From NCBI RefSeq assembly GCF_003018255.1, contig NZ_CP027440.1: a DNA stretch of 64,000 nt. The stretch is one strand, 5' to 3'. The translations under genes and the position numbers were made by a program. This document shows positions 1 through 64,000 of this stretch, piece by piece. The DNA comes from Escherichia coli (lineage in GTDB: Bacteria > Pseudomonadota > Gammaproteobacteria > Enterobacterales > Enterobacteriaceae). The notes beneath the pieces are model-generated. The model did not search any database. It had not been told where the DNA came from and saw only the letters and a list, made by a program, of their open reading frames with translations. Numbering within the stretch: the stretch's first letter is position 1; each line of letters starts with the position of its first letter.

Positions 1-1
1 T

Positions 2-1426
2 CAAACACCACGTAATTTATCGATTATTAGTCCAACAGGGCTTGGCGATCGCGCCGACCGTGGTATTAGTCCGCTGGCGCAAGAAGGCCTGGTGAAATGG
101 GCATTATGCGGTCACTGGGGACAATCGCCGCGTATTTCTGATCTCGCAGAACAAAATAAAATTATTGCTTATAACTATCCACAAGGTGTACTTACACAAA
201 CCTTACGCGCCGCCGCAGCCCACCAGCCTGGTATTATTAGTGATATTGGCATCGGAACATTTGTCGATCCACGCCAGCAAGGCGGCAAACTGAATGAAGT
301 CACTAAAGAAGACCTGATTAAACTGGTCGAGTTTGATAACAAAGAATATCTCTATTACAAAGCGATAGCGCCAGATATCGCCTTCATTCGCGCTACCACC
401 TGCGACAGCGAAGGCTACGCCACTTTTGAAGATGAGGTGATGTATCTCGACGCATTGGTTATTGCTCAGGCGGTGCACAATAACGGCGGTATTGTGATGA
501 TGCAGGTGCAGAAAATGGTTAAGAAAGCCACGCTGCATCCTAAATCTGTCCGTATTCCGGGTTATCTGGTGGATATTGTGGTGGTCGATCCGGATCAAAC
601 CCAACTGTATGGCGGAGCGCCGGTTAACCGCTTTATTTCTGGTGACTTCACCCTTGATGACAGCACCAAACTTAGCCTGCCCCTAAACCAACGTAAATTA
701 GTTGCACGGCGTGCATTATTCGAAATGCGCAAAGGCGCAGTGGGGAATGTCGGCGTCGGTATTGCTGACGGCATTGGCCTGGTCGCCCGGGAAGAAGGTT
801 GTGCTGATGACTTTATTCTGACGGTAGAAACAGGTCCGATTGGCGGTATTACTTCACAGGGGATCGCCTTTGGCGCGAACGTGAATACCCGCGCCATTCT
901 GGATATGACGTCCCAGTTTGATTTTTATCACGGTGGTGGTCTGGATGTTTGTTATTTGAGTTTTGCTGAAGTCGACCAGCACGGTAACGTCGGCGTGCAT
1001 AAATTCAATGGTAAAATCATGGGCACCGGTGGATTTATTGATATCAGTGCCACTTCGAAGAAAATCGTTTTCTGCGGCACATTAACTGCGGGCAGTTTAA
1101 AAACAGAAATTACCGACGGCAAATTAAATATCGTCCAGGAAGGACGGGTGAAGAAATTTATTCGGGAACTACCAGAAATTACTTTTAGCGGAAAAATCGC
1201 GCTCGAGCGAGGGCTGGATGTTCGTTATATCACTGAGCGCGCCGTATTCACGCTGAAAGAAGACGGCCTGCATTTAATCGAAATCGCTCCTGGCGTCGAT
1301 TTACAAAAAGATATTCTCGACAAAATGGATTTCACCCCAGTGATTTCGCCAGAACTCAAACTGATGGACGAAAGATTATTTATCGATGCGGCGATGGGTT
1401 TTGTCCTGCCTGAAGCGGCTCATTAA
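2..1426 (+). CDS. ydiF: Short-chain acyl-CoA:acetate/acetoacetate CoA-transferase, fused alpha/beta subunit (5' end lies upstream of the window)
   Basis: Open frame from position 2 with no stop until TAA at 1424-1426; translation recognised as the C-terminal part of YdiF; gene continues upstream of the window. Confidence 0.85.
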   Translation, partial: QTPRNLSIISPTGLGDRADRGISPLAQEGLVKWALCGHWGQSPRISDLAEQNKIIAYNYPQGVLTQTLRAAAAHQPGIISDIGIGTFVDPRQQGGKLNEVTKEDLIKLVEFDNKEYLYYKAIAPDIAFIRATTCDSEGYATFEDEVMYLDALVIAQAVHNNGGIVMMQVQKMVKKATLHPKSVRIPGYLVDIVVVDPDQTQLYGGAPVNRFISGDFTLDDSTKLSLPLNQRKLVARRALFEMRKGAVGNVGVGIADGIGLVAREEGCADDFILTVETGPIGGITSQGIAFGANVNTRAILDMTSQFDFYHGGGLDVCYLSFAEVDQHGNVGVHKFNGKIMGTGGFIDISATSKKIVFCGTLTAGSLKTEITDGKLNIVQEGRVKKFIRELPEITFSGKIALERGLDVRYITERAVFTLKEDGLHLIEIAPGVDLQKDILDKMDFTPVISPELKLMDERLFIDAAMGFVLPEAAH

Positions 1427-1439
1427 CAGGAGTATAATG

Positions 1440-2591
1440 ATGGATTTTTCTTTAACTGAAGAACAAGAACTGCTGCTGGCCAGTATTCGCGAACTGATTA
1501 CGACTAACTTTCCGGAAGAGTATTTCCGCACCTGCGATCAAAACGGGACATACCCGCGTGAATTTATGCGGGCACTGGCGGATAACGGTATTTCCATGCT
1601 TGGCGTGCCGGAAGAATTTGGTGGTATCCCTGCGGATTACGTCACCCAAATGCTGGCGCTGATGGAAGTGTCAAAATGCGGTGCCCCGGCATTTTTGATC
1701 ACCAACGGTCAATGTATTCACAGTATGCGCCGTTTCGGTTCTGCAGAGCAGCTACGTAAAACGGCGGAAAGCACCCTGGAAACGGGTGATCCCGCCTATG
1801 CCCTGGCATTGACGGAACCAGGCGCAGGCTCAGATAACAACAGCGCCACCACCACTTACACGCGTAAAAACGGCAAGGTTTACATCAACGGCCAGAAAAC
1901 CTTTATTACCGGTGCGAAAGAGTACCCGTATATGCTGGTGCTGGCGCGCGATCCAGAACCGAAAGATCCGAAAAAGGCCTTCACCCTGTGGTGGGTCGAC
2001 TCCAGTAAGCCCGGCATTAAGATTAACCCGCTGCATAAAATCGGCTGGCATATGCTCAGCACCTGCAAAGTCTATCTCGACAACGTAGAGGTTGAAGAGA
2101 GCGACATGGTGGGCGAAGAAGGAATGGGTTTCCTCAATGTGATGTATAACTTTGAGATGGAGCGCCTGATCAACGCCGCGCGCAGCACCGGCTTTGCCGA
2201 GTGTGCCTTTGAAGATGCCGCCCGCTATGCCAACCAACGTATCGCTTTTGGTAAGCCCATTGGTCATAACCAGATGATCCAGGAAAAACTGGCGCTGATG
2301 GCGATTAAGATCGACAACATGCGCAACATGGTGTTGAAAGTGGCATGGCAAGCCGATCAGCATCAGTCACTGCGCACCAGCGCGGCGCTGGCAAAACTGT
2401 ACTGCGCACGTACCGCAATGGAAGTTATTGATGATGCGATTCAAATCATGGGCGGTCTGGGCTATACCGATGAGGCGCGCGTCTCTCGCTTCTGGCGTGA
2501 TGTCCGTTGTGAACGTATCGGCGGCGGTACAGACGAAATTATGATTTACGTAGCGGGTCGGCAGATCCTGAAAGATTATCAGAACAAATAA
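1440..2591 (+). CDS. ydiO: FAD-dependent acyl-CoA dehydrogenase (CaiA-like)
   Basis: ORF-track frame 1386..2591; start placed at ATG 1440 (MDFSLTEEQ...) 7 nt after a CAGGAG Shine-Dalgarno at 1427-1432, giving the remembered 383 aa; ATG 1437 is an alternative. Confidence 0.88.
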   Translation: MDFSLTEEQELLLASIRELITTNFPEEYFRTCDQNGTYPREFMRALADNGISMLGVPEEFGGIPADYVTQMLALMEVSKCGAPAFLITNGQCIHSMRRFGSAEQLRKTAESTLETGDPAYALALTEPGAGSDNNSATTTYTRKNGKVYINGQKTFITGAKEYPYMLVLARDPEPKDPKKAFTLWWVDSSKPGIKINPLHKIGWHMLSTCKVYLDNVEVEESDMVGEEGMGFLNVMYNFEMERLINAARSTGFAECAFEDAARYANQRIAFGKPIGHNQMIQEKLALMAIKIDNMRNMVLKVAWQADQHQSLRTSAALAKLYCARTAMEVIDDAIQIMGGLGYTDEARVSRFWRDVRCERIGGGTDEIMIYVAGRQILKDYQNK

Positions 2592-2633
2592 TCTGCAGGC
2601 GGCGCAGCTTCTTAACAAACTGCGCCGCCAGAT

Positions 2634-3545
2634 TTATCCGGCAAGACTTATCGGTTGAGGAAATTCAGATAAGATTTCTTGTTCCGCAAAACAGTTTTTA
2701 AATTGCCTGCGGTAATCGCTGGGCGAACAGCCGACATGGCGCAAAAACAGTTTGGCAAAGTGATCGACATTTTCATAACCCACACGCCAGGAGATCTCTG
2801 CCTGTGATAATTCAGTATTAGTGAGTGACCATTTCGCTTCCGTCATACGCCGTTGAATAACATAGTTAATAGGGGAAATGCGATACTCTTTGGTAAATTC
2901 ATGGCAAATATAACTGACGCTGGCACGAAACTTTTTCGATAACTGCTCTAAAGTGATTTTTTCGCGATAATTATTATTCAGATAGAAAAGAATATCTTTT
3001 ATCAGAACATCTTTTTTAATATACCCCTGCTCCGAACGATAAGCATTTTTAAAGTTTTCATAGTAAAGAATTGCTAACGTATAGGCAAATGCGTCCCATA
3101 ACGAAGATGTTTGGCTATTTTTACTTTGCGGCAAAATCACACTTAGCTCATTAAATAAGGTTTTAATGACTTCTTTTCCCTGCCCTGCGGCAATTACCGG
3201 GCAAGAATGCGGTTGCAGTAGCTGATTTTCCTCAGCCCCCTGAAACTGAAAGCCGTACAGCGCACAGGTACACGTCGTTGCTGGATCGTTAACGTCAGAG
3301 GCCACCGCATGCAACCTGCCACGTTCTATCACCACAATGTCATCGGCATGCGCGACATATAACGAAGAATCGATGGTAAACCTTGCTACCCCTTTCTTGA
3401 CGTAAATCAACTCGGTTTCATTGTCATGAACGTGATGTCCGGACTCCCATTTTGGATCATCGCTAAATGCAAAACGTGAAAGCCGTGGCGTTTTACCGGC
3501 GACAAACAGCGTTTCGCTGGCGTTATCAAAACAGCGTTGATACAT
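2634..3545 (-). CDS. ydiP: AraC/XylS-family transcriptional regulator
   Basis: 303-aa ORF; C-terminal helix-turn-helix region typical of AraC family; convergent with ydiO and divergent from ydiQ. Confidence 0.88.
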   Translation of the reverse strand: MYQRCFDNASETLFVAGKTPRLSRFAFSDDPKWESGHHVHDNETELIYVKKGVARFTIDSSLYVAHADDIVVIERGRLHAVASDVNDPATTCTCALYGFQFQGAEENQLLQPHSCPVIAAGQGKEVIKTLFNELSVILPQSKNSQTSSLWDAFAYTLAILYYENFKNAYRSEQGYIKKDVLIKDILFYLNNNYREKITLEQLSKKFRASVSYICHEFTKEYRISPINYVIQRRMTEAKWSLTNTELSQAEISWRVGYENVDHFAKLFLRHVGCSPSDYRRQFKNCFAEQEILSEFPQPISLAG

Positions 3546-3860
3546 GACAACCTCCCTATTCCATGAGCAAGCAAAAACAATATATGCCGGATAAAATACG
3601 GCGTGTATTGCGGTTATACAACCGTGTTTAGCGAGAGCTAAACAAGATTATTTACACTGAATGCAAGATTGTACGGTCATGGAATAACAACATTGCCGCA
3701 AATTGCACTTTTGTTTTAGCGATCGCATTTTTTTTGCAAGATTGTTGGCAAGGAAAACAGCTTGCTCCGTCGAAAACCCCGCACCGCTACCGCACACTAT
3801 TTTCAGGCCATTTTTACCTTCCATCGGAGATGGTTCCGTATGCGACTCACAGGAGAAATC

Positions 3861-4625
3861 ATGAAAATAATAACCTGCTTTAAGCTGGTGCCTGAAGAAC
3901 AGGACATTGTTGTCACTCCAGAATATACCCTGAATTTCGACAATGCCGACGCCAAAATCAGCCAGTTCGATCTCAATGCCATTGAAGCTGCAAGCCAGCT
4001 TGCAACAGATGACGATGAGATAGCCGCGCTGACCGTCGGCGGCTCTTTGTTGCAGAACTCGAAAGTGCGCAAAGACGTGCTATCCCGCGGGCCGCACAGC
4101 CTGTATATGGTGCAGGATGCACAACTTGAGCATGCACTGCCTCTCGATACCGCAAAGGCGCTGGCGACAGCAGTTGAAAAGATCGGCTTCGATTTACTGA
4201 TCTTTGGTGAAGGTTCCGGCGACCTTTATGCCCAGCAGGTTGGCTTGCTGGTCGGAGAAATTCTGCAACTTCCGGTGATTAATGCAGTGAGTGCCATTCA
4301 GCGTCAGGGCAATACACTGGTGATTGAACGCACGCTTGAAGATGATGTTGAAGTTATTGAACTCTCTGTTCCAGCCGTGCTCTGCGTCACCTCCGATATT
4401 AACGTACCACGTATTCCTTCGATGAAAGCCATCCTCGGCGCGGGTAAAAAACCGGTAAATCAGTGGCAGGCAAGTGATATTGGCTGGAGCCAGAGCGCAC
4501 CACTTGCTGAACTGACCGGCATTCGCGTACCGCCGCAAACAGAACGTAAGCACATCATTCTCGATAACGATTCGCCGGAGGCCATTGCCGAGCTGGCAGA
4601 ACATCTGAAGAAAGCCCTGAACTGA
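3861..4625 (+). CDS. ydiQ: Electron-transfer flavoprotein beta-subunit-like protein (FixA-like)
   Basis: ORF-track frame 3762..4625 trimmed to ATG 3861 (MKIITCFKLVPEE...) preceded by AGGAGA at 3851-3856; 254 aa. Confidence 0.9.
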   Translation: MKIITCFKLVPEEQDIVVTPEYTLNFDNADAKISQFDLNAIEAASQLATDDDEIAALTVGGSLLQNSKVRKDVLSRGPHSLYMVQDAQLEHALPLDTAKALATAVEKIGFDLLIFGEGSGDLYAQQVGLLVGEILQLPVINAVSAIQRQGNTLVIERTLEDDVEVIELSVPAVLCVTSDINVPRIPSMKAILGAGKKPVNQWQASDIGWSQSAPLAELTGIRVPPQTERKHIILDNDSPEAIAELAEHLKKALN

Positions 4626-4644
4626 AGCCTACGGAGAAGAAACG

Positions 4645-5583
4645 ATGAGTCAATTAAACAGCGTCTGGGTCTTTAGCGATAATCCTGAACGTTATGCTGA
4701 ACTGTTTGGCGGCGCTCAGCAATGGGGCCAACAGGTGTATGCCATTGTACAAAATACCGACCAGGCGCAGACAGTTATGCCTTATGGGCCAAAATGCATT
4801 TATGTTCTTGCGCAAAACGACGCGCTGCAACGTACTGAAAATTACGCCGAAAGCATTGCTGCCCTGCTGAAAGATAAACACCCTTCTATGTTGCTGCTGG
4901 CCGCGACGAAACGCGGTAAAGCTCTGGCTGCACGGTTAAGTGTGCAACTGAATGCGGCGCTGGTGAACGATGCCACTGCGGTGGATATTGTCGATGGTCA
5001 CATTTGCGCCGAACACCGGATGTATGGCGGGTTAGCGTTCGCACAGGAAAAGATCAATAGCCCGCTGGCGATCATTACCCTTGCGCCCGGTGTTCAGGAA
5101 CCGTGCACCAGTGATACCTCTAATCAGTGTCCGACAGAAACGGTACCTTATGTTGCCCCGCGTCATGAAATTCTCTGTCGCGAACGCCGTGCGAAAGCGG
5201 CAAGCAGCGTGGACCTGAGCAAAGCAAAACGTGTGGTTGGCGTCGGTCGTGGTCTGGCAGCGCAGGATGACCTGAAAATGGTCCACGAACTGGCGGCGGT
5301 GCTGAATGCTGAAGTCGGCTGTTCACGTCCAATTGCCGAAGGCGAGAACTGGATGGAGCGTGAACGTTATATCGGTGTCTCCGGCGTGTTGCTGAAATCC
5401 GATCTCTACCTGACGCTGGGGATCTCCGGGCAGATCCAGCATATGGTTGGCGGCAACGGCGCAAAAGTGATTGTCGCCATTAATAAAGATAAAAATGCGC
5501 CAATCTTCAACTATGCCGACTACGGTCTGGTGGGCGATATCTACAAAGTCGTCCCTGCCCTGATTAGCCAGTTGAGTCGCTGA
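4645..5583 (+). CDS. ydiR: Electron-transfer flavoprotein alpha-subunit-like protein (FixB-like)
   Basis: 312-aa ORF starting 20 nt after the ydiQ stop, preceded by GGAGAAG; EtfA-like C-terminal FAD-binding region. Confidence 0.9.
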   Translation: MSQLNSVWVFSDNPERYAELFGGAQQWGQQVYAIVQNTDQAQTVMPYGPKCIYVLAQNDALQRTENYAESIAALLKDKHPSMLLLAATKRGKALAARLSVQLNAALVNDATAVDIVDGHICAEHRMYGGLAFAQEKINSPLAIITLAPGVQEPCTSDTSNQCPTETVPYVAPRHEILCRERRAKAASSVDLSKAKRVVGVGRGLAAQDDLKMVHELAAVLNAEVGCSRPIAEGENWMERERYIGVSGVLLKSDLYLTLGISGQIQHMVGGNGAKVIVAINKDKNAPIFNYADYGLVGDIYKVVPALISQLSR

Positions 5584-5637
5584 TTCCCTTTCAACCACAT
5601 CTCCCGCTGTAAACGCAGCGGGAAGGGAGCATAACGC

Positions 5638-6927
5638 ATGTCGGATGACAAATTTGATGCCATTGTGGTCGGTGCGGGCGTTGCCGGTAGCGTTGCCGCA
5701 CTGGTCATGGCGCGAGCCGGGCTGGATGTCCTGGTGATAGAACGCGGCGACAGTGCCGGATGTAAAAACATGACCGGCGGGCGTCTTTATGCCCACACAC
5801 TTGACGCAATTATTCCAGGCTTTGCAGCATCAGCGCCGGTAGAACGCAAGGTCACACGCGAGAAAATCTCCTTCTTAACCGAAGAAAGCGCCGTTACCCT
5901 CGATTTTCACCGCGAGCAACCAGATGTTCCGCAACACGCGTCTTATACCGTATTGCGTAATCGTCTGGACCCGTGGTTGATGGAACAAGCCGAGCAGGCG
6001 GGCGCGCAGTTTATCCCGGGCGTACGCGTCGATGCACTGGTTCGTGAAGGAAACAAGGTCACTGGCGTCCAGGCCGGGGATGATATTCTCGAAGCGAATG
6101 TGGTGATTCTGGCTGATGGCGTTAACTCGATGCTTGGCCGCTCGCTGGGAATGGTTTCCGCTTCCGATCCGCATCATTACGCTGTTGGTGTTAAAGAGGT
6201 TATAGGCCTGACACCAGAACAGATCAACGATCGCTTTAATGTTACGGGCGAGGAAGGTGCCGCCTGGCTGTTTGCCGGTTCCCCTTCTGACGGCCTGATG
6301 GGCGGCGGATTCCTCTATACCAACAAAGATTCCGTATCGTTGGGGCTGGTTTGTGGATTGGGTGATATCGCCCATGCGCAAAAAAGTGTGCCGCAAATGC
6401 TGGAAGATTTTAAACAACACCCCGCCATTCGCCCGCTGATTAGCGGCGGCAAACTGCTTGAATACTCCGCGCATATGGTGCCGGAGGGCGGTCTGGCAAT
6501 GGTGCCGCAGCTGGTTAACGATGGCGTGATGATCGTTGGTGACGCCGCAGGCTTCTGCCTGAATTTGGGTTTTACGGTCCGCGGCATGGATTTAGCCATT
6601 GCATCGGCTCAGGCTGCCGCCACAACAGTGATCGCCGCCAAAGAACGCGCGGATTTCTCCGCCAGCAGTCTTGCGCAATACAAACGTGAGCTGGAACAAA
6701 GCTGCGTCATGCGTGATATGCAGCATTTTCGCAAGATCCCGGCGCTGATGGAAAACCCGCGCCTGTTTAGCCAATACCCACGAATGGTCGCCGACATCAT
6801 GAACGAGATGTTCACCATCGACGGCAAACCTAACCAACCGGTACGCAAAATGATCATGGGACACGCGAAGAAAATTGGACTGATCAACTTGCTGAAAGAT
6901 GGCATTAAGGGAGCAACCGCGCTATGA
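5638..6927 (+). CDS. ydiS: FAD-dependent oxidoreductase, FixC-like (Etf-quinone oxidoreductase family)
   Basis: 429-aa ORF; N-terminal dinucleotide-binding motif VVGAGVAGSVAA visible in the translation. Confidence 0.9.
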   Translation: MSDDKFDAIVVGAGVAGSVAALVMARAGLDVLVIERGDSAGCKNMTGGRLYAHTLDAIIPGFAASAPVERKVTREKISFLTEESAVTLDFHREQPDVPQHASYTVLRNRLDPWLMEQAEQAGAQFIPGVRVDALVREGNKVTGVQAGDDILEANVVILADGVNSMLGRSLGMVSASDPHHYAVGVKEVIGLTPEQINDRFNVTGEEGAAWLFAGSPSDGLMGGGFLYTNKDSVSLGLVCGLGDIAHAQKSVPQMLEDFKQHPAIRPLISGGKLLEYSAHMVPEGGLAMVPQLVNDGVMIVGDAAGFCLNLGFTVRGMDLAIASAQAAATTVIAAKERADFSASSLAQYKRELEQSCVMRDMQHFRKIPALMENPRLFSQYPRMVADIMNEMFTIDGKPNQPVRKMIMGHAKKIGLINLLKDGIKGATAL

Positions 6928-7217
6928 GCCAGAACGCTACGGTTAACGTCGACATCAAATTAGGCGTAAATAAATTCCATGTTGATGAGGGCCACCCGCA
7001 TATCATTCTGGCGGCAAATCCCGATATCAATGAATTCCGTAAATTAATGAAAGCCTGCCCTGCCGGACTTTATAAGCAGGATGACGCAGGAAACATTCAT
7101 TTCGATTCCGCCGGTTGTCTGGAGTGCGGCACCTGTCGGGTGCTGTGCGGCAACACTATTCTCGAACAGTGGCAATATCCCGCAGGCACCTTCGGTATTG
7201 AATTTCGCTACGGCTAA
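6924..7217 (+). CDS. ydiT: Ferredoxin-like protein, FixX-like
   Basis: 97-aa ORF whose ATG overlaps the ydiS stop (ATGA); cysteine cluster CLECGTCRVLC in the translation. Confidence 0.9.
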   Translation: MSQNATVNVDIKLGVNKFHVDEGHPHIILAANPDINEFRKLMKACPAGLYKQDDAGNIHFDSAGCLECGTCRVLCGNTILEQWQYPAGTFGIEFRYG

Positions 7218-7219
7218 TC

Positions 7220-8920
7220 ATGCATCCCACAGGCCCGCATCTCGGGCCTGATGTTCTGTTTCGAGAGTCCAAAATGAAAGTGACATTAACGTTCAACGAA
7301 CAACGTCGTGCGGCGTATCGTCAGCAAGGGTTATGGGGCGATGCTTCACTGGCCGATTACTGGCAGCAGACCGCTCGTGCGATGCCAGACAAAATTGCCG
7401 TGGTCGACAATCATGGTGCAACGTACACTTATAGCGCGCTCGATCACGCCGCGAGCTGTCTGGCAAACTGGATGTTAGCGAAGGGTATTGAATCAGGCGA
7501 TCGCATCGCATTTCAACTGCCAGGCTGGTGTGAATTTACCGTTATCTATCTTGCCTGCCTGAAAACCGGTGCGGTTTCCGTGCCGCTGTTGCCTTCCTGG
7601 CGAGAAGCAGAACTGGTGTGGGTGCTCAATAAGTGTCAGGCAAAAATGTTCTTTGCACCGACGTTGTTTAAACAAACGCGTCCGGTAGATTTAATCCTGC
7701 CGCTGCAAAATCAGCTTCCACAACTACAACAAATTGTCGGCGTGGACAAACTGGCTCCCGCCACCTCTGCTCTCTCATTAAGTCAGATTATCGCCGACAA
7801 TACTCCTCTGACCACGGCGATAACGGTCCACGGCGATGAATTAGCCGCGGTGCTGTTTACCTCCGGAACCGAGGGTCTGCCAAAGGGCGTGATGCTAACG
7901 CATAACAATATTCTCGCCAGTGAGCGGGCTTATTGCGCGCGGCTAAATCTGACCTGGCAGGATGTCTTTATGATGCCTGCGCCACTTGGTCACGCAACGG
8001 GCTTTCTGCATGGCGTAACAGCACCTTTTTTGATTGGTGCTCGCAGCGTGTTGTTAGATATTTTCACTCCTGCTGCGTGTCTCGCGCTGCTTGAGCAGCA
8101 GCGTTGCACCTGTATGCTCGGCGCAACGCCGTTTGTCTATGATCTTTTGAATTTACTGGAGAAACAGCCCGCAGACCTTTCAGCGCTGCGTTTCTTTCTT
8201 TGCGGCGGTACCACAATCCCCAAAAAAGTGGCGCGTGAATGCCAGCAGCGCGGCATTAAATTATTAAGTGTTTATGGTTCCACAGAAAGTTCGCCGCATG
8301 CGGTGGTGAATCTCGATGATCCTTTGTCGCGCTTTATACACACCGATGGTTACGCTGCCGCAGGTGTAGAGATTAAAGTGGTCGATGACGCACGCAAGAC
8401 TTTACCGCCAGGTTGCGAAGGTGAAGAAGCCTCGCGTGGCCCCAATGTGTTTATGGGGTATTTTGATGAACCTGAATTAACCGCCCGTGCGCTGGATGAA
8501 GAAGGCTGGTATTACAGCGGCGATCTCTGCCGCATGGATGAGGCTGGCTATATAAAAATAACCGGGCGCAAGAAAGATATTATTGTCCGCGGCGGCGAAA
8601 ATATTAGCAGCCGTGAAGTAGAAGATATTTTATTGCAGCATCCTAAAATTCACGATGCTTGTGTGGTTGCAATGCCCGATGAACGCTTAGGTGAACGTTC
8701 ATGCGCTTATGTCGTGCTGAAAGCACCGCATCATTCATTATCGCTGGAAGATGTAGTGGCATTTTTTAGCCGTAAACGGGTCGCGAAATATAAATATCCT
8801 GAACATATCGTGGTAATCGAAAAACTACCGCGCACAGCCTCAGGTAAAATACAAAAGTTTTTGTTAAGGAAAGATATTATGCGGCGATTAACTCAGGATG
8901 TCTGTGAAGAGATTGAATAA
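7220..8920 (+). CDS. fadK: Short/medium-chain acyl-CoA synthetase (AMP-forming)
   Basis: 566-aa ORF starting 2 nt after the ydiT stop; AMP-binding signature FTSGTEGLPKGV; an internal ATG at 7274 (MKVTLTF...) is an alternative start. Confidence 0.85.
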   Translation: MHPTGPHLGPDVLFRESKMKVTLTFNEQRRAAYRQQGLWGDASLADYWQQTARAMPDKIAVVDNHGATYTYSALDHAASCLANWMLAKGIESGDRIAFQLPGWCEFTVIYLACLKTGAVSVPLLPSWREAELVWVLNKCQAKMFFAPTLFKQTRPVDLILPLQNQLPQLQQIVGVDKLAPATSALSLSQIIADNTPLTTAITVHGDELAAVLFTSGTEGLPKGVMLTHNNILASERAYCARLNLTWQDVFMMPAPLGHATGFLHGVTAPFLIGARSVLLDIFTPAACLALLEQQRCTCMLGATPFVYDLLNLLEKQPADLSALRFFLCGGTTIPKKVARECQQRGIKLLSVYGSTESSPHAVVNLDDPLSRFIHTDGYAAAGVEIKVVDDARKTLPPGCEGEEASRGPNVFMGYFDEPELTARALDEEGWYYSGDLCRMDEAGYIKITGRKKDIIVRGGENISSREVEDILLQHPKIHDACVVAMPDERLGERSCAYVVLKAPHHSLSLEDVVAFFSRKRVAKYKYPEHIVVIEKLPRTASGKIQKFLLRKDIMRRLTQDVCEEIE

Positions 8921-8945
8921 GTTTCATCTTCGGGGATCACATAAA

Positions 8946-8980
8946 CCCGGCGACAAAACGCCGCCGGGGATTTATTTTAT
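8946..8980. terminator. Hairpin plus T-tract between convergent fadK and ppsA (candidate bidirectional terminator)
   Basis: Stem cccggcg (8946-8952) pairs with cgccggg (8962-8968), followed by tttattttatttc. Confidence 0.5.
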
Positions 8981-11355
8981 TTCTTCAGTTCAGCCAGGCT
9001 TAACCAGGTTTGCACCACGGTATCCGGGTTCAGAGACAGGCTATCGATCCCCTCTTCCATCAACCATGCGGCAAAGTCTTCGTGGTCGGACGGACCCTGA
9101 CCGCAAATCCCGACATATTTGCCCTGTTTCTTCGCGGCACGAATCGCCATCGACAGCAGTGCTTTCACCGCATCGTTGCGCTCATCGAACAGTTCAGACA
9201 CCACTCCGGAGTCACGGTCCAGACCGAGCGCCAGCTGTGTCATGTCGTTTGAGCCAATTGAGAAGCCGTCGAAATATTCGAGGAACTGCTCTGCCAGCAA
9301 GGCGTTGGACGGAATTTCACACATCATGATGATTTTCAGCCCGTTCTCACCACGTTTCAGCCCCTGACGCGCCAGTTCCTCAACCACCGCTTTCGCCTGA
9401 TCTACGGTACGCACGAACGGGATCATGATCTCAACGTTGGTCAGCCCCATGTCGTTGCGCACACGTTTCACTGCTTCACACTCCAGCGCGAAGCAGTCGC
9501 GGAAGCTGTCGGAAACATAGCGGCCCGCGCCACGGAAGCCGAGCATCGGGTTCTCTTCATCTGGCTCGTAACGCTCACCACCGACCAGGTTGGCATATTC
9601 GTTCGATTTAAAATCAGAGAGACGGACAATGACGCGCTTCGGATAAAACGCGGCACCCAGCGTCGCGATCCCTTCAGTCAGACGCCCAACGTAAAATTCA
9701 CGCGGAGAATCAAAACCTTTCATCATCTCGCGGATTTCGTTTTGCAACTGCGGTTCCTGATCGTCAAACTCAAGCAGTGCGCGTGGGTGGACGCCAATCA
9801 TACGGTTGATGATAAATTCCAGACGCGCAAGGCCGACGCCTTCGTTCGGCAGGCAGGCGAAGTCGAAAGCACGGTCCGGGTTACCGACGTTCATCATCAC
9901 CTTCAACGGCAGATCAGGCATCGTTTCTACGCTGGAGCTTTTCACGCTAAATTCCAGCAACTCCGCATAGACGTAACCGGTATCACCTTCGGCACAAGAA
10001 ACAGTGACGTTCTCACCGTCTTTCATCCGTTCTGTTGCATCACCACAGCCCACTACCGCCGGAATGCCGAGTTCACGAGCGATGATCGCCGCGTGACAGG
10101 TACGACCGCCACGGTTGGTGACGATGGCAGATGCTTTCTTCATGATCGGTTCCCAGTCCGGGTCGGTCATGTCAGTGACCAGCACGTCTCCAGGTTCGAT
10201 GCGGTTCATTTCGCTGATGTCATGGATGACTTTCACCGGACCCGCACCGATGCGATGACCGATAGCACGGCCTTCGGCGATAATCTTACCCTGTGAATGC
10301 AGCGTATAACGCTCCATGACCTGACCGCGTGAGCGCACGGTTTCCGGACGCGCCTGCACAATGAACAGTTTACCGGTGTGGCCATCTTTCGCCCACTCAA
10401 TATCCATTGGGCGACCGTAGTGTTTCTCAATTTGTACGGCCTGTTTTGCCAGTTCCTGCACTTCTTCGTTGGTCAGCGAGAAGATGTCACGCTGTTCTTG
10501 CGGTACGTCCTCGATTTTAACCTGCTTGCCGTGCTCCTGGGTCGGCGCGTAAACCATGCGGATTTTTTTCGACCCCATGGTGCGGCGCACGATAGCCGGG
10601 CGATTCGCCGCCAGTGTCGGTTTGTGCACGTAAAACTCATCCGGGTTAACCGCACCCTGCACGACCATTTCACCAAGGCCCCATGCGGAAGTGATAAACA
10701 CCACCTGGTCAAAGCCGGATTCGGTATCAATGGAGAACATCACGCCAGAAGATGCGAGGTCGGAGCGCACCATCCGCTGAACACCGGCGGACAGCGCCAC
10801 GCCACGGTGATCGTAACCCTGGTGCACACGATAAGAGATGGCGCGATCGTTAAACAGAGAAGCAAATACATGTTTCACAGCCACGAGAACGGCGTCAAAA
10901 CCCTGAACGTTGAGGAAAGTTTCCTGCTGACCGGCAAAAGAAGCGTCCGGCATATCTTCTGCAGTAGCGGAGGAACGCACCGCAAACGAGGCGTTTTCGT
11001 CATCGGCGGAAAGCTGTGCATAGGCTTCGCGGATGGCGTTTTCCAGCTCAGGCTGGAAGGGAGTGTCGATAATCCACTGGCGGATTTGCGCGCCCGCTTT
11101 CGCAAGCTGGGTAACATCGTCAATATCCGTTTTATCCAGCAGTTCATAAATGCGCTGGTTTACGCCGCTTTGGTCCAGAAACTGGTTAAACGCGTCGGCG
11201 GTTGTGGCGAAACCATTCGGAACGGAAACACCCATTCCGGAAAGGTTAGTAATCATTTCACCCAGGGAGGCATTTTTGCCCCCAACCCTGTCTACATCAT
11301 TCATGCCGAGTTGGTTATACCAAAGCACCAGCGGTGACGAGCCATTGTTGGACAT
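8977..11355 (-). CDS. ppsA: Phosphoenolpyruvate synthase
   Basis: 792-aa ORF; translation recognised as PEP synthase ([34 protein letters not shown]...). Confidence 0.97.
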
Positions 11356-11443
11356 CGAACAATCCTTTTGTGATAAATGAACGGTTTGAGAAACACATTT
11401 CTGCGCATTTATCTTTGCATATTTAACCGGATGAAAAAAACGG

Positions 11444-11454
11444 TGAATCGTTCA
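11444..11454. promoter_or_regulatory. Candidate Cra (FruR) site in the ppsA upstream region
   Basis: tgaatcgttca in the ppsA/ppsR divergent spacer resembles the Cra half-site-palindrome TGAAxCGxTTCA; ppsA is a known Cra-activated gene. Confidence 0.35.
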
Positions 11455-11687
11455 AGCAAATATATTTTTTTACTTTTTAAGACTGATCCCAGCGTTGCGC
11501 AAATCTGCTCTCTTCGACAATTTCCACATAAACCATCGGTATAAACGAAACCGTAAAAATGAAATGCTGTTTTCATAAAAAATAAAATTGAAGGTTCATT
11601 TTATAAACCAGACATAACGTTCTACGCTTCTGTGCGTTTTTAATTTATGCTTTCATAGAATTATGTCTGCATCACGGGAAGAACAAA

Positions 11688-12521
11688 ATGGATAATGCTG
11701 TTGATCGCCACGTTTTTTATATTTCTGATGGTACGGCAATAACTGCGGAGGTATTAGGACACGCAGTAATGTCACAATTTCCCGTCACTATCAGCAGCAT
11801 TACGCTGCCGTTTGTCGAAAATGAGAGCCGTGCACGGGCAGTGAAGGATCAGATTGACGCAATTTATCACCAGACAGGTGTGCGCCCGCTGGTCTTCTAC
11901 TCCATCGTGTTGCCGGAGATTCGCGCCATCATCTTGCAAAGTGAGGGCTTTTGCCAGGATATCGTTCAGGCGCTGGTTGCCCCGCTACAACAAGAGATGA
12001 AACTGGATCCAACGCCGATTGCTCATCGTACCCATGGCCTTAACCCTAATAATCTCAATAAATATGATGCGCGCATTGCTGCGATTGATTACACCCTCGC
12101 CCACGATGATGGCATTTCGTTACGCAATCTGGACCAGGCTCAGGTGATCCTGCTCGGCGTTTCTCGCTGTGGTAAAACCCCCACCAGTCTGTATCTGGCA
12201 ATGCAGTTTGGTATCCGCGCGGCAAACTACCCCTTTATTGCCGACGATATGGATAATCTTGTGCTACCCGCGTCGCTCAAACCGCTTCAGCATAAATTGT
12301 TCGGCCTGACTATCGACCCGGAACGTCTGGCGGCGATTCGCGAGGAACGTCGGGAGAACAGTCGCTATGCCTCGCTTCGTCAGTGCAGGATGGAAGTCGC
12401 GGAAGTGGAAGCGTTGTACCGTAAAAATCAGATCCCGTGGATTAACAGTACCAATTATTCGGTAGAAGAGATTGCCACCAAGATCCTCGATATCATGGGC
12501 CTTAGCCGTCGAATGTACTAG
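11688..12521 (+). CDS. ppsR: PEP synthase regulatory protein (bifunctional kinase/pyrophosphorylase)
   Basis: 277-aa ORF divergent from ppsA; P-loop GVSRCGKT in the translation. Confidence 0.95.
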
Positions 12522-12532
12522 AGAACTAGTGC
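12515..12532 (+). promoter_or_regulatory. TrpR operator of the aroH promoter
   Basis: gtactagagaactagtgc is a near-palindromic match to the TrpR box (G-ACTAG-N-CTAGT-C); followed by a tatcat -10-like hexamer near 12551. Confidence 0.8.
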
Positions 12533-12677
12533 ATTAGCTTGTTTTTTTGTTATCATGCTAACCACCCGGCGAGGTGTGACACACCTCGCACTTGAAATCA
12601 GCTGCGATTGGTTTATCGTGATGCGCATCACTTCCCGGTAGTCCTGCCGTAGAAGCAACAAATTTCTGAGACTTGTA

Positions 12678-13724
12678 ATGAACAGAACTGACGAACTCCG
12701 TACTGCGCGTATTGAGAGCCTGGTAACGCCCGCCGAACTCGCGCTACGGTATCCCGTAACGCCTGGCGTCGCCACCCATGTCACCGACTCCCGCCGCAGA
12801 ATTGAAAAAATACTGAATGGTGAAGATAAGCGACTGTTGGTCATTATTGGCCCCTGCTCGATCCACGATCTCACCGCTGCAATGGAGTACGCCACCCGTC
12901 TGCAGTCGCTGCGCAACCAGTACCAGTCACGGCTGGAAATCGTAATGCGCACCTATTTTGAAAAACCACGAACTGTTGTCGGCTGGAAAGGGCTAATCTC
13001 CGATCCAGATTTAAACGGCAGCTATCGGGTAAATCACGGTCTGGAGCTGGCGCGCAAATTACTTTTACAGGTAAATGAGCTGGGCGTCCCTACCGCGACT
13101 GAGTTCCTCGATATGGTGACCGGTCAGTTTATTGCTGATTTAATCAGTTGGGGCGCGATTGGCGCACGTACTACCGAAAGTCAGATCCACCGTGAAATGG
13201 CTTCGGCACTCTCCTGTCCGGTAGGTTTTAAAAATGGTACCGATGGCAACACGCGGATTGCCGTGGATGCTATCCGCGCAGCCCGCGCCAGCCATATGTT
13301 CCTCTCGCCAGACAAAAATGGTCAGATGACCATCTATCAGACCAGCGGCAACCCGTATGGCCACATTATTATGCGTGGCGGCAAAAAACCGAATTATCAT
13401 GCCGATGATATCGCCGCAGCCTGCGATACGCTGCACGAGTTTGATTTACCTGAACATCTGGTGGTGGATTTCAGCCACGGTAACTGCCAGAAGCAGCACC
13501 GACGCCAGTTAGAAGTTTGTGAGGATATTTGTCAGCAAATCCGCAATGGATCTACGGCGATTGCTGGAATTATGGCGGAAAGTTTCCTGCGCGAAGGAAC
13601 GCAAAAAATCGTCGGCGGTCAGCCGCTCACTTACGGTCAATCCATTACCGACCCGTGTCTGGGCTGGGAAGATACCGAACGCCTGGTCGAAAAACTCGCC
13701 TCTGCGGTAGATACTCGCTTCTGA
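12678..13724 (+). CDS. aroH: 3-deoxy-D-arabino-heptulosonate-7-phosphate synthase, Trp-sensitive
   Basis: 348-aa ORF; translation recognised as class I DAHP synthase. Confidence 0.97.
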   Translation: MNRTDELRTARIESLVTPAELALRYPVTPGVATHVTDSRRRIEKILNGEDKRLLVIIGPCSIHDLTAAMEYATRLQSLRNQYQSRLEIVMRTYFEKPRTVVGWKGLISDPDLNGSYRVNHGLELARKLLLQVNELGVPTATEFLDMVTGQFIADLISWGAIGARTTESQIHREMASALSCPVGFKNGTDGNTRIAVDAIRAARASHMFLSPDKNGQMTIYQTSGNPYGHIIMRGGKKPNYHADDIAAACDTLHEFDLPEHLVVDFSHGNCQKQHRRQLEVCEDICQQIRNGSTAIAGIMAESFLREGTQKIVGGQPLTYGQSITDPCLGWEDTERLVEKLASAVDTRF

Positions 13725-13729
13725 ATGCG

Positions 13730-13758
13730 TGCCCATTCCTGACGGGATGGGCATTTCT
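13730..13758 (+). terminator. Candidate aroH terminator hairpin
   Basis: gcccattcc / ggatgggc imperfect stem directly after the aroH stop, followed by atttct. Confidence 0.4.
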
Positions 13759-13814
13759 GCGCAACTTGTTGTCTTCTCAACAAATTACTGCTTGCTCTGG
13801 CCCGCCATAATATT

Positions 13815-13833
13815 GATAATAAGAATCATTGTT
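13815..13833 (+). promoter_or_regulatory. Fur box upstream of ydiE
   Basis: gataataagaatcattgtt matches the 19-bp Fur consensus GATAATGATAATCATTATC at most positions; sits about 20 nt upstream of the ydiE ATG. Confidence 0.55.
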
Positions 13834-13855
13834 ATATAAATTATTATTAATTTTT

Positions 13856-14047
13856 ATGCGTTATACGGATAGCAGAAAACTCACGCCTGAAACGGATGCC
13901 AATCACAAGACCGCTTCCCCGCAGCCCATCCGGCGAATTACCAGCCAGACACTGTTAGGTCCGGATGGCAAACTGATTATCGATCATGACGGGCAAGAAT
14001 ATCTGCTCCGTAAAACTCAGGCTGGCAAGCTGCTGTTGACCAAGTAA
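13856..14047 (+). CDS. ydiE: HemP-like small protein (hemin uptake protein family)
   Basis: ORF-track frame begins at a TTG (13829); trimmed to the first ATG at 13856 giving 63 aa ([12 protein letters not shown]...). Confidence 0.75.
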
Positions 14048-14050
14048 CCT

Positions 14051-15526
<1,476 letters not shown>

Positions 15527-15549
15527 TTAAACACCAGCAAACAGGAGGG

Positions 15550-16263
15550 TTATCGCTGAACCAACGTCGTTATCTGATTTACAGGAACGGCAGGCCACAG
15601 GCATCCCTGGAGAGCATGGAAATCAAAGGGGGTAATCTGTGCCATTATTTCTGGCGTATCAATGCCCCCCGCGATGATGCAATTGCAACATGGGGAAATT
15701 TGAGCCTGGATCGCACGAATAAACGGTTCGAAGGAGCGATGCGTGATTTGTTGCTGAATAAAACTTTTATCCAGCATGACGCGGGTGAAAAGACCATCAA
15801 AAACCGCTTTCATTGTGCTATTGCCTGCGCCCAAATTACCTAACACAAGGGGATACATTTGCGATAAGGACAAAAGATCGCGATTATCTTTTCCTTCATC
15901 GAGATGCGGGTAATTCTCATTAATCAACAGTTCAATAAACGGATATTTTAATAGTTCGCCTGCGTAATTATCCCTGTCTAATAATAATGTAGCCACTTGT
16001 GGCGTTAAATTAAGCCAGGCAAAGAGTTTATGTTGAATAAAAAAGTGTTGGCATGATTTTAGTAATTCCAACTGCTCTGAAAATAATTGCCAATGTTGCT
16101 CCTCGGTAAGTTGCGCTATAACCCGACTCGTCGGGATACGAACCGTACCATCTTCACTGGAGAAATGGGTAATTAACTCAACGCCGACAAGGTCTTGCTG
16201 GTTATCTCTTATCGGCAGGAAATAGCAATCAGAATGATAAAGATTCTCCAAAAAAATCTTCAT
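15550..16263 (-). CDS. ydiV: Degenerate EAL-domain protein, anti-FlhD4C2 factor
   Basis: 237-aa ORF; translation recognised as YdiV. Confidence 0.9.
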   Translation of the reverse strand: MKIFLENLYHSDCYFLPIRDNQQDLVGVELITHFSSEDGTVRIPTSRVIAQLTEEQHWQLFSEQLELLKSCQHFFIQHKLFAWLNLTPQVATLLLDRDNYAGELLKYPFIELLINENYPHLDEGKDNRDLLSLSQMYPLVLGNLGAGNSTMKAVFDGLFTRVMLDKSFIQQQITHRSFEPFIRAIQAQISPCCNCIIAGGIDTPEIMAQITPFDFHALQGCLWPAVPVNQITTLVQR

Positions 16264-16509
16264 GGTAACCGTCCCTCTCGAAGGATGTTTTTCAGTATCC
16301 GGCTAAAAGGGATGAGGCCATAAGACATAACAATTACAGAAGGAGTAACTTTCATTTGTTCCATGTTAACCACTTTTTCAGGGGTCCTTTTTTTAGATTA
16401 TCCTGATTATAAACGAATAATCCATTTACGGAATTTTTGTCTGCAAAATACTACTGTATTCAGGAGTAAATGGACGGCGATGTATCATCGCCGTCCATTT
16501 TTCGACATA

Positions 16510-16974
16510 CTAGATTCGTCTCGCCTGCCAGAAATTTTTCTGCCAATAGACATTATCAAGTGAGGAACGCATCACTCCCTTGCTGGTAGAGGCGTGGATA
16601 AATTGGTTGTTGGTATCATAAATACCTACATGCAAACCATTTTGTCCGGAGCCCGTTTTGAAAAAGACCAGGTCACCAGGCAGCAACTCGTCTTTATCAA
16701 TTTGCGTGCCGATAGAGGCTTGTTGTTTGGTTTCACGGGGCAGCTGCAAATCGAAACGATCGCGCATCGTCACAACCACAAACCCCGAACAGTCCACACC
16801 GCGCCGCGTCATGCCACCATAACGATACGGCGTGCCATGCCAGCTTTGTAGCTGGTCGTTCAAACCGGCAATAACGGTAATCGAATCAGAAAGTCTGGCA
16901 TTTGGCGGCGGTGCTTTATGGTGGCTACACCCGGCCAGAAACAGTGCTGTGATCAAAATAAGGCAGAAACGCAT
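16510..16974 (-). CDS. nlpC: NlpC/P60-family lipoprotein (C40 peptidase)
   Basis: 154-aa ORF; lipobox LAGC near the N-terminus and catalytic-Cys context DCSGF. Confidence 0.9.
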   Translation of the reverse strand: MRFCLILITALFLAGCSHHKAPPPNARLSDSITVIAGLNDQLQSWHGTPYRYGGMTRRGVDCSGFVVVTMRDRFDLQLPRETKQQASIGTQIDKDELLPGDLVFFKTGSGQNGLHVGIYDTNNQFIHASTSKGVMRSSLDNVYWQKNFWQARRI

Positions 16975-17052
16975 TCCGTACGGTTCCTCTGTTTTTTTAT
17001 TCTTGCATTAATTTAGCGTCGTAATTACCCGATTTTCAAGATATTAATGAAA

Positions 17053-17802
17053 TCAGATGGTCGAAATCAGCATTCTGTGACCTTCGATATCCAGACGGCG
17101 AAAATTCATCCCATAGGCCTGCGCCAGATTTGGCGGCGTGAGCACCTCTTCCCTGCGTCCACTGGCCAGCATTTTTCCACCTTTTAGCAACCACGCCCGA
17201 TGCGCATGACGCAAGGTGTGGTTGAGATCGTGACTGCTCATCACAATCGCCAGTCCTTGCTGACACAGCGCGCTCAGAATTTTGTCTAACGCACTTTGTT
17301 GCGCAACATCAAGACTGTTCATCGGCTCATCAAGAAACAGCAATTGGCCTGCGGGATTGGCTTGTGGTGTGATTTGCAACACCACCGCAGCAAGACGTAC
17401 GCGTTGCCATTCACCGCCGGAAAGTTGATTGGTGCTCCGTCCGAGTTTGTCATCAAGAGCCAGCGCCCCTGCGACATCATTCAGTAGTTCGGTACGCGTT
17501 TTATCGTGCTGATGCAGTGTCAGGTAGTGCCAGACCGGCATTGCAAACGGTGGCGTCTGGTGTTGTGAAAGATAGGCGCGATGTAGCGCGAGTTTTGTTG
17601 CGGACCATGCTTCCAGTGGTTGCCCCGCGAACTGAATGCTTCCCTTACCGCTGGTCATTCCGGCCATTCGCGCCAGTAAGGTACTCTTACCCGCGCCATT
17701 CGGCCCCACCAGGTGCAGGATCTCCCCAGCCCGAACCTCGCCAGAAAGCGGCCCCAGGCGGGTAGATTCCGCAACATCCTGTAACTGCATCACAATAGAC
17801 AT
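17053..17802 (-). CDS. btuD: Vitamin B12 ABC transporter, ATP-binding subunit
   Basis: 249-aa ORF; Walker [10 protein letters not shown]. Confidence 0.95.
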
Positions 17803-18353
17803 TATTTTGCCAACGCCAGTTTAATGCTTTCCATCACAATGGGATCTTCCGGCGTCATATCCGGGGAAAAACGCTGGATGACCAATCCGTCCCTGCCAAC
17901 TAAAAATTTCTCAAAATTCCATAAAATATCATCAGGGTACAGCGGTGCACGACCTTTGCTGACCATACGAGCATAGAATCCGCTCTCTTCCGGCGCGACT
18001 GCGGTCGGCGCTGCGGCAATCAATTTTTGATACAGCGGATGGCGTCCTTCGCCATTAACTTCAATCTTACTGAACATCGGGAACGTCACCCCCCATGTGG
18101 TGGTACAGTAAGTTTTAATCTCTTCATCGCTGCCCGGTTCTTGTTCCAGAAACTGGTTGCACGGGAATCCCAGCACCACAAAACCACGATCGGCCCAGGC
18201 TTTCTGAATATTCTCCAACTGCTCATATTGCGGCGTTAAGCCACACTTTGAGGCGACATTGACAATCAACAGCACATTACCGGCGTACTTCTCCAGCGTG
18301 GTCACTTCACCGTCGATATCTTTCACTACGGTCGTCAGAATGGAATCTTGCAT
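17802..18353 (-). CDS. btuE: Glutathione-peroxidase-family thioredoxin/glutathione peroxidase
   Basis: 183-aa ORF; its stop overlaps the btuD start by one base; GPx-type active-site context ASKCGLT. Confidence 0.95.
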
Positions 18354-18415
18354 CGTTTCTCCTGGGTGTGGTCAGTAAAAATCTTAGCTTTTAATCATAG
18401 ACCGTCTTTTTGCGG

Positions 18416-19396
18416 CTAACGTCCTGCTTTTAACAATAACCAGATAAACACCGGCGCACCCAACGTTGCGGTGACCACGCCAATAGGCAGCTCTGCGGCA
18501 GCTAATGCCAGGCGCGCTACAATATCGGCCAGCAGCAATGCGCTCGCCCCTGCCAGCGCGCAGCCGGGAAGTAATACGCGATGATCGGTTAAACCACACA
18601 GCCGGAGAATATGTGGGATCACCAGACCAATAAAGCCGATAGCACCCGCCAGCGCCACACTGACGCCAACCATCCAGCCGGTCGCTGCCACCAGCACATT
18701 GCGCCAGAACCACAGGGGTAAACCCAGTTGCCGCGCCGAGATCTCGCCAAGTGCTAACATATTCATCGGTCTGGACTGACAACAGATCCACAACAACACG
18801 GGGATCAATGCCAGCATCAGCCAGCTTTGCCGCCAGTCTACGCCGCCAAAACCGCCCATCATCCAGTACATCAGCTGACGTAAATCAACAGAGGTGGAAA
18901 AGTAGATAGCCCACGTCATTAGTGCGCTACAGATAATCCCTAATGCAACGCCAGCCAGCAATAACCGACTGGTCGAAAGATGACGACGGGCGAAACGTAA
19001 GAGTATTAAAGTGATGATAAGCGCGCCAGCAATCGCACACAGCCCCAGCGCCCAGTTGGGGAGTTGCCCTTGCCCAAGCAATACCGCGGCGATAAGCCCC
19101 ACGCCTGCGCCATTAGAGACGCCAAGTAGTCCAGGTTCTGCCAGAGGATTTTCAAACAATGCCTGCATTACAGCGCCGGATATAGCCAGCGCCGCACCAA
19201 CCAGCAATACAGCCAGCGTACGTGGCAGGCGAATTTGCCAGACGAACAGTTCGCCATGAGGAGTAAACCAGTCACCTGGCGAGATCCATTGTTCACCGGC
19301 GCAAAGGCTTAAGAGAAGCGCCAGCAGCATCAAAACTGACAGGCATAATAACCAGCGAATATTTTGTCGCTGTTGTTGGCGGGCAAGTGTCAGCAT
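18416..19396 (-). CDS. btuC: Vitamin B12 ABC transporter, permease
   Basis: 326-aa hydrophobic ORF recognised as BtuC. Confidence 0.95.
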
Positions 19397-19455
19397 GGTA
19401 TCCGTTCTGCTGAAGTGTCATGGCGTTGATTTTACGGTGACTCTTCGACAGTGAA

Positions 19456-19486
19456 AAGAAAAAAGGCCGCAGAGCGGCCTTTTTAG
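19456..19486. terminator. Intrinsic terminator downstream of ihfA (symmetric A/T tracts, potentially bidirectional)
   Basis: ggccgc-aga-gcggcc hairpin (19465-19479) flanked by aaaaaaa (19458-19464) and ttttt (19480-19484). Confidence 0.7.
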
Positions 19487-19496
19487 TTAGATCAGA

Positions 19497-19796
19497 TTAC
19501 TCGTCTTTGGGCGAAGCGTTTTCGACCCGGCTTTTTAACTTCTGCCCGGGTCTGAAGGTCACCACGCGCCGTGCTGTAATGGGAATATCCTCGCCCGTTT
19601 TCGGGTTACGTCCCGGGCGTTGATTCTTATCACGCAGATCGAAGTTACCAAAACCAGAGAGTTTCACCTGTTCGCCGTTTTCCAGAGCGCGACGGATCTC
19701 TTCGAAAAACAGTTCAACCAGTTCTTTGGCATCCCGCTTGCTAAGCCCAAGCTTATCAAACAGATATTCTGACATTTCAGCTTTTGTAAGCGCCAT
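19497..19796 (-). CDS. ihfA: Integration host factor alpha subunit
   Basis: 99-aa [55 protein letters not shown]... recognised as IHF-alpha. Confidence 0.97.
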
Positions 19797-19800
19797 AGGT

Positions 19801-22191
<2,391 letters not shown>

Positions 22192-22202
22192 CTATTCCTG
22201 CC

Positions 22203-23228
<1,026 letters not shown>

Positions 23229-23395
23229 TTAGAGCCCATCCCATCAGGCTATTTTACTTGCCATTTTGGTCCCGGGCAGTGCTCGAAATCCTCACGTACT
23301 TAAGTACGCTCCGGTTTCTCCGCGCTGGCCGTGTCCAGACTGGCTGCGACAATTACGCCTGATGAGACAGGCTTTTTATTTTTCAAAACGCGCAT

Positions 23396-23420
23396 ACAAA
23401 AAAAGCCTCCACTGGGAGGC
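23396..23420 (-). terminator. pheST attenuator terminator
   Basis: gcctcc-actg-ggaggc hairpin (23405-23420); on the transcribed (minus) strand it is followed by a U-run (plus-strand A-run 23396-23404); lies between pheM and pheS. Confidence 0.75.
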
Positions 23421-23470
23421 TTTCAGGCGCTGTTTTCCGTTTCTCTTCTCACGCGCTAGCCTCCTGGAGT

Positions 23471-23515
23471 CAGGTGCTAAAGTAAAAAAAGAAGCGGAAA
23501 ATAGCAGCATTCATT
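23471..23515 (-). CDS. pheM: pheST operon leader peptide (Phe-rich, 14 aa)
   Basis: Reverse complement of 23471-23515 reads ATG AAT GCT GCT ATT TTC CGC TTC TTT TTT TAC TTT AGC ACC TGA = [14 protein letters not shown]; five Phe codons. Confidence 0.85.
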
Positions 23516-23599
23516 GCTTGCGTTACCTTTTGGTACTCTTCAAAAGACCTTTATTGAAAAGGCTACGGCGATAAAAGTCAATGTTTTGATGGCGTTGAA

Positions 23600-23627
23600 A
23601 CGAAAAGAGGGAGACTAGCTCCCTCTT
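23600..23627 (-). terminator. Terminator downstream of rplT
   Basis: agagggag-actag-ctccctct hairpin (23606-23626) immediately downstream of the rplT stop, with a U-rich tail on the transcribed strand. Confidence 0.65.
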
Positions 23628-23636
23628 TCAACTGGC

Positions 23637-24020
<384 letters not shown>

Positions 24021-24046
24021 TTAAAAAGTTAAAAAACGTTAACGGC

Positions 24047-24886
<840 letters not shown>

Positions 24887-35744: not shown

Positions 35745-35985
35745 ATTCTTCGACCTCATTTTCCTGACGAATCTGATTTGCCCAACGCTGGGCGGATTCA
35801 GGCACAGTAAACGCCGGTGAGCGCAGAAATGACTCTCCCATCAGTACAAACGCAACATATTTGCCACGCAGCATCCAGACATCACGAAACGAATCCATCT
35901 TTATCGCATGTTCTGGCGGCGCGGGTTCCGTGCGTGGGACATAGCTAATAATCTGGCGGTTTTGCTGACGGAGCGGTTTCTTCAT
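35743..35985 (-). CDS. cedA: Cell-division modulator CedA
   Basis: ORF-track 87-aa frame trimmed to internal ATG at 35985 (MKKPLRQQNRQ...), 80 aa; upstream ATG at 36006 is an alternative. Confidence 0.8.
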   Translation of the reverse strand: MKKPLRQQNRQIISYVPRTEPAPPEHAIKMDSFRDVWMLRGKYVAFVLMGESFLRSPAFTVPESAQRWANQIRQENEVEE

Positions 35986-36188
35986 TACTGGCTTCACTAA
36001 ACGCATATTAAAAATCAGAAAAACTGTAGTTTAGCCGATTTAGCCCCTGTACGTCCCGCTTTGCGTGTATTTCATAACACCGTTTCCAGAATAGTTTCCG
36101 AAGCGGGATCTGGCTGGTGGTCTATAGTTAGAGGGTTTTTTGACCAAAACAGCGGCCCTTTCAGTAATAATTTAAGGAGACGAGTTCA

Positions 36189-38450
36189 ATGTCGCAACAT
36201 AACGAAAAGAACCCACATCAGCACCAGTCACCACTACACGATTCCAGCGAAGCGAAACCGGGGATGGACTCACTGGCACCTGAAGACGGATCTCATCGTC
36301 CAGCGGCTGAACCAACACCGCCTGGTGCACAACCTACCGCCCCAGGGAGCCTGAAAGCCCCTGATACGCGTAACGAAAAACTTAATTCTCTGGAAGACGT
36401 ACGCAAAGGCAGTGAAAATTATGCGCTGACCACTAACCAGGGCGTGCGCATCGCCGATGATCAAAACTCACTGCGTGCCGGTAGCCGTGGTCCAACGCTG
36501 CTGGAAGATTTTATTCTGCGCGAGAAAATCACTCACTTTGACCATGAGCGCATCCCGGAACGTATTGTTCATGCACGCGGATCAGCCGCTCACGGTTATT
36601 TCCAGCCATATAAAAGCTTAAGCGATATCACCAAAGCGGATTTCCTCTCAGATCCGAACAAAATCACCCCAGTATTTGTACGTTTCTCTACCGTTCAGGG
36701 TGGTGCTGGCTCTGCCGATACCGTGCGTGATATCCGTGGCTTTGCCACCAAGTTCTATACTGAAGAGGGTATTTTTGACCTCGTTGGCAATAACACGCCA
36801 ATCTTCTTTATCCAGGATGCGCATAAATTCCCCGATTTTGTTCATGCGGTAAAACCAGAACCGCACTGGGCAATTCCACAAGGGCAAAGCGCCCACGATA
36901 CTTTCTGGGATTATGTTTCTCTGCAACCTGAAACTCTGCACAACGTGATGTGGGCGATGTCGGATCGCGGGATCCCGCGCAGTTACCGCACCATGGAAGG
37001 CTTCGGTATTCACACCTTCCGCCTGATTAATGCCGAAGGGAAGGCAACGTTCGTACGTTTCCACTGGAAACCACTGGCAGGTAAAGCCTCACTCGTTTGG
37101 GATGAAGCACAAAAACTAACCGGACGTGACCCGGACTTCCACCGCCGCGAGTTGTGGGAAGCCATCGAAGCAGGCGATTTTCCGGAATACGAACTGGGCT
37201 TCCAGTTGATTCCTGAGGAAGATGAATTTAAGTTCGACTTCGACCTTCTTGATCCAACTAAACTTATCCCGGAAGAACTGGTGCCCGTTCAGCGTGTCGG
37301 CAAAATGGTGCTCAATCGCAATCCGGATAACTTTTTTGCCGAAAACGAACAAGCAGCATTCCATCCAGGTCATATTGTTCCTGGTCTGGACTTCACCAAT
37401 GATCCCCTGTTGCAGGGACGTTTGTTCTCTTATACCGATACACAAATCAGTCGTCTTGGTGGGCCGAATTTCCATGAGATTCCGATTAACCGTCCGACCT
37501 GCCCTTACCATAATTTCCAGCGTGATGGCATGCATCGTATGGGGATCGACACTAACCCGGCGAATTACGAACCGAACTCGATCAACGATAACTGGCCGCG
37601 CGAAACACCGCCGGGGCCGAAACGCGGCGGTTTTGAATCATACCAGGAACGCGTGGAAGGCAATAAAGTTCGCGAGCGCAGCCCATCATTTGGCGAATAT
37701 TATTCTCATCCGCGCCTGTTCTGGTTAAGTCAGACGCCGTTCGAGCAGCGCCATATTGTTGATGGTTTTAGTTTTGAGTTAAGCAAAGTAGTACGCCCGT
37801 ATATTCGTGAGCGCGTTGTTGACCAGTTGGCGCATATCGATCTTAACCTTGCGCAGGCGGTAGCAAAAAATCTCGGTATTGAGCTGACTGACGATCAACT
37901 GAATATTACGCCGCCACCGGACGTCAACGGGCTGAAAAAAGATCCTGCGTTAAGTCTGTACGCCATTCCTGACGGTGATGTGAAAGGTCGCGTGGTAGCG
38001 ATTTTGCTTAATGATGAAGTGAGATCGGCAGACCTTCTGGCCATTCTCAAGGCGCTGAAGGCCAAAGGCGTTCATGCCAAACTGCTCTATTCCCGAATGG
38101 GTGAAGTGACTGCGGATGACGGTACGGTGTTGCCTATAGCCGCTACCTTTGCCGGTGCGCCTTCGCTGACGGTCGATGCGGTCATTGTCCCTTGCGGCAA
38201 TATCGCGGATATCGCTGACAACGGCGATGCCAACTACTATCTGATGGAAGCCTACAAACACCTTAAACCGATTGCGCTGGCAGGAGACGCGCGCAAGTTT
38301 AAAGCAACAATCAAGGTCGCTGACCAGGGTGAAGAAGGGATTGTGGAAGCTGACAGCGCCGACGGTAGTTTTATGGATGAACTGTTAACGCTGATGGCAG
38401 CACACCGCGTGTGGTCACGTATTCCTAAGATTGACAAAATTCCTGCCTGA
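36189..38450 (+). CDS. katE: Catalase HPII
   Basis: 753-aa ORF recognised as large-subunit monofunctional catalase. Confidence 0.97.
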
Positions 38451-38455
38451 TGGGA

Positions 38456-38475
38456 GGCGGCGCAGTTGCGCCGCC
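38456..38475 (+). terminator. Perfect hairpin immediately after the katE stop
   Basis: ggcggcgc-agtt-gcgccgcc, 8-bp GC stem; no strong U-run, so it may be a REP-like palindrome rather than a classic terminator. Confidence 0.4.
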
Positions 38476-38499
38476 TCAAATGATTTACATAGTGCGCTT

Positions 38500-38700
38500 T
38501 GTTTATGTCGGATGCGGCGTGAACGCCTTATCCGGCCTACAAAACTGTGCAAATTCAATATATTGCAGGAAAAACGTAGGCCTGATAAGCGAAGCGCATC
38601 AGGCAGTTTTGCGTTTGTCAGCAGTCTCAAGCGGCGCAGTTACGCCGCCTTTGTAGGAATTAATCGCCGGATGCAAGGTTCACGCCGCATCTGGCAAACA
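38500..38700. repeat. BIME / RIP element (REP - IHF-site - inverted REP, plus an additional REP-like palindrome)
   Basis: gtcggatgcggcgtgaacgccttatccggcctac (REP), then aaaactgtgcaaattcaatatattgcagg (IHF-site-like core), then gtaggcctgataagcgaagcgcatcaggc (inverted REP), plus cgccggatgcaaggttcacgccgcatctggc further on. Confidence 0.7.
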
Positions 38701-38707
38701 TCCTCAC

Positions 38708-39478
<771 letters not shown>

Positions 39479-40831
39479 TTAATGTGCTTTTTTAAGCTCT
39501 GCGATGCAGTCGGCAAAATTTGGCAACCATTTCTCGTGCGCCAGAATCATCTCGCGTGCCAGCAGCTCAGCATCGCGATCGGAATGCACCAACGGACTAA
39601 GGTTTAGGGCCAGTAACACATCGTTAAACTCTCCGCTAAGTGCGGCGTTGCTGGCAGCAATCTCGAAGCCTTTAATGGTGTGAATCAGCCCCATCACTTT
39701 ATCATCGAAATGCGTAATGCGCGGATGTGGCGTCGCGCCATCGCGCCCCAGCGTACAGGTCATTTCTACCGCCCAGTCTGCCGGAATATTATCAATATGC
39801 CCATGATGCGGGATATTAACGTAATGTTCAGCTTGCTTGTCGTTGTAGATAGCGTTGATCACTTCGCACGCTGCATCAGAGTAATAAGCCCCACCGCGCT
39901 GTTCCAGTTCTTTCGGCTTAACTTTCAACTCCGGGTTTTTATATAGCTCAAAAAGTTGTTTCTCGACTTTCTGTACTACCTGCGCTCGTGCGCCGCCTTT
40001 GTAGTATTCGCCCATTTCAATAGCCAGCATCTCTTTTTGCTTGAAGTAATAAAGCAAATAAGAACACGGCAACAGATTCATAGAACGAATTAAGCCTTCG
40101 CTAAATGGCAGATCGAAAATATTTTTAACGCCAGATGCTTTTAACTGCCCGGATGCCACACCATCAAGCAATTCGGCAAAGCGTGATTTGCCATTTACCA
40201 GCACATCCTTAATGAACACCATATGGTTGAGGCCGAACAGATCGATAGATAAATCATCGCTGTCTTTCAGCATCAGAACATCGCGAATAAACATCTTCAT
40301 GCCGATCGGAATATTACACACGCCGATAAAGCGTTTAAATCCGGTATGACGATAAACGGCTTCAGTGACCATTCCCGCCGGGTTAGTGAAGTTAATCACC
40401 CATGCATTCGGACATAGTTCTTCGACATCTTTTACGATGTCAAAAATCACCGGAATGGTACGCAGACCTTTAAACAGACCGCCCGCACCGTTAGTTTCCT
40501 GACCAAGATAACCATGACTTAATGGAATACGTTCATCCAGTTCGCGCGCCGGTAATTGGCCAACGCGCAGTTGGGTAGTAACGAAATCAGCATCTTTCAA
40601 TGCTTCGCGGCGATCCAGCGTTTTATAAAGCTTCATCGGGACGCCAGCGTTATCAATCATCCGTTGGCAGAGATCAAAAATAATATCCAGTTTCGCTTTA
40701 CCACCTTCGACATCCACCAGCCATAATTCGCTGACCGGCAATTCGTGATAACGCTTAATAAATCCTTCCAGTAACTCCGGGGTATAGCTGCTCCCGCCAC
40801 CAATAGTGACGACTTTTAATTTCTGGCTCAT
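39479..40831 (-). CDS. chbF: 6-phospho-beta-glucosidase (GH4, NAD/Mn-dependent)
   Basis: ORF-track frame trimmed to ATG at 40831 (MSQKLKVVTIGGGSSYTPEL...) preceded by GGGAGA; 450 aa. Confidence 0.93.
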   Translation of the reverse strand: MSQKLKVVTIGGGSSYTPELLEGFIKRYHELPVSELWLVDVEGGKAKLDIIFDLCQRMIDNAGVPMKLYKTLDRREALKDADFVTTQLRVGQLPARELDERIPLSHGYLGQETNGAGGLFKGLRTIPVIFDIVKDVEELCPNAWVINFTNPAGMVTEAVYRHTGFKRFIGVCNIPIGMKMFIRDVLMLKDSDDLSIDLFGLNHMVFIKDVLVNGKSRFAELLDGVASGQLKASGVKNIFDLPFSEGLIRSMNLLPCSYLLYYFKQKEMLAIEMGEYYKGGARAQVVQKVEKQLFELYKNPELKVKPKELEQRGGAYYSDAACEVINAIYNDKQAEHYVNIPHHGHIDNIPADWAVEMTCTLGRDGATPHPRITHFDDKVMGLIHTIKGFEIAASNAALSGEFNDVLLALNLSPLVHSDRDAELLAREMILAHEKWLPNFADCIAELKKAH

Positions 40832-40934
40832 AATTTCTCCCTTCAGTACAGAATTCTGATATCTGGCATATCTGCCCCCCGGACATAAATAATCCAGCAA
40901 CAGGACAGATATGTGAATTGTCAGGTATAACGAC

Positions 40935-41777
40935 TTACTGATTAAATTCAGTCAATTTCTTACGATAGCTCTTAGGCGTAAAGGATGTTAATTTCTTAAA
41001 CGTTTTAATAAACAAGCTCGGGCTACTATAACCGGCCTCAAACGCAATATCCGTCACTGAATAGTTGGTCATTTCCAGTTGTTTTTTGGCAAAATTAATA
41101 CGGATTTCATTAATAATCTGCATTGGCGTTTTACCATAGTATCGTTGAGTCGCTCGCGTCAAATATTCCTGTGATTTGGCTGACAACGTCACCATATTCT
41201 CCAGCGCCGATTCACTAAACTGCTCTTTATCATGCATCTTTTCTACCGTACTTTTCAGCCACTGCGGTATATCATCAATCACCTGTTCTTCGCGGTAATG
41301 ACGTAAACGGTTAATGACATAAAAAGTAACCATCTCAACAAACTCTTCCAGCCCTGTTTCGCGGAAATTCAATGAAGAAATCACTGTTTCCACATAGGTG
41401 AGAAAAGCGTTATTGGTCCGGTATACCTGCGAAGCGACAAAGCAATAAGGCAACAACGGCAGGTAATGCTGCTCAAAAAAGCGTTTACTGATCCCAACGT
41501 TCAATATACGCGTGGCACCAAATTCATAAAAACTTTGATGGTGCGAACCTAACGGAATAAAAACAAAATCGCCCCGTTCCAGTAACACGCGCTTACCGTT
41601 AATCTCCTGGAAATAACGCCCGGTTAATACCAGAGTAAATTCATAATAGTCGTGCTGATGCAGTCCGCTGATACTCTCAGTTTTATTGTAGATAAACACA
41701 TGGAAATTTTTGCCATTAAACAACTGCTGTTCTCGGGCAGTGGCAATTTCCAGCGCGTTAATCACTGGCTGCATCAT
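40935..41777 (-). CDS. chbR: AraC-family dual regulator of the chb operon
   Basis: 280-aa ORF recognised as ChbR. Confidence 0.9.
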
Positions 41778-41784
41778 CGACTCC

Positions 41785-42135
41785 TTATGCCTTCAGTTTT
41801 TCATGAAGCTCAATTAATTCAGTAATCAGTTCACGCGCAAGCATGGACGTCATTAAATGATCCTGAGCGTGGACCAGCACCAGACTCACTTTCATCTTAC
41901 CTTCGCCCGCATCGCCTTCAATCAGTTTCGTCTGTACCAGATGCGCTTCATTCAATGCCATCCGTGACTGATCCATCATGGTTTTTGCTGCGGCAAAATC
42001 GCCCTGCTTCGCCTGTTTCAGTGCCGCATACGCCAGGCTGCGCGCTTGTCCGGAGTTGATGATAAGCCCCATCACCACTTCTTCCAGCTCTTCAACTTCC
42101 GTTTGCGTATCGGGAATATTATCGAGATCCATCAT
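41785..42135 (-). CDS. chbA: PTS chitobiose-specific EIIA component
   Basis: 116-aa ORF recognised as lactose/cellobiose-family EIIA. Confidence 0.93.
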
Positions 42136-42185
42136 ACATCGTTCCTCTCTATTCTTACCGGCACGATTACCCGTACCGGCATCGA

Positions 42186-43544
42186 TTAAAATTTCAGGGC
42201 GTTAGCGATATCTTCTTCGCTCTCTTCTTTATCAATCGCGTTTTGTGCTTTGTTAGCCACCACAACAAAGGGCAGATAAATTAACGTTGCGATACCAAGG
42301 TTGAAGAGTGCGACCAGCAATGCGGCGACGCTACCGTTGGTGTTAAAGAAGGCTCCCAGACCGGTTGGCATGGTCCACGGTGCAATATTGGTCACCGGAG
42401 GAATAATGCCCATGTAGTAAGCTGCGAGGGTGATTGCCGCCAGAATCGGTTGTACCAGTACAAACGGAATAAACATCACCGGGTTCATGATAATTGGCAG
42501 ACCAAACAGAATCGGTTCGTTAATCTGGAAGATGCCGGACGGCAGCGCCAGTTTTGCCACCTGACGATAATCAGCACGGCGAGAGGCGATAAAGATAGCC
42601 AGGATCAGACCTAAAGTCGCACCACTGCCCCCAAGGAAAATAAAGGAGTCCAGCATCGGCTTGGCCCAGATATGGAAGGTCTTACCGGCTGCCAGCGCCG
42701 CTTCGACGGAACCATATTGCTGATAGGTCGCGATATTTTCCAGCGCCCACGGCGTCATAATGCCGTTGTCCAGTGCGGTCAGCGCCAGCGCACCATGAAT
42801 ACCGAAGAACCAGAGCAGTGGAACAAAGATCACATAGGCCCAGCCCACCACGCTACCCAACGATGCCAGTGGGGTTGAGATGGTATCCATAATGATCTGA
42901 TGGAAGTTGGTGCCCCAGGTATTCAACGCCCAGGCAATAATCCCCATCACGGAAAGAATAATAAAGCCGGGAATTAAAGCCGAGAAGGAACGCGATACTG
43001 AAGCAGGTACGCTATCGGGCAATTTAATGACCCAATTGCGGTGGACAATAAAGGTAAACATTTCTGCCACCGCCAGGCCAATAATAATCCCGGAGATGAT
43101 ATTCGCCCCACCTAACCAGTTTGCGCCAACCGCATAGGCCTCACCGACACTATATGGGGTGACGGTCATAAATGCTGCAACAGATAACAACCCAGCCGCC
43201 AGCGCATCGACTTTACGCTCTTCTGCCAGCGCCATGCCAATAAAGAACGGTGCCATTAAAGACATTATCCCTAATGTTCCGTTATATACGTTGCCGCCAA
43301 TACCTTTCAGACCATTAAGTGTTTCAATGGTTGAGGCATCCAGGCGAATACCTAAGGAATAAAAAAACGACCCCTCCCCAAAGCTTAGAAAAACGTTGTT
43401 AATTAATACAAACATGGCCCCCGCAAGGGTTAACGGCATTAAGCGAATAAAGCCATTTTTGATTGCATTAACGTGTGGCTGCTTTCCTATTTTAACTGCA
43501 AAAGGGAGGAGTACCTTTTCAAGCGATGCAATAACATTACTCAT
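42186..43544 (-). CDS. chbC: PTS chitobiose-specific EIIC permease
   Basis: 452-aa polytopic ORF recognised as ChbC. Confidence 0.95.
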
Positions 43545-43628
43545 AGAAAAATACCCTTTAAAACCGCAATTTAAATATTGCGGTATTGATTTATGAAATA
43601 ACTCTTTGACGGGAAAATTTAAAATAAA

Positions 43629-43949
43629 TTAATTTGCTGCGGCTTTTTTAATCGCTGCAACCGCAGCCTTAAGCACGCCTAAACCATCGACTTTGCCATA
43701 AAGCAGCGAGTCAATTACTTCAACCGGTTTGTTGGGTAACAAACGCTGGATTTCGGGCAACATATAAGCAATCTGCGGCCCTAATAACACGACATCGGCA
43801 TTCTGACCTTTTTCACCAGCCAGTGTTTCCGGAAATGCTTCAATAATGACCGGAACTTCATATTTTTCTGCCTGTGCGCGCATTTTTGATACCAGTAAAG
43901 AGGTAGACATGCCCGCAGAACAAAACAGATAAATGTGTTTCTTTTCCAT
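43629..43949 (-). CDS. chbB: PTS chitobiose-specific EIIB component
   Basis: 106-aa [23 protein letters not shown]... with the phosphorylatable Cys in FCSAGMSTS. Confidence 0.95.
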
Positions 43950-44190
43950 AAAACTGCCCTCATCGACGATTATCTGTCAGCCAGACACTCCGCAAGCCTT
44001 AACCTGCTTCCATGCTCTGGGTAACTTGCGAAACCAACATGACTTTTTTTGTGGCTGAAAGGAGTATACGGTATAGGCCTGAGCAATAGTATTTCTTTGA
44101 CCTTATAAATTGTCTCTCCTTGACCTGTGGTTATGACCCTCTTCACATTTCGGGCAAATAATTCGCGAAGATAATTAAGAACACAGGCCA
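43950..44190 (-). promoter_or_regulatory. chbB upstream control region (operon promoter; NagC/ChbR/CRP sites expected)
   Basis: Assigned from operon architecture and established knowledge; individual sites not mapped here. Confidence 0.3.
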
Positions 44191-44215
44191 AAAAAAACCG
44201 GCGCAATGGCCGGTT
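44189..44215 (-). terminator. osmE terminator
   Basis: ccggc-gcaatg-gccgg hairpin; on the minus strand it is followed by a U-run (plus-strand aaaaaaa at 44191-44197). Confidence 0.55.
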
Positions 44216-44247
44216 TCCGTTGTTACTCAAGCTTTCAGGCGAAGTGA

Positions 44248-44586
44248 TTACTTCGTAGCCTGTGGATCAGTGTCGTATTCAGCACAGGTCTGATAACCGG
44301 AGTTGATGACATGTCCGGTATCATCTAACGCGACAAAGTAGGTTTCTGCTTTACCATCACGTTGACCCAGGATGTAGGTCTGGCAAGTACCACGAGCATG
44401 GATCATGCTCACTTCAGACGAAGGTTTACCCGCAATTTGTGCAACCTGCGCCCGGCTCATGCCTTTTTTGACGTCTTTCACCACAGGCTGTACAAACTGG
44501 TCTTTGGTACGATCATAAGCCGTACAACCCGCCAGCATGGTTAATACCGCCGCTGCACTCAGAATTCCTGCCATATTCTTGTTCAT
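44248..44586 (-). CDS. osmE: Osmotically inducible lipoprotein E
   Basis: 112-aa ORF with lipobox (LAGC) after a signal peptide; recognised as OsmE. Confidence 0.9.
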
Positions 44587-44787
44587 ATTCCGTCCTCTTG
44601 TTTATCAGCGTGTTAGATAAGCCTGGAATACATTGGGCGCTTTTTCAAGCCCGTGAACGAAACGGCTCCGCTTTCAGAGGATTCCTGTATGACGTTTTAA
44701 CCACCATTCAGCCCGCTGTCGCTTGTCGTTTCAGTAGCAACGGGTTAGCTTTAAGGAAGTTTTGTCTTTTCTGTCTGGAGGGGTTCA

Positions 44788-45615
44788 ATGACATTGCAAC
44801 AACAAATAATAAAGGCGCTGGGCGCAAAACCGCAGATTAATGCTGAAGAGGAAATTCGTCGTAGTATCGATTTTCTGAAAAGCTACCTGCAAACTTATCC
44901 GTTCATTAAATCACTGGTGCTCGGGATCAGCGGCGGTCAGGACTCCACACTTGCCGGTAAGCTGTGCCAGATGGCGATTAATGAGCTGCGCCAGGAGACC
45001 GGCAACGAATCACTGCAATTTATTGCCGTACGCCTGCCCTATGGTGTTCAGGCCGACGAACAAGATTGCCAGGATGCCATTGCCTTTATTCAACCGGATC
45101 GCGTATTAACCGTTAATATCAAGGGCGCGGTATTGGCCAGCGAACAGGCGCTGCGCGAAGCGGGTATTGAATTAAGTGATTTTGTCCGTGGCAATGAAAA
45201 AGCGCGTGAGCGGATGAAAGCACAATATAGCATTGCGGGTATGACCAGCGGTGTCGTGGTGGGCACCGATCATGCTGCAGAAGCCATTACCGGATTCTTC
45301 ACTAAATATGGTGACGGCGGTACGGATATTAATCCGCTGTATCGTCTCAACAAACGCCAGGGTAAACAGTTACTGGCGGCATTAGGTTGCCCGGAACACC
45401 TTTATAAGAAAGCCCCAACGGCCGATCTGGAAGATGATCGCCCTTCTCTGCCAGATGAAGTGGCACTCGGCGTGACCTATGACAATATCGACGACTATCT
45501 GGAAGGGAAAAACCTACCTGAACAGGTCGCCAGAACAATAGAGAACTGGTATCTGAAAACCGAACATAAACGCCGTCCGCCAATTACCGTTTTCGATGAT
45601 TTCTGGAAAAAGTAA
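44788..45615 (+). CDS. nadE: NH3-dependent NAD+ synthetase
   Basis: 275-aa ORF with PP-loop SGGQDS; recognised as NadE. Confidence 0.97.
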
Positions 45616-45654
45616 TAATTTGCACATATTGGTTTGTGCGAAAAAGAGTACTTT

Positions 45655-45760
45655 GTTCACGCCGGATGCGGCGTGAACGCCTTACTCGACCTACAAAACT
45701 ATGCAAATTCAATACATTGCAGGAGTCGAATAGGCCTGACAGGCGTAGCACGTCAGACGG
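45655..45760. repeat. RIP / BIME element (second copy in the window)
   Basis: gccggatgcggcgtgaacgccttactcgacctac + aaaactatgcaaattcaatacattgcagg + aataggcctgacaggcgtagcacgtcagacgg; near-identical in its core to the element at about 38508-38612. Confidence 0.7.
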
Positions 45761-45844
45761 TGTAACCTTTGTCATCGACCCGCCTCTTTTTTAATCGCTC
45801 TCCGCCTGTTACACTGGATAGATAACCAGCATTCGGAGTCAACA

Positions 45845-47345
<1,501 letters not shown>

Positions 47346-47380
47346 TTAGTGGCGATCAGGCTTTTTTTGCATCTGTTTGA

Positions 47381-47460
47381 GAACAAAAAAGAAAACCGCC
47401 GATCCTGTCCACCGCATTACTGCAAGGTAGTGGACAAGACCGGCGGTCTTACGTTTTTTG
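47381..47460 (-). terminator. spy terminator: long compound hairpin with flanking A/T tracts
   Basis: accgccg...gtccac...gtggac...cggcggt nested stems (47394-47447) flanked by aacaaaaaagaaa and cgttttttg. Confidence 0.55.
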
Positions 47461-47469
47461 GCTGAAAGA

Positions 47470-47955
47470 TTATTCAGCAGTTGCAGGCATTTTACCTTTT
47501 GCCGCTGGACGTTCTGTCAGACGCTTCTCAAAATTAGCATTAAATTGCTTTTTCTGTTCCGGCGTCAGGATGTTGTAAATCTTGTTCTGGGTTTCCATGT
47601 GCGCCAGCATGTTAGCTTTGCGCTGTTCTTCCATTTTTGCGATCTGCGCTTCAGCTTTTGCTTTATCGAAGGTATCGCTGGCAATGATGTCATGCATTGC
47701 GCGGCGTTCTTCCAGCGGCGGACGTTTCATCTGGTCACGCTGGCCTTTCATGATTTCGCGGATCTGCTGTTTCTGCGCGTCGGTCAGGTTCAGGTCTTTG
47801 AACATCATGTCCTGATGCGGACCGAACTTGCCTTTGTGGTGCATCATCGGCTTCGCGTCAGCCGGTGCTGAGGTAGTGGTGTCTGCGGCATGGGCCAGGT
47901 TAGCCGCGCCAAGAGCCAGGGTAGAGGCAACAAACAGTGCAGTTAATTTACGCAT
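47470..47955 (-). CDS. spy: Periplasmic ATP-independent chaperone Spy
   Basis: 161-aa ORF with signal peptide; recognised as Spy (CpxP-like). Confidence 0.95.
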   Translation of the reverse strand: MRKLTALFVASTLALGAANLAHAADTTTSAPADAKPMMHHKGKFGPHQDMMFKDLNLTDAQKQQIREIMKGQRDQMKRPPLEERRAMHDIIASDTFDKAKAEAQIAKMEEQRKANMLAHMETQNKIYNILTPEQKKQFNANFEKRLTERPAAKGKMPATAE

Positions 47956-48110
47956 ATTCTATATCCTTCCTTTCAGTTATTTATTACGGCTTTCTTAAGT
48001 AGCGTGCCGTGTTGACGAGATTAACTTTACTGACTTTAGCGTCAATTAATCAGAGCAACGGTAAAACAATGAAAGTGTAAAAAACACTTTTGCGCCAATT
48101 ATGGAGAAAA
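47956..48110 (-). promoter_or_regulatory. spy promoter region (CpxR/BaeR-controlled)
   Basis: Assigned from established knowledge of spy regulation and position; sites not individually mapped. Confidence 0.3.
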
Positions 48111-48256
48111 AAAGAAAATTTGATGGAGAGTAATGAGAGAATATTACAACACGATGATTTTGCAGAGATTATGAAGAACTATACCGGATGACTGGTGATA
48201 AATAAAGCAAATAACCAGGATTAATCTGTATTAATTTATAAGAAAGTAACTTAATA

Positions 48257-48278
48257 CCCGCAGAATGATTTCTGCGGG
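48257..48278 (-). terminator. Hairpin immediately downstream of astE
   Basis: cccgcaga-atgatt-tctgcggg, 8-bp stem, 7 nt after the astE stop. Confidence 0.5.
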
Positions 48279-48284
48279 TAAGTA

Positions 48285-54348
<6,064 letters not shown>

Positions 54349-54384
54349 TTAATAATAAGTAATGTTAGCGCTGTAAATGTAGAT

Positions 54385-54400
54385 TGCAGGGTTCGTGCCA
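54385..54400 (-). promoter_or_regulatory. sigma54 (-24/-12) promoter of astCADBE
   Basis: Reverse complement reads TGGCACgaaccCTGCA, i.e. GG-N10-GC with the canonical TGGCAC and TGCA elements, about 70 nt upstream of the astC ATG. Confidence 0.7.
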
Positions 54401-54756
54401 GCCAGTGATAAAAGTGCATAAATCGCGGAGGCTAACTGGAAATCAAGGAGTTATAACCAAACATATGCATTTAAAGTGCATATAAAGTGAATACGTTTGC
54501 GATGTGGGTGAATAAAAAGAATAAAAAACGCAATGTTATGCAGAAGTGAAATATAATTCTGAAATTGTGATCATTGACGAAATTTACTGGAAATTACTGC
54601 GCCATTCTGACGCAACGCGCACCAAAAGCGGGCATTTTTTGCGCCATCGTTGACATCATTAACAACCATCGATCAAATCACTTAACAACAGGCGGTAAGC
54701 AAAGCGAAATTCTGCTACCATCCACGCACTCTTTATCTGAATAAATGGCAGCGACT

Positions 54757-64000: not shown

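What the first reader, a model, noticed from the sequence alone, without database searches (positions are those of the whole stretch)
2..8920. FixABCX-like flavoprotein module sandwiched between an acyl-CoA dehydrogenase, a CoA-transferase and an acyl-CoA synthetase
ydiQ-ydiR-ydiS-ydiT (EtfB-like, EtfA-like, FAD oxidoreductase, ferredoxin-like) sit immediately downstream of an AraC regulator (ydiP) and next to ydiO (acyl-CoA dehydrogenase), ydiF (CoA-transferase) and fadK (acyl-CoA synthetase). The layout resembles electron-bifurcating or low-potential acyl-CoA dehydrogenase/Etf systems and the carnitine CaiA/FixABCX pairing. The physiological substrate and the electron partner of this E. coli module are, to my knowledge, not firmly established; it has been linked to anaerobic fatty-acid use. 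It is a conserved but under-characterised system, not a new one.
Basis: partly seen in the sequence, partly recalled or inferred. Interest (0 to 1): 0.45.

Follow-up and report, generated by a model that had tools for sequence, protein, structure and literature searches.

The report
E. coli ydi acyl-CoA/flavoprotein gene cluster
This is the known but poorly understood E. coli ydiF-ydiO-ydiP-ydiQRST-fadK locus, a non-bifurcating sister of the carnitine cai/fix system, and comparison with other bacteria suggests that its real job may be to reduce plant-derived quinate/shikimate rather than to burn fatty acids.

Summary
Window 2-8920 holds ydiF (cut at its 5' end), ydiO, ydiP (opposite strand), ydiQ, ydiR, ydiS, ydiT and fadK. 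The block is 99.9% identical to E. coli chromosomes and occurs in 5425 of 5426 complete genomes.

The carnitine comparison holds: YdiO and YdiQ/R/S/T are 43-64% identical to CaiA and FixA/B/C/X. The electron-bifurcating comparison does not. YdiQ has Leu-Tyr where all five solved bifurcating EtfB have the invariant Gly-Asp of DGDT. YdiR has His where they have the conserved Arg. YdiT has cysteines for one [4Fe-4S] cluster, not two. The module reads as a one-flavin ETF wired through YdiT and YdiS to the quinone pool.

New lead: in 41-42 of 43 species-level loci with a true YdiO, ydiN-ydiB-aroD (transporter, quinate/shikimate dehydrogenase, dehydroquinase) adjoin ydiF-ydiO. Four different gene orders occur in three GC-distinct lineages, and in two of them aroD lies inside the etf/fixCX operon. 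Shikimate is itself an enoate. Sutterella wadsworthensis, which carries the cluster, respires shikimate. I propose CoA-dependent quinate/shikimate reduction (about 45% likely). The published fatty-acid role is the main rival.

The locus is already known. Interest is moderate because the hypothesis is directly testable.

The parts
2..1426 (+). ydiF, 3' 474 codons. A family I (fused alpha/beta) acyl-CoA:acetate/3-ketoacid CoA-transferase. Its 5' end lies before the window.
   Evidence: The full-length protein equals PDB 2AHU/2AHV/2AHW. No similarity to CaiB.
1440..2591 (+). ydiO, a CaiA-like FAD acyl-CoA dehydrogenase / enoyl-CoA reductase
   Evidence: It reaches its own NCBIfam equivalog NF008997 (784 bits); the CaiA model comes second at 450 bits, below its cut-off. 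It is 48% identical to CaiA. Glu241 before Arg242 on helix G is conserved, and Gly replaces the MCAD-type Glu (IGGGTDEI).
2634..3545 (-). ydiP, an AraC-family regulator, divergent from ydiQ
3643..3745 (+). Three copies of CAAGATT(G/A)T at 3643, 3664 and 3737. Two of them form an exact 11-mer, TGCAAGATTGT, 73 bp apart. This is a candidate operator in the ydiP|ydiQ intergenic region.
   Evidence: The motif is kept in this intergenic region in 13 of 14 enterobacterial genera sampled. It also occurs in the equivalent promoter regions of L010 and S. wadsworthensis L046.
3861..4625 (+). ydiQ, EtfB-type small subunit of the E. coli FixA type, without the bifurcating-FAD signature
   Evidence: GEGSGD-L122-Y123-AQQVG where bifurcators have GRQAIDGDTAQVG
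4645..5583 (+). ydiR, EtfA-type large subunit. The alpha-FAD site is kept (SRP, GISGQIQH). There is no N-terminal ferredoxin domain.
   Evidence: EHRMYGGL where bifurcators have TRPAFGGN
5638..6927 (+). ydiS, a FixC / ETF-quinone oxidoreductase-like flavoprotein with a quinone-binding domain
   Evidence: 7koe_C 242 bits; 2gmh 89 bits; Pfam ETFQO_UQ-bd, 3.6e-9
6924..7217 (+). ydiT, a FixX-type ferredoxin-like protein with cysteines for a single [4Fe-4S] cluster. It overlaps ydiS by 4 nt.
7230..7250 (+). GC-rich hairpin between ydiT and fadK, followed by a weak U tract. Possibly an attenuator or an mRNA-stabilising element.
   Evidence: (-21.3 kcal/mol, z = -2.5)
7274..8920 (+). fadK (ydiD), an AMP-forming acyl-CoA synthetase
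   Evidence: equivalog NF004758, 1086 bits; the second-best model is cyclohexanecarboxylate-CoA ligase TIGR03208 at 420 bits, below its cut-off
8946..8968 (.). Stem-loop between the convergent fadK and ppsA genes, a likely shared terminator

Best explanation
The eight genes form the redox half of a larger conserved unit: ydiN-ydiB-aroD / ydiF-ydiO / ydiP / ydiQRST-fadK. It works like the carnitine Cai/Fix system, not like a bifurcating Etf.

Proposed chain of events. A carboxylic acid is turned into its CoA thioester. FadK primes this with ATP. YdiF then recycles CoA from product to fresh substrate, or takes it from acetyl-CoA. YdiO (FAD, catalytic Glu241 on helix G) interconverts the enoyl-CoA and the saturated acyl-CoA. 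Electrons travel YdiO <-> alpha-FAD of the one-flavin ETF YdiQR <-> the single [4Fe-4S] of YdiT <-> FAD of YdiS <-> the (mena)quinone pool. NADH and ferredoxin are not direct partners. YdiP probably controls ydiQRST-fadK through the CAAGATTGT repeats.

The most likely native substrate is a quinate-derived cyclohex-1-ene-1-carboxylate. YdiN imports quinate or shikimate. YdiB and AroD convert quinate via 3-dehydroquinate and 3-dehydroshikimate to shikimate. Shikimoyl-CoA (or 3-dehydroshikimoyl-CoA) is then reduced at C1=C2 to the hydroshikimate thioester, using quinol electrons. This would make quinate/shikimate an anaerobic electron sink.

Shown here: gene content, paralogy to cai/fix, absence of the bifurcation signature, presence of the quinone module, and conserved linkage to ydiB/aroD. 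Inferred: the direction of electron flow, the substrate, and the roles of FadK, YdiF, YdiN and YdiP.
For: (1) Paralogy to CaiA/FixABCX over all five proteins, 43-64% identity (NCBIfam second-best hits).

(2) Non-bifurcating signature. All five solved bifurcating EtfB carry KQVP(D/G)T, ADxxAT(S/T) and DGDT. YdiQ has KLVPEE, LPLDTA and D-L122-Y123-A. The Gly is described as invariant in bifurcators and bulky in canonical ETFs (PMC12630350). YdiR has His124 at the Arg of TRPAFGGN. About 68 of 70 EtfB genes found next to YdiO/CaiA-like genes share G[ED]GSxD[LIMV]YAQQ[VT]G.

(3) YdiS matches T. maritima FixC at 242 bits and has the ETF-QO quinone-binding domain. YdiT keeps one of the two cluster motifs of T. 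maritima EtfX.

(4) Linkage. Of 43 loci with YdiO above 76% identity, 41 have YdiB, 42 AroD, 43 YdiF and 41 YdiN; the misses are one truncated locus (L015) and L019, where no YdiB ORF passed my filter. Of 41 loci with more distant YdiO-like genes, only 1 has them.

(5) Four gene orders occur in three GC classes (42-43%, 49%, 57-60%). These are the Enterobacterales order; Sutterella, with fadK-ydiTSRQ divergent from ydiN-ydiB-aroD-ydiF-ydiO; L010, ydiN-ydiF-ydiO-etfBA-ydiB-aroD-fixCX with gaps of -4 to 28 bp apart from one of 119; and L090, MFS-ydiF-ydiO-etfBA-aroD-fixCX-ligase. The in-operon AroD and YdiB copies keep their catalytic residues.

(6) Shikimate is an enoate. S. wadsworthensis grows by formate-dependent shikimate respiration to hydroshikimate, and its gene for this was not identified (bioRxiv 10.1101/2022.12.26.521950). 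The species carries the cluster (L046).

(7) Non-homologous displacement. In another lineage a YdiB-like gene, a type I dehydroquinase and transporters sit next to a BaiCD/FadH/enoate-reductase-family C=C reductase.

(8) Shikimoyl-CoA chemistry has a precedent: a 2020 ACS Catalysis title names a shikimoyl-CoA synthetase and an FAD-dependent dehydratase (seen only as a citation; that this dehydratase is ACAD-like is my recollection).

(9) ydiQ, R, S and T are jointly up-regulated late in a shikimate-overproducing culture (PMC4015609). YdiN is suspected to transport shikimate (PMC8788726).
Against: Published genetics assigns ydiO, ydiQRST and fadK to anaerobic fatty-acid beta-oxidation (Campbell 2003, Morgan-Kiss 2004 and Gulevich 2016, as cited in the papers read). 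FadK and YdiF have measured activities on short or medium fatty acyl substrates.

No experiment links E. coli to shikimate reduction, and no held paper mentions such a link.

aroD is also the biosynthetic dehydroquinase of E. coli, so part of the linkage within Enterobacterales could be inherited synteny. In E. coli a hairpin and an AT-rich gap separate aroD from ydiF. The CAAGATTGT motif is absent upstream of ydiN and ydiF, so co-regulation in E. coli is not shown.

S. wadsworthensis also has many periplasmic flavin reductases that could be its shikimate reductase.

Of four YdiB-like contexts sampled in reverse, one was supportive, one was biosynthetic and two were uninformative.

Absence of a sequence signature does not prove absence of a second flavin.
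Confidence: 0.5

Rival explanations
1. The published view. [quoted passage not shown] FadK activates short or medium fatty acids, YdiO oxidises the acyl-CoA, and the ETF/YdiST chain passes the electrons to quinone and on to nitrate. The neighbouring ydiB-aroD genes are unrelated.
For: Literature summarised in PMC3896788 and PMC10318755 (citing Gulevich 2016). ETF to ETF-QO to quinone is the canonical oxidative route, and YdiS has the quinone-binding domain. The one-flavin ETF signature fits this model as well as the reductive one.
Against: No other beta-oxidation genes are in the locus. No FadR-like box was found above chance, although the consensus I used came from memory. The closest characterised relative, CaiA, is a reductase (annotation). 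The dehydroquinase and quinate/shikimate dehydrogenase genes are kept with ydiF-ydiO-etf through four rearrangements, including inside the operon, which fatty-acid oxidation does not explain. The reported FadK activity on long chains is low and anaerobic growth on oleate is slow.
Confidence: 0.3
2. An electron-bifurcating (or ferredoxin-dependent) enoyl-CoA reductase, as in Bcd-EtfAB, CarCDE or nitrogen-fixation FixABCX. YdiQR would split NADH electrons between enoyl-CoA or quinone and a low-potential ferredoxin or flavodoxin. This is the model used for engineered reverse beta-oxidation.
For: The best PDB hits of YdiQ are bifurcating EtfB proteins (CarD 84 bits). The four-subunit FixABCX architecture is shared with T. 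maritima EtfABCX. The idea appears in metabolic-engineering papers.
Against: The defining Gly of DGDT is Leu, and the KQVPDT, ADTxATS and TRPAFGGN motifs are all lost. YdiQ is further from CarD (84 bits) than CarD is from human ETF-beta (102 bits). YdiT lacks one of the two clusters. YdiR lacks the ferredoxin domain of CarE/LctC. PMC10318755 itself states that the role of YdiQRST in the reversal is unclear.
Confidence: 0.05
3. The same hydroaromatic link but in the opposite direction. The module would oxidise hydroshikimate or cyclohexane-carboxylate-type acids made by other gut microbes to shikimoyl-CoA. Electrons would go to quinone, and the shikimate would feed aromatic biosynthesis or the YdiB/AroD equilibrium.
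For: The ETF/ETF-QO chain is reversible in principle. The same comparative linkage applies. aroH and ppsA are adjacent.
Against: The characterised paralogue CaiA works reductively. Anaerobic expression of fadK is reported in the literature (title cited). S. wadsworthensis consumes shikimate as an acceptor. The enoate-reductase displacement in L094/L095 points to reduction.
Confidence: 0.1

Closest known systems
E. coli caiTABCDE-fixABCX (carnitine/crotonobetaine reduction)
   Same: A CaiA-like flavin reductase (48% identity). Paralogues of all four Fix proteins (43-64%). The same EtfB motif GxGSxDLYAQQVG. An AMP-forming ligase plus a CoA-transferase that can run a CoA loop. Divergent arrangement of the enzyme genes and the fix-type operon.
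   Different: YdiF is a family I CoA-transferase, not a family III CaiB type. There is no crotonase (CaiD), CaiE or BCCT antiporter. The regulator is an AraC type, not CaiF. The neighbours are quinate/shikimate dehydrogenase and dehydroquinase. YdiO meets its own NCBIfam equivalog and falls below the CaiA cut-off.
Acetobacterium woodii CarABCDE (caffeate respiration)
   Same: The same parts list and logic: ligase, CoA-transferase, ACAD-type enoyl-CoA reductase and EtfAB, reducing a plant-derived enoate. CarD is the best PDB hit of YdiQ.
   Different: CarDE is bifurcating (DGDT present, and CarE has an extra ferredoxin domain), soluble, and driven by NADH and ferredoxin. It has no FixC/FixX quinone module.
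Bifurcating EtfABCX/FixABCX (Thermotoga maritima 7KOE; Azotobacter vinelandii)
   Same: Four-subunit architecture. YdiS matches EtfC at 242 bits and YdiT matches EtfX at 57 bits.
   Different: The bifurcating-FAD signature is lacking in YdiQ/YdiR, and one of the two [4Fe-4S] motifs is lacking in YdiT.
Canonical ETF / ETF-ubiquinone oxidoreductase of beta-oxidation
   Same: A predicted one-flavin ETF that links an acyl-CoA dehydrogenase to quinone. YdiS has the ETF-QO quinone-binding domain.
   Different: The quinone reductase is split into YdiS plus YdiT. YdiQ is as far from human ETF-beta (54 bits) as from the bifurcators. AMP binding is untested. The context is anaerobic and the ACAD is CaiA-like.
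Flavin-type shikimate reductase of Eggerthella lenta and shikimate respiration of Sutterella wadsworthensis (Little et al.)
   Same: The same predicted net reaction, shikimate + 2[H] -> hydroshikimate, used as a respiratory sink.
   Different: The E. lenta enzyme is a secreted fumarate-reductase/UrdA-like flavin reductase that acts on the free acid. The ydi route would be cytoplasmic and CoA-dependent. It has not been demonstrated.

Membership tests
Electron-bifurcating EtfAB (Bcd/Car/Lct/Fix type) | A small residue (the invariant Gly, A. fermentans EtfB G123, in DGDT) that leaves room for the beta-FAD isoalloxazine | tested here: not met
   YdiQ has Leu122-Tyr123 and E. coli FixA has the same; all five solved bifurcators have G-D. 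The criterion comes from PMC12630350.
Electron-bifurcating EtfAB (Bcd/Car/Lct/Fix type) | Other motifs shared by all five solved bifurcators: EtfB KQVP(D/G)T and ADxxAT(S/T); EtfA domain I TRP(A/T)FGGN with the Arg next to the beta-FAD | tested here: not met
   YdiQ has KLVPEE and LPLDTA. YdiR has E-H124-R-M-Y-G-G-L. That these motifs contact the beta-FAD is partly my recollection of the structures.
Electron-bifurcating EtfAB (Bcd/Car/Lct/Fix type) | Two FAD per heterodimer; NADH oxidation coupled to ferredoxin or flavodoxin reduction | not testable with these tools
   Needs purified YdiQR
ETF superfamily (any type) | The alpha-FAD (electron-transfer flavin) site in EtfA domain II | tested here: met
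   YdiR keeps SRP and GISGQIQH and aligns end to end with domain II of 5ol2_A, 6fah_A and 7koe_B.
E. coli CaiA-FixABCX-type module | A CaiA-like ACAD with a helix-G catalytic Glu, plus FixA/B/C/X homologues with the GxGSxD[LIMV]YAQQ[VT]G EtfB motif | tested here: met
   They are paralogues, not orthologues: the CaiA, FixB and FixX models score below their cut-offs, while the FixA and FixC subfamily models are passed.
E. coli CaiA-FixABCX-type module | Family III CoA-transferase (CaiB), crotonase (CaiD) and betaine antiporter (CaiT) | tested here: not met
   YdiF is family I (PF01144-type, PDB 2AHU) with no similarity to CaiB. No CaiD or CaiT homologue is in the locus.
ETF:quinone oxidoreductase chain | A flavoprotein with a quinone-binding domain plus a [4Fe-4S] centre | tested here: met
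   YdiS has Pfam ETFQO_UQ-bd at 3.6e-9 and matches 7koe_C and 2gmh_A. YdiT has C45-P plus CxxCxxCxxxC. Cofactor content itself was not measured.
Anaerobic fatty-acid beta-oxidation (fad regulon type) | Genetic requirement for anaerobic growth on fatty acids; acyl-CoA dehydrogenase activity on straight chains | not testable with these tools
   Literature only.
Anaerobic fatty-acid beta-oxidation (fad regulon type) | A FadR operator, or co-localisation with other beta-oxidation genes | tested here: inconclusive
   No FadR-like box in the promoter regions above chance, but the consensus was taken from memory. No hydratase, dehydrogenase or thiolase genes are in the locus.
Hydroaromatic (quinate/shikimate) enoate-reduction cluster (proposed here) | Conserved clustering of ydiF-ydiO-etf-fixCX with a YdiB-type dehydrogenase, a type I dehydroquinase and a transporter, across rearrangements | tested here: met
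   41-42 of 43 loci, four gene orders, three GC classes. Catalytic residues are kept.
Hydroaromatic (quinate/shikimate) enoate-reduction cluster (proposed here) | Conversion of shikimate or quinate to hydroshikimate that depends on these genes | not testable with these tools
   Only indirect: S. wadsworthensis respires shikimate and carries the cluster (L046).

The most novel reading that the evidence does not exclude
The ydi region of E. coli and many Enterobacterales, and the same block in gut Sutterella, encodes a previously unassigned cytoplasmic, CoA-dependent 'quinate/shikimate respiration' pathway. YdiN imports the substrate. YdiB and AroD dehydrate quinate to shikimate. FadK and YdiF make shikimoyl-CoA. 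YdiO reduces it with quinol electrons delivered by YdiS-YdiT-YdiQR. This would give YdiB its long-missing physiological role. It would name the native substrate of YdiO/YdiQRST. It would also supply a genetic basis for the bacterial reduction of quinate to dihydroshikimate, which I recall as first described in cider lactobacilli in 1957.
Probability: 0.45. Interest if true: 0.75.

Novelty: already known. Interest (0 to 1): 0.5.

Why it matters
About ten adjacent E. coli genes remain without a settled physiological role: ydiN, ydiB, ydiF, ydiO, ydiP, ydiQRST and, in part, fadK. YdiO/YdiQRST are also used, with unclear mechanism, in engineered reverse beta-oxidation. Showing that the ETF is of the one-flavin, quinone-linked type tells engineers that NADH or ferredoxin will not drive it directly.

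Suppose the quinate/shikimate assignment is right. Enterobacteriaceae would then gain a new anaerobic electron acceptor that is abundant in plant-rich diets; my own knowledge is that chlorogenic acid releases quinate. That bears on gut colonisation. It also bears on the microbial fate of quinate, which I recall ends partly as urinary hippurate and cyclohexane-carboxylate conjugates. And it would explain by-product losses in industrial shikimate fermentations.

Tried and rejected
- Sigma-70 promoter and intrinsic-terminator scans of window 1-9200 and of the upstream region gave no more hits than shuffled sequence. Only the hairpins at 7230-7250, 8946-8968 and after aroD are worth noting.
- FNR, CRP and FadR consensus searches over the 24-kb locus were at chance level, with nothing in the ydiP|ydiQ region.
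- Rfam found nothing in window 1-12000 or in the long Sutterella intergenic region.
- The Etf classification paper (Garcia Costas 2017) is not held. I therefore derived the signature from the five solved bifurcating structures and from PMC12630350.
- A word-indexed homologue search with YdiB returned only near-identical E. coli proteins and was wasted. The representative search worked instead. Of the four contexts it led to, one was supportive, one was biosynthetic and two were too short.
- The numbers beside ydiQRST in PMC4015609 are rank-product values, not fold changes, so I use them only as evidence of co-listing.
- '3-hydroshikimate' in an E. coli Nissle supernatant preprint looks like a naming slip for a pathway intermediate and was not used.
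- The 19 positions that separate true YdiO from the paralogous group B cluster partly around helix G, but they cannot be interpreted without coordinates.
- I considered a bifurcating reading and a pure-synteny reading of the ydiB/aroD linkage. The first fails the signature test. The second cannot explain aroD lying between etfA and fixC in L010 and L090.

Full report
**What is there.** Window 1-12000 is 99.9% identical to the chromosome of E. coli DETEC-S792. It is found in 5425 of 5426 complete E. coli genomes, and 5360 of them hold at least 80% of it. The RefSeq annotation of that record and the ORF list agree on these genes, in window coordinates:
- ydiF, <1-1426, cut by the window edge, with the frame starting at base 2
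- ydiO, 1440-2591
- ydiP, 2634-3545, on the minus strand
- ydiQ, 3861-4625
- ydiR, 4645-5583
- ydiS, 5638-6927
- ydiT, 6924-7217
- fadK, 7274-8920
- ppsA, convergent, follows fadK

YdiO, YdiQ, YdiR, YdiS and FadK reach their own family models. For YdiO, YdiQ, YdiR and YdiS the CaiA, FixA, FixB and FixC models come second; the FixX model is YdiT's only hit, below its cut-off.

Two details need correcting. ydiP is divergent from ydiQ across 315 bp; it is not an upstream gene on the same strand. The gene block also continues upstream of the window with ydiL, ydiM, ydiN (MFS transporters), ydiB (quinate/shikimate dehydrogenase) and aroD (type I dehydroquinase).

Within the block the spacing fits the operon ydiQRST-fadK that databases list (table seen). 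The gaps are 19, 54, -4 and 56 nt. A stable hairpin lies at 7230-7250 between ydiT and fadK. ydiF and ydiO are 13 nt apart.

**Relation to cai/fix.** I fetched the K-12 cai-fix and ygc regions. Pairwise identities are:

| Pair | Identity |
|---|---|
| YdiO-CaiA | 48% |
| YdiQ-FixA | 55% |
| YdiR-FixB | 43% |
| YdiS-FixC | 61% |
| YdiT-FixX | 64% |
| FadK-CaiC | 29% |

YdiF has no similarity to CaiB. It is a family I CoA-transferase and its crystal structure is in the PDB as 'putative enzyme ydiF' (2AHU/2AHV/2AHW). YdiO, CaiA and their relatives have Gly where MCAD-type dehydrogenases have the catalytic Glu (IGGGTDEI against IYEGTSEI). They keep a Glu directly before the conserved Arg on helix G: FEMERL in 44 of 44 true YdiO sequences. 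From my knowledge of isovaleryl-CoA and long-chain acyl-CoA dehydrogenases, this is their alternative position for the catalytic residue.

**The bifurcation test.** The classification paper is not held, so I used two sources. One is the five solved bifurcating complexes: CarCDE 6FAH, C. difficile 5OL2, T. maritima EtfABCX 7KOE, A. fermentans 4KPU and LctBCD 7QH2. The other is the criterion in PMC12630350: a Gly (A. fermentans EtfB G123) is invariant in bifurcators because it leaves room for the beta-FAD ring, and canonical ETFs have bulkier residues there.

All five bifurcating EtfB read KQVP(D/G)T, ADxxAT(S/T) and G(R/K)Qx(I/V/T)DGDT(A/G)QVG. YdiQ reads KLVPEE, LPLDTA and GEGSGD-L122-Y123-AQQVG. 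E. coli FixA reads GDGSSDLYAQQVG. Human ETF-beta reads GKQAIDDDCNQTG.

On the large subunit, four bifurcators read TRPAFGGN or TRPTFGGN. YdiR reads EHRMYGGL and FixB reads KHMVYGGL. The alpha-FAD motifs (SRP, GISGQIQH) are intact, and YdiR lacks the N-terminal ferredoxin domain of CarE/LctC.

By phmmer score YdiQ is further from CarD (84 bits) than CarD is from human ETF-beta (102 bits). In a MAFFT alignment of about 70 EtfB genes found next to YdiO/CaiA-like genes in Proteobacteria, Bacillus and Coriobacteriia, 50 have LYA at the G-D-T columns. Sixteen more have I, M, V or T followed by YA, and only the five reference bifurcators have GDT.

YdiT has five cysteines (C45-P and C65xxC68xxC71xxxC75). 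T. maritima EtfX has two full cluster motifs, so YdiT has room for one [4Fe-4S] only. YdiS matches T. maritima FixC (242 bits) and porcine ETF-QO (89 bits), and it has the Pfam ETF-QO quinone-binding domain.

The sequence therefore describes a one-flavin ETF connected through an iron-sulfur protein and a flavoprotein to quinone. It does not describe a device that splits NADH electrons. This is a signature argument. Cofactor content has not been measured.

**What the neighbours say.** YdiO homologues fall into three groups.

- Group A: more than 76% identity, 43 loci from a one-genome-per-species collection plus metagenome contigs. It is always with YdiF (43 of 43) and nearly always with YdiB (41), AroD (42), YdiN (41), EtfB (41), FixC (40) and FadK (34). 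The misses are mostly loci cut by contig ends.
- Group B: 63-70% identity.
- Group C: 32-55% identity.

Among the 41 group B and C loci, only one has YdiB/AroD, and there it is because the locus abuts a group A locus.

More telling than the count are the rearrangements:
- Enterobacterales (Escherichia, Citrobacter, Kosakonia, Yersinia, Serratia, Dickeya, Brenneria and others) have ydiN-ydiB-aroD-ydiF-ydiO, then ydiP on the other strand, then ydiQRST-fadK.
- Sutterella seckii and S. wadsworthensis (Betaproteobacteria, 57-60% GC) have fadK-ydiTSRQ divergent from ydiN-ydiB-aroD-ydiF-ydiO (L042, L046, L091).
- A 42% GC metagenome contig (L010) has one tight operon, ydiN-ydiF-ydiO-etfB-etfA-ydiB-aroD-fixC-fixX, with gaps of 16, 24, 28, 13, 21, 119, 11 and -4 nt.
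- A related 43% GC contig (L090) has MFS-ydiF-ydiO-etfB-etfA-aroD-fixC-fixX-ligase.

In L010 the ETF and FixCX parts are only 44-55% identical to YdiQRST, while YdiF, YdiO and YdiB are 70-83% identical. The in-operon AroD copies keep E86, H143, K170 and R213, and the YdiB copies keep K71 and D107. That these are the catalytic residues is my own knowledge. A type I dehydroquinase has one known reaction. Its place between etfA and fixC cannot be explained by inherited synteny.

**From linkage to chemistry.** Shikimate is a cyclohex-1-ene-1-carboxylate, so shikimoyl-CoA is an enoyl-CoA. YdiB and AroD together turn quinate into shikimate through 3-dehydroquinate and 3-dehydroshikimate (established enzymology of these two enzymes). 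That sequence creates the double bond a CaiA-type reductase would need.

Several published and comparative observations point the same way.
- Their expression work covered E. lenta and H. filiformis only. The Sutterella gene is therefore unassigned, and the paper does not mention acyl-CoA enzymes or ETF. S. wadsworthensis DSM 14016 carries the ydi-type block (L046).
- In a further lineage, a YdiB-like gene (48% identity), a type I dehydroquinase, an MFS transporter and a TRAP transporter sit around a 693-residue Fe-S flavoenzyme of the BaiCD/FadH/enoate-reductase/bilirubin-reductase family. That is a different C=C reductase in the same company.
- Shikimoyl-CoA chemistry has a precedent in cyclohexanecarboxyl-CoA biosynthesis. 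I saw only the title of Skyrud et al. [quoted passage not shown]
- The second-best NCBIfam model for FadK is cyclohexanecarboxylate-CoA ligase.
- ydiQ, ydiR, ydiS and ydiT are listed together among genes up-regulated late in a shikimate-overproducing E. coli culture.
- YdiN is suspected to carry shikimate.
- No held paper connects ydiF, ydiO or ydiQRST with shikimate or quinate.

**Regulation.** The ydiP|ydiQ intergenic region has three same-strand copies of CAAGATT(G/A)T (window 3643, 3664, 3737). They include an exact 11-mer, TGCAAGATTGT, repeated 73 bp apart and found nowhere else in 24 kb. At least one copy is kept in that region in 13 of 14 enterobacterial genera sampled. The motif also lies in front of the single L010 operon. 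In S. wadsworthensis it occurs twice, once facing each divergent operon. It is a good candidate for the YdiP operator.

In E. coli the motif is absent upstream of ydiN and ydiF. A hairpin and an AT-rich gap separate aroD from ydiF. Co-regulation of the two halves in E. coli is therefore not shown.

**Weighing.** The established literature treats ydiO, ydiQRST and fadK as the anaerobic fatty-acid beta-oxidation set. I cannot test that genetics, and a one-flavin ETF chain fits it as well. What it does not explain is the persistent company of ydiB, aroD and a transporter. I therefore rate the options as follows:
- Cai/Fix-like, quinone-linked, non-bifurcating mechanism: well supported.
- Quinate/shikimate substrate: the single best-supported candidate, about 45%.
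- Fatty acids as the native substrate: the main rival, about 30%.
- The reverse (oxidative) hydroaromatic direction: about 10%.
- Bifurcation: about 5%.

**Verdict.** The carnitine analogy holds. The comparative data turn an open question into a short list of simple experiments.

Noticed in passing
L008/L052 (E. albertii), L057, L048/L049, L053/L073, L059, L004/L005/L058 (Desulfovibrio), L054, L011; adjacent to fadK in L036, L065, L047/L051, L006/L007: A paralogous cassette of unknown substrate. It holds a second ACAD (about 390-400 aa), a CaiB-like family III CoA-transferase, an MFS transporter, a YdiO-like ACAD (63-70% identity) and EtfBA. FixCX, a FadK-like ligase, a desulfoferrodoxin and an AraC regulator are present in some copies. 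In Serratia, Symbiopectobacterium, Prodigiosinella and a Pectobacteriaceae strain it sits directly downstream of fadK and has no ETF of its own, so ydiQRST-fadK may serve two ACAD systems there.
   Followed up: partly
L046 3655-5018 (S. wadsworthensis), also L042 3494-4949: A gap of about 1.4 kb between the divergent ydiQ and ydiN genes, in a 57-60% GC genome. In L046 it has no ORF of 80 aa or more and no Rfam match, and it carries the two oppositely oriented CAAGATTGT copies. L042 was not checked for ORFs or RNA families and has no copy of the motif. No ydiP homologue was seen in either Sutterella locus.
   Followed up: partly
window 8977-13724 (ppsA 8977-11355 minus strand, ppsR 11688-12521, aroH about 12678-13724): PEP synthase, its regulator and the Trp-sensitive DAHP synthase aroH follow fadK directly. 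Two shikimate-pathway genes (aroD upstream, aroH downstream) and a PEP-forming enzyme therefore flank the ydi redox genes. This may be coincidence.
   Followed up: no
window about 27337-28368: A ShET2/EspL2-family type III secretion effector toxin gene lies between thrS and yniD in the best-matching strain. It is probably a strain-variable insertion in an otherwise core region.
   Followed up: no
L094 1507-7772 and L095 2623-8888: A LysR regulator, a 693-704 aa BaiCD/FadH/enoate-reductase-family Fe-S flavoenzyme and a YdiB-like dehydrogenase are divergent from an MFS transporter, a type I dehydroquinase and TRAP transporter genes. This is a candidate CoA-independent quinate/shikimate reduction locus in an unidentified organism.
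   Followed up: partly
L009 10001-11143: A YdiO homologue (74% identity) stands alone, without YdiF, ETF or ydiB/aroD. It lies next to an aldo-keto reductase and an NrfD/4Fe-4S/multihaem cytochrome set in a 57% GC metagenome contig.
   Followed up: no
L003 6658-10556 (E. coli K-12 ygcNOP / ygcQR): This is the third ETF/FixCX-like set of E. coli. YgcR also lacks the DGDT motif (it reads SSEGQNGQTP) and is only about 25% identical to YdiQ. It lies next to a putative FAD dehydrogenase (ygcU) and a transporter.
   Followed up: partly
window 7220-7273: The longest fadK ORF starts at ATG 7220, giving 566 aa. That would put the 7230-7250 hairpin inside the coding sequence. RefSeq starts at 7274 (548 aa), which has a GAGAG Shine-Dalgarno-like sequence 8 nt upstream.
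   Followed up: partly

Follow-up and report, generated by a model that had tools for sequence, protein, structure and literature searches.

The end of ppsR and the aroH operator in Escherichia coli and other Enterobacteriaceae

Introduction

Where a gene ends inside the repressor site of the gene that follows it, two questions arise: is the coding end constrained by the site, and does transcription of the first gene disturb repression of the second? The ppsR-aroH locus of Escherichia coli raises both. The TrpR regulon consists of trpLEDCBA, trpR, aroH, mtr and aroL, and an initial annotation of a stretch of E. coli DNA of 64,000 nucleotides (contig NZ_CP027440.1, called the window here; coordinates are those of the window unless MG1655 is named) had placed a TrpR operator for aroH across the stop codon of ppsR. 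The aroH operator and its regulation are already known, and the position relative to ppsR is readable from any annotated E. coli genome. The present analysis adds the conservation of the overlap, a likely double constraint on the last ppsR codon and the stop, and a likely origin of the overlap by co-option, all of them drawn from comparison of sequences.

The locus and its operator

The genes and the site under discussion are the following.

11688..12521, plus strand: ppsR coding sequence, 277 aa, ending ...RRMY, with the TAG stop at 12519-12521 (list of open reading frames, E. coli annotation).
12678..13724, plus strand: aroH coding sequence, 348 aa, the tryptophan-sensitive DAHP synthase (list of open reading frames, annotation).
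12515..12532, no strand assigned: very probable TrpR operator of aroH (GTACTAG-AGAA-CTAGTGC), its left half made of Tyr codon bases and the ppsR TAG (sequence, consensus match, conservation).
12512..12535, no strand assigned: extended 24-bp palindrome round the operator, AATGTACTAG....CTAGTGCATT, with 9/10 Watson-Crick complementary positions.

In MG1655, ppsR (formerly named ydiA) lies at 1787445-1788278 and aroH at 1788435-1789481, and MG1655 coordinates are converted to those of the window by a constant offset of 1775757. Of 5,426 complete E. coli genomes, 5,423 contain the region from 11600 to 13800, and several chromosomes of the species match it at 100% identity. Inside ppsR, the Term-seq tables of Adams (2021) place a strong 3' end of an antisense RNA, at window 11891 on the minus strand (MG1655 1787648).

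The 18 bp at 12515-12532 are an exact match to GTACTAGAGAACTAGTGC / gtactagagaactagtgc. Four of these nucleotides precede the ppsR stop, three form it and 11 follow it. The arms GTACTAG and CTAGTGC are complementary at 6 of 7 positions, and the two CTAG boxes (12518-21 and 12526-29) are 8 bp apart, which fits an E. coli-type TrpR operator. When both strands of the window were searched with the trp-operator consensus GTACTAGTTAACTAGTAC, allowing up to three mismatches, the only match was at 12515-12532; 0.01 was expected by chance, and one of 100 shuffled sequences gave a match. Two of the three mismatches between GTACTAGAGAACTAGTGC and GTACTAGTTAACTAGTAC lie in the non-contacted centre. The gene downstream, aroH, belongs to tryptophan and aromatic amino-acid metabolism, as fits a TrpR target.

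The 18-bp site, the 24-bp palindrome and the -10 element of the aroH promoter P1 are the same in K-12 MG1655 and in five other E. coli chosen for divergence, with the palindrome unvarying in six E. coli genomes. Nearby SNPs in this comparison are confined to synonymous ppsR positions and to the P1 promoter spacer; a few SNPs, at the same two kinds of site, separate the window strain from K-12. Set against the aroH operator of K-12, the window site has no difference of substance: the 18 bp, the 24-bp palindrome, the ppsR stop, the P1 -10, the genes, the 156-nt gap between them and the annotation are all shared. Repression of aroH by TrpR is well established; a comparative-regulon paper repeats it and limits the link to a few close Enterobacteriales, and a RegulonDB-derived network lists TrpR as the sole input for aroH. 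An Rfam search of 12400-12800 returned nothing at E <= 1.

Taken as a whole, this evidence is best explained if 12515-12532 is the classical TrpR site controlling promoter P1 of aroH, and there is little doubt that it is. The initial annotation had described a near-palindrome that straddles the ppsR TAG, starting 4 nt before it and extending 11 nt past it, and had named it the TrpR operator of aroH. The description is exact by coordinates, and the name is borne out by identity with the 18 bp of the K-12 operator and by the unique consensus match.

Promoters of aroH

Published start-site maps and the sequence itself place two promoters in the spacer between the genes.

12563..12563, plus strand: aroH P1 transcription start (SMRT-Cappable-seq b1704 TSS, MG1655 1788320, an aroH-only transcript).
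12548..12556, plus strand: aroH P1 extended -10, TGT + TATCAT, with the hexamer at 12551-12556 (read from the sequence).
12592..12619, plus strand: aroH P2 promoter, TTGAAA, 16-nt spacer, TATCGT (the sole promoter-like match of a consensus scan).
12626..12627, plus strand: aroH P2 transcription start (SMRT-Cappable-seq, MG1655 1788383, aroH-only, and the TSS of Kim 2012).

A TAnnnT hexamer about 18 nt past the operator is kept across Enterobacteriaceae. In the window this hexamer is TATCAT, preceded by TGT, which makes P1 an extended -10 promoter. The P1 start mapped at 12563 is 7 nt past the end of TGT-TATCAT; this position comes from a single dataset and may be off by a few nucleotides, the mapped base being a C. 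The -35 zone of P1, at 12527-12533, falls within the right operator arm. The operator thus spans -48 to -31 of P1, over a weak -35 zone, and overlaps the sigma-70 core. This placement agrees with the classical description: work attributed to Zurawski in 1981, to Grove and Gunsalus and to Kumamoto in 1987, and to Klig in 1988 is said to have footprinted the aroH operator and located it over the -35 region.

The P2 start is 63 nt downstream of the P1 start and outside the operator. In M9-glucose, TSS profiling (Kim 2012) found one start for aroH, at window 12627, which is 51 nt upstream of the ATG and has 414 reads. Since P2 is outside the operator and is the only aroH start listed under these conditions, the operator controls only part of aroH transcription, and P1 with its operator may carry a minor share of expression. 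TrpR can act directly on P1 only. The Cappable-seq supplements of Ettwiller (2016) hold zero entries for the ppsR-aroH region. Control of aroH by two promoters is the subject, by its title, of Hudson, Rellos & Davidson (1991, Gene 102:87), and the two starts at 12563 and 12626/7 fit that title and may be the P1 and P2 of that paper.

Two earlier statements can be refined with this map. The operator and promoter of aroH had been described as partly inside ppsR. This holds for the left half of the operator; the core P1 elements (12527-12533 and 12548-12556) lie past the stop. The initial annotation had also made its reading depend on where aroH transcription starts. Public data give a start at 12563, relative to which the operator occupies -48 to -31, and they also contain the second start at 12626/7, which had been overlooked.

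From this geometry a simple mechanism can be proposed. A tryptophan-bound TrpR dimer would sit on both CTAG boxes, from -48 to -31 of P1, and with the weak -35 of P1 inside the right arm, bound TrpR would bar RNA polymerase. The left arm is supplied by the last bases of ppsR, the Tyr TAC and the stop TAG, so that the same seven bases end PpsR and form half of the repressor site. With P2 outside the operator, TrpR would trim aroH expression without shutting it off fully. Transcripts from the weak ppsR promoter pass through the operator into aroH.

Transcription of ppsR and read-through into aroH

Transcription also enters the operator from upstream.

11657..11657, plus strand: ppsR transcription start, origin of the ppsR-aroH co-transcript (SMRT-Cappable-seq TSS for the operon of b1703 and b1704, MG1655 1787414).

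Read-through from ppsR into aroH, which the initial annotation had supposed, is real: the co-transcript of b1703 and b1704 is recorded by SMRT-Cappable-seq, where this two-gene operon is classed as 'novel' (Yan 2018, Supplementary Data 2). Starting at 11657, it crosses the operator, which is therefore inside a transcribed unit and downstream of an active promoter. For ppsR a single transcriptional context is given in M9 and in rich medium alike, and the only operon listed that contains ppsR is the co-transcript; these counts are qualitative and suggest that the co-transcript occurs in both media. The long-read libraries were size-selected at >1 kb, so that ppsR-only RNAs are depleted, and a single read was enough for a RegulonDB operon to be called 'extended'. 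For these reasons the long-read data are silent on how much ppsR transcription stops before aroH, and the single ppsR context was set aside as evidence against termination because RNAs of less than 1 kb were excluded from the libraries. The ppsR starts of Kim (2012) are 25 and 30 nt before the ATG, one of them with 7 reads. The Term-seq tables of Adams (2021) contain no plus-strand 3' end near the site (MG1655 17882xx-17883xx).

Could this read-through alter repression? Polymerases coming from ppsR might sweep TrpR off the operator or occlude P1, and the activity of ppsR would then modulate repression of aroH, as the initial annotation had suggested. The co-transcript must indeed cross both the operator and P1, and tandem promoters with this geometry can interfere with one another. 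The arrangement shares with known cases of occlusion a weak upstream promoter that reads through a regulated downstream one, here ppsR and aroH P1; it differs in the great weakness of the upstream promoter relative to those downstream. With 7 reads at a ppsR start against 414 at P2, passage of polymerase would be rare relative to TrpR rebinding, and P2, being downstream, would be unaffected by eviction of TrpR. Interference of this kind as a main feature of the locus is accordingly unlikely. An effect of ppsR read-through on aroH repression is possible and is probably minor, the small size being expected from those read counts.

The encounter could also act in the opposite direction, with TrpR as the obstacle. 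Polymerase from the ppsR promoter would stall before the stop codon, and high tryptophan would cut read-through and give stop-less ppsR mRNAs whose product is tagged by tmRNA and degraded. The operator does lie within the ppsR-aroH transcribed unit, and the geometry is such that stalling at the edge of the operator would leave an mRNA whose 3' end is upstream of 12519 and which has no stop codon. There are precedents, LacI and CcpA/cre, in which truncated mRNAs lead to trans-translation, as reviewed in the literature. In the lacI/lac O3 and CcpA-cre systems (Abo 2000; Fujihara 2002), as here, a repressor site for a downstream promoter lies in or on the 3' coding end of an upstream gene within a transcribed unit; lac O3 itself lies in lacI. 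Truncation and tagging were demonstrated there; for ppsR-aroH they are predicted from the geometry, and co-transcript contexts are on record for both M9 and rich medium. The lac case differs further in that the upstream gene encodes the repressor itself, unlike ppsR.

Several observations speak against such a block. If the single ppsR context is the co-transcript, read-through would persist, as far as qualitative counts can tell, when TrpR should be active. The Term-seq tables lack the corresponding plus-strand 3' end, with the proviso that ppsR is weakly expressed (7 reads at one start) and that the long-read libraries were selected above 1 kb. The weakness of ppsR transcription itself also speaks against a block. 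TrpR is a small, fast-dissociating repressor and a poor candidate for a roadblock. A block by TrpR is thus quite unlikely, and the further step, a connection between tryptophan supply and the regulator of PEP synthase by way of stop-less ppsR mRNA and tmRNA-tagged PpsR, is a speculative one to which we give very little credence.

Conservation within the Enterobacteriaceae

A scan for PpsR, with one genome per species, gave 80 Enterobacteriaceae loci in which PpsR identity is 90-100%. An aroH match is found downstream on the same strand in all 80. In 76 of the 80 species the first base of the best operator-like 18-mer lies exactly 4 nt upstream of the ppsR stop, and these 76 loci share the register ATG-TAC-TAR + NNNN-CTAGTAC. 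Among their ppsR stops are 62 TAA and 14 TAG, and no TGA. In the right arm CTAG is invariant and the next T is present in 75/76. The final Tyr codon is TAC in every one of the 76 operator-bearing loci; the other third-codon positions among the last ten ppsR codons all vary, with entropies of 0.93-1.86 bits.

Four loci are exceptions to the register. Two of them (L033 and L040) have insertions between the genes, of 0.2 and 1.5 kb; in both the operator has remained on the aroH side, about 156 nt upstream of its ATG, and still reads GTACTAA. Another (L070) has a complete operator 20 nt past the ppsR stop. In the fourth (L036) PpsR is one residue longer and the left arm is degraded. The final Tyr codon is TAT in L033, where the overlap is lost, and in L036; as would be expected, this fits a lifted constraint on that codon.

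The stop type and the right arm vary together. The consensus right arm AGTAC occurs in 0/14 of the TAG-stop loci versus 53/62 of those with TAA (columns stop +2 and stop +12). Nearly every operator has exactly one arm mismatch, and there are no perfect palindromes among the 76. The co-variation could reflect selection for intermediate operator strength or shared ancestry, and shared ancestry confounds the pattern.

Two variants of the spacer can be described here. In Kosakonia sacchari the 1.5-kb insertion (L040, 3335-4786) between the ppsR stop and the aroH operator contains, on the opposite strand, two small ORFs rich in glycine, whose N-termini resemble double-glycine leaders (MKELTAHEMQYASGG... 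and MKQLSNDEMQAVSGAG...) and which have a microcin-like look; Pfam gave no match for either ORF. In the Citrobacter freundii group (L007-L013, L016) the ppsR-aroH spacer is 30 nt shorter (125-126 nt). It is without the TTGAAATCAG block of the P2 -35 and without the GC-rich hairpin described below; the operator, the P1 -10 and the GTGAT-N4-ATCAC palindrome are all retained.

Loci beyond the core family and the origin of the overlap

The operator is also carried by Klebsiella and Shimwellia, and in Shimwellia the ppsR stop is TGA. Further out, the ppsA<-ppsR->aroH arrangement is kept in all eight of the genera compared, namely Yersinia, Serratia, Edaphovirga, Dickeya, Affinibrenneria, Erwinia, Pantoea and Mixta. 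The operator is absent from all eight of these Enterobacterales loci, where the best 18-mers score 7-10 of 14. PpsR ends in RRMF or RRLF in Yersinia, Serratia and Edaphovirga, and in RRMY or RSMY in Dickeya, Affinibrenneria, Erwinia, Pantoea and Mixta. Five of these operator-less ppsR ends already contain a good left half-site: ATGTACTGA in Pantoea and Mixta, ATGTACTAG in Affinibrenneria, and ATGTATTAA in Erwinia and Dickeya. NCBI files the operator-less Edaphovirga under Enterobacteriaceae, and with this placement the operator boundary is not cleanly that of the family.

The P2 promoter has a different distribution. The P2 block, TTGAAaTCA...TGGTTTATyGTGAT-N4-ATCACTTCCCGG, is kept in nearly all aligned Enterobacterales loci. 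P2 is recognisable in seven of the eight operator-less relatives, Dickeya being the exception, and in the Citrobacter freundii group the -35 part is gone. Over P2 and the first part of the leader (window 12592-12660; L082-L087 and L092-L095), TTGAAaTCA...TGGTTTATyGTGAT-N4-ATCACTTCCCGGTAnTCCTGCCG is conserved far more widely than the operator.

It may be asked whether the operator merely abuts ppsR, in a neutral juxtaposition that has left the coding sequence unshaped. Met-Tyr/Phe-stop ends do occur in operator-less relatives, so that PpsR itself needed no change to accommodate the site. Against this, the Tyr codon ends in C in all 76 operator-bearing loci while every neighbouring synonymous site varies, and TAT appears where the overlap was lost or the left arm degraded. 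The TGA stop, too, is found in 0/76 of these loci compared with 4/8 of the operator-less relatives. Mere chance is an improbable account of these restrictions, and a double constraint on the codon and the stop is the preferred one.

How the constraint could have arisen is suggested by the distribution of the parts. The ppsA<-ppsR->aroH order, the Met-Tyr/Phe-stop end of PpsR and P2 would be the older, Enterobacterales-wide features. On the simplest reading, the comparison suggests that P2 is the ancestral aroH promoter and that the operator and P1 were added later, in the ancestor of the core Enterobacteriaceae. The sequence ATG-TAC-TAA would have been a near-perfect left half-site, so that only the right half (CTAGTAC) and a -10 element were needed. 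It is fairly likely that the Met-Tyr-stop end of ppsR was co-opted in this ancestor as a ready-made left half-operator, which would since have fixed TAC and kept TAA or TAG; the comparison behind this scenario comprises eight outgroup loci, and its statistics are computed without a tree over species that are not phylogenetically independent.

Other elements of the ppsR-aroH spacer

Two further elements are found between the operator and aroH.

12569..12589, plus strand: GC-rich hairpin with perfect 10-nt arms, GCGAGGTGTG-A-CACACCTCGC, within the leader of P1 transcripts and immediately before the P2 -35.
12618..12631, no strand assigned: palindrome GTGATGC/GCATCAC on the P2 start, with perfect 7-nt arms.

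The hairpin at 12569-12589 folds with -15.6 kcal/mol (z = -3.4). Its stem sequence differs among Escherichia/Salmonella, Enterobacter/Lelliottia and Leclercia/Silvania, and the structure is kept. Terminator-like hairpins are present at the equivalent position in Erwinia and Serratia. The hairpin may mark the real 3' end of ppsR, or it may stabilise the 5' end of P1 transcripts.

The GTGAT-N4-ATCAC motif is kept in most aligned Enterobacterales loci, including most of the operator-less ones. The GTGATGC/GCATCAC palindrome resembles the CRP core. For the palindromes at 12575-12590 and 12617-12632 a CRP site was considered; such matches are not enriched in the window (16 occurrences with <=2 mismatches, 26 expected), so the resemblance by itself is no proof.

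The operator palindrome might itself double, with the T-run that follows (12512-12548), as an intrinsic terminator of ppsR. As RNA, 12512-12535 forms a 10-pair stem (9 Watson-Crick pairs and one G-U; -10.3 kcal/mol, z = -5.6), and a simple scan calls the stem and the AGCTTGTTTT after it terminator-like; but the stem is A+U-rich, with 3 G-C pairs of 10, the T-run begins 4-5 nt past it, the Term-seq tables of Adams (2021) have no 3' end there, full-length ppsR-aroH transcripts exist, and any 3' end of ppsR would be better accounted for by the GC-rich hairpin at 12569-12589, the stronger of the two. All this makes a terminator at the operator palindrome highly improbable. In other species the two requisites separate: loci of the Salmonella type have the T-run with a hairpin of merely -1 to -2 kcal/mol, and in most genera no stretch of 8 nt contains more than 5 T. 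Over 75 loci hairpin strength and T-run do not co-occur, and a conserved palindrome terminator was rejected.

Significance

As a discovery the site has little weight. The overlap is conserved across the family, yet the regulation is ordinary and already described, that of a textbook TrpR site. There is a practical caution for genome engineering: the aroH operator would be altered or displaced if the ppsR TAG became TAA, the change made when amber codons are replaced genome-wide, if the final Tyr codon were edited, or if PpsR received a C-terminal tag. For the biology of the family, the end of ppsR and the operator of aroH offer a clean example of double constraint, in which bases that end a coding sequence also form half of a repressor site. 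They also illustrate how a regulatory link may be gained cheaply where a coding sequence already resembles half of a binding site.

Follow-up and report, generated by a model that had tools for sequence, protein, structure and literature searches.

The Fur box over the -10 region of the ydiE (hemP) promoter of Escherichia coli and the putative haem-linked role of its 63-residue product

[quoted passage not shown] Two of them, HmuP of Ensifer meliloti and ChuP of Chromobacterium violaceum, are post-transcriptional activators, which act via HmuP-responsive elements in the leaders of receptor genes. ChuP binds haem with a Kd of about 18 uM, and HemP of Burkholderia multivorans also binds haem. 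ChuP further acts on a siderophore receptor gene to which it is not linked, a precedent for action in trans. [quoted passage not shown] Within the HemP/HmuP family, the direction and the level of action thus vary and are not transferable to YdiE.

Three distant YdiE homologues were examined in their contigs. Two of them were found in canonical loci (the layouts are hemP-receptor-hemS-binding protein-permease-ATPase and hemP-receptor), and the third was found in an unrelated context. At the canonical hemP-receptor loci, GATAAT serves, as at ydiE, as the -10 hexamer and at the same time as the first hexamer of the Fur box. One of these loci (L020) has a Fur box, GATAATGATTATCATTGTT, that matches the consensus at 17 of 19 positions, and its leader is collinear with the ydiE leader; the other (L021) shows TTGACA-16-GATAAT followed by two overlapping 15/19 boxes. 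Two of the three sampled distant homologues are followed by the gene of a TonB-dependent haem receptor; ydiE is not. A receptor gene downstream is the typical context of the HemP/HmuP family, not a requirement.

The DNA analysed here, hereafter the window, is a 64-kb stretch of an E. coli chromosome that is collinear over its whole length with E. coli JNE23-011; in the genome comparison, the 401 bases around ydiE were 100% identical to that strain. RefSeq already labels ydiE as 'hemP: hemin uptake protein HemP'. We conclude with high confidence that the locus carries a sigma-70 promoter for a single-gene ydiE (hemP) transcript and that this promoter is directly repressed by Fur. The genes of the locus, with window coordinates, are as follows.

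8977-11355, minus strand: ppsA
11688-12521, plus strand: ppsR
12678-13724, plus strand: aroH
13730-13759, plus strand: hairpin after aroH resembling an intrinsic terminator, stem TGCCCATTCC/GGGATGGGCA, loop TGAC, then TTTCTG; read from the sequence by eye
13856-14047, plus strand: ydiE/hemP, 63 aa, ATG at 13856, stop codon at 14045-14047
14051-15487, minus strand: selO, convergent with ydiE, stop codon at 14051-14053
15550-16263, minus strand: ydiV
16510-16974, minus strand: nlpC

YdiE matched the Pfam hemP profile (PF10636) with an E-value of 3.7e-15 and 55.9 bits (cut-off 25), and residues 27-63 spanned the full 37 positions of the profile. These coordinates and this match agree with the preliminary description of the stretch, which had placed a 63-aa HemP-family ORF between aroH and the convergent selO. 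The length of 63 aa is within the small size (<90 aa) of the HemP/HmuP family. The protein shares 98% identity with E. coli YdiE as crystallised (PDB 4YNX) and is related to Salmonella STM1273 (PDB 2LOJ); a literature search on the YdiE PDB entries gave only NMR-method papers, and fold searches with YdiE returned only the family's own structures. The N-terminal region of about 25 residues is variable and disordered, and it is followed by a conserved C-terminal domain of three strands, a small beta domain. In the AF2 model, the pLDDT was below 50 for residues 5-19 and 86-97 for residues 31-63. A search of 1.8 billion representative proteins gave 300 YdiE relatives. Among 138 distant representatives, H44, Y49 and L51 were 100% conserved and I42, T54, L59 and L61 were 99% conserved; all of these residues are present in YdiE.

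The literature searched gave no tested function for YdiE, and the earlier statement that its role is unclear still holds. By analogy with its characterised relatives, YdiE would be a putative haem-binding regulator of TonB-dependent receptor expression, not a transporter component. That it is a small haem-binding regulator or adaptor is a tentative reading, which we hold with clearly less than even confidence. It is also possible, if somewhat doubtful, that YdiE is a haem or iron trafficking or chaperone protein and not a regulator. His44 and Tyr49, both typical haem ligands, are invariant, and relatives of YdiE bind haem. In a Dub-seq study in BL21, fragments carrying ydiE gave a strong fitness benefit in the presence of phages T5 and CEV2, which depend on FhuA, and feoB fragments were protective as well; the authors read this protection as greater Fur-iron occupancy and called YdiE a 'putative heme trafficking protein' (PMC7553319). 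Every characterised member of the family, however, acts on receptor-gene expression, and no transport or chaperone assay for the characterised members was found in the literature searched.

The regulator reading would have consequences beyond the locus. YdiE is among the most consistently iron-regulated E. coli gene products of unknown function, and a sequence search found the ydiE region in 5422 of 5426 complete E. coli genomes. If YdiE were a trans-acting regulator of receptor genes such as chuA or fhuA, a protein-based post-transcriptional layer would be added to the Fur regulon. Such a role would also matter for how pathogenic strains use haem and for how sensitive cells are to FhuA-dependent phages.

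A possible target in trans was found through the distant loci. The hemP-receptor spacers of both canonical loci contain GCCAGCC...CAGCCAGC, which is similar to the HmuP-responsive elements known from E. meliloti and C. violaceum. When the L020 spacer was used as a blastn query, 2222 of 5426 E. coli genomes each showed a single match, which was just upstream of chuA; in K-12, the element was not matched at the sensitivity of this search. In the chuA leader the element reads GCCAGCCACCCCGG-N-CAGGCAGCCAGC and occupies -63 to -30 relative to chuA; its core does not vary between the chuA leaders and the two canonical hemP loci. As located in individual genomes, the element GCCAGCCACCCCGGTATTAACCCAGGCAGCCAGC, 30-63 nt before chuA, is at 12482-12515 on the minus strand of the chuA locus (L025) in the matching genome and at 4006-4039 of the corresponding locus (L024) in O157:H7. 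The shuA/chuA leader has been determined experimentally as 278-342 nt, with a published FourU thermometer, in a paper that does not mention hemP. The element lies inside this leader, directly upstream of the FourU thermometer.

The region upstream of chuA has a 16/19 Fur box, GATAATAATTCTCATTATC, and contained no hemP (there was no Pfam hit, hhalign gave 0.2% probability, and tblastn returned nothing). A small ORF between this Fur box and chuA (L024 3784-3945) looked HemP-like by eye and was rejected on the same Pfam, hhalign (0.2%) and tblastn negatives. Since the chuA leader shares its element with the hemP-receptor loci and no hemP was detected at chu, YdiE is a candidate trans partner of the chuA leader. 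The more specific proposal, that YdiE is the missing unlinked factor of HemP/HmuP type for chu haem uptake in pathogenic E. coli, seems unlikely to us on present evidence. If it were true, Fur would control chuA twice, directly and via a small trans-acting protein. The ydiE gene and its Fur box are also kept in K-12, which gave no match to the element, and in Salmonella and Citrobacter, so that chuA cannot be the only role of YdiE; the T5-resistance phenotype of the ydiE fragments, seen in BL21, likewise speaks against chuA as the only role. We found no link between YdiE and the chuA leader in the literature searched; the survey of such elements by Amarelle (2019) may cover chuA. Within the 64-kb window itself, a search for the pattern of HmuP-responsive elements found nothing. 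A CCAGCC just past the ydiE stop codon lies within the selO coding sequence and was taken as a coincidence.

The neighbourhood of ydiE was compared across 15 ydiE loci from Escherichia, Salmonella and Citrobacter, for which one genome per species was scanned with the YdiE alignment. The gene order ppsR-aroH-ydiE-selO (convergent)-ydiV-nlpC was kept in all 14 usable loci as far as the contigs reach. No haem receptor or transporter gene adjoins ydiE, either in the window, where its neighbours are aroH and the convergent selO, or in the 14 related loci; the gene calls thus bear out the earlier observation that none is next door. The gene had also been called an orphan. This description stands for the neighbourhood, whose layout recurs in 14 loci from three genera, with the qualification that chu genes are present elsewhere. 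At a distance of 1.86 Mb from ydiE, the genome that matches the window carries chuS-chuA, shuT-hutW-hutX-chuY-shuU and a gene for an ATP-binding subunit. Its ydiE is therefore unlinked from haem uptake, not without any haem system.

Two observations were made on individual contigs of this comparison. In Escherichia sp. MOD1-EC7003 (L001 5698-5763), a 22-aa ydiV remnant lies between selO and nlpC, and ydiV appears to have been deleted in this lineage. A 417-bp contig of low coverage (L002, NZ_POTZ01001146.1), assigned to 'Streptomyces sp. NTH33', encodes YdiE and SelO fragments with 98-99% protein identity to E. coli, and it is almost certainly a contamination of the Streptomyces assembly.

Two facts indicate that ydiE is transcribed alone. 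The stem of the hairpin after aroH was kept in 15 of 15 loci in the spacer alignment, with changes on both arms, and in the wild type the expression of aroH (about 280) and that of ydiE (about 10) differ roughly 30-fold (PMC10164565). A terminator scan of the region reported no terminator; the hairpin was missed because its T-run is short.

The elements between the hairpin and the ydiE start codon are the following, with positions relative to the transcription start where these apply.

13782-13797, plus strand: upstream promoter block, consisting of AAATTA (-46 to -41) and, further on, TTGCTC as the -35 hexamer (13792-13797, -36 to -31)
13815-13820, plus strand: -10 hexamer GATAAT, -13 to -8, also the first hexamer of the Fur box; invariant in 15 loci
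13815-13833, no strand assigned: Fur box gataataagaatcattgtt (also written GATAATAAGAATCATTGTT), 15/19 to consensus, spanning -13 to +6
13828, plus strand: ydiE transcription start (A), mapped from a published start-site table
13828-13855, plus strand: ydiE leader, 28 nt, A/U-rich, without a Shine-Dalgarno sequence, with the conserved block ATTATTATTAAT at 13840-13851

In the alignment of the aroH-ydiE spacer from the 15 loci, the columns of the Fur box were 95% identical and those of the flanks and the rest of the spacer were 55-68% identical. Three conserved islands were observed: TTGATAATAAnAATCATTGT (95% over the box), A..TTA....CTTG(C/T) at 13782-13797, and ATTATTATTAAT (93%). The first is nearly invariant across 15 loci of three genera, with diverging flanks, and A..TTA....CTTG is invariant in the 15 loci. 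The distance between CTTGC and GATAAT was ungapped in every species though the intervening sequence varied. A fixed distance across a varying spacer is the pattern expected of a -35/-10 pair, here TTGCTC, 17 bp and GATAAT.

This pair was inferred from conservation before the start data were found, and the mapped start agrees with it. The table of Kim et al. (2012) lists a ydiE start at 1787609 of NC_000913.2 on the plus strand, with 184 reads and a 5'UTR of 28 nt, and the sequence given upstream of the start ends in ...GATAATAAGAATCA (PMC3415461, supplementary file 2). Since the window is the same as MG1655 through the box, the start is placed at A13828 of the window, 7 nt after GATAAT. With this start, the Fur box spans -13 to +6 and holds the -10 hexamer.

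We considered whether the working promoter lies further downstream, with TTGATA (13813-13818) as the -35 hexamer and TATAAA or TAAATT (13835-13842) as the -10 hexamer. Fur would then cover the -35 hexamer and the spacer, not the -10/+1 region, and the leader would be shorter than 10 nt. A downstream promoter of the form TTGATA-16-TATCAA was predicted within a SELEX peak of RNA polymerase (PMC3946193), and our promoter scan chose TTGATA-18-TAAATT. The downstream -10 hexamer, however, varies within E. coli (TATAAA here, TATCAA in MG1655) and is lost in Citrobacter and Salmonella, whereas TTGC..-17-GATAAT is held at a fixed spacing across the loci, and the mapped start at 13828 gives a 28-nt leader. 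It is therefore quite improbable that the downstream promoter is the working one, and it would be at most secondary. The scan's choice was set aside for TTGCTC-17-GATAAT on the grounds of conservation and of the published start. Binding of H-NS in the aroH-ydiE spacer has also been reported (Shimada 2014; PMC3946193), and a second promoter or co-repression by H-NS may operate at ydiE.

The leader that follows from the mapped start folds no better than shuffled sequence (z +1.09), and an Rfam search of the ydiE region found no known RNA. The block ATTATTATTAAT within it (13840-13851, +13 to +24) is 93% identical across loci of three genera, and the 4-6 nt on either side are 55-67% identical. 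This block could serve extended binding of Fur or H-NS, or it could be an A/U-rich translation element that replaces the missing Shine-Dalgarno sequence.

At its other end, the ydiE gene closely approaches selO. A gap of 3 nt separates the stop codon of ydiE (14045-14047) from that of selO (14051-14053, minus strand), and the terminator scan found no terminator between the two genes. It has been reported from RNA-seq data that ydiE and selO form a convergent pair with overlapping transcripts, an 'excludon', as listed by ExcludonFinder (PMC12288877). The close stop codons and this listing are what would be expected if the main output of the locus were the ydiE transcript itself, running antisense into selO under iron limitation and lowering selO. 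In fur mutants, however, selO (ydiU) goes up, by 0.32 log2 in MG1655 and 1.61 log2 in W3110 (PMC10164565), and the domain of the YdiE protein is strongly constrained throughout the family. We regard an antisense transcript as the main output as very improbable.

The Fur box was further analyzed on the basis of its match to the consensus. In a scripted scan, gataataagaatcattgtt differed from the 19-bp consensus GATAATGATAATCATTATC at 4 of 19 positions. It was the best match in the 64 kb and the sole site with at most 4 mismatches on either strand, in line with the close match claimed in the preliminary description; a search that allowed at most 3 mismatches returned nothing because the site carries 4. 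From the end of the box to the ydiE ATG at 13856 there are 22 nt, where about 20 had been estimated. A second Fur site (13809-13827, 14/19) overlaps the box with a shift of 6 bp, or one hexamer, upstream and extends the operator to -19. Overlapping sites shifted by a hexamer are what an array of Fur hexamers would look like. The box is identical in MG1655 and BL21(DE3).

Dinucleotide-preserving shuffles produced at least one such site by chance in 11% of cases when the whole window was shuffled. The chance per shuffle was 0.18% in the 131-bp aroH-ydiE spacer and 0.5% in the AT-rich core of the spacer, which is 80% A+T. The idea that the match is merely AT-rich promoter sequence, conserved as a -10 region and with no real part for Fur, may draw on the GATAAT within the box, on the A+T content of the spacer core and on the whole-window figure, but it is extremely improbable, because the conservation runs to +6, well beyond the -10 hexamer, a Fur ChIP-exo peak falls on the site, ydiE is derepressed by 2.2 to 8.1 log2 in eight of nine fur mutants, and Salmonella ydiE is likewise derepressed without fur.

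The occupancy and expression data come from published work. Gao et al. (2023) reported an MG1655 Fur ChIP-exo peak for ydiE at 1787605-1787617 of NC_000913.2, and an equivalent peak was assigned to ydiE in W3110 (PMC10164565). With the CDS start of that coordinate version as the anchor (1787637 = window 13856), the MG1655 peak converts to 13824-13836 of the window, over the box and the start site. The log2 ratios of ydiE between fur mutant and wild type in the nine strains were 2.87, 8.14, 5.24, 2.91, 7.08, -1.10 (BL21), 3.20, 2.23 and 5.16, with BL21 noted as one exception; the same authors put ydiE in the core Fur regulon of the nine E. coli strains, and ydiE belongs to the Fur-1 and Fur-2 iModulons (PMC10164565). 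In a Salmonella fur mutant, ydiE was 7.4-fold up, in a paper that, where it deals with ydiE, cites earlier work by Fur titration, promoter library and microarray (PMC3212961). Iron-restricting egg white induces ydiE 3.7-4.5-fold (PMC5428311), ydiE is induced in human urinary tract infection (PMC9239202), and, according to a cited microarray study, copper stress induces it as well. No in vitro Fur footprint on the exact E. coli ydiE site was found in the literature searched.

The control by iron and Fur that the preliminary description had proposed is thus documented in published ChIP-exo, fur-mutant RNA-seq and iron-restriction data, and these data show the very dependence of ydiE expression on iron and Fur whose absence had been named there as a refutation. 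The Fur box of ydiE is real and its interpretation is supported; both were already known. In both E. coli and Salmonella, ydiE already counts among the established core members of the Fur regulon, so that its Fur box alone is no addition to what was known.

Some observations on BL21 should be recorded here. BL21 is the only one of the nine strains in which ydiE goes down in the fur mutant, and its ydiV is annotated as frameshifted. At about 13985 of the BL21(DE3) locus (L019), an A replaces the T at window position 13811 (-17), giving CATAAAATTGATAAT; this is the sole difference near the box. As a cause of the reversed fur effect in BL21, this substitution was considered and rejected, because it does not explain the reversal.

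Other features of the window were observed in the same scans. Just inside the start of ydiV/rflP, CAGAATGATAAAGATTCTC (16230-16248) matches the Fur consensus at 14 of 19 positions. Published Fur ChIP-exo peaks for ydiV correspond to about 16225-16237 of the window (W3110) and to 16343-16373 (MG1655) (PMC10164565), and the MG1655 peak is between the ydiV transcription start (about 16399) and the start codon. This suggests a Fur input to the anti-FlhDC factor encoded by ydiV/rflP. A frameshifted type III effector pseudogene of the ShET2/EspL2 family (27338-28368) adjoins thrS and is shorter than the espL1 pseudogene that BL21 has there; the 14/19 Fur-like string inside it (28264-28282) lies in AT-rich DNA and is probably due to chance. 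The gap between tcyP and cedA (35697-35742) is 46 nt in the window, where BL21(DE3) has the 783-bp ydjO; the window strain is without ydjO. Rfam matches were found to STnc540 (19397-19555, minus strand), which overlaps the 3' end of ihfA, to the Phe leader (23396-23520, minus strand) upstream of pheS, and to ES036 (CssrF) in two copies, at 38541-38583 (plus strand) downstream of katE and at 45695-45737 (plus strand) downstream of nadE.

On these grounds a mechanism can be proposed. The site, the promoter, the start, the Fur occupancy, the Fur-dependent expression and the conservation are documented in this analysis or in published data. The operator lies over the -10/+1 region, from -13 to +6, and reaches -19 if the overlapping site upstream is counted. 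With ample iron, Fe2+-Fur dimers on the -10/+1 region would keep RNA polymerase off the promoter; we infer this occlusion over -19 to +6 from what is established for Fur operators in general. Under iron shortage, Fur would leave, and a transcript would be made with a 28-nt A/U-rich leader that lacks a Shine-Dalgarno sequence. The ydiE transcript would then read into the 3' end of the convergent selO.

The promoters of fepA, fhuF, entS and fes, which belong to the E. coli core Fur regulon, have, like that of ydiE, a 19-bp Fur box that overlaps the core promoter. With these and other genes of the regulon, ydiE shares Fur ChIP-exo occupancy, derepression in the absence of fur and listing in the core regulon. 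It differs from them in that its product is a lone 63-aa protein, not a transporter or a biosynthetic operon, and in that its change has the opposite sign in BL21.

The hemP gene of hemPRSTUV in Yersinia enterocolitica and those of L020 and L021 belong to the same Pfam family as YdiE, and each is the first gene behind a Fur box with GATAAT as the -10 hexamer. Unlike in loci of the hemPRSTUV type, ydiE is without downstream genes for a receptor, HemS and an ABC transporter, and has the convergent selO instead; unlike in loci of the L020 and L021 type, no GCCAGCC...CAGCCAGC element follows it. HmuP of E. meliloti and ChuP of C. violaceum are small proteins of the HemP/HmuP family, and YdiE keeps all of the family-invariant residues.

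Follow-up and report, generated by a model that had tools for sequence, protein, structure and literature searches.

The segment at 23396-23520 on the minus strand of the analysed window (the whole stretch of DNA studied here, 64 kb of ordinary E. coli chromosome) is the well-described E. coli pheM leader and attenuator, which is intact, already known, and in no way unusual. With a probability of about 0.95, pheM is read here as a trp-type, ribosome-mediated attenuator of pheST(-ihfA) that senses charged tRNA-Phe. The elements of this attenuator, its family membership, its conserved pairing potential, and the predicted switch are all observed in the present analysis; for its operation in vivo, we draw on the literature or infer. 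Phe-tRNA-sensing attenuation of pheST had already been proposed in the initial annotation of this DNA, and the proposal is supported by RefSeq annotation, Rfam family RF01859, folding tests, and earlier work (PMC9291695; PMC5371410). The value of the result lies in quality control: as a positive control, the locus indicates that the thrS-infC-rpmI-rplT-pheMST region is intact and that an attenuator of this kind can be recognized from raw sequence.

Identity of the leader

The Rfam model Phe_leader (RF01859) matches 23396-23520 (minus strand) over model positions 1-125 of 125, with 74.4 bits against a gathering threshold of 55 and an E-value of 1.7e-12 locally or 9.2e-11 over the whole window, and is the top hit of the whole-window gathering scan. 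The matched interval agrees almost to the base with the 23396-23515 given in the initial annotation. RefSeq labels for the leader stretch read "Phe leader region" and "pheST operon leader peptide PheM", and the 150-nt leader is present at an identity of at least 95% in 5425 of 5426 complete E. coli genomes. Weak Rfam matches to sX9, mir-5444, Dictyostelium class I, and a reverse-strand Phe_leader all fell far under gathering and were set aside as chance.

The orthologue of the K-12 pheM/pheST leader (b1715) is recognized by a Phe-rich open reading frame (ORF) that shares its strand with rplT and pheS and lies between them. Its peptide of 14 codons, identical to that of K-12 pheM, places Phe at codons 6, 8, 9, 10, and 12 (beginning at 23499, 23493, 23490, 23487, and 23481, respectively, on the minus strand), such that all five of the cognate codons fall within seven codons, a clustering typical of trp-type attenuators. 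A leader with five Phe codons had been claimed initially with its strand unstated; it is indeed in frame, on the minus strand at 23514-23470. Across the six frames of the window, a 7-codon stretch with at least five Phe codons is unique to pheM, but the cluster is weak as stand-alone evidence because at least one such stretch arises in 23 of 100 Markov simulations of 64 kb; the case for a pheM attenuator rests instead on its Rfam score, on its conservation, and on its location ahead of pheS. The ORF listing for the window had a cut-off of 20 amino acids, and pheM, being shorter, is hence absent from it. A 44-residue ORF at 23376-23510 (minus strand) was considered as a gene and rejected, given that it lies in another frame than pheM, overlaps the attenuator, and is unannotated.

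Table 1. Features of the pheM locus in the window, in order of transcription
Feature	Position	Strand	Basis and remarks
thrS	24887-26815	-	K-12 order and length
infC, rpmI	between thrS and rplT	-	K-12 order and length
rplT	23637-23993	-	K-12 order and length; stop codon 23637-23639
Hairpin directly after rplT stop	23604-23628	-	Fold and conservation; U-rich tail to ~23597
Putative pheM/pheST promoter	23553-23581	-	Sequence and conservation; -35 TTGACT 23581-23576, 17-nt spacer, -10 TTCAAT 23558-23553
Candidate Shine-Dalgarno AAGGU	23525-23529	-	Inferred from sequence and conservation; 10 nt 5' of pheM AUG
pheM leader ORF	23470-23514	-	Translation and RefSeq pheM annotation in 100%-identical genomes; ends UGA
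Segment 1 (5' strand of 1:2 "protector" helix)	23482-23505	-	Minimum-free-energy fold; covers codons 4-11, including four of five Phe codons
Small nested hairpins	23456-23480	-	Span last codons, stop codon, and GGAGGC motif; terminating conformation only; 23469 in loop
Antiterminator 5' strand, GGAGGCUAG-C-GCGU	23451-23464	-	Nascent-transcript fold
Segment 2 (3' strand of 1:2 helix), GUGAGAAGAGAAACGGAAAACAGC	23429-23452	-	Minimum-free-energy fold and alignment
Antiterminator 3' strand, GCGC..AGCCUCC	23415-23430	-	AGCCUCC is 7 of 10 nt of terminator 5' arm
Intrinsic terminator	23398-23424	-	Arm GAAAGCCUCC 23424-23415, loop CAGU, arm GGAGGCUUUU 23410-23401, 7-U run 23404-23398
~147-nt imperfect-palindrome repeat	23232-23378	-	Between attenuator and pheS, within 284-nt spacer from pheM stop to pheS start; terminal inverted repeats
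pheS	22203-23186	-	327 codons and stop; first regulated structural gene; start aligns with K-12 pheS start
pheT	19801-22188	-	Follows pheS

Architecture and proposed mechanism

The remaining hallmarks of a trp-type attenuator are found at the same locus (Table 1). A terminator separates the leader ORF from the structural gene, the regulatory codons lie under a 1:2 helix (23505-23482 paired with 23452-23429), and an antiterminator that excludes the terminator upon stalling is found in silico. The minimum-free-energy fold of the 125-nt RNA from 23396-23520 (minus strand) has a predicted energy of -53.7 kcal/mol (z = -6.05), with none of 200 shuffles equally stable; the 1:2 helix with its inner hairpins is predicted at -36.0, the antiterminator at -17.0, and the terminator hairpin at -14.9 kcal/mol. 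The GC hairpin and U-run that had been described downstream of the leader are present at 23424-23401 and 23404-23398 on the minus strand, and a terminator scan gave a stem of 10 pairs with a 4-nt loop. The 5' strand of the antiterminator nearly duplicates the terminator 3' arm and begins 6 nt past the stop codon (5 nt between).

Together, these elements are compatible with the following sequence of events. Transcription would start upstream of pheM, and a ribosome would translate the 14-codon leader as RNA polymerase proceeds. If Phe-tRNA-Phe were ample, the ribosome would arrive at the UGA and cover GGAGGCU (23464-23458), 6 nt downstream; if the leader were untranslated, the stretch of Phe codons in segment 1 would pair with segment 2. 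Either state would leave the 5' arm of the terminator free, so that the hairpin and U-run would form and transcription would end before pheS. If Phe-tRNA-Phe were scarce, the ribosome would be expected to stall on Phe codons 6, 8-10, or 12 and thereby mask segment 1, upon which GGAGGCUAG..GCGU could pair with GCGC..AGCCUCC as the antiterminator, permitting read-through into pheS and pheT.

The predicted switch on the nascent transcript

The predicted switch was evaluated on RNA cut just before the 3' arm of the terminator, wherein a ribosome footprint (assumed sizes, -15 to +12 or +15) was masked at each codon in turn. With the ribosome absent, on codons 1-4, or at the stop codon, the nascent RNA adopts the 1:2 helix and leaves the terminator 5' arm unpaired; with the ribosome on codons 5-13, the antiterminator forms and AGCCUCC (seven of the ten arm nucleotides) is paired with P ~0.7. 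The ribosome at the stop codon covers the 5' strand of the antiterminator because that strand begins so shortly past the UGA.

In the full-length RNA at equilibrium, the terminator is kept for nearly every masked ribosome position because its hairpin is very stable. The equilibrium fold of the full-length leader was rejected as a test of the switch in favor of the nascent folds, since attenuation is settled before the 3' arm exists. In this modeling, the switch is accordingly visible only under a kinetic, co-transcriptional assumption, which is imposed rather than demonstrated. The check suggested in the initial annotation, namely folding 23199-23520 to confirm alternative pairings, succeeds if carried out co-transcriptionally: both states are recovered on the nascent transcript, but the full-length equilibrium fold keeps the terminator, and the range contains the attenuator but also takes in the ~147-nt repeat that lies outside it.

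Conservation across Enterobacterales

Species-representative genomes were scanned as plain DNA for the PheS N-terminus (M-x-HLAELVA) rather than for the leader; of the 120 loci returned, 99 carry a Phe-rich mini-ORF upstream of pheS. These 99 are essentially all of the Enterobacterales matches whose stored sequence reaches far enough upstream of pheS, and they include Photorhabdus, Providencia, Morganella, Yersinia, Serratia, Rahnella, Erwinia, Pantoea, Pectobacterium, Dickeya, Edwardsiella, and Budvicia. The mini-ORFs keep their in-frame start and stop along with a nearly invariant core, FRFFFYFS(T/A); their N-terminal codons differ, as do their length (13 to ~17 codons or more) and their distance to pheS (112-436 nt).

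An alignment of 96 leaders was assembled, and pairing and covariation statistics were computed on the 95 distinct leaders. In the terminating fold, 93.6% of cells are paired, as opposed to 44-64% in controls with slid partners, and the fold as a whole has nine pairs with compensatory changes; the observed values were reached by none of 500 shuffles. Within this fold, the 1:2 helix is 93.1% paired (with six compensatory pairs), the inner nested hairpin (helix 4) is 86% paired, and the terminator core GCCUCC/GGAGGC, near-invariant across Enterobacterales, is 96-100% paired. The pairing potential of the antiterminator reaches 92.1%, versus 28-59% in slid controls, and the motif alternates evenly between GGAGGC and GGGGGC (i.e., A-U and G-U); no covariation beyond shuffles was found for it among the 95 leaders (447 of 500 shuffles paired at least as well), owing to the near-invariance of both strands and of the terminator core. 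Judged from these alignments, comparative support for the antiterminator is one of conservation and not of covariation. A joint change of terminator arm, terminator partner, and antiterminator in other genera was likewise not seen among the 95 leaders, the core being essentially invariant.

When each of the 96 leaders was folded separately as a nascent transcript, the GCCUCC arm was predicted to be sequestered in 93 with the ribosome on Phe codon 10, in six without a ribosome, and in one with the ribosome at the stop codon. The comparative data are a small, non-novel addition, indicating that the logic of the switch and the core of the peptide have remained almost unchanged across Enterobacterales.

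A separate observation concerns alignment columns 31 and 103 (23496 and 23437), which hold the third position of Phe codon 6 and the base opposite it in segment 2: the pair is C-G in 28 and U-A in 21 of the 95 leaders, with a C-A mismatch in 46. This mismatch in about half of the family may tune the stability of the 1:2 helix.

The near-invariance of FRFFFYFS(T/A), including Arg7, Tyr11, and Ser13, might be taken to reflect a function of the PheM peptide beyond supplying Phe codons, for example, as a nascent chain that could influence how ribosomes stall or are released at the stop codon, or as a micro-peptide acting in trans, of the kind reported for peTrpL. Such a function is improbable. RNA pairing alone can account more simply for the conservation of these residues because their codons sit in the conserved 1:2 helix and inner hairpin.

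The surrounding locus and upstream elements

All of the genes around pheM are on the minus strand, and the order thrS-infC-rpmI-rplT-pheM-pheS-pheT and the gene lengths equal those of K-12, as do the spacings from the rplT stop to the pheM start (122 nt) and from the pheM stop to the pheS start (284 nt). The segment 23150-23660 is 100% identical to the corresponding DNA of Nissle 1917 and ATCC 11775, among other strains; K-12 MG1655 differs from the 511 nt around the leader by nine substitutions, just one of which is inside the leader (position 23469, the first base after the UGA, in a hairpin loop). The description of the locus as an "unperturbed core region" thus stands with respect to K-12 (gene order, lengths, and a single leader substitution) but requires amendment with respect to the spacer, which holds a ~147-nt, insertion-polymorphic repeat (see below).

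Several side observations pertain to the same DNA. In strain FCI48 (locus L004, 1363-1407), the pheM peptide is a variant with Thr14 replaced by Ser; neither this change nor the C/A difference at 23469 affects a Phe codon or a helix of the switch. In the chicken isolate E. coli GPEC60-33-648 (locus L002, 1706-2164), an IS200C element (tnpA) lies in the spacer between rplT and pheM that corresponds to ~23515-23636 of the window, upstream of an otherwise 100% identical leader, and may separate or replace the promoter region of pheM. The enterobacterial sRNA model STnc540 of Rfam matches 19397-19555 (minus strand; 67.4 bits, gathering 38), where it overlaps the 3'-terminal part and 3' UTR of the gene that follows pheT, the last of the pheST operon, which by K-12 synteny would be ihfA. 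The sRNA motif ES036 (CssrF) occurs twice on the same strand, ~7 kb apart, at 38541-38583 (plus strand; 55.4 bits) and 45695-45737 (plus strand; 42.9 bits), against a gathering threshold of 37.6.

Upstream of pheM, the hairpin that directly follows rplT is likely to be the terminator of the upstream rpmI-rplT unit: the fold of 23592-23640 (minus strand) has a predicted energy of -17 kcal/mol (z = -3.36), and no other part of the rplT-pheM spacer is as well conserved as this stem across 94 Enterobacterales loci. A consensus scan, which demands A at -10 position 2, found no sigma-70-like site for pheM; a promoter at 23581-23553 is nevertheless likely on sequence grounds, and 70% or more of the 94 loci retain its putative -35. 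The block AAGGTAACGCAAGCAATG around the candidate Shine-Dalgarno has parts that are more than 90% conserved across the same loci.

The hairpin after rplT bears on an explanation in which the hairpin and U-run downstream of pheM would do no more than terminate constitutively or insulate pheST from the rplT unit, with the Phe mini-ORF an untranslated or unsensed by-product of the U-rich helix strand. The simulated frequency of Phe-codon runs, the dominance of the terminator at equilibrium, and the constraint that the 1:2 helix places on segment 1 as RNA, which could itself conserve a UUY-rich sequence, are all consistent with such a by-product. However, rplT already has a terminator-like hairpin of its own, an in-frame start and stop with FRFFFYFS(T/A) persist in 99 loci while the N-terminal codons and the length vary, and a conserved strand competes for the terminator arm, with a switch predicted in 93 of 96 leaders. 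As pheM is also treated as an attenuation leader in the literature (PMC5371410; PMC9291695), we regard a constitutive terminator as very unlikely.

The repeat in the pheM-pheS spacer

The ~147-nt repeat between the attenuator and pheS, which is not part of the attenuator, has terminal inverted repeats AGCCTGTCTCATCAGGC and GCCTGATGGGATGGGCT and the center GTACTTAAGTAC; it folds into a long hairpin and would be co-transcribed in the pheS 5' UTR upon read-through. The site is occupied here and in K-12, as it is in 4781 of the 5426 E. coli genomes compared; ~12% of the genomes lack the repeat at the site, as do FCI48 and a species-representative E. coli (L044), in which the spacer measures ~139 nt. 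By these sequence comparisons, the repeat is an insertion polymorphism within E. coli, and the pheM-pheS spacer appears as a variable zone accepting small mobile repeats. Copies per genome range from 1 to 8 with a median of 5, and one paralogue lies between qseG and qseE. The center of the repeat may resemble the ERIC/IRU core as represented by primer sequences; the median copy number is nearer to that of RSA (6) than to that of IRU (19). The repeat is probably RSA, as matched on length and copy number, the RSA repeat of K-12 being 150/151 bp in length and present in six copies (PMC5172473, Table 1). The RefSeq feature table of K-12 has no repeat feature at this spacer.

One terminal inverted repeat and its A-rich flank also make up a terminator-like hairpin with a T-run on the opposite strand (23357-23372, plus strand; GCCTGATGAGACAGGC TTTTTATTTT), into which no plus-strand gene reads.

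The high predicted stability of the repeat hairpin in the pheS 5' UTR invites consideration of a scheme in which the main control is post-transcriptional, the 1:2 helix and the repeat hairpin acting chiefly as RNase III or decay determinants of the pheST mRNA and attenuation being secondary. RNase III has been verified in vitro to cut inside the pheM attenuator structure and speeds decay of the downstream message, this decay being faster in the wild type than in an rnc mutant, yet the same study treats RNase III as a layer added to a known attenuator (PMC5371410). The scheme also leaves the Phe codons, the U-run, and the antiterminator unexplained, and the repeat is not essential, given its absence from the aforementioned E. 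coli genomes and from most other genera (with spacers of 112-436 nt); primary control at the level of decay is thus judged highly improbable. Least probable of all is a ribosome-independent switch in which the leader would bind uncharged tRNA-Phe (in the manner of a T-box), a small ligand, or PheRS: mutually exclusive structures are present in the folds, and the protein encoded by the neighboring thrS autoregulates its gene by way of the leader, but no riboswitch or T-box Rfam model matched 22900-24100 even at E-values up to 1, the sole family match being the leader-peptide class Phe_leader, and the geometry suits a ribosome sensor (Phe codons in segment 1 and a stop codon 6 nt before the antiterminator strand). 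Ribosome-mediated attenuation remains the preferred reading of pheM.

Comparison with known systems

The original demonstrations of pheM attenuation were reportedly those of Fayat et al. in 1983 and Springer et al. in 1983 and 1985 (J Mol Biol). Published work describes pheM as encoding a leader peptide through which pheMST is attenuated, and as a site of NusA-independent RNA polymerase pausing whose half-life is ~25 s (PMC9291695). Cleavage of the pheM RNA by RNase III is likewise in the literature (PMC5371410), and the present findings agree with this picture throughout.

The closest relative is the K-12 pheM (b1715)/pheST attenuator, which shares gene order, spacing, peptide, and all of the sequence bar one base, the position matching 23469 being A in K-12 and C here. 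Orthologous leaders elsewhere in the Enterobacterales (Salmonella-like, Yersinia, Serratia, Photorhabdus, Providencia, Erwinia, and Pectobacterium, among others) have the peptide core, the terminator core, and the predicted switch in common with it; they differ in N-terminal residues, leader length, distance to pheS, and the choice of GGAGGC or GGGGGC.

More distantly, pheM resembles the classical trpL, his, leu, thr, and pheA (pheL) leaders in its short ORF rich in cognate codons, its 1:2, 2:3, and 3:4 segments, and its intrinsic terminator, as well as in the RNA polymerase pause that trpL and other classical leaders also exhibit (PMC9291695). Whereas the classical leaders control biosynthetic operons, pheM controls an aminoacyl-tRNA synthetase operon; its NusA-independent pause is unlike those of hisL, trpL, leuL, and pheL (PMC9291695), and, compared with the classical leaders, its antiterminator 5' strand lies just 6 nt beyond the stop codon.

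Follow-up and report, generated by a model that had tools for sequence, protein, structure and literature searches.

BIME-1 elements are defined as a y and a z1 REP in inverse orientation around a long conserved linker, L, which often contains an IHF site, and they are found as single copies (PMC3333891). Their reported size is about 140 bp, and the presence or absence of the whole element among strains is recorded in a passage that cites Bachellier 1997 (both in PMC1187871). Binding of IHF is attributed to the BIME-1 linker, and strong binding of gyrase to BIME-2 and atypical BIMEs (PMC2817692; PMC3333891). REPs are described as leaky terminators and stabilisers that are enriched between convergent genes, and the same preprint of March 2026 still puts the spread of REPs and BIMEs down to "semi-random insertion" by an "unknown mechanism" (bioRxiv 10.64898/2026.03.23.713779). 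As to the enzymes, RAYT cleaves between C and T beside REP hairpins (PMC3333891), and transposition of the IS200/IS605 type makes no larger target duplication (PMC2817692).

A BIME-1 unit between katE and chbG

We analysed the spacer between katE and chbG in a stretch of 64,000 nucleotides of Escherichia coli DNA, here called the window, in whose coordinates all positions are given. Genes are named after the E. coli RefSeq annotation. The spacer is 257 bp long (38451-38707) and separates convergent genes, as the original prediction had stated and as the coordinates of the two reading frames confirm. Read from katE, it contains a GC hairpin (HP1), a Y REP, an A/T-rich linker, a Z1 REP in inverted orientation, a second hairpin (HP2) and a third, Y-like REP (Table 1). 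Folded as RNA in the katE sense, the whole spacer reaches a z-score of -6.8 against shuffled sequences. No repeat features are annotated over the equivalent of the spacer in the K-12 RefSeq record.

Table 1. Features of the katE-chbG region, in window coordinates (strand ".", no strand assigned)
Feature	Position	Strand	Basis or remark
katE (catalase HPII), coding sequence	36189-38450	+	Stop codon TGA at 38448-38450; ORF list and RefSeq annotation
HP1, left copy of the duplicated target hairpin, AGGCGGCGCAGTTGCGCCGCCT	38455-38476	.	Repeat search, fold
BIME-1 (RIP/RIB) unit, 152 bp	38477-38628	+	Each boundary uncertain by 1 nt
Left flank of the unit, conserved; consensus TCAGATTGTTGACAAAGTGCGCTTTGTTCATG	38477-38505	+	Family alignments
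Y-type REP with CCTAC(AAA) tail	38506-38543	+	Hairpin of -18.6 kcal/mol
L linker, Rfam ES036/CssrF match	38541-38583	+	IHF-consensus site inside
Z1-type REP, inverse orientation, GTAGGCCTGATAAGCGAAGCGCATCAGGCAG	38576-38606	-	Repeat search and alignment
Right flank of the unit, conserved; consensus GTTTTGCGTTTGTCATCAGTCTC	38607-38628	+	Family alignments
HP2, right copy of the duplicated target hairpin, AAGCGGCGCAGTTACGCCGCCT	38629-38650	.	Followed by TTG
Third REP, Y-like, degenerate	38653-38696	-	GTAGG head at 38653-38657, 9-nt insert, palindrome at 38666-38696
Plus-strand RNA 3' end, K-12 coordinate 1816378	38700 (equivalent)	+	Term-seq, Adams et al. 2021, PMC7815308
chbG (chitooligosaccharide deacetylase), coding sequence	38708-39466	-	Convergent with katE; ORF list and RefSeq annotation

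The block of Y REP, linker and Z1 REP is a canonical BIME-1, also called RIP or RIB. The Y REP departs from the Y consensus at one of 34 positions (38507-38540; no such match is expected in shuffled sequences), and the Z1 REP departs at a single position from the consensus of five copies, this one and four other BIME-1. For the Z1 REP, which lies on the minus strand, the CCTAC-proximal arms show 93% complementarity. Between the two REPs, the linker matches all 43 positions of the Rfam model RF02751 with 55.4 bits (E 2e-10; gathering score 37.6), and it is invariant or nearly so across BIME-1 copies, both in the five-copy alignment and in an alignment of 14 distinct loci. It holds the sole IHF-type site of the spacer, ATTCAATATATTG at 38553-38565, which agrees with the consensus WATCAANNNNTTR at 12 of 13 positions. 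When Rfam was queried at a permissive threshold, the only matches besides ES036 were sub-threshold ones to naRNA4, which is REP-derived. The third REP stands apart from this block; its palindrome is 77% complementary to the Y REP over 31 nt and, on the katE strand, folds into a hairpin of -18.2 kcal/mol.

The unit extends beyond the REPs. Alignments with other genomic copies start at about 38471-38484 and stop at 38628-38635, thereby covering the whole stretch between the two hairpins. In the alignment of 14 distinct loci conservation drops sharply at both ends, and the boundaries read (T)CAGATTG... and ...CAGTCTC(A). The terminal segments of about 16 nt are imperfect inverted repeats, 13 of 16 positions being complementary between the consensus ends. 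The element is a single, non-tandem extragenic unit of a family that is multicopy in the genome: an E. coli genome contains, in the median, 38 or more places that match the segment, and 24 distinct loci came out of metagenomes scanned with the linker core.

These results bear out most of the original prediction, which had proposed two opposite REPs around an A/T-rich, RIP-like core with an IHF-like site, followed by a further REP-like palindrome, and had staked the proposal on similarity to REP and RIP families in a database search; the core indeed passes the curated Rfam threshold. Its suggestion that such elements bind both IHF and gyrase holds in its first half for the BIME-1 family and needs correction in its second, strong gyrase binding being attributed to BIME-2 and atypical BIMEs and not to BIME-1 (PMC2817692; PMC3333891). 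On DNA, the linker would offer a consensus IHF site, and from this consensus together with the binding reported for the family, occupancy by IHF at katE-chbG may be expected. In composition, order, orientation, linker sequence, single-copy arrangement, size, location 3' of a gene and presence/absence polymorphism, the element at katE-chbG shows no difference from described BIME-1/RIP/RIB. Because the element is canonical and its locus is one of K-12, the finding as first worded was already known. The element itself is ordinary; the informative part is the duplicated terminator hairpin around it, which provides a testable clue to how the repeat spreads.

The window contains a second BIME-1 (45661-45750), composed of a Y REP, a linker (45695-45737, scoring 42.9 bits with Rfam ES036) and a degenerate Z1 REP. 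Its flanks are degenerate, with no obvious hairpin duplication.

Hairpins duplicated at the borders of BIME-1

HP1 begins 3 nt past the katE stop codon. It folds as a perfect 10-bp stem (38454-38463 with 38468-38477) closed by a 4-nt loop, at -23.4 kcal/mol, and its arms at 38454-38464 and 38467-38477 are 100% complementary. A perfect GC hairpin directly behind katE had been predicted, with a stem of 8 bp; the hairpin stands, and that length was too low because HP1 folds as a 10-bp stem. The predicted near-copy farther down the spacer was also recovered: HP1 and HP2 are identical at 20 of 22 positions with starts 174 bp apart, and at 38630-38649 HP2 shows 2 mismatches in 20 to HP1, where 0.05 matches would be expected by chance in the window. 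The direct repeat of the flanks scores 16, against a maximum of 11 among 552 mismatched flank pairs. Together HP1 and HP2 represent the insertion target, directly duplicated over 22 bp, and lie outside the BIME-1 repeat family. On this point the original prediction, which listed the GC hairpins among the parts of one composite palindromic structure, needs correction.

Neither hairpin has the structure of an intrinsic terminator, a GC hairpin with an immediate T-run, HP1 being followed by CAAATG. A scan for intrinsic-terminator-like sites in 38300-38900 returned none, so HP1 and HP2 are not classical terminators in their present form.

The same arrangement is found at other BIME-1 loci. In two samplings, the best direct repeat shared by left and right flank reached a score of 11-26 at each of nine distinct loci of E. 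coli BIME-1, namely katE-chbG, pitA-uspB, a site downstream of tkt, sbp-pfkA and those of L106, L100, L093, L097 and L193; mismatched flank pairs, taken as the null, reached at most 11 (n=552) and 10 (n=210). At all nine loci the flanking repeats are GC hairpins, which differ in sequence from locus to locus, measure 16-30 bp and are spaced 168-175 bp from start to start, and a T-run follows most of the right-hand copies. Pairs of filled and empty alleles settle that the paired hairpins are a duplicated target. Downstream of tkt, the empty allele carries a single AAGGGCCGCGAAAGCGGCCCTT followed by TTTTT, and the filled allele, 174 bp longer, carries the hairpin, a 152-bp unit, the identical 22 bp again and then the T-run. 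At pitA-uspB the site is filled in 1940 genomes and empty in most others, and the two states again differ by 174 bp. Both empty alleles have exactly one copy of the hairpin. In the filled pitA-uspB allele (L124 / L211), the 4-nt target loop (TTTA) is missing from the left hairpin copy, which is why the insertion measures exactly 174 bp despite a target hairpin of 26 bp.

Flanking duplication is absent from roughly one in two of the sampled full-length BIME-1 loci, so that either the rule is frequent and not universal, or the footprints decay. We do not claim that the unit always points the same way with respect to the gene that is terminated, the arrangement being symmetric at bidirectional terminators such as sbp-pfkA.

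We tentatively propose, as a rule that may be both real and previously undescribed, although we lean somewhat towards doubt on the two together, that BIME-1 is a unit of 152-154 bp which integrates at the foot of GC hairpins and duplicates the whole hairpin (16-30 bp). Under this rule the targets would usually be intrinsic terminators, and insertion would often fall between stem and T-run. Border hairpin duplication is not mentioned in PMC3333891, PMC2817692 or the 2026 preprint, the descriptions compared here; the 1990s primary literature (Boccard & Prentki 1993, Bachellier et al. 1997) may hold a prior account of the rule.

Several known mobile systems resemble this behavior in part. Autonomous elements with their own enzymes, such as class C group II introns and IS186, are guided to their targets by GC hairpins or palindromes. 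The REP-seeking IS621 and IS1397 likewise choose targets with the guidance of a GC-rich hairpin or palindrome, and differ from BIME-1 in being autonomous with enzymes of their own. REPIN/RAYT (TnpA-REP) single-strand transposition shares with BIME-1 a mobile unit of two inverted REPs and hairpin-shaped targets and ends, but the IS200/IS605 type leaves no larger target duplication (PMC2817692), in contrast to the whole hairpin of 16-30 bp that is duplicated here. The unit also recalls MITEs in part: it is short and non-coding, its boundaries are sharp, its ends of about 16 bp are imperfect inverted repeats, direct repeats flank it, and alleles occur both filled and empty. A MITE mobilised by a DDE transposase would be expected to leave a target duplication of fixed length, whereas that of BIME-1 follows the size of the target hairpin (16-30 bp). 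No parent IS with ends matching BIME-1 was identified.

If the rule is true, the length of the target duplication would be set by the structure of the DNA and not by an enzyme, which the RAYT model of single-strand transposition, as it now stands, does not predict. The rule would also explain the placement of BIME-1 at the 3' ends of transcription units, and, with the first hairpin parted from its T-run, a terminator would have been turned into a read-through 3' untranslated region (UTR). From the filled and empty pairs and the hairpin duplications one obtains the target of BIME-1 spread, its footprint and the precise ends of the element, and with these in hand an insertion assay is easy to design.

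Alleles and history of the katE-chbG locus

The convergent arrangement of katE and chbG is widespread in Enterobacteriaceae. In Citrobacter and Salmonella the spacer measures 35-52 bp and contains one hairpin, aaaaaTGCGGCGCA-loop-TGCGCCGCAaact, whose 8+8 stem is identical to that of HP1 (GCGGCGCA/TGCGCCGC) and whose A-run gives a T-run on the chbG strand. A single hairpin with the HP1 stem in these outgroups indicates that the hairpin is ancestral and the BIME-1 derived.

Among 5426 complete E. coli genomes, 1930 (36%) carry the long allele. In another 3247 (60%), a spacer of 45-46 bp with an unrelated hairpin follows different final katE codons, and the remaining genomes show other states, including an IS621 insertion. 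The long structure is therefore neither fixed at katE-chbG nor indispensable, given the 3247 genomes with an unrelated spacer. The 46-bp allele might be taken for the empty state of the long one; we rejected this, since its hairpin, aaggtcacgtcccctggggagtgacctt, and the last katE codons differ; the polarity at katE-chbG rests for this reason on the outgroups and on the analogy with other loci. A short-type spacer is also present in E. whittamii and two other Escherichia lineages.

Two cryptic-clade Escherichia genomes (L006 and L009) have a third type of spacer, an allele of 139 bp with the order hairpin, Z1 REP, IHF-like linker, Y REP. Its hairpin, GTGGCGCAactGCGCCAC, is a compensatory variant of HP1, and the allele has neither the conserved unit flanks nor a second hairpin copy. 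The long allele could be thought of as a simple inversion of this one; we rejected this reading on account of the missing unit flanks, and also because the REPs of L006 and L009 lie on the opposite side of the CTTT that follows the hairpin. In E. albertii NBRC 107761 (L011, 3757-3900), a perfect GGCGGCGCAGTTGCGCCGCC hairpin adjoins chbG and is followed by the BIME-1 right flank, the Z1 REP and a linker that is cut off, and then by unrelated DNA; the third REP is absent from this sequence, and katE does not occur within 1 kb. The diversity of Escherichia alleles indicates that the locus was remodelled several times and that the long allele is either old or exchanged between lineages. With the 139-bp cryptic-clade allele and the E. 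albertii state, evolution at katE-chbG is more tangled than one insertion.

The spacer is identical (100%) to that of strain JNE23-011, and the interval 38400-38760 aligns with K-12 at 98.6% identity and free of gaps. Over the larger interval 37850-39300 (1451 bp) identity to K-12 is 93.4%, the ends of katE and chbG lowering it relative to the 98.6% around the spacer. Strains with the short spacer are 95-96% identical to the window in the katE and chbG flanks. The pattern of identity around the spacer suggests a recombination mosaic.

As the best explanation of both history and function, we consider it highly probable that the spacer is a scar of repeat colonisation of a terminator and not a purpose-built structure. 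The starting state would have been a single GC hairpin between katE and chbG, as in present Citrobacter and Salmonella. A BIME-1 of 152 bp, made up of left flank, Y REP, linker with IHF site, inverted Z1 REP and right flank, would then have inserted at the foot of this hairpin, leaving a 22-bp copy on either side, now HP1 and HP2; an additional degenerate Y REP lies beside chbG. A possible insertion step is a cut of both strands at the 3' foot of the hairpin, followed by fill-in, which would yield a duplication of hairpin length; the data are consistent with such a step.

Other insertions and repeats have been seen at the locus. In E. coli EcWJ (L005), an IS621 of 1279 bp, an IS110-family element with a bridge-RNA recombinase that is reported to target REPs, lies inside the katE-chbG BIME-1 at the head of the Z1 REP, equivalent to about 38570-38580 of the window, and the L linker to its left is a sequence variant different from the K-12 linker. 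The katE-chbG spacer has been colonised independently in other genera, where it carries inverted Enterobacter-type REP pairs or boxC-like repeats (ccctctccc...gggagaggg) (Enterobacter and Lelliottia: L054, L059, L061, L067, L068, L071, L074, L076; further spacers: L055, L057, L060, L075, L077).

The katE transcript and alternative readings of the spacer

Expression of katE is RpoS-dependent. In Term-seq data of K-12, coordinate 1816378 is the sole plus-strand 3' end in the spacer, detected in the LB OD 2.0 sample (PMC7815308, supplementary file 1), and no RNA 3' end was mapped at HP1, at HP2 or elsewhere inside the spacer before it. We carried the coordinate to the window by the gap-free K-12 alignment, which places it a few nucleotides beyond the stem of the third REP. 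Since this only end comes after the third REP, katE transcripts would extend across both hairpins and the BIME-1 between them and stop at the last REP. REP hairpins that work as leaky terminators and/or barriers to 3' exonucleases would be expected to give such a pattern. The sampling point, LB at OD 2.0, fits stationary-phase, RpoS-dependent expression of katE.

The block would thus form a 250-nt katE 3' UTR in which transcription passes HP1, now lacking an adjacent T-run, the BIME-1 and HP2, until the last REP hairpin would act as a leaky stop and/or as a 3' exonuclease barrier. In the predicted fold, a helix of about 30 bp joins the Y REP to the third REP, and this pairing would bury the RNA 3' end. 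Stabilisation of katE or chb mRNA by the element is plausible. In 2015, Liang, Rudd and Deutscher reportedly described ribosome stalling at stop-proximal REPs; a part of HP1, 3 nt past the katE stop, in such stalling is offered here as an idea only. K-12 and many other E. coli would carry a structured katE 3' UTR of 250 nt, and most others one of 46 nt. This contrast of alleles is a natural experiment on how the expression of a stress catalase, and of the chb operon convergent with it, is tuned by REP and BIME content.

Other readings of the spacer have to be weighed against a scar of colonisation. The structure could be a device specific to this locus, a composite bidirectional terminator or a topological barrier that insulates the RpoS-dependent katE from the chb operon. 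Convergent genes, a very stable RNA structure (z-score -6.8) and the IHF consensus agree with such a role, as does a reported correlation between REPs in convergent spacers and higher expression of the two genes (bioRxiv 10.64898/2026.03.23.713779). We nevertheless hold it to be unlikely: the 152-bp unit recurs at dozens of loci unrelated to this one; a spacer of only 35-52 bp suffices in about 60% of E. coli and in most relatives; the terminator scan was negative, and none of the mapped RNA 3' ends falls at the hairpins. Less likely still is an origin of HP1 and HP2 by local duplication or gene conversion unrelated to BIME-1, or their membership in the repeat family. Palindromes are prone to slippage, and HP1 can also pair with HP2 as an inverted repeat; yet the hairpin is a different one at each locus and is duplicated exactly at the unit boundaries, at a spacing of 168-175 bp, the empty alleles hold exactly one copy, and the HP hairpin is orthologous to the single hairpin of the outgroups.

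The Rfam match above the gathering score raises the question of an independent sRNA gene of the ES036/CssrF family in the spacer, and CssrF was seen by northern blot in Shigella at dacB/yhbZ (PMC3071730). Such a gene has very little probability here, because the 43-nt model coincides with the BIME-1 linker and recurs at every copy, including the one at 45695-45737 of the window, and because no promoter-like site was found by the scan of 38300-38900 and no internal 3' end in K-12 Term-seq. The "sRNA" family ES036/CssrF of Rfam is the BIME-1 linker, and CssrF was named from a band at another BIME-1-type locus. Elsewhere in the window, Rfam gave two unrelated matches at gathering level, both on the minus strand: the sRNA STnc540 at 19397-19555 and the phenylalanine leader of the pheST region at 23396-23520.

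Follow-up and report, generated by a model that had tools for sequence, protein, structure and literature searches.

The two repeats found downstream of katE and nadE in a stretch of Escherichia coli chromosome are independent members of one dispersed family, BIME-1, also called RIP or RIB, and the "extended core" that they have in common is the family-wide L linker, with no sign of special kinship between the two copies. We consider this account highly probable when taken whole, with its mechanism, the origin of the elements and the pair being of no practical use for recombination. The RIP after nadE is an element of an already known type, described since 1991–1993. As summarized in PMC3333891 and PMC2817692, the family goes back to Gilson 1991 and was named RIB and RIP by Boccard & Prentki 1993 and Oppenheim 1993, RIP denoting a repetitive IHF-binding palindrome and RIB a reiterative IHF BIME. 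A BIME-1 consists of y, L and z1, is present as a single copy, and has a well conserved L, often with an IHF site (PMC3333891; PMC2817692), and papers cited by PMC3333891 demonstrated that IHF binds family elements in vitro and in vivo.

The window, by which we mean the whole stretch of 64,000 nt analyzed, is best matched by strain ChlosBP-23-1 (99.8%), and K-12-type strains match it at approximately 97.4%. The genes of relevance are arranged in the order katE (+), chbGFRACB (-), osmE (-), nadE (+), cho (+), and ves (-), with katE ending at 38450 and nadE at 45615. Within nadE/cho, patches of 88–92% identity to K-12 (45101–45200, 45995–46094, and 46395–46494) stand in a background of 97–100%, which suggests a mosaic recombination history of the source strain.

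The repeat pair is a direct repeat of 124 nt (38497–38620 versus 45651–45774), with 99/124 positions identical (80%), and the pairwise repeat search of the window puts its copies 7,154 nt apart, in agreement with the distance of about 7 kb given in the preliminary description, which also correctly placed both copies 3' of plus-strand genes, downstream of the katE and nadE stop codons. Segment by segment, the katE-chbG and nadE-cho copies are identical at 29/33 positions in the Y REP, 28/35 in the L linker, and 22/30 in the Z REP, and at 16/31 and 13/25 in the left and right flanks, respectively. The statement that a second RIP/BIME copy follows nadE and shares more than the generic REPs with the katE-chbG element is borne out by the L linker, and the alignment of 38500–38620 with 45655–45760, which had been proposed as a check, likewise shows similarity extending beyond the REP units. 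The core itself had been said to match at all but three positions; the 30-mers in question (38540–38569 and 45694–45723, both on the + strand, with 0 matches in 100 window shuffles) are identical at 28/30, differing at two positions, 8 (G/A) and 22 (T/C). Shuffled windows also gave no match to the Y consensus. The L core is present in the 64-kb window in two copies only, with genes in between, and the arrangement is, as had been noted, not CRISPR-like. The box originally drawn at 45655–45760 comprises Y-L-Z, while the family-level unit spans about 45631–45784.

The element after nadE, with its immediate surroundings, is made up of the following parts:

45631..45661, + strand: left flank of the RIP unit, diverged from the family left end (consensus TCAGATTGTTGACAAAGTGCGCTTTGTTCATG), 16/31 identical to other copies
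45662..45694, + strand: Y-type REP with a CTAC head, 3 mismatches to the Y consensus, 29–30/33 identical to other copies
45695..45729, + strand: L linker, with a small TGCAA...TTGCA hairpin and the IHF consensus, overlapping the Rfam ES036 match at 45695–45737
45707..45719, + strand: IHF core consensus match ATTCAATACATTG, 12/13 to WATCAANNNNTTR, in the same register as 38553–38565
45730..45759, + strand: degenerate Z1-type REP, 22–23/30 identical to other copies (29–30/30 among themselves)
45760..45784, + strand: right flank of the RIP unit, diverged, its 3' end CCCGCC adjoining the conserved T-run
45785..45792, + strand: T-run TCTTTTTT, inside a CGCCTCTTTTTTAAyC block conserved across Enterobacteriaceae genera in the cross-genus alignment
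45814..45829, + strand: CTG-N10-CAG LexA-box-like motif CTGGATAGATAACCAG in the cho promoter region, present in all genera aligned

The element after katE has an additional layer, a locus-specific hairpin on either side:

38456..38475, + strand: hairpin H1 (GGCGGCGCAGTTGCGCCGCC), just 3' of the katE stop codon, left copy of the hairpin that brackets the RIP
38477..38630, + strand: RIP unit, delimited by family alignments and by Y and IHF consensus matches
38477..38507, + strand: left flank of the unit, by family alignment
38508..38540, + strand: Y REP, by family alignment
38541..38575, + strand: L linker, by family alignment
38553..38565, + strand: IHF core within L, 12/13 to the IHF consensus
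38576..38605, + strand: Z1 REP, by family alignment
38606..38630, + strand: right flank of the unit, by family alignment
38631..38649, + strand: hairpin H2 (GCGGCGCAGTTACGCCGCC), a direct repeat of H1, then TTTG
38666..38696, - strand: lone Y-type REP, inverted, between H2 and the chbG stop codon, found by an inverted-repeat search

As to the family identity, the parts of both copies agree with BIME-1 in REP arrangement, linker, IHF consensus, number of units, and location. Two REPs of opposite orientation are present, a Y REP that matches the consensus with 1 and 3 mismatches and an inverted second REP of 30 nt, whose tentative assignment to Z1 rather than Z2 is based on this length and on a consensus (one metagenome locus, with a longer, Z2-like REP, provides a contrast case). 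Their heads are CTAC and GTAG in the katE-chbG copy and CTAC and ATAG in the nadE-cho copy, which thus has the GTAG/CTAC tetranucleotide of RAYT-substrate REPs on one side only. Between the REPs lies a linker of approximately 35 nt, whose core is nearly invariant over 23 loci, and inside it the IHF consensus WATCAANNNNTTR is matched at 12/13 positions in both copies, against a background of 0.18 such sites per 160 nt. Each window locus has a single unit and no tandem array, the katE-chbG locus having the lone REP in addition, and both units are extragenic, at the 3' end of a transcription unit. The family alignment comprised the two window copies and the copies at tkt, sbp-pfkA, and fepA-entD; a separate consensus was built over the 23 loci. 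In the latter, conservation extends beyond the Y REP by approximately 31 nt on the left and beyond the Z REP by approximately 25 nt on the right, and the consensus unit reads TCAGATTGTTGACAAAGTGCGCTTTGTTCATG, Y, L, Z1, then ATTTTGCGTTTGTCATCAGTCTCAA. The ends of the unit are imperfect inverted repeats of each other, making the whole unit of approximately 155 nt one long imperfect palindrome. We take its flanks to be, probably, the external "A" and "B" motifs of Gilson et al. (1991). The L core being common to all 23 loci compared, and Y-L-Z1 to both window copies, their placement in the same dispersed RIP/BIME family holds. Rfam RF02751 independently recognizes the L linker of both, and their RNAs are predicted to fold far more stably than shuffled sequence (values below). 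A 52-nt L-linker query finds a median of at least 28 places per E. coli genome, and at least 23 distinct RIP loci are represented in the metagenome sample; for a family with this median of L-bearing sites, two copies in 64 kb are to be expected. In the RefSeq annotations of K-12 and of the best-matching strain, neither site bears a repeat feature. That such repeats break short-read assemblies is illustrated by a draft E. coli contig whose end falls within the nadE-cho RIP (contig positions 8874–8942).

The copy after nadE departs from the family in several of its parts. Its Y REP has a weakened outer stem, ACTCGACC where the consensus has ATCCGGCC, and in the RNA fold GTTCACGCCG of the left flank can pair with CGGCGTGAAC in the 5' half of the Y REP, giving a perfect alternative hairpin of 10 bp (window 45655–45679) in competition with the canonical, weakened Y stem. 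Its Z REP has the head ATAG, not GTAG, and carries 7–8 substitutions, and, as read from the sequence of the stem, one change is compensated (GAT..ATC to GAC..GTC) and one is disruptive (GGC to GAC). The best-kept part of this decayed copy is the L core, whose conservation would be consistent with constraint on the IHF site or on the small TGCAA/TTGCA hairpin. Of 5,426 complete E. coli genomes, all but one (5,425) carry this copy, nearly all of them at 95–100% identity. Judged from these comparisons, it is an old copy, fixed in E. coli and partly decayed, with one GTAG head lost and the stems weakened, and it is probably no longer mobile.

The katE-chbG site, on the contrary, is polymorphic. 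A 257-nt intergenic allele (window 38451–38707), that of the window and of K-12, comprising hairpin, RIP, hairpin, and lone REP, is found in 1,930 genomes, and a 46-nt allele, with no RIP, one unrelated hairpin, and different final katE codons, in 3,249 genomes, the remaining genomes showing other variants, including an IS621 insertion. We considered the 46-nt, O157-type allele as a clean empty site and rejected it, due to the unrelated hairpin and the altered final katE codons, and it is thus uninformative on the mechanism of insertion. IS621 (IS110 family) is located between GTAG and GCCTGAT of the katE-chbG Z1 REP (approximately 38576–38580) in some strains, including GPEC1201. This is a known REP-targeting insertion sequence (PMC1525189), and the insertion point matches its known REP target.

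What may such elements do at these positions? Extrapolating from the family literature, IHF would bind and bend the L linker at the 3' end of the transcription unit, with ATTCAATAYATTG as the candidate IHF-site sequence in the units 38477–38630 and 45631–45784. The element would be transcribed as part of the nadE or katE 3' UTR, and the REP hairpins would then form stable stem-loops that slow 3'-to-5' decay, stabilize the upstream mRNA, and attenuate read-through. At nadE-cho, such attenuation would limit transcription entering the LexA-controlled cho promoter, the LexA-box-like motif lying only approximately 30 nt past the RIP unit, as part of the context and outside the repeat. The gene cho is under SOS control. 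In terms of origin, the element would be a palindromic MITE-like unit of approximately 155 nt with inverted-repeat-like ends that entered the DNA downstream of the nadE stop codon and ahead of the T-run of the ancestral nadE terminator, a scenario that the comparisons below show in part.

The order osmE-nadE-cho-ves is ancestral across the Enterobacteriaceae, and all genera aligned possess the CGCCTCTTTTTTAAyC block, with the CTG-N10-CAG LexA-box-like motif and then the start of cho behind it. Other genera have a nadE-cho intergenic region of less than the 229 nt of E. coli (window 45616–45844), and the stretch from the nadE stop codon to the T-run is genus-specific, the hairpin or REP in it differing by genus. 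In the cross-genus alignment, nadE is followed by a plain terminator hairpin in Pseudescherichia and by another hairpin in Citrobacter. A GTAG-type REP of their own abuts the T-run in Enterobacter and Lelliottia, two REPs are present in Kosakonia, and the RIP is found in E. coli. As this genus-specific content precedes a shared T-run, the RIP of E. coli stands in the place of the terminator stem, and the T-run at 45785–45792 most probably represents the tail of the intrinsic terminator that nadE had ancestrally, which the RIP now keeps apart from any canonical stem. The nadE terminator site thus seems to have been colonized independently and repeatedly by genus-specific REPs; neither the E. 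coli-type L core nor the E. coli-type Y/Z REP was found within 8 kb of nadE in the non-Escherichia loci examined. Escherichia albertii lacks the RIP after nadE and has a plain hairpin terminator there; it was rejected as an empty site, since cho itself is missing. Upstream of chbG, E. albertii possesses a RIP truncated at its 5' end; a GCAA microhomology marks the point where half of the left hairpin joins the L core.

This position also feeds the alternative that we regard as a real possibility, even if we lean away from it, namely that the element is primarily a terminator or attenuator and an mRNA stabilizer of nadE and katE, the binding of IHF being incidental. The element sits where other genera have the nadE terminator stem, just 5' of the conserved T-run, the RNA folds of the two elements are far more stable than those of shuffles (z = -4.4 and -7.5), and REPs have been reported as mRNA stabilizers and as aids to Rho-dependent termination (PMC2817692; PMC3333891). 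However, the E. coli T-run has no hairpin immediately adjoining it, and it would be left unexplained why the AT-rich L core is the best-kept part of a decaying copy. A scan for canonical intrinsic terminators (a G+C-rich stem directly followed by a T-run) found 0 at both intergenic regions, and a promoter scan called nothing at either locus; with no canonical terminator called, the way nadE transcription ends in E. coli is inferred.

Another alternative, which we find decidedly improbable, is that the core acts mainly as RNA, i.e., as the ES036/CssrF sRNA or as a processed 3'-UTR fragment between the REP hairpins, and not as an IHF site in DNA. The Rfam model RF02751 (ES036, CssrF sRNA) matches both L cores at 55.4 and 42.9 bits, versus a gathering threshold of 37.6, on the strand of the upstream genes, spanning the L linker and the GTAGGCCT head, and the small TGCAA/TTGCA hairpin is part of the predicted folds. 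These matches allow that the L core may have a role at the RNA level, instead of or besides IHF binding. On the other hand, the model is 43 nt long with only 8 pairs, of which 1–2 are non-canonical in the window copies, the invariant stretch coincides with the IHF consensus, and dozens of near-identical copies per genome make a specific trans target unlikely. A literature search on ES036 or CssrF gave only unrelated papers.

As to the relationship between the two copies, the katE-chbG unit shares 84–88% identity with the tkt, sbp-pfkA, and fepA-entD copies and only 70% with that at nadE-cho, the nadE-cho unit is 69–71% identical to every other copy compared, and identities among the copies other than nadE-cho are 82–90%. 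By these identities, the two window copies have no special relationship and are not each other's closest relatives. Local copying or gene conversion, by which one element would have been derived from the other as its neighbor, is scarcely credible, in spite of the 7-kb proximity and the same orientation, given these identities, a nadE-cho copy that is fixed versus a katE-chbG copy that is polymorphic, and an L-core identity that is family-wide.

Exchange between the two copies, deleting, duplicating, or inverting the chb-osmE-nadE segment in some strains, had been raised as a potential of the pair, and we find it extremely unlikely. It would start from 80% similarity over 124 nt at a distance of 7 kb, and REP-REP recombination has precedents: Shyamala 1990, as cited in PMC7661048, and the F'128 amplification and lambda bio junctions, as cited in PMC1525189. 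The two copies are direct repeats, though, between which a simple exchange would delete the intervening segment or duplicate it in tandem; it would not invert it. The longest exact run common to both is 22 nt. The minimal efficient segment for the RecBCD pathway is approximately 23–27 bp. A deletion would also take out nadE, which is essential, and in the 3,249 genomes with the short katE-chbG allele the partner is missing altogether. Chimeric queries were composed for a deletion (katE flank, hybrid RIP, cho flank), for a duplication (nadE flank, hybrid RIP, chbG flank), and for a hypothetical inversion, the latter query being one that would also catch an exchange with the lone inverted REP at 38666–38696, and a junction was called when one place covered at least 80% of the query. 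Each of the three gave 0 hits among the 5,426 complete E. coli genomes, colinearity over 38000–46500 holds for 5,386 genomes, and the rearrangements of chb-osmE-nadE that the preliminary description suggested looking for in other strains did not turn up. For fixed rearrangements, recombination between the copies is largely refuted; transient duplications in cultures may occur, by analogy with the general precedent of REP-mediated duplication. The pair is not a practical recombination substrate and need not be flagged as a rearrangement hotspot, in which sense the negative result is useful.

One observation does show recombination at such a unit. In 9 genomes (CP52E and LHM10-1, for example), the nadE-cho allele has only approximately 95 nt, beginning at the nadE stop codon and ending with the Y REP (window 45601–45694), swapped for the left half of a RIP of 60% identity, with a canonical Y stem, flanks 97–100% identical, and the right breakpoint at the Y/L boundary. 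This patch replacement could be counted in favor of recombination partners, and it indicates that RIPs can host recombination breakpoints, but it is not an exchange between the window copies. Elsewhere in E. coli, no locus exceeds 90% identity to the CP52E-type left half, and ectopic conversion from within E. coli is therefore unproven for this patch.

The hairpins bracketing the katE-chbG RIP have counterparts at other loci. Of the 23 RIP loci, 8 have a full-length unit flanked on both sides by direct copies of one G+C-rich hairpin, H, specific to the locus, and in these 8 the right-hand copy of H is followed by a T-run. For five of the eight, katE-chbG among them, the flank-versus-flank score exceeds those of all 506 mismatched-locus controls (the score of the H1/H2 pair is 30). 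Three alleles occur among E. coli genomes at a tkt locus, whose empty allele has H followed by TTTTTTT, a canonical intrinsic terminator, while the one-copy allele reads H-RIP-H-TTTTTTT and the two-copy allele H-RIP-H-RIP-H-TTTTTTT, the duplicated segment being 22 nt, AAGGGCCGCGAAAGCGGCCCTT. These three alleles suggest that the RIP entered a terminator between its stem and its tail and that the whole hairpin was duplicated. The layout at katE-chbG is H-RIP-H, whereas the nadE-cho copy retains the T-run only. As a generalization, which we offer tentatively and think rather unlikely to hold, a full-length RIP (approximately 152 nt, with the ends TCAGATTGTTGACAAA...TTTGTCATCAGTCTCA) would insert between terminator stem and T-run, duplicating the hairpin (approximately 19–35 nt), and the H copies would then permit precise loss or tandem gain by exchange. 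If true, a duplication of palindrome length would suggest that an extruded hairpin or cruciform is cut at both of its feet, and this would be a concrete clue to the mechanism by which REPINs/BIMEs spread. We found no mention of hairpin duplication in the later REP/REPIN literature searched, and novelty is not claimed.

Overall, the finding of two family members near each other matters little in itself. Two by-products may be of interest to the REP/REPIN field, the hairpin duplication alleles and the genus-specific REPs at the nadE terminator, as both bear on where and how REP elements insert and on how clean loss occurs.

Of the known systems to which these elements can be compared, Rfam RF02751 (ES036, CssrF) has a 43-nt model that aligns end to end with the L linker and the GTAGGCCT head, above the gathering threshold, but its entry describes an sRNA gene, whereas here we deal with one segment of a multi-copy DNA repeat. 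The BIME-2 elements (Y-S-Z2 tandem arrays with gyrase sites; PMC6379681) are likewise intergenic and possess the Y REP and a related Z REP; they differ in having a short S linker that lacks an IHF site, a Z2 REP, iteration in tandem, and strong cleavage by gyrase, and none of these features is seen at the window loci. The REPINs, doublets mobilized by RAYT/TnpA-REP (PMC3337134; PMC2817692), also combine two inverted REPs and a spacer into one long imperfect palindrome and show presence/absence polymorphism between strains, seen here at katE-chbG and tkt; the known RAYT locus lies outside the window. Unlike these, the E. coli BIME-1 has a conserved IHF-binding spacer specific to it, and the duplication of flanking terminator hairpins is not mentioned in the REPIN literature searched (PMC3337134; PMC2817692). 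With BIME-1/RIP/RIB, finally, the window elements share the Y REP, the conserved L linker with the IHF consensus, the Z1 REP, and the presence of dozens of copies per genome, and they differ from it in nothing essential, the nadE-cho element being a decayed copy with an ATAG head on its Z REP, a weak Y stem, and diverged flanks.

Follow-up and report, generated by a model that had tools for sequence, protein, structure and literature searches.

The long hairpin downstream of spy as an intrinsic terminator conserved across Enterobacteriaceae

The long hairpin that lies directly past the stop codon of spy in Escherichia coli is almost certainly the intrinsic, Rho-independent terminator of this gene. 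Its terminator function is already known, and the element has been measured, named (ECK120029600) and reused as a synthetic-biology part. Being an intrinsic terminator of the textbook type, it carries little weight as a discovery. What the comparative data presented here do show is the reason for the strength and robustness of the part, namely a compensated 21-bp helix, an invariant GC base and an AAGA:UUUU closure. In the following sections we describe the structure of the hairpin, its conservation, the evidence for termination and the other roles that might be attributed to it.

The spy Locus and the Structure of the Hairpin

The window analysed here is a stretch of 64,000 nucleotides of E. 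coli DNA, and all positions refer to it unless stated otherwise. The hairpin is located inside the 202-nt spacer between spy and ves, directly past the spy stop codon, and it has to be read on the minus strand, where 19 nt separate the TAA of spy from its first nucleotide. Of 5426 complete E. coli genomes, 5424 contain a match to the 141 nt around it, a single one in each case and always annotated as spy. The features of the region are as follows.

45845-46732, plus strand: cho, which overlaps the end of ves
46692..47267, minus strand: ves CDS, co-oriented with spy and 124 nt downstream of the hairpin (open reading frame, annotation and translation)
47382..47395, minus strand: U-rich tract UUUUCUUUUUUGUU, following the GC-rich lower stem that ends in GGCGG (sequence)
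47392..47412, minus strand: 3′ arm GUGGACAGGAUCGGCGGUUUU, the last four U of which pair with AAGA (fold)
47413..47429, minus strand: apical loop UACCUUGCAGUAAUGCG, 17 nt, with an optional 3-bp mini-stem, variable between genera (fold)
47430..47450, minus strand: 5′ arm AAGACCGCCGGUCUUGUCCAC, read from 47450 to 47430 (fold)
47451..47469, minus strand: 3′ UTR spacer UCUUUCAGCCAAAAAACGU, 19 nt, containing the A6 run
47454-47459, minus strand: A6 run, preceding the hairpin on the spy-sense strand (sequence)
47470..47955, minus strand: spy CDS, 161 aa, with its stop TAA at 47472-47470 (open reading frame and RefSeq annotation in 5424 E. coli genomes)
48285-49253, minus strand: astE, the minus-strand neighbour of spy

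Past the UAA, the spy-sense RNA runs through UCUUUCAGCC-AAAAAA-CGU, the 5′ arm AAGACCGCCGGUCUUGUCCAC, the 17-nt loop and the 3′ arm GUGGACAGGAUCGGCGGUUUU, and continues into CUUUUUUGUU. Within this RNA, minus-strand positions 47392-47450 form a single continuous stem of 21 bp closed by the 17-nt loop, 59 nt in total. When the 106-nt sense RNA is folded with ViennaRNA it reaches -46.1 kcal/mol, compared with -21.5 +/- 3.1 kcal/mol for its shuffles (z = -8.0, with none of 200 shuffles being as stable), while the antisense (plus-strand) RNA reaches -34.7 kcal/mol (z = -4.0 against its own shuffles). A sliding 65-nt fold along both strands of the window (25,576 windows; mean -14.0, sd 5.0) places the hairpin first among all 65-nt folds of the 64 kb on either strand, at -40.8, with the runner-up at -35.7. 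The preliminary description of this DNA, made from the sequence alone, had pointed to an unusually long palindrome at the 3′ end of spy, and such a palindrome is indeed present there as the top fold of the window. On the other hand, the same description had divided it into nested outer and inner stems, a view that does not hold for the RNA. In spy mRNA there is one continuous 21-bp helix, with G-U pairs bridging the mismatches; the plus strand has A.C mismatches in place of the three G-U pairs of the sense RNA, which makes the palindrome look imperfect on that strand, with separate outer and inner stems.

Two simple searches overlooked this structure. A terminator scanner missed the minus-strand hairpin because its loop limit was 8 nt, and it flagged a small plus-strand hairpin followed by a T run at 47436-47450. 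Likewise, an exact-seed inverted-repeat search missed the palindrome because the DNA contains no perfect 8-nt seed.

Conservation across Enterobacteriaceae

A scan for the Spy protein with one genome per species yielded 80 loci in Enterobacteriaceae, from which an alignment of 79 distinct sequences was built. Every locus for which downstream sequence exists has a hairpin built in this way after spy. It is retained in spite of insertions of 50-75 nt between the spy stop codon and the hairpin in the Citrobacter freundii group, in C. amalonaticus S646 and in Intestinirhabdus. The 21 pairs of the 79 sequences make up 1659 cells, 98.7% of which are paired; in a control in which the partners were slid by 1-3 columns, only 36-54% were paired. 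Compensatory change is found in 8 of the 21 pairs, which are altered on both sides in 71 cells, and 25 additional pair types occur; none of 500 column shuffles reached any of the observed covariation measures.

The conservation is unevenly distributed along the element. Variation is concentrated in the loop and in the inner half of the stem, where the covariation occurs, and the stem base AAGACCGCCGG...CCGGCGGUUUU varies hardly or not at all among the 79 sequences. This base is as conserved as codon positions 1 and 2 of spy itself, and more so than position 3. The AAGA:UUUU closure below it is kept in 77-79 of the 79 sequences, and the sense RNA of these homologues carries on average 7.8 U among the nine nucleotides that follow the GC stem, with a minimum of 5. 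Conservation across genera is lowest in the spacer that separates the stop codon from the hairpin, with conservation digits of 1-7.

It should be mentioned that the invariance of the lower stem (79/79) exceeds what structure alone requires. An extra constraint on this part of the hairpin beyond termination, such as the binding of a protein, is possible.

Termination at the 3′ End of spy

The hairpin can be equated with a terminator that has been characterized outside its native locus. The K-12 allele, as present in strain DH1, aligns to the window free of gaps and, from TTCAGCC to CTCAA, is letter for letter the 90-nt ECK120029600, which Table 1 of PMC6723963 prints as an E. coli K12 terminator, citing Chen et al. 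2013. This part belongs to the Chen et al. 2013 set employed in Cello-type circuits, and it represents the same locus with an identical hairpin. Only 3 of the 90 positions differ between ECK120029600 and the window allele, none of them within the stem: one lies in the spacer (G in place of T) and two in the distal U tract, which reads UUUUCUUUUUUGUUC in the window and UUUUCUUUUCUCUUC in the part. The window allele is the minority form, with 492 of the 5424 records reaching 99% identity or more to the window.

The strength of ECK120029600 has been given as 374 by cytometry (PMC5731345, quoting Chen et al. 2013) and, from RNA-seq within a genetic circuit, as 380 +/- 98 (PMC5731345). In E. coli DH10B and MG1655 the part abolished reporter output, and in Synechocystis fluorescence was reported as reduced for all the tested terminators collectively (PMC6723963). 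In a further work, 'spy (strong)' is the strong terminator taken as reference (PMC9257418). The published data on strength and on the 3′ end are those of the K-12 allele; the U tract of the window allele is U-richer. The latter should, if anything, terminate better than the K-12 form.

A useful comparison is provided by the attenuator of thrL (ECK120033737), another Rho-independent terminator, which shares with spy the GC-rich stem followed by a U tract and an A-rich 5′ flank able to pair. The two differ in scale, as the spy hairpin has 21 bp, a 17-nt loop and a folding energy of -42 kcal/mol, compared with -25 for the thrL attenuator (both as tabulated in PMC6723963, Table 1). A second difference is the invariance of the spy lower stem across the whole bacterial family. 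The combination of an exceptionally long and stable hairpin with a good U tract places the spy element among the strongest natural terminators of E. coli.

Term-seq places the 3′ end of the transcript in vivo exactly where a terminator of this type would be expected to leave it. The end was mapped at MG1655 1825060(-), the transcript reading GGCGGUUUUCU-3′; it falls within the U tract, and ves follows 123 nt downstream (PMC7815308). The flank is printed in that work as ...GGACAGGATCGGCGGTTTTCT on one side of the end and TTTCTCTTCT on the other, and the position appears three times across its datasets, with scores of 133,952 and 449,918 shown. Through the locus coordinates and the gap-free alignment, the end corresponds to window position 47390, six nt past the last G-C pair. 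Supplementary file 3 of the same work lists the Rho dependence of the 1825060(-) end as 'No', with a ratio of 0.95, and no other curated Term-seq 3′ end is given on either strand within 18250xx-18251xx (PMC7815308). A single canonical 3′ end at the hairpin, which had been named beforehand as one half of what would tell against the preliminary description, has accordingly been found. That description had also presented the palindrome as standing in the place of a compact terminator. In this respect it has to be corrected, as the hairpin and its U tract are themselves the intrinsic terminator of spy, measured as ECK120029600 and with the Term-seq end in the U tract.

Proposed Mechanism

In the model that we favor, the nascent RNA behind the polymerase leaving spy folds into the 21-bp hairpin on its GC base, with the last pairs reaching the U-rich tract, and this folding releases the transcript once a few nucleotides of the tract have been made. 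Termination of spy transcripts at GGCGGUUUUCU is of very high efficiency. Cpx and Bae induce spy very strongly. The strength of the terminator would keep spy transcription out of ves in Escherichia, Citrobacter and Enterobacter, and in Salmonella, Klebsiella and Kluyvera it would avert a collision with the convergent cho or nadE. In addition, the hairpin would be expected to stop 3′ exonucleases and might thereby allow a 'spy 3′' fragment carrying it to outlast the mRNA from which it came.

The fold of the window allele suggests a part for the A-run as well. Its pairing with the distal U tract can lengthen the helix by seven pairs in this allele. According to this modelled pairing, the A-run would be better explained as the 5′ partner of the U tract than as the tract of a terminator acting in the reverse direction.

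A Possible ProQ-Type 3′ Fragment

Beyond termination, the hairpin might mark a stable 3′ fragment of the ProQ type, bound by ProQ and not by Hfq, that would either stabilize spy mRNA or persist as a small RNA. When the mRNA decays, the 21-bp hairpin would survive together with its A-rich 5′ flank paired to the U tail. This would be a role added to termination and not an alternative to it. We consider it plausible, with chances that fall slightly short of even.

The existence of such a fragment is suggested by the fact that a 'spy 3′' RNA is already present in the K-12 sRNA catalogue: Table S4 of PMC8550237 lists it under 'K-12 known sRNAs' (from Hor et al. 2020), beside cspE 3′, malM 3′, ompC 3′, rpsI 3′ and yrbL 3′. 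The catalogued RNA may be derived from the fragment that the hairpin would protect. Among the RNAs listed beside it, cspE 3′ and malM 3′ are ProQ-specific ligands in PMC7367173. It has been established in the latter work that the FinO domain needs the lower stem and at least 4 U, 2 bp of the stem being sufficient, and that ProQ ligands typically have an A-rich motif directly 5′ of the terminator, which pairs with the U tail and is unfavourable to Hfq (PMC7367173). The spy hairpin has exactly this closure, AAGA:UUUU, in 77-79 of 79 sequences, and the invariant parts of the element are precisely the lower stem and the tail. With the ProQ-bound ends of cspE-3′ and malM-3′ it shares the terminator hairpin, the run of at least 4 U and the A-rich 5′ motif pairing with the U tail.

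However, termination too depends most critically on the lower stem and the U tract, and their invariance cannot discriminate between the two roles. The spy hairpin is, moreover, much longer than the FinO domain of ProQ requires, and spy 3′ is at present only a putative ProQ ligand. The supplement of an EHEC ProQ study has no spy entry, and the EPEC read count for spy3′ is about 1. A text search of the literature for spy 3′ RNA matched only papers on plant SPINDLY.

Taking both sides together, we infer from the sequence features that a spy 3′ fragment probably exists and that it would be of the ProQ rather than the Hfq type. The sequence rules accordingly point the follow-up of this fragment to ProQ rather than Hfq datasets. 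A more far-reaching version, which we regard as a long shot, is that upon Bae/Cpx induction, with massive transcription of spy, 'spy 3′' may accumulate to effective levels and titrate or occupy ProQ in trans by way of its lower stem, its paired A-rich flank and its U tail, thereby acting as a structure-based non-coding output of the stress response. In that case the invariance of AAGACCGCCGG/CCGGCGGUUUU would in part reflect recognition by a protein.

Direction of Termination

The presence of an A-run on one side of the palindrome and of a T-run on the other had led to the suggestion, in the preliminary description, that the hairpin could terminate in both orientations. It would then be a bidirectional terminator that also stops plus-strand RNA, arising from read-through of cho or from antisense transcription, by means of the T6 run at 47454-47459. 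This reading is unlikely, although several observations speak for it. The plus-strand RNA folds better than expected by chance (-34.7 kcal/mol, z = -4.0), the plus strand carries UCUUACGUUUUUU past the stem, and the scanner flags the plus-strand mini-hairpin with its T run at 47436-47450. The genomic setting in some genera is suggestive too. While ves is located downstream of spy in the same orientation in most genera, it is missing from Salmonella enterica subsp. arizonae and Klebsiella pneumoniae, in which cho is convergent on spy; the convergent arrangement as a whole comprises Salmonella, Klebsiella, Raoultella, Kluyvera, Buttiauxella and one Enterobacter (nadE). In Salmonella and Klebsiella the stop codon of cho lies a few nucleotides beyond the hairpin, in Salmonella even within its U-rich tail, and in Kluyvera and the one Enterobacter it is nadE that converges on spy. 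The likeness to bidirectional terminators between convergent genes consists in a palindrome with an A-run and a T-run, as seen in the window, and in convergent neighbours, as seen in Salmonella and Klebsiella.

Against this reading, the two RNAs are far from equivalent. The sense RNA is the more stable one in 79 of 79 sequences, with a mean of -40.4 versus -32.0 kcal/mol (a difference of 8.4), and the stem is asymmetric with respect to G-U pairs. These occupy 215 of the 1659 cells, with 1-5 per sequence, and they exist only in the sense RNA. The tails differ as well. The U content past the stem is 4.1 of 9 in the antisense RNA versus 7.8 of 9 in the sense RNA, and a distance-weighted T score, computed with an implementation of our own, is 5.0 (window) and 4.6 (K-12) for the sense direction versus 2.2 for the antisense one. 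The antisense tail reads UCUUGAUUC or UCUUAAAUG and is U-poor even in the species that have a convergent gene. As for the T6 run of the window, it is 6 nt away from the stem in the antisense direction, and outside E. coli such a reverse tract is absent. The A-run to which it corresponds is confined to a few lineages: E. coli carries it and so, in part, does the C. freundii group, E. albertii has lost it, and most genera do not have it. The asymmetric stem and the distant or absent reverse tract set the spy element apart from bidirectional terminators between convergent genes.

The context in E. coli does not favour a two-way design either. Here ves is co-oriented with spy, so the spacer that contains the hairpin does not separate convergent units, and a sequence scan recognized no promoter-like site within 46600-48300. 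No plus-strand 3′ end is curated at the hairpin by Term-seq, although plus-strand transcription there may be too low to be detected, and a literature search for bidirectional termination at spy returned nothing. The asymmetry in stability and in the U tract across the 79 sequences leads to the conclusion that selection acted on the spy-sense RNA. From the sequences compared, two-way termination is not supported as a conserved design, and one-way termination of spy appears as the preferred reading. So stable a hairpin may nevertheless display weak activity in the reverse direction.

Other Explanations

A duplex of 21 bp might also serve as a processing site for RNase III that controls the stability of spy mRNA, an explanation that we hold to be very improbable. 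The minimum size of an RNase III substrate is about two helical turns. The spy stem spans about two turns and is uninterrupted in E. coli and most other genera, but Enterobacter species tolerate a 2-nt bulge in it. Furthermore, the single curated Term-seq end is an intact 3′ end past the hairpin, and the transplanted part behaves as a simple terminator.

The 3′ UTR of spy has also been considered as the source of an sRNA similar to CpxQ, which would be released from it, act by Hfq-dependent base pairing and add a non-coding branch to the envelope stress response. The preliminary description had taken cpxP as its precedent, on the premise that spy and cpxP are both induced by envelope stress. 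The RNA that cpxP yields is CpxQ. The likeness extends to the 3′ ends of the two genes, which are conserved among enterobacteria, the 3′ region of spy being well conserved, and 'spy 3′' is catalogued as an sRNA. Nevertheless, an RNA of this kind is extremely unlikely to originate here. CpxQ has conserved single-stranded seeds and binds Hfq, whereas the spy 3′ UTR offers neither a conserved seed nor a signal for Hfq in the tables searched. No conserved single-stranded seed is present in its 19-nt spacer, where conservation is lower than anywhere else in the region, and every conserved nucleotide belongs to the stem and is held in a hairpin of about -40 kcal/mol. In the mapped end, UUUUCU, the UUUU is paired to the conserved AAGA, which is a published negative determinant for Hfq (PMC7367173).

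The Hfq datasets agree with these sequence features. In the feature tables of K-12 Hfq RIL-seq the only entity is astE.spy.IGR, on the 5′ side of spy and with an sRNA probability of 0.0019, so that spy 3′ is absent from them; the Hfq CLASH supplements have no spy entry, and the Hfq RIL-seq and CLASH datasets searched all come from conditions other than strong Cpx/Bae induction or envelope stress. In EPEC Hfq RIL-seq the column for spy 3′ is blank (PMC8550237 Table S4), and a 2022 review of 3′-derived sRNAs does not mention spy. The consultation of Hfq datasets that had been proposed for this region has in this way come out negative for the tables searched. Of the earlier idea that the hairpin protects a stable 3′-UTR fragment, the part concerning the fragment gains support from the entry in the K-12 sRNA catalogue. 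The part concerning a CpxQ-like RNA does not stand, given the lack of an Hfq entry in the tables searched, the lack of a seed and the paired tail.

Finally, searches against Rfam retrieved no family for the hairpin, and permissive E-values gave only chance matches to eukaryotic families. As an extragenic imperfect palindrome at the 3′ end of a gene, the element recalls dispersed extragenic repeats such as REP/BIME, ERIC or similar ones, but there is practically no chance of its being a copy of one of them, and copy number rules this candidate out: across 5424 genomes the hairpin has a median of one location per genome, which is invariably at spy, and it is syntenic with spy across Enterobacteriaceae.

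Allelic state of the terminator flank in the window

The sequence flanking the spy intrinsic terminator (minus strand, hairpin at 47392-47450) represents a minority allele in the window strain. Compared with the K-12 allele of strain DH1, the differences are found at 47382-47391 and at 47452. The former affect the distal U tract, which reads UUUUCUUUUUUGUUC in the window strain versus UUUUCUUUUCUCUUC in K-12, while the latter is a single base change in the spacer that separates the spy stop codon from the hairpin. An identity to the window of at least 99% was observed in 492 of the 5424 records, with 4925 records falling in the 95-99% band. RNA folding pairs the A6 run of the spacer (47454-47459) with the U-richer distal tract carried by the window allele.

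Insertions and structural variants around the hairpin

Several genomes carry additional sequence next to the terminator. In E. coli strain 30EVA2 (L004), an IS1A element lies within the distal U tract (729-1500 of the locus), flanked by a 9-bp target duplication, GAGAAAAGA. Despite this insertion, which displaces ves by ~780 bp, both the hairpin and the proximal UUUUCUUUUCUC are undamaged. On the opposite side of the hairpin, members of the Citrobacter freundii group (L012-L018, L027-L029, and L034-L035) contain an additional insert of ~50 nt between the spy stop codon and the conserved terminator, located ~20-70 nt past the stop. This insert folds as a second hairpin, e.g., ATTCACGCGGTGTGTGCCGATCGCCGCACCGTGTGAA in L012, the arms of which covary between species, and it may be an additional terminator, a small mobile element, or an element of another kind. 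Citrobacter amalonaticus S646 (L020) and Intestinirhabdus alba (L048) also carry 65-75 nt of extra sequence ahead of the conserved hairpin, acquired independently; in the latter, the loop and the inner part of the stem have been replaced as well, with retention of the invariant base.

A more subtle variant is displayed by Enterobacter and Lelliottia (L046, L051, L052, L055-L057, L061, L064, L067-L069, and L073), in which a 2-nt bulge (GA, AA, AG or GC) is located in the 5′ arm, immediately above the invariant CCGCCGG. In the aligned sequences, this bulge is tolerated throughout an entire clade.

Gene order and motifs downstream of spy

The genes that follow the terminator also vary. In Salmonella enterica subsp. 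arizonae (L024, 2061-2969) and Klebsiella pneumoniae (L047, 2071-2934), ves is missing, and cho, which is convergent with spy, has its stop codon a few nucleotides past the hairpin in both loci (inside the U-rich tail in the case of Salmonella). The two convergent genes are thus parted by one hairpin. In Kluyvera (L078) and Enterobacter JUb54 (L049), nadE occupies the place of cho. In the window, ves on the minus strand and cho on the plus strand converge, and their 3′ ends share 41 nt (46692-46732), which leaves no space for a separate cho terminator ahead of antisense entry into ves.

Enterobacter, Kosakonia, and Phytobacter possess a conserved motif, CCCTCTTGCC(A/T)GCCGCC...GCGCGGTATTCTC, upstream of ves and ~10-45 nt downstream of the hairpin (L033, L036, L038, L040-L046, L051-L056, and others). 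By its sequence, it resembles a -35/-10 pair (TTGCCA ... TATTCT). Comparison of the sequence downstream of the spy terminator across loci revealed that this motif is absent from E. coli. In the nadE-cho spacer of the window, an imperfect inverted repeat, GAGTACTTTGTTCACGCCG / CGGCGTGAACGCCTTACTC (45646-45687), is similar to a REP-type extragenic palindrome.

Loci of doubtful origin

Among the surveyed loci, a spy fragment with 78% identity to E. coli Spy (L058) was recovered from a 503-bp contig of the actinobacterial assembly 'Arthrobacter sp. DWC3', and probably represents contamination. In addition, a single 'Citrobacter sp.' MAG yielded both a contig with a 100% E. coli-type spy (L005) and a Citrobacter-type contig (L030); given the presence of both types, this MAG is probably a mixed bin.
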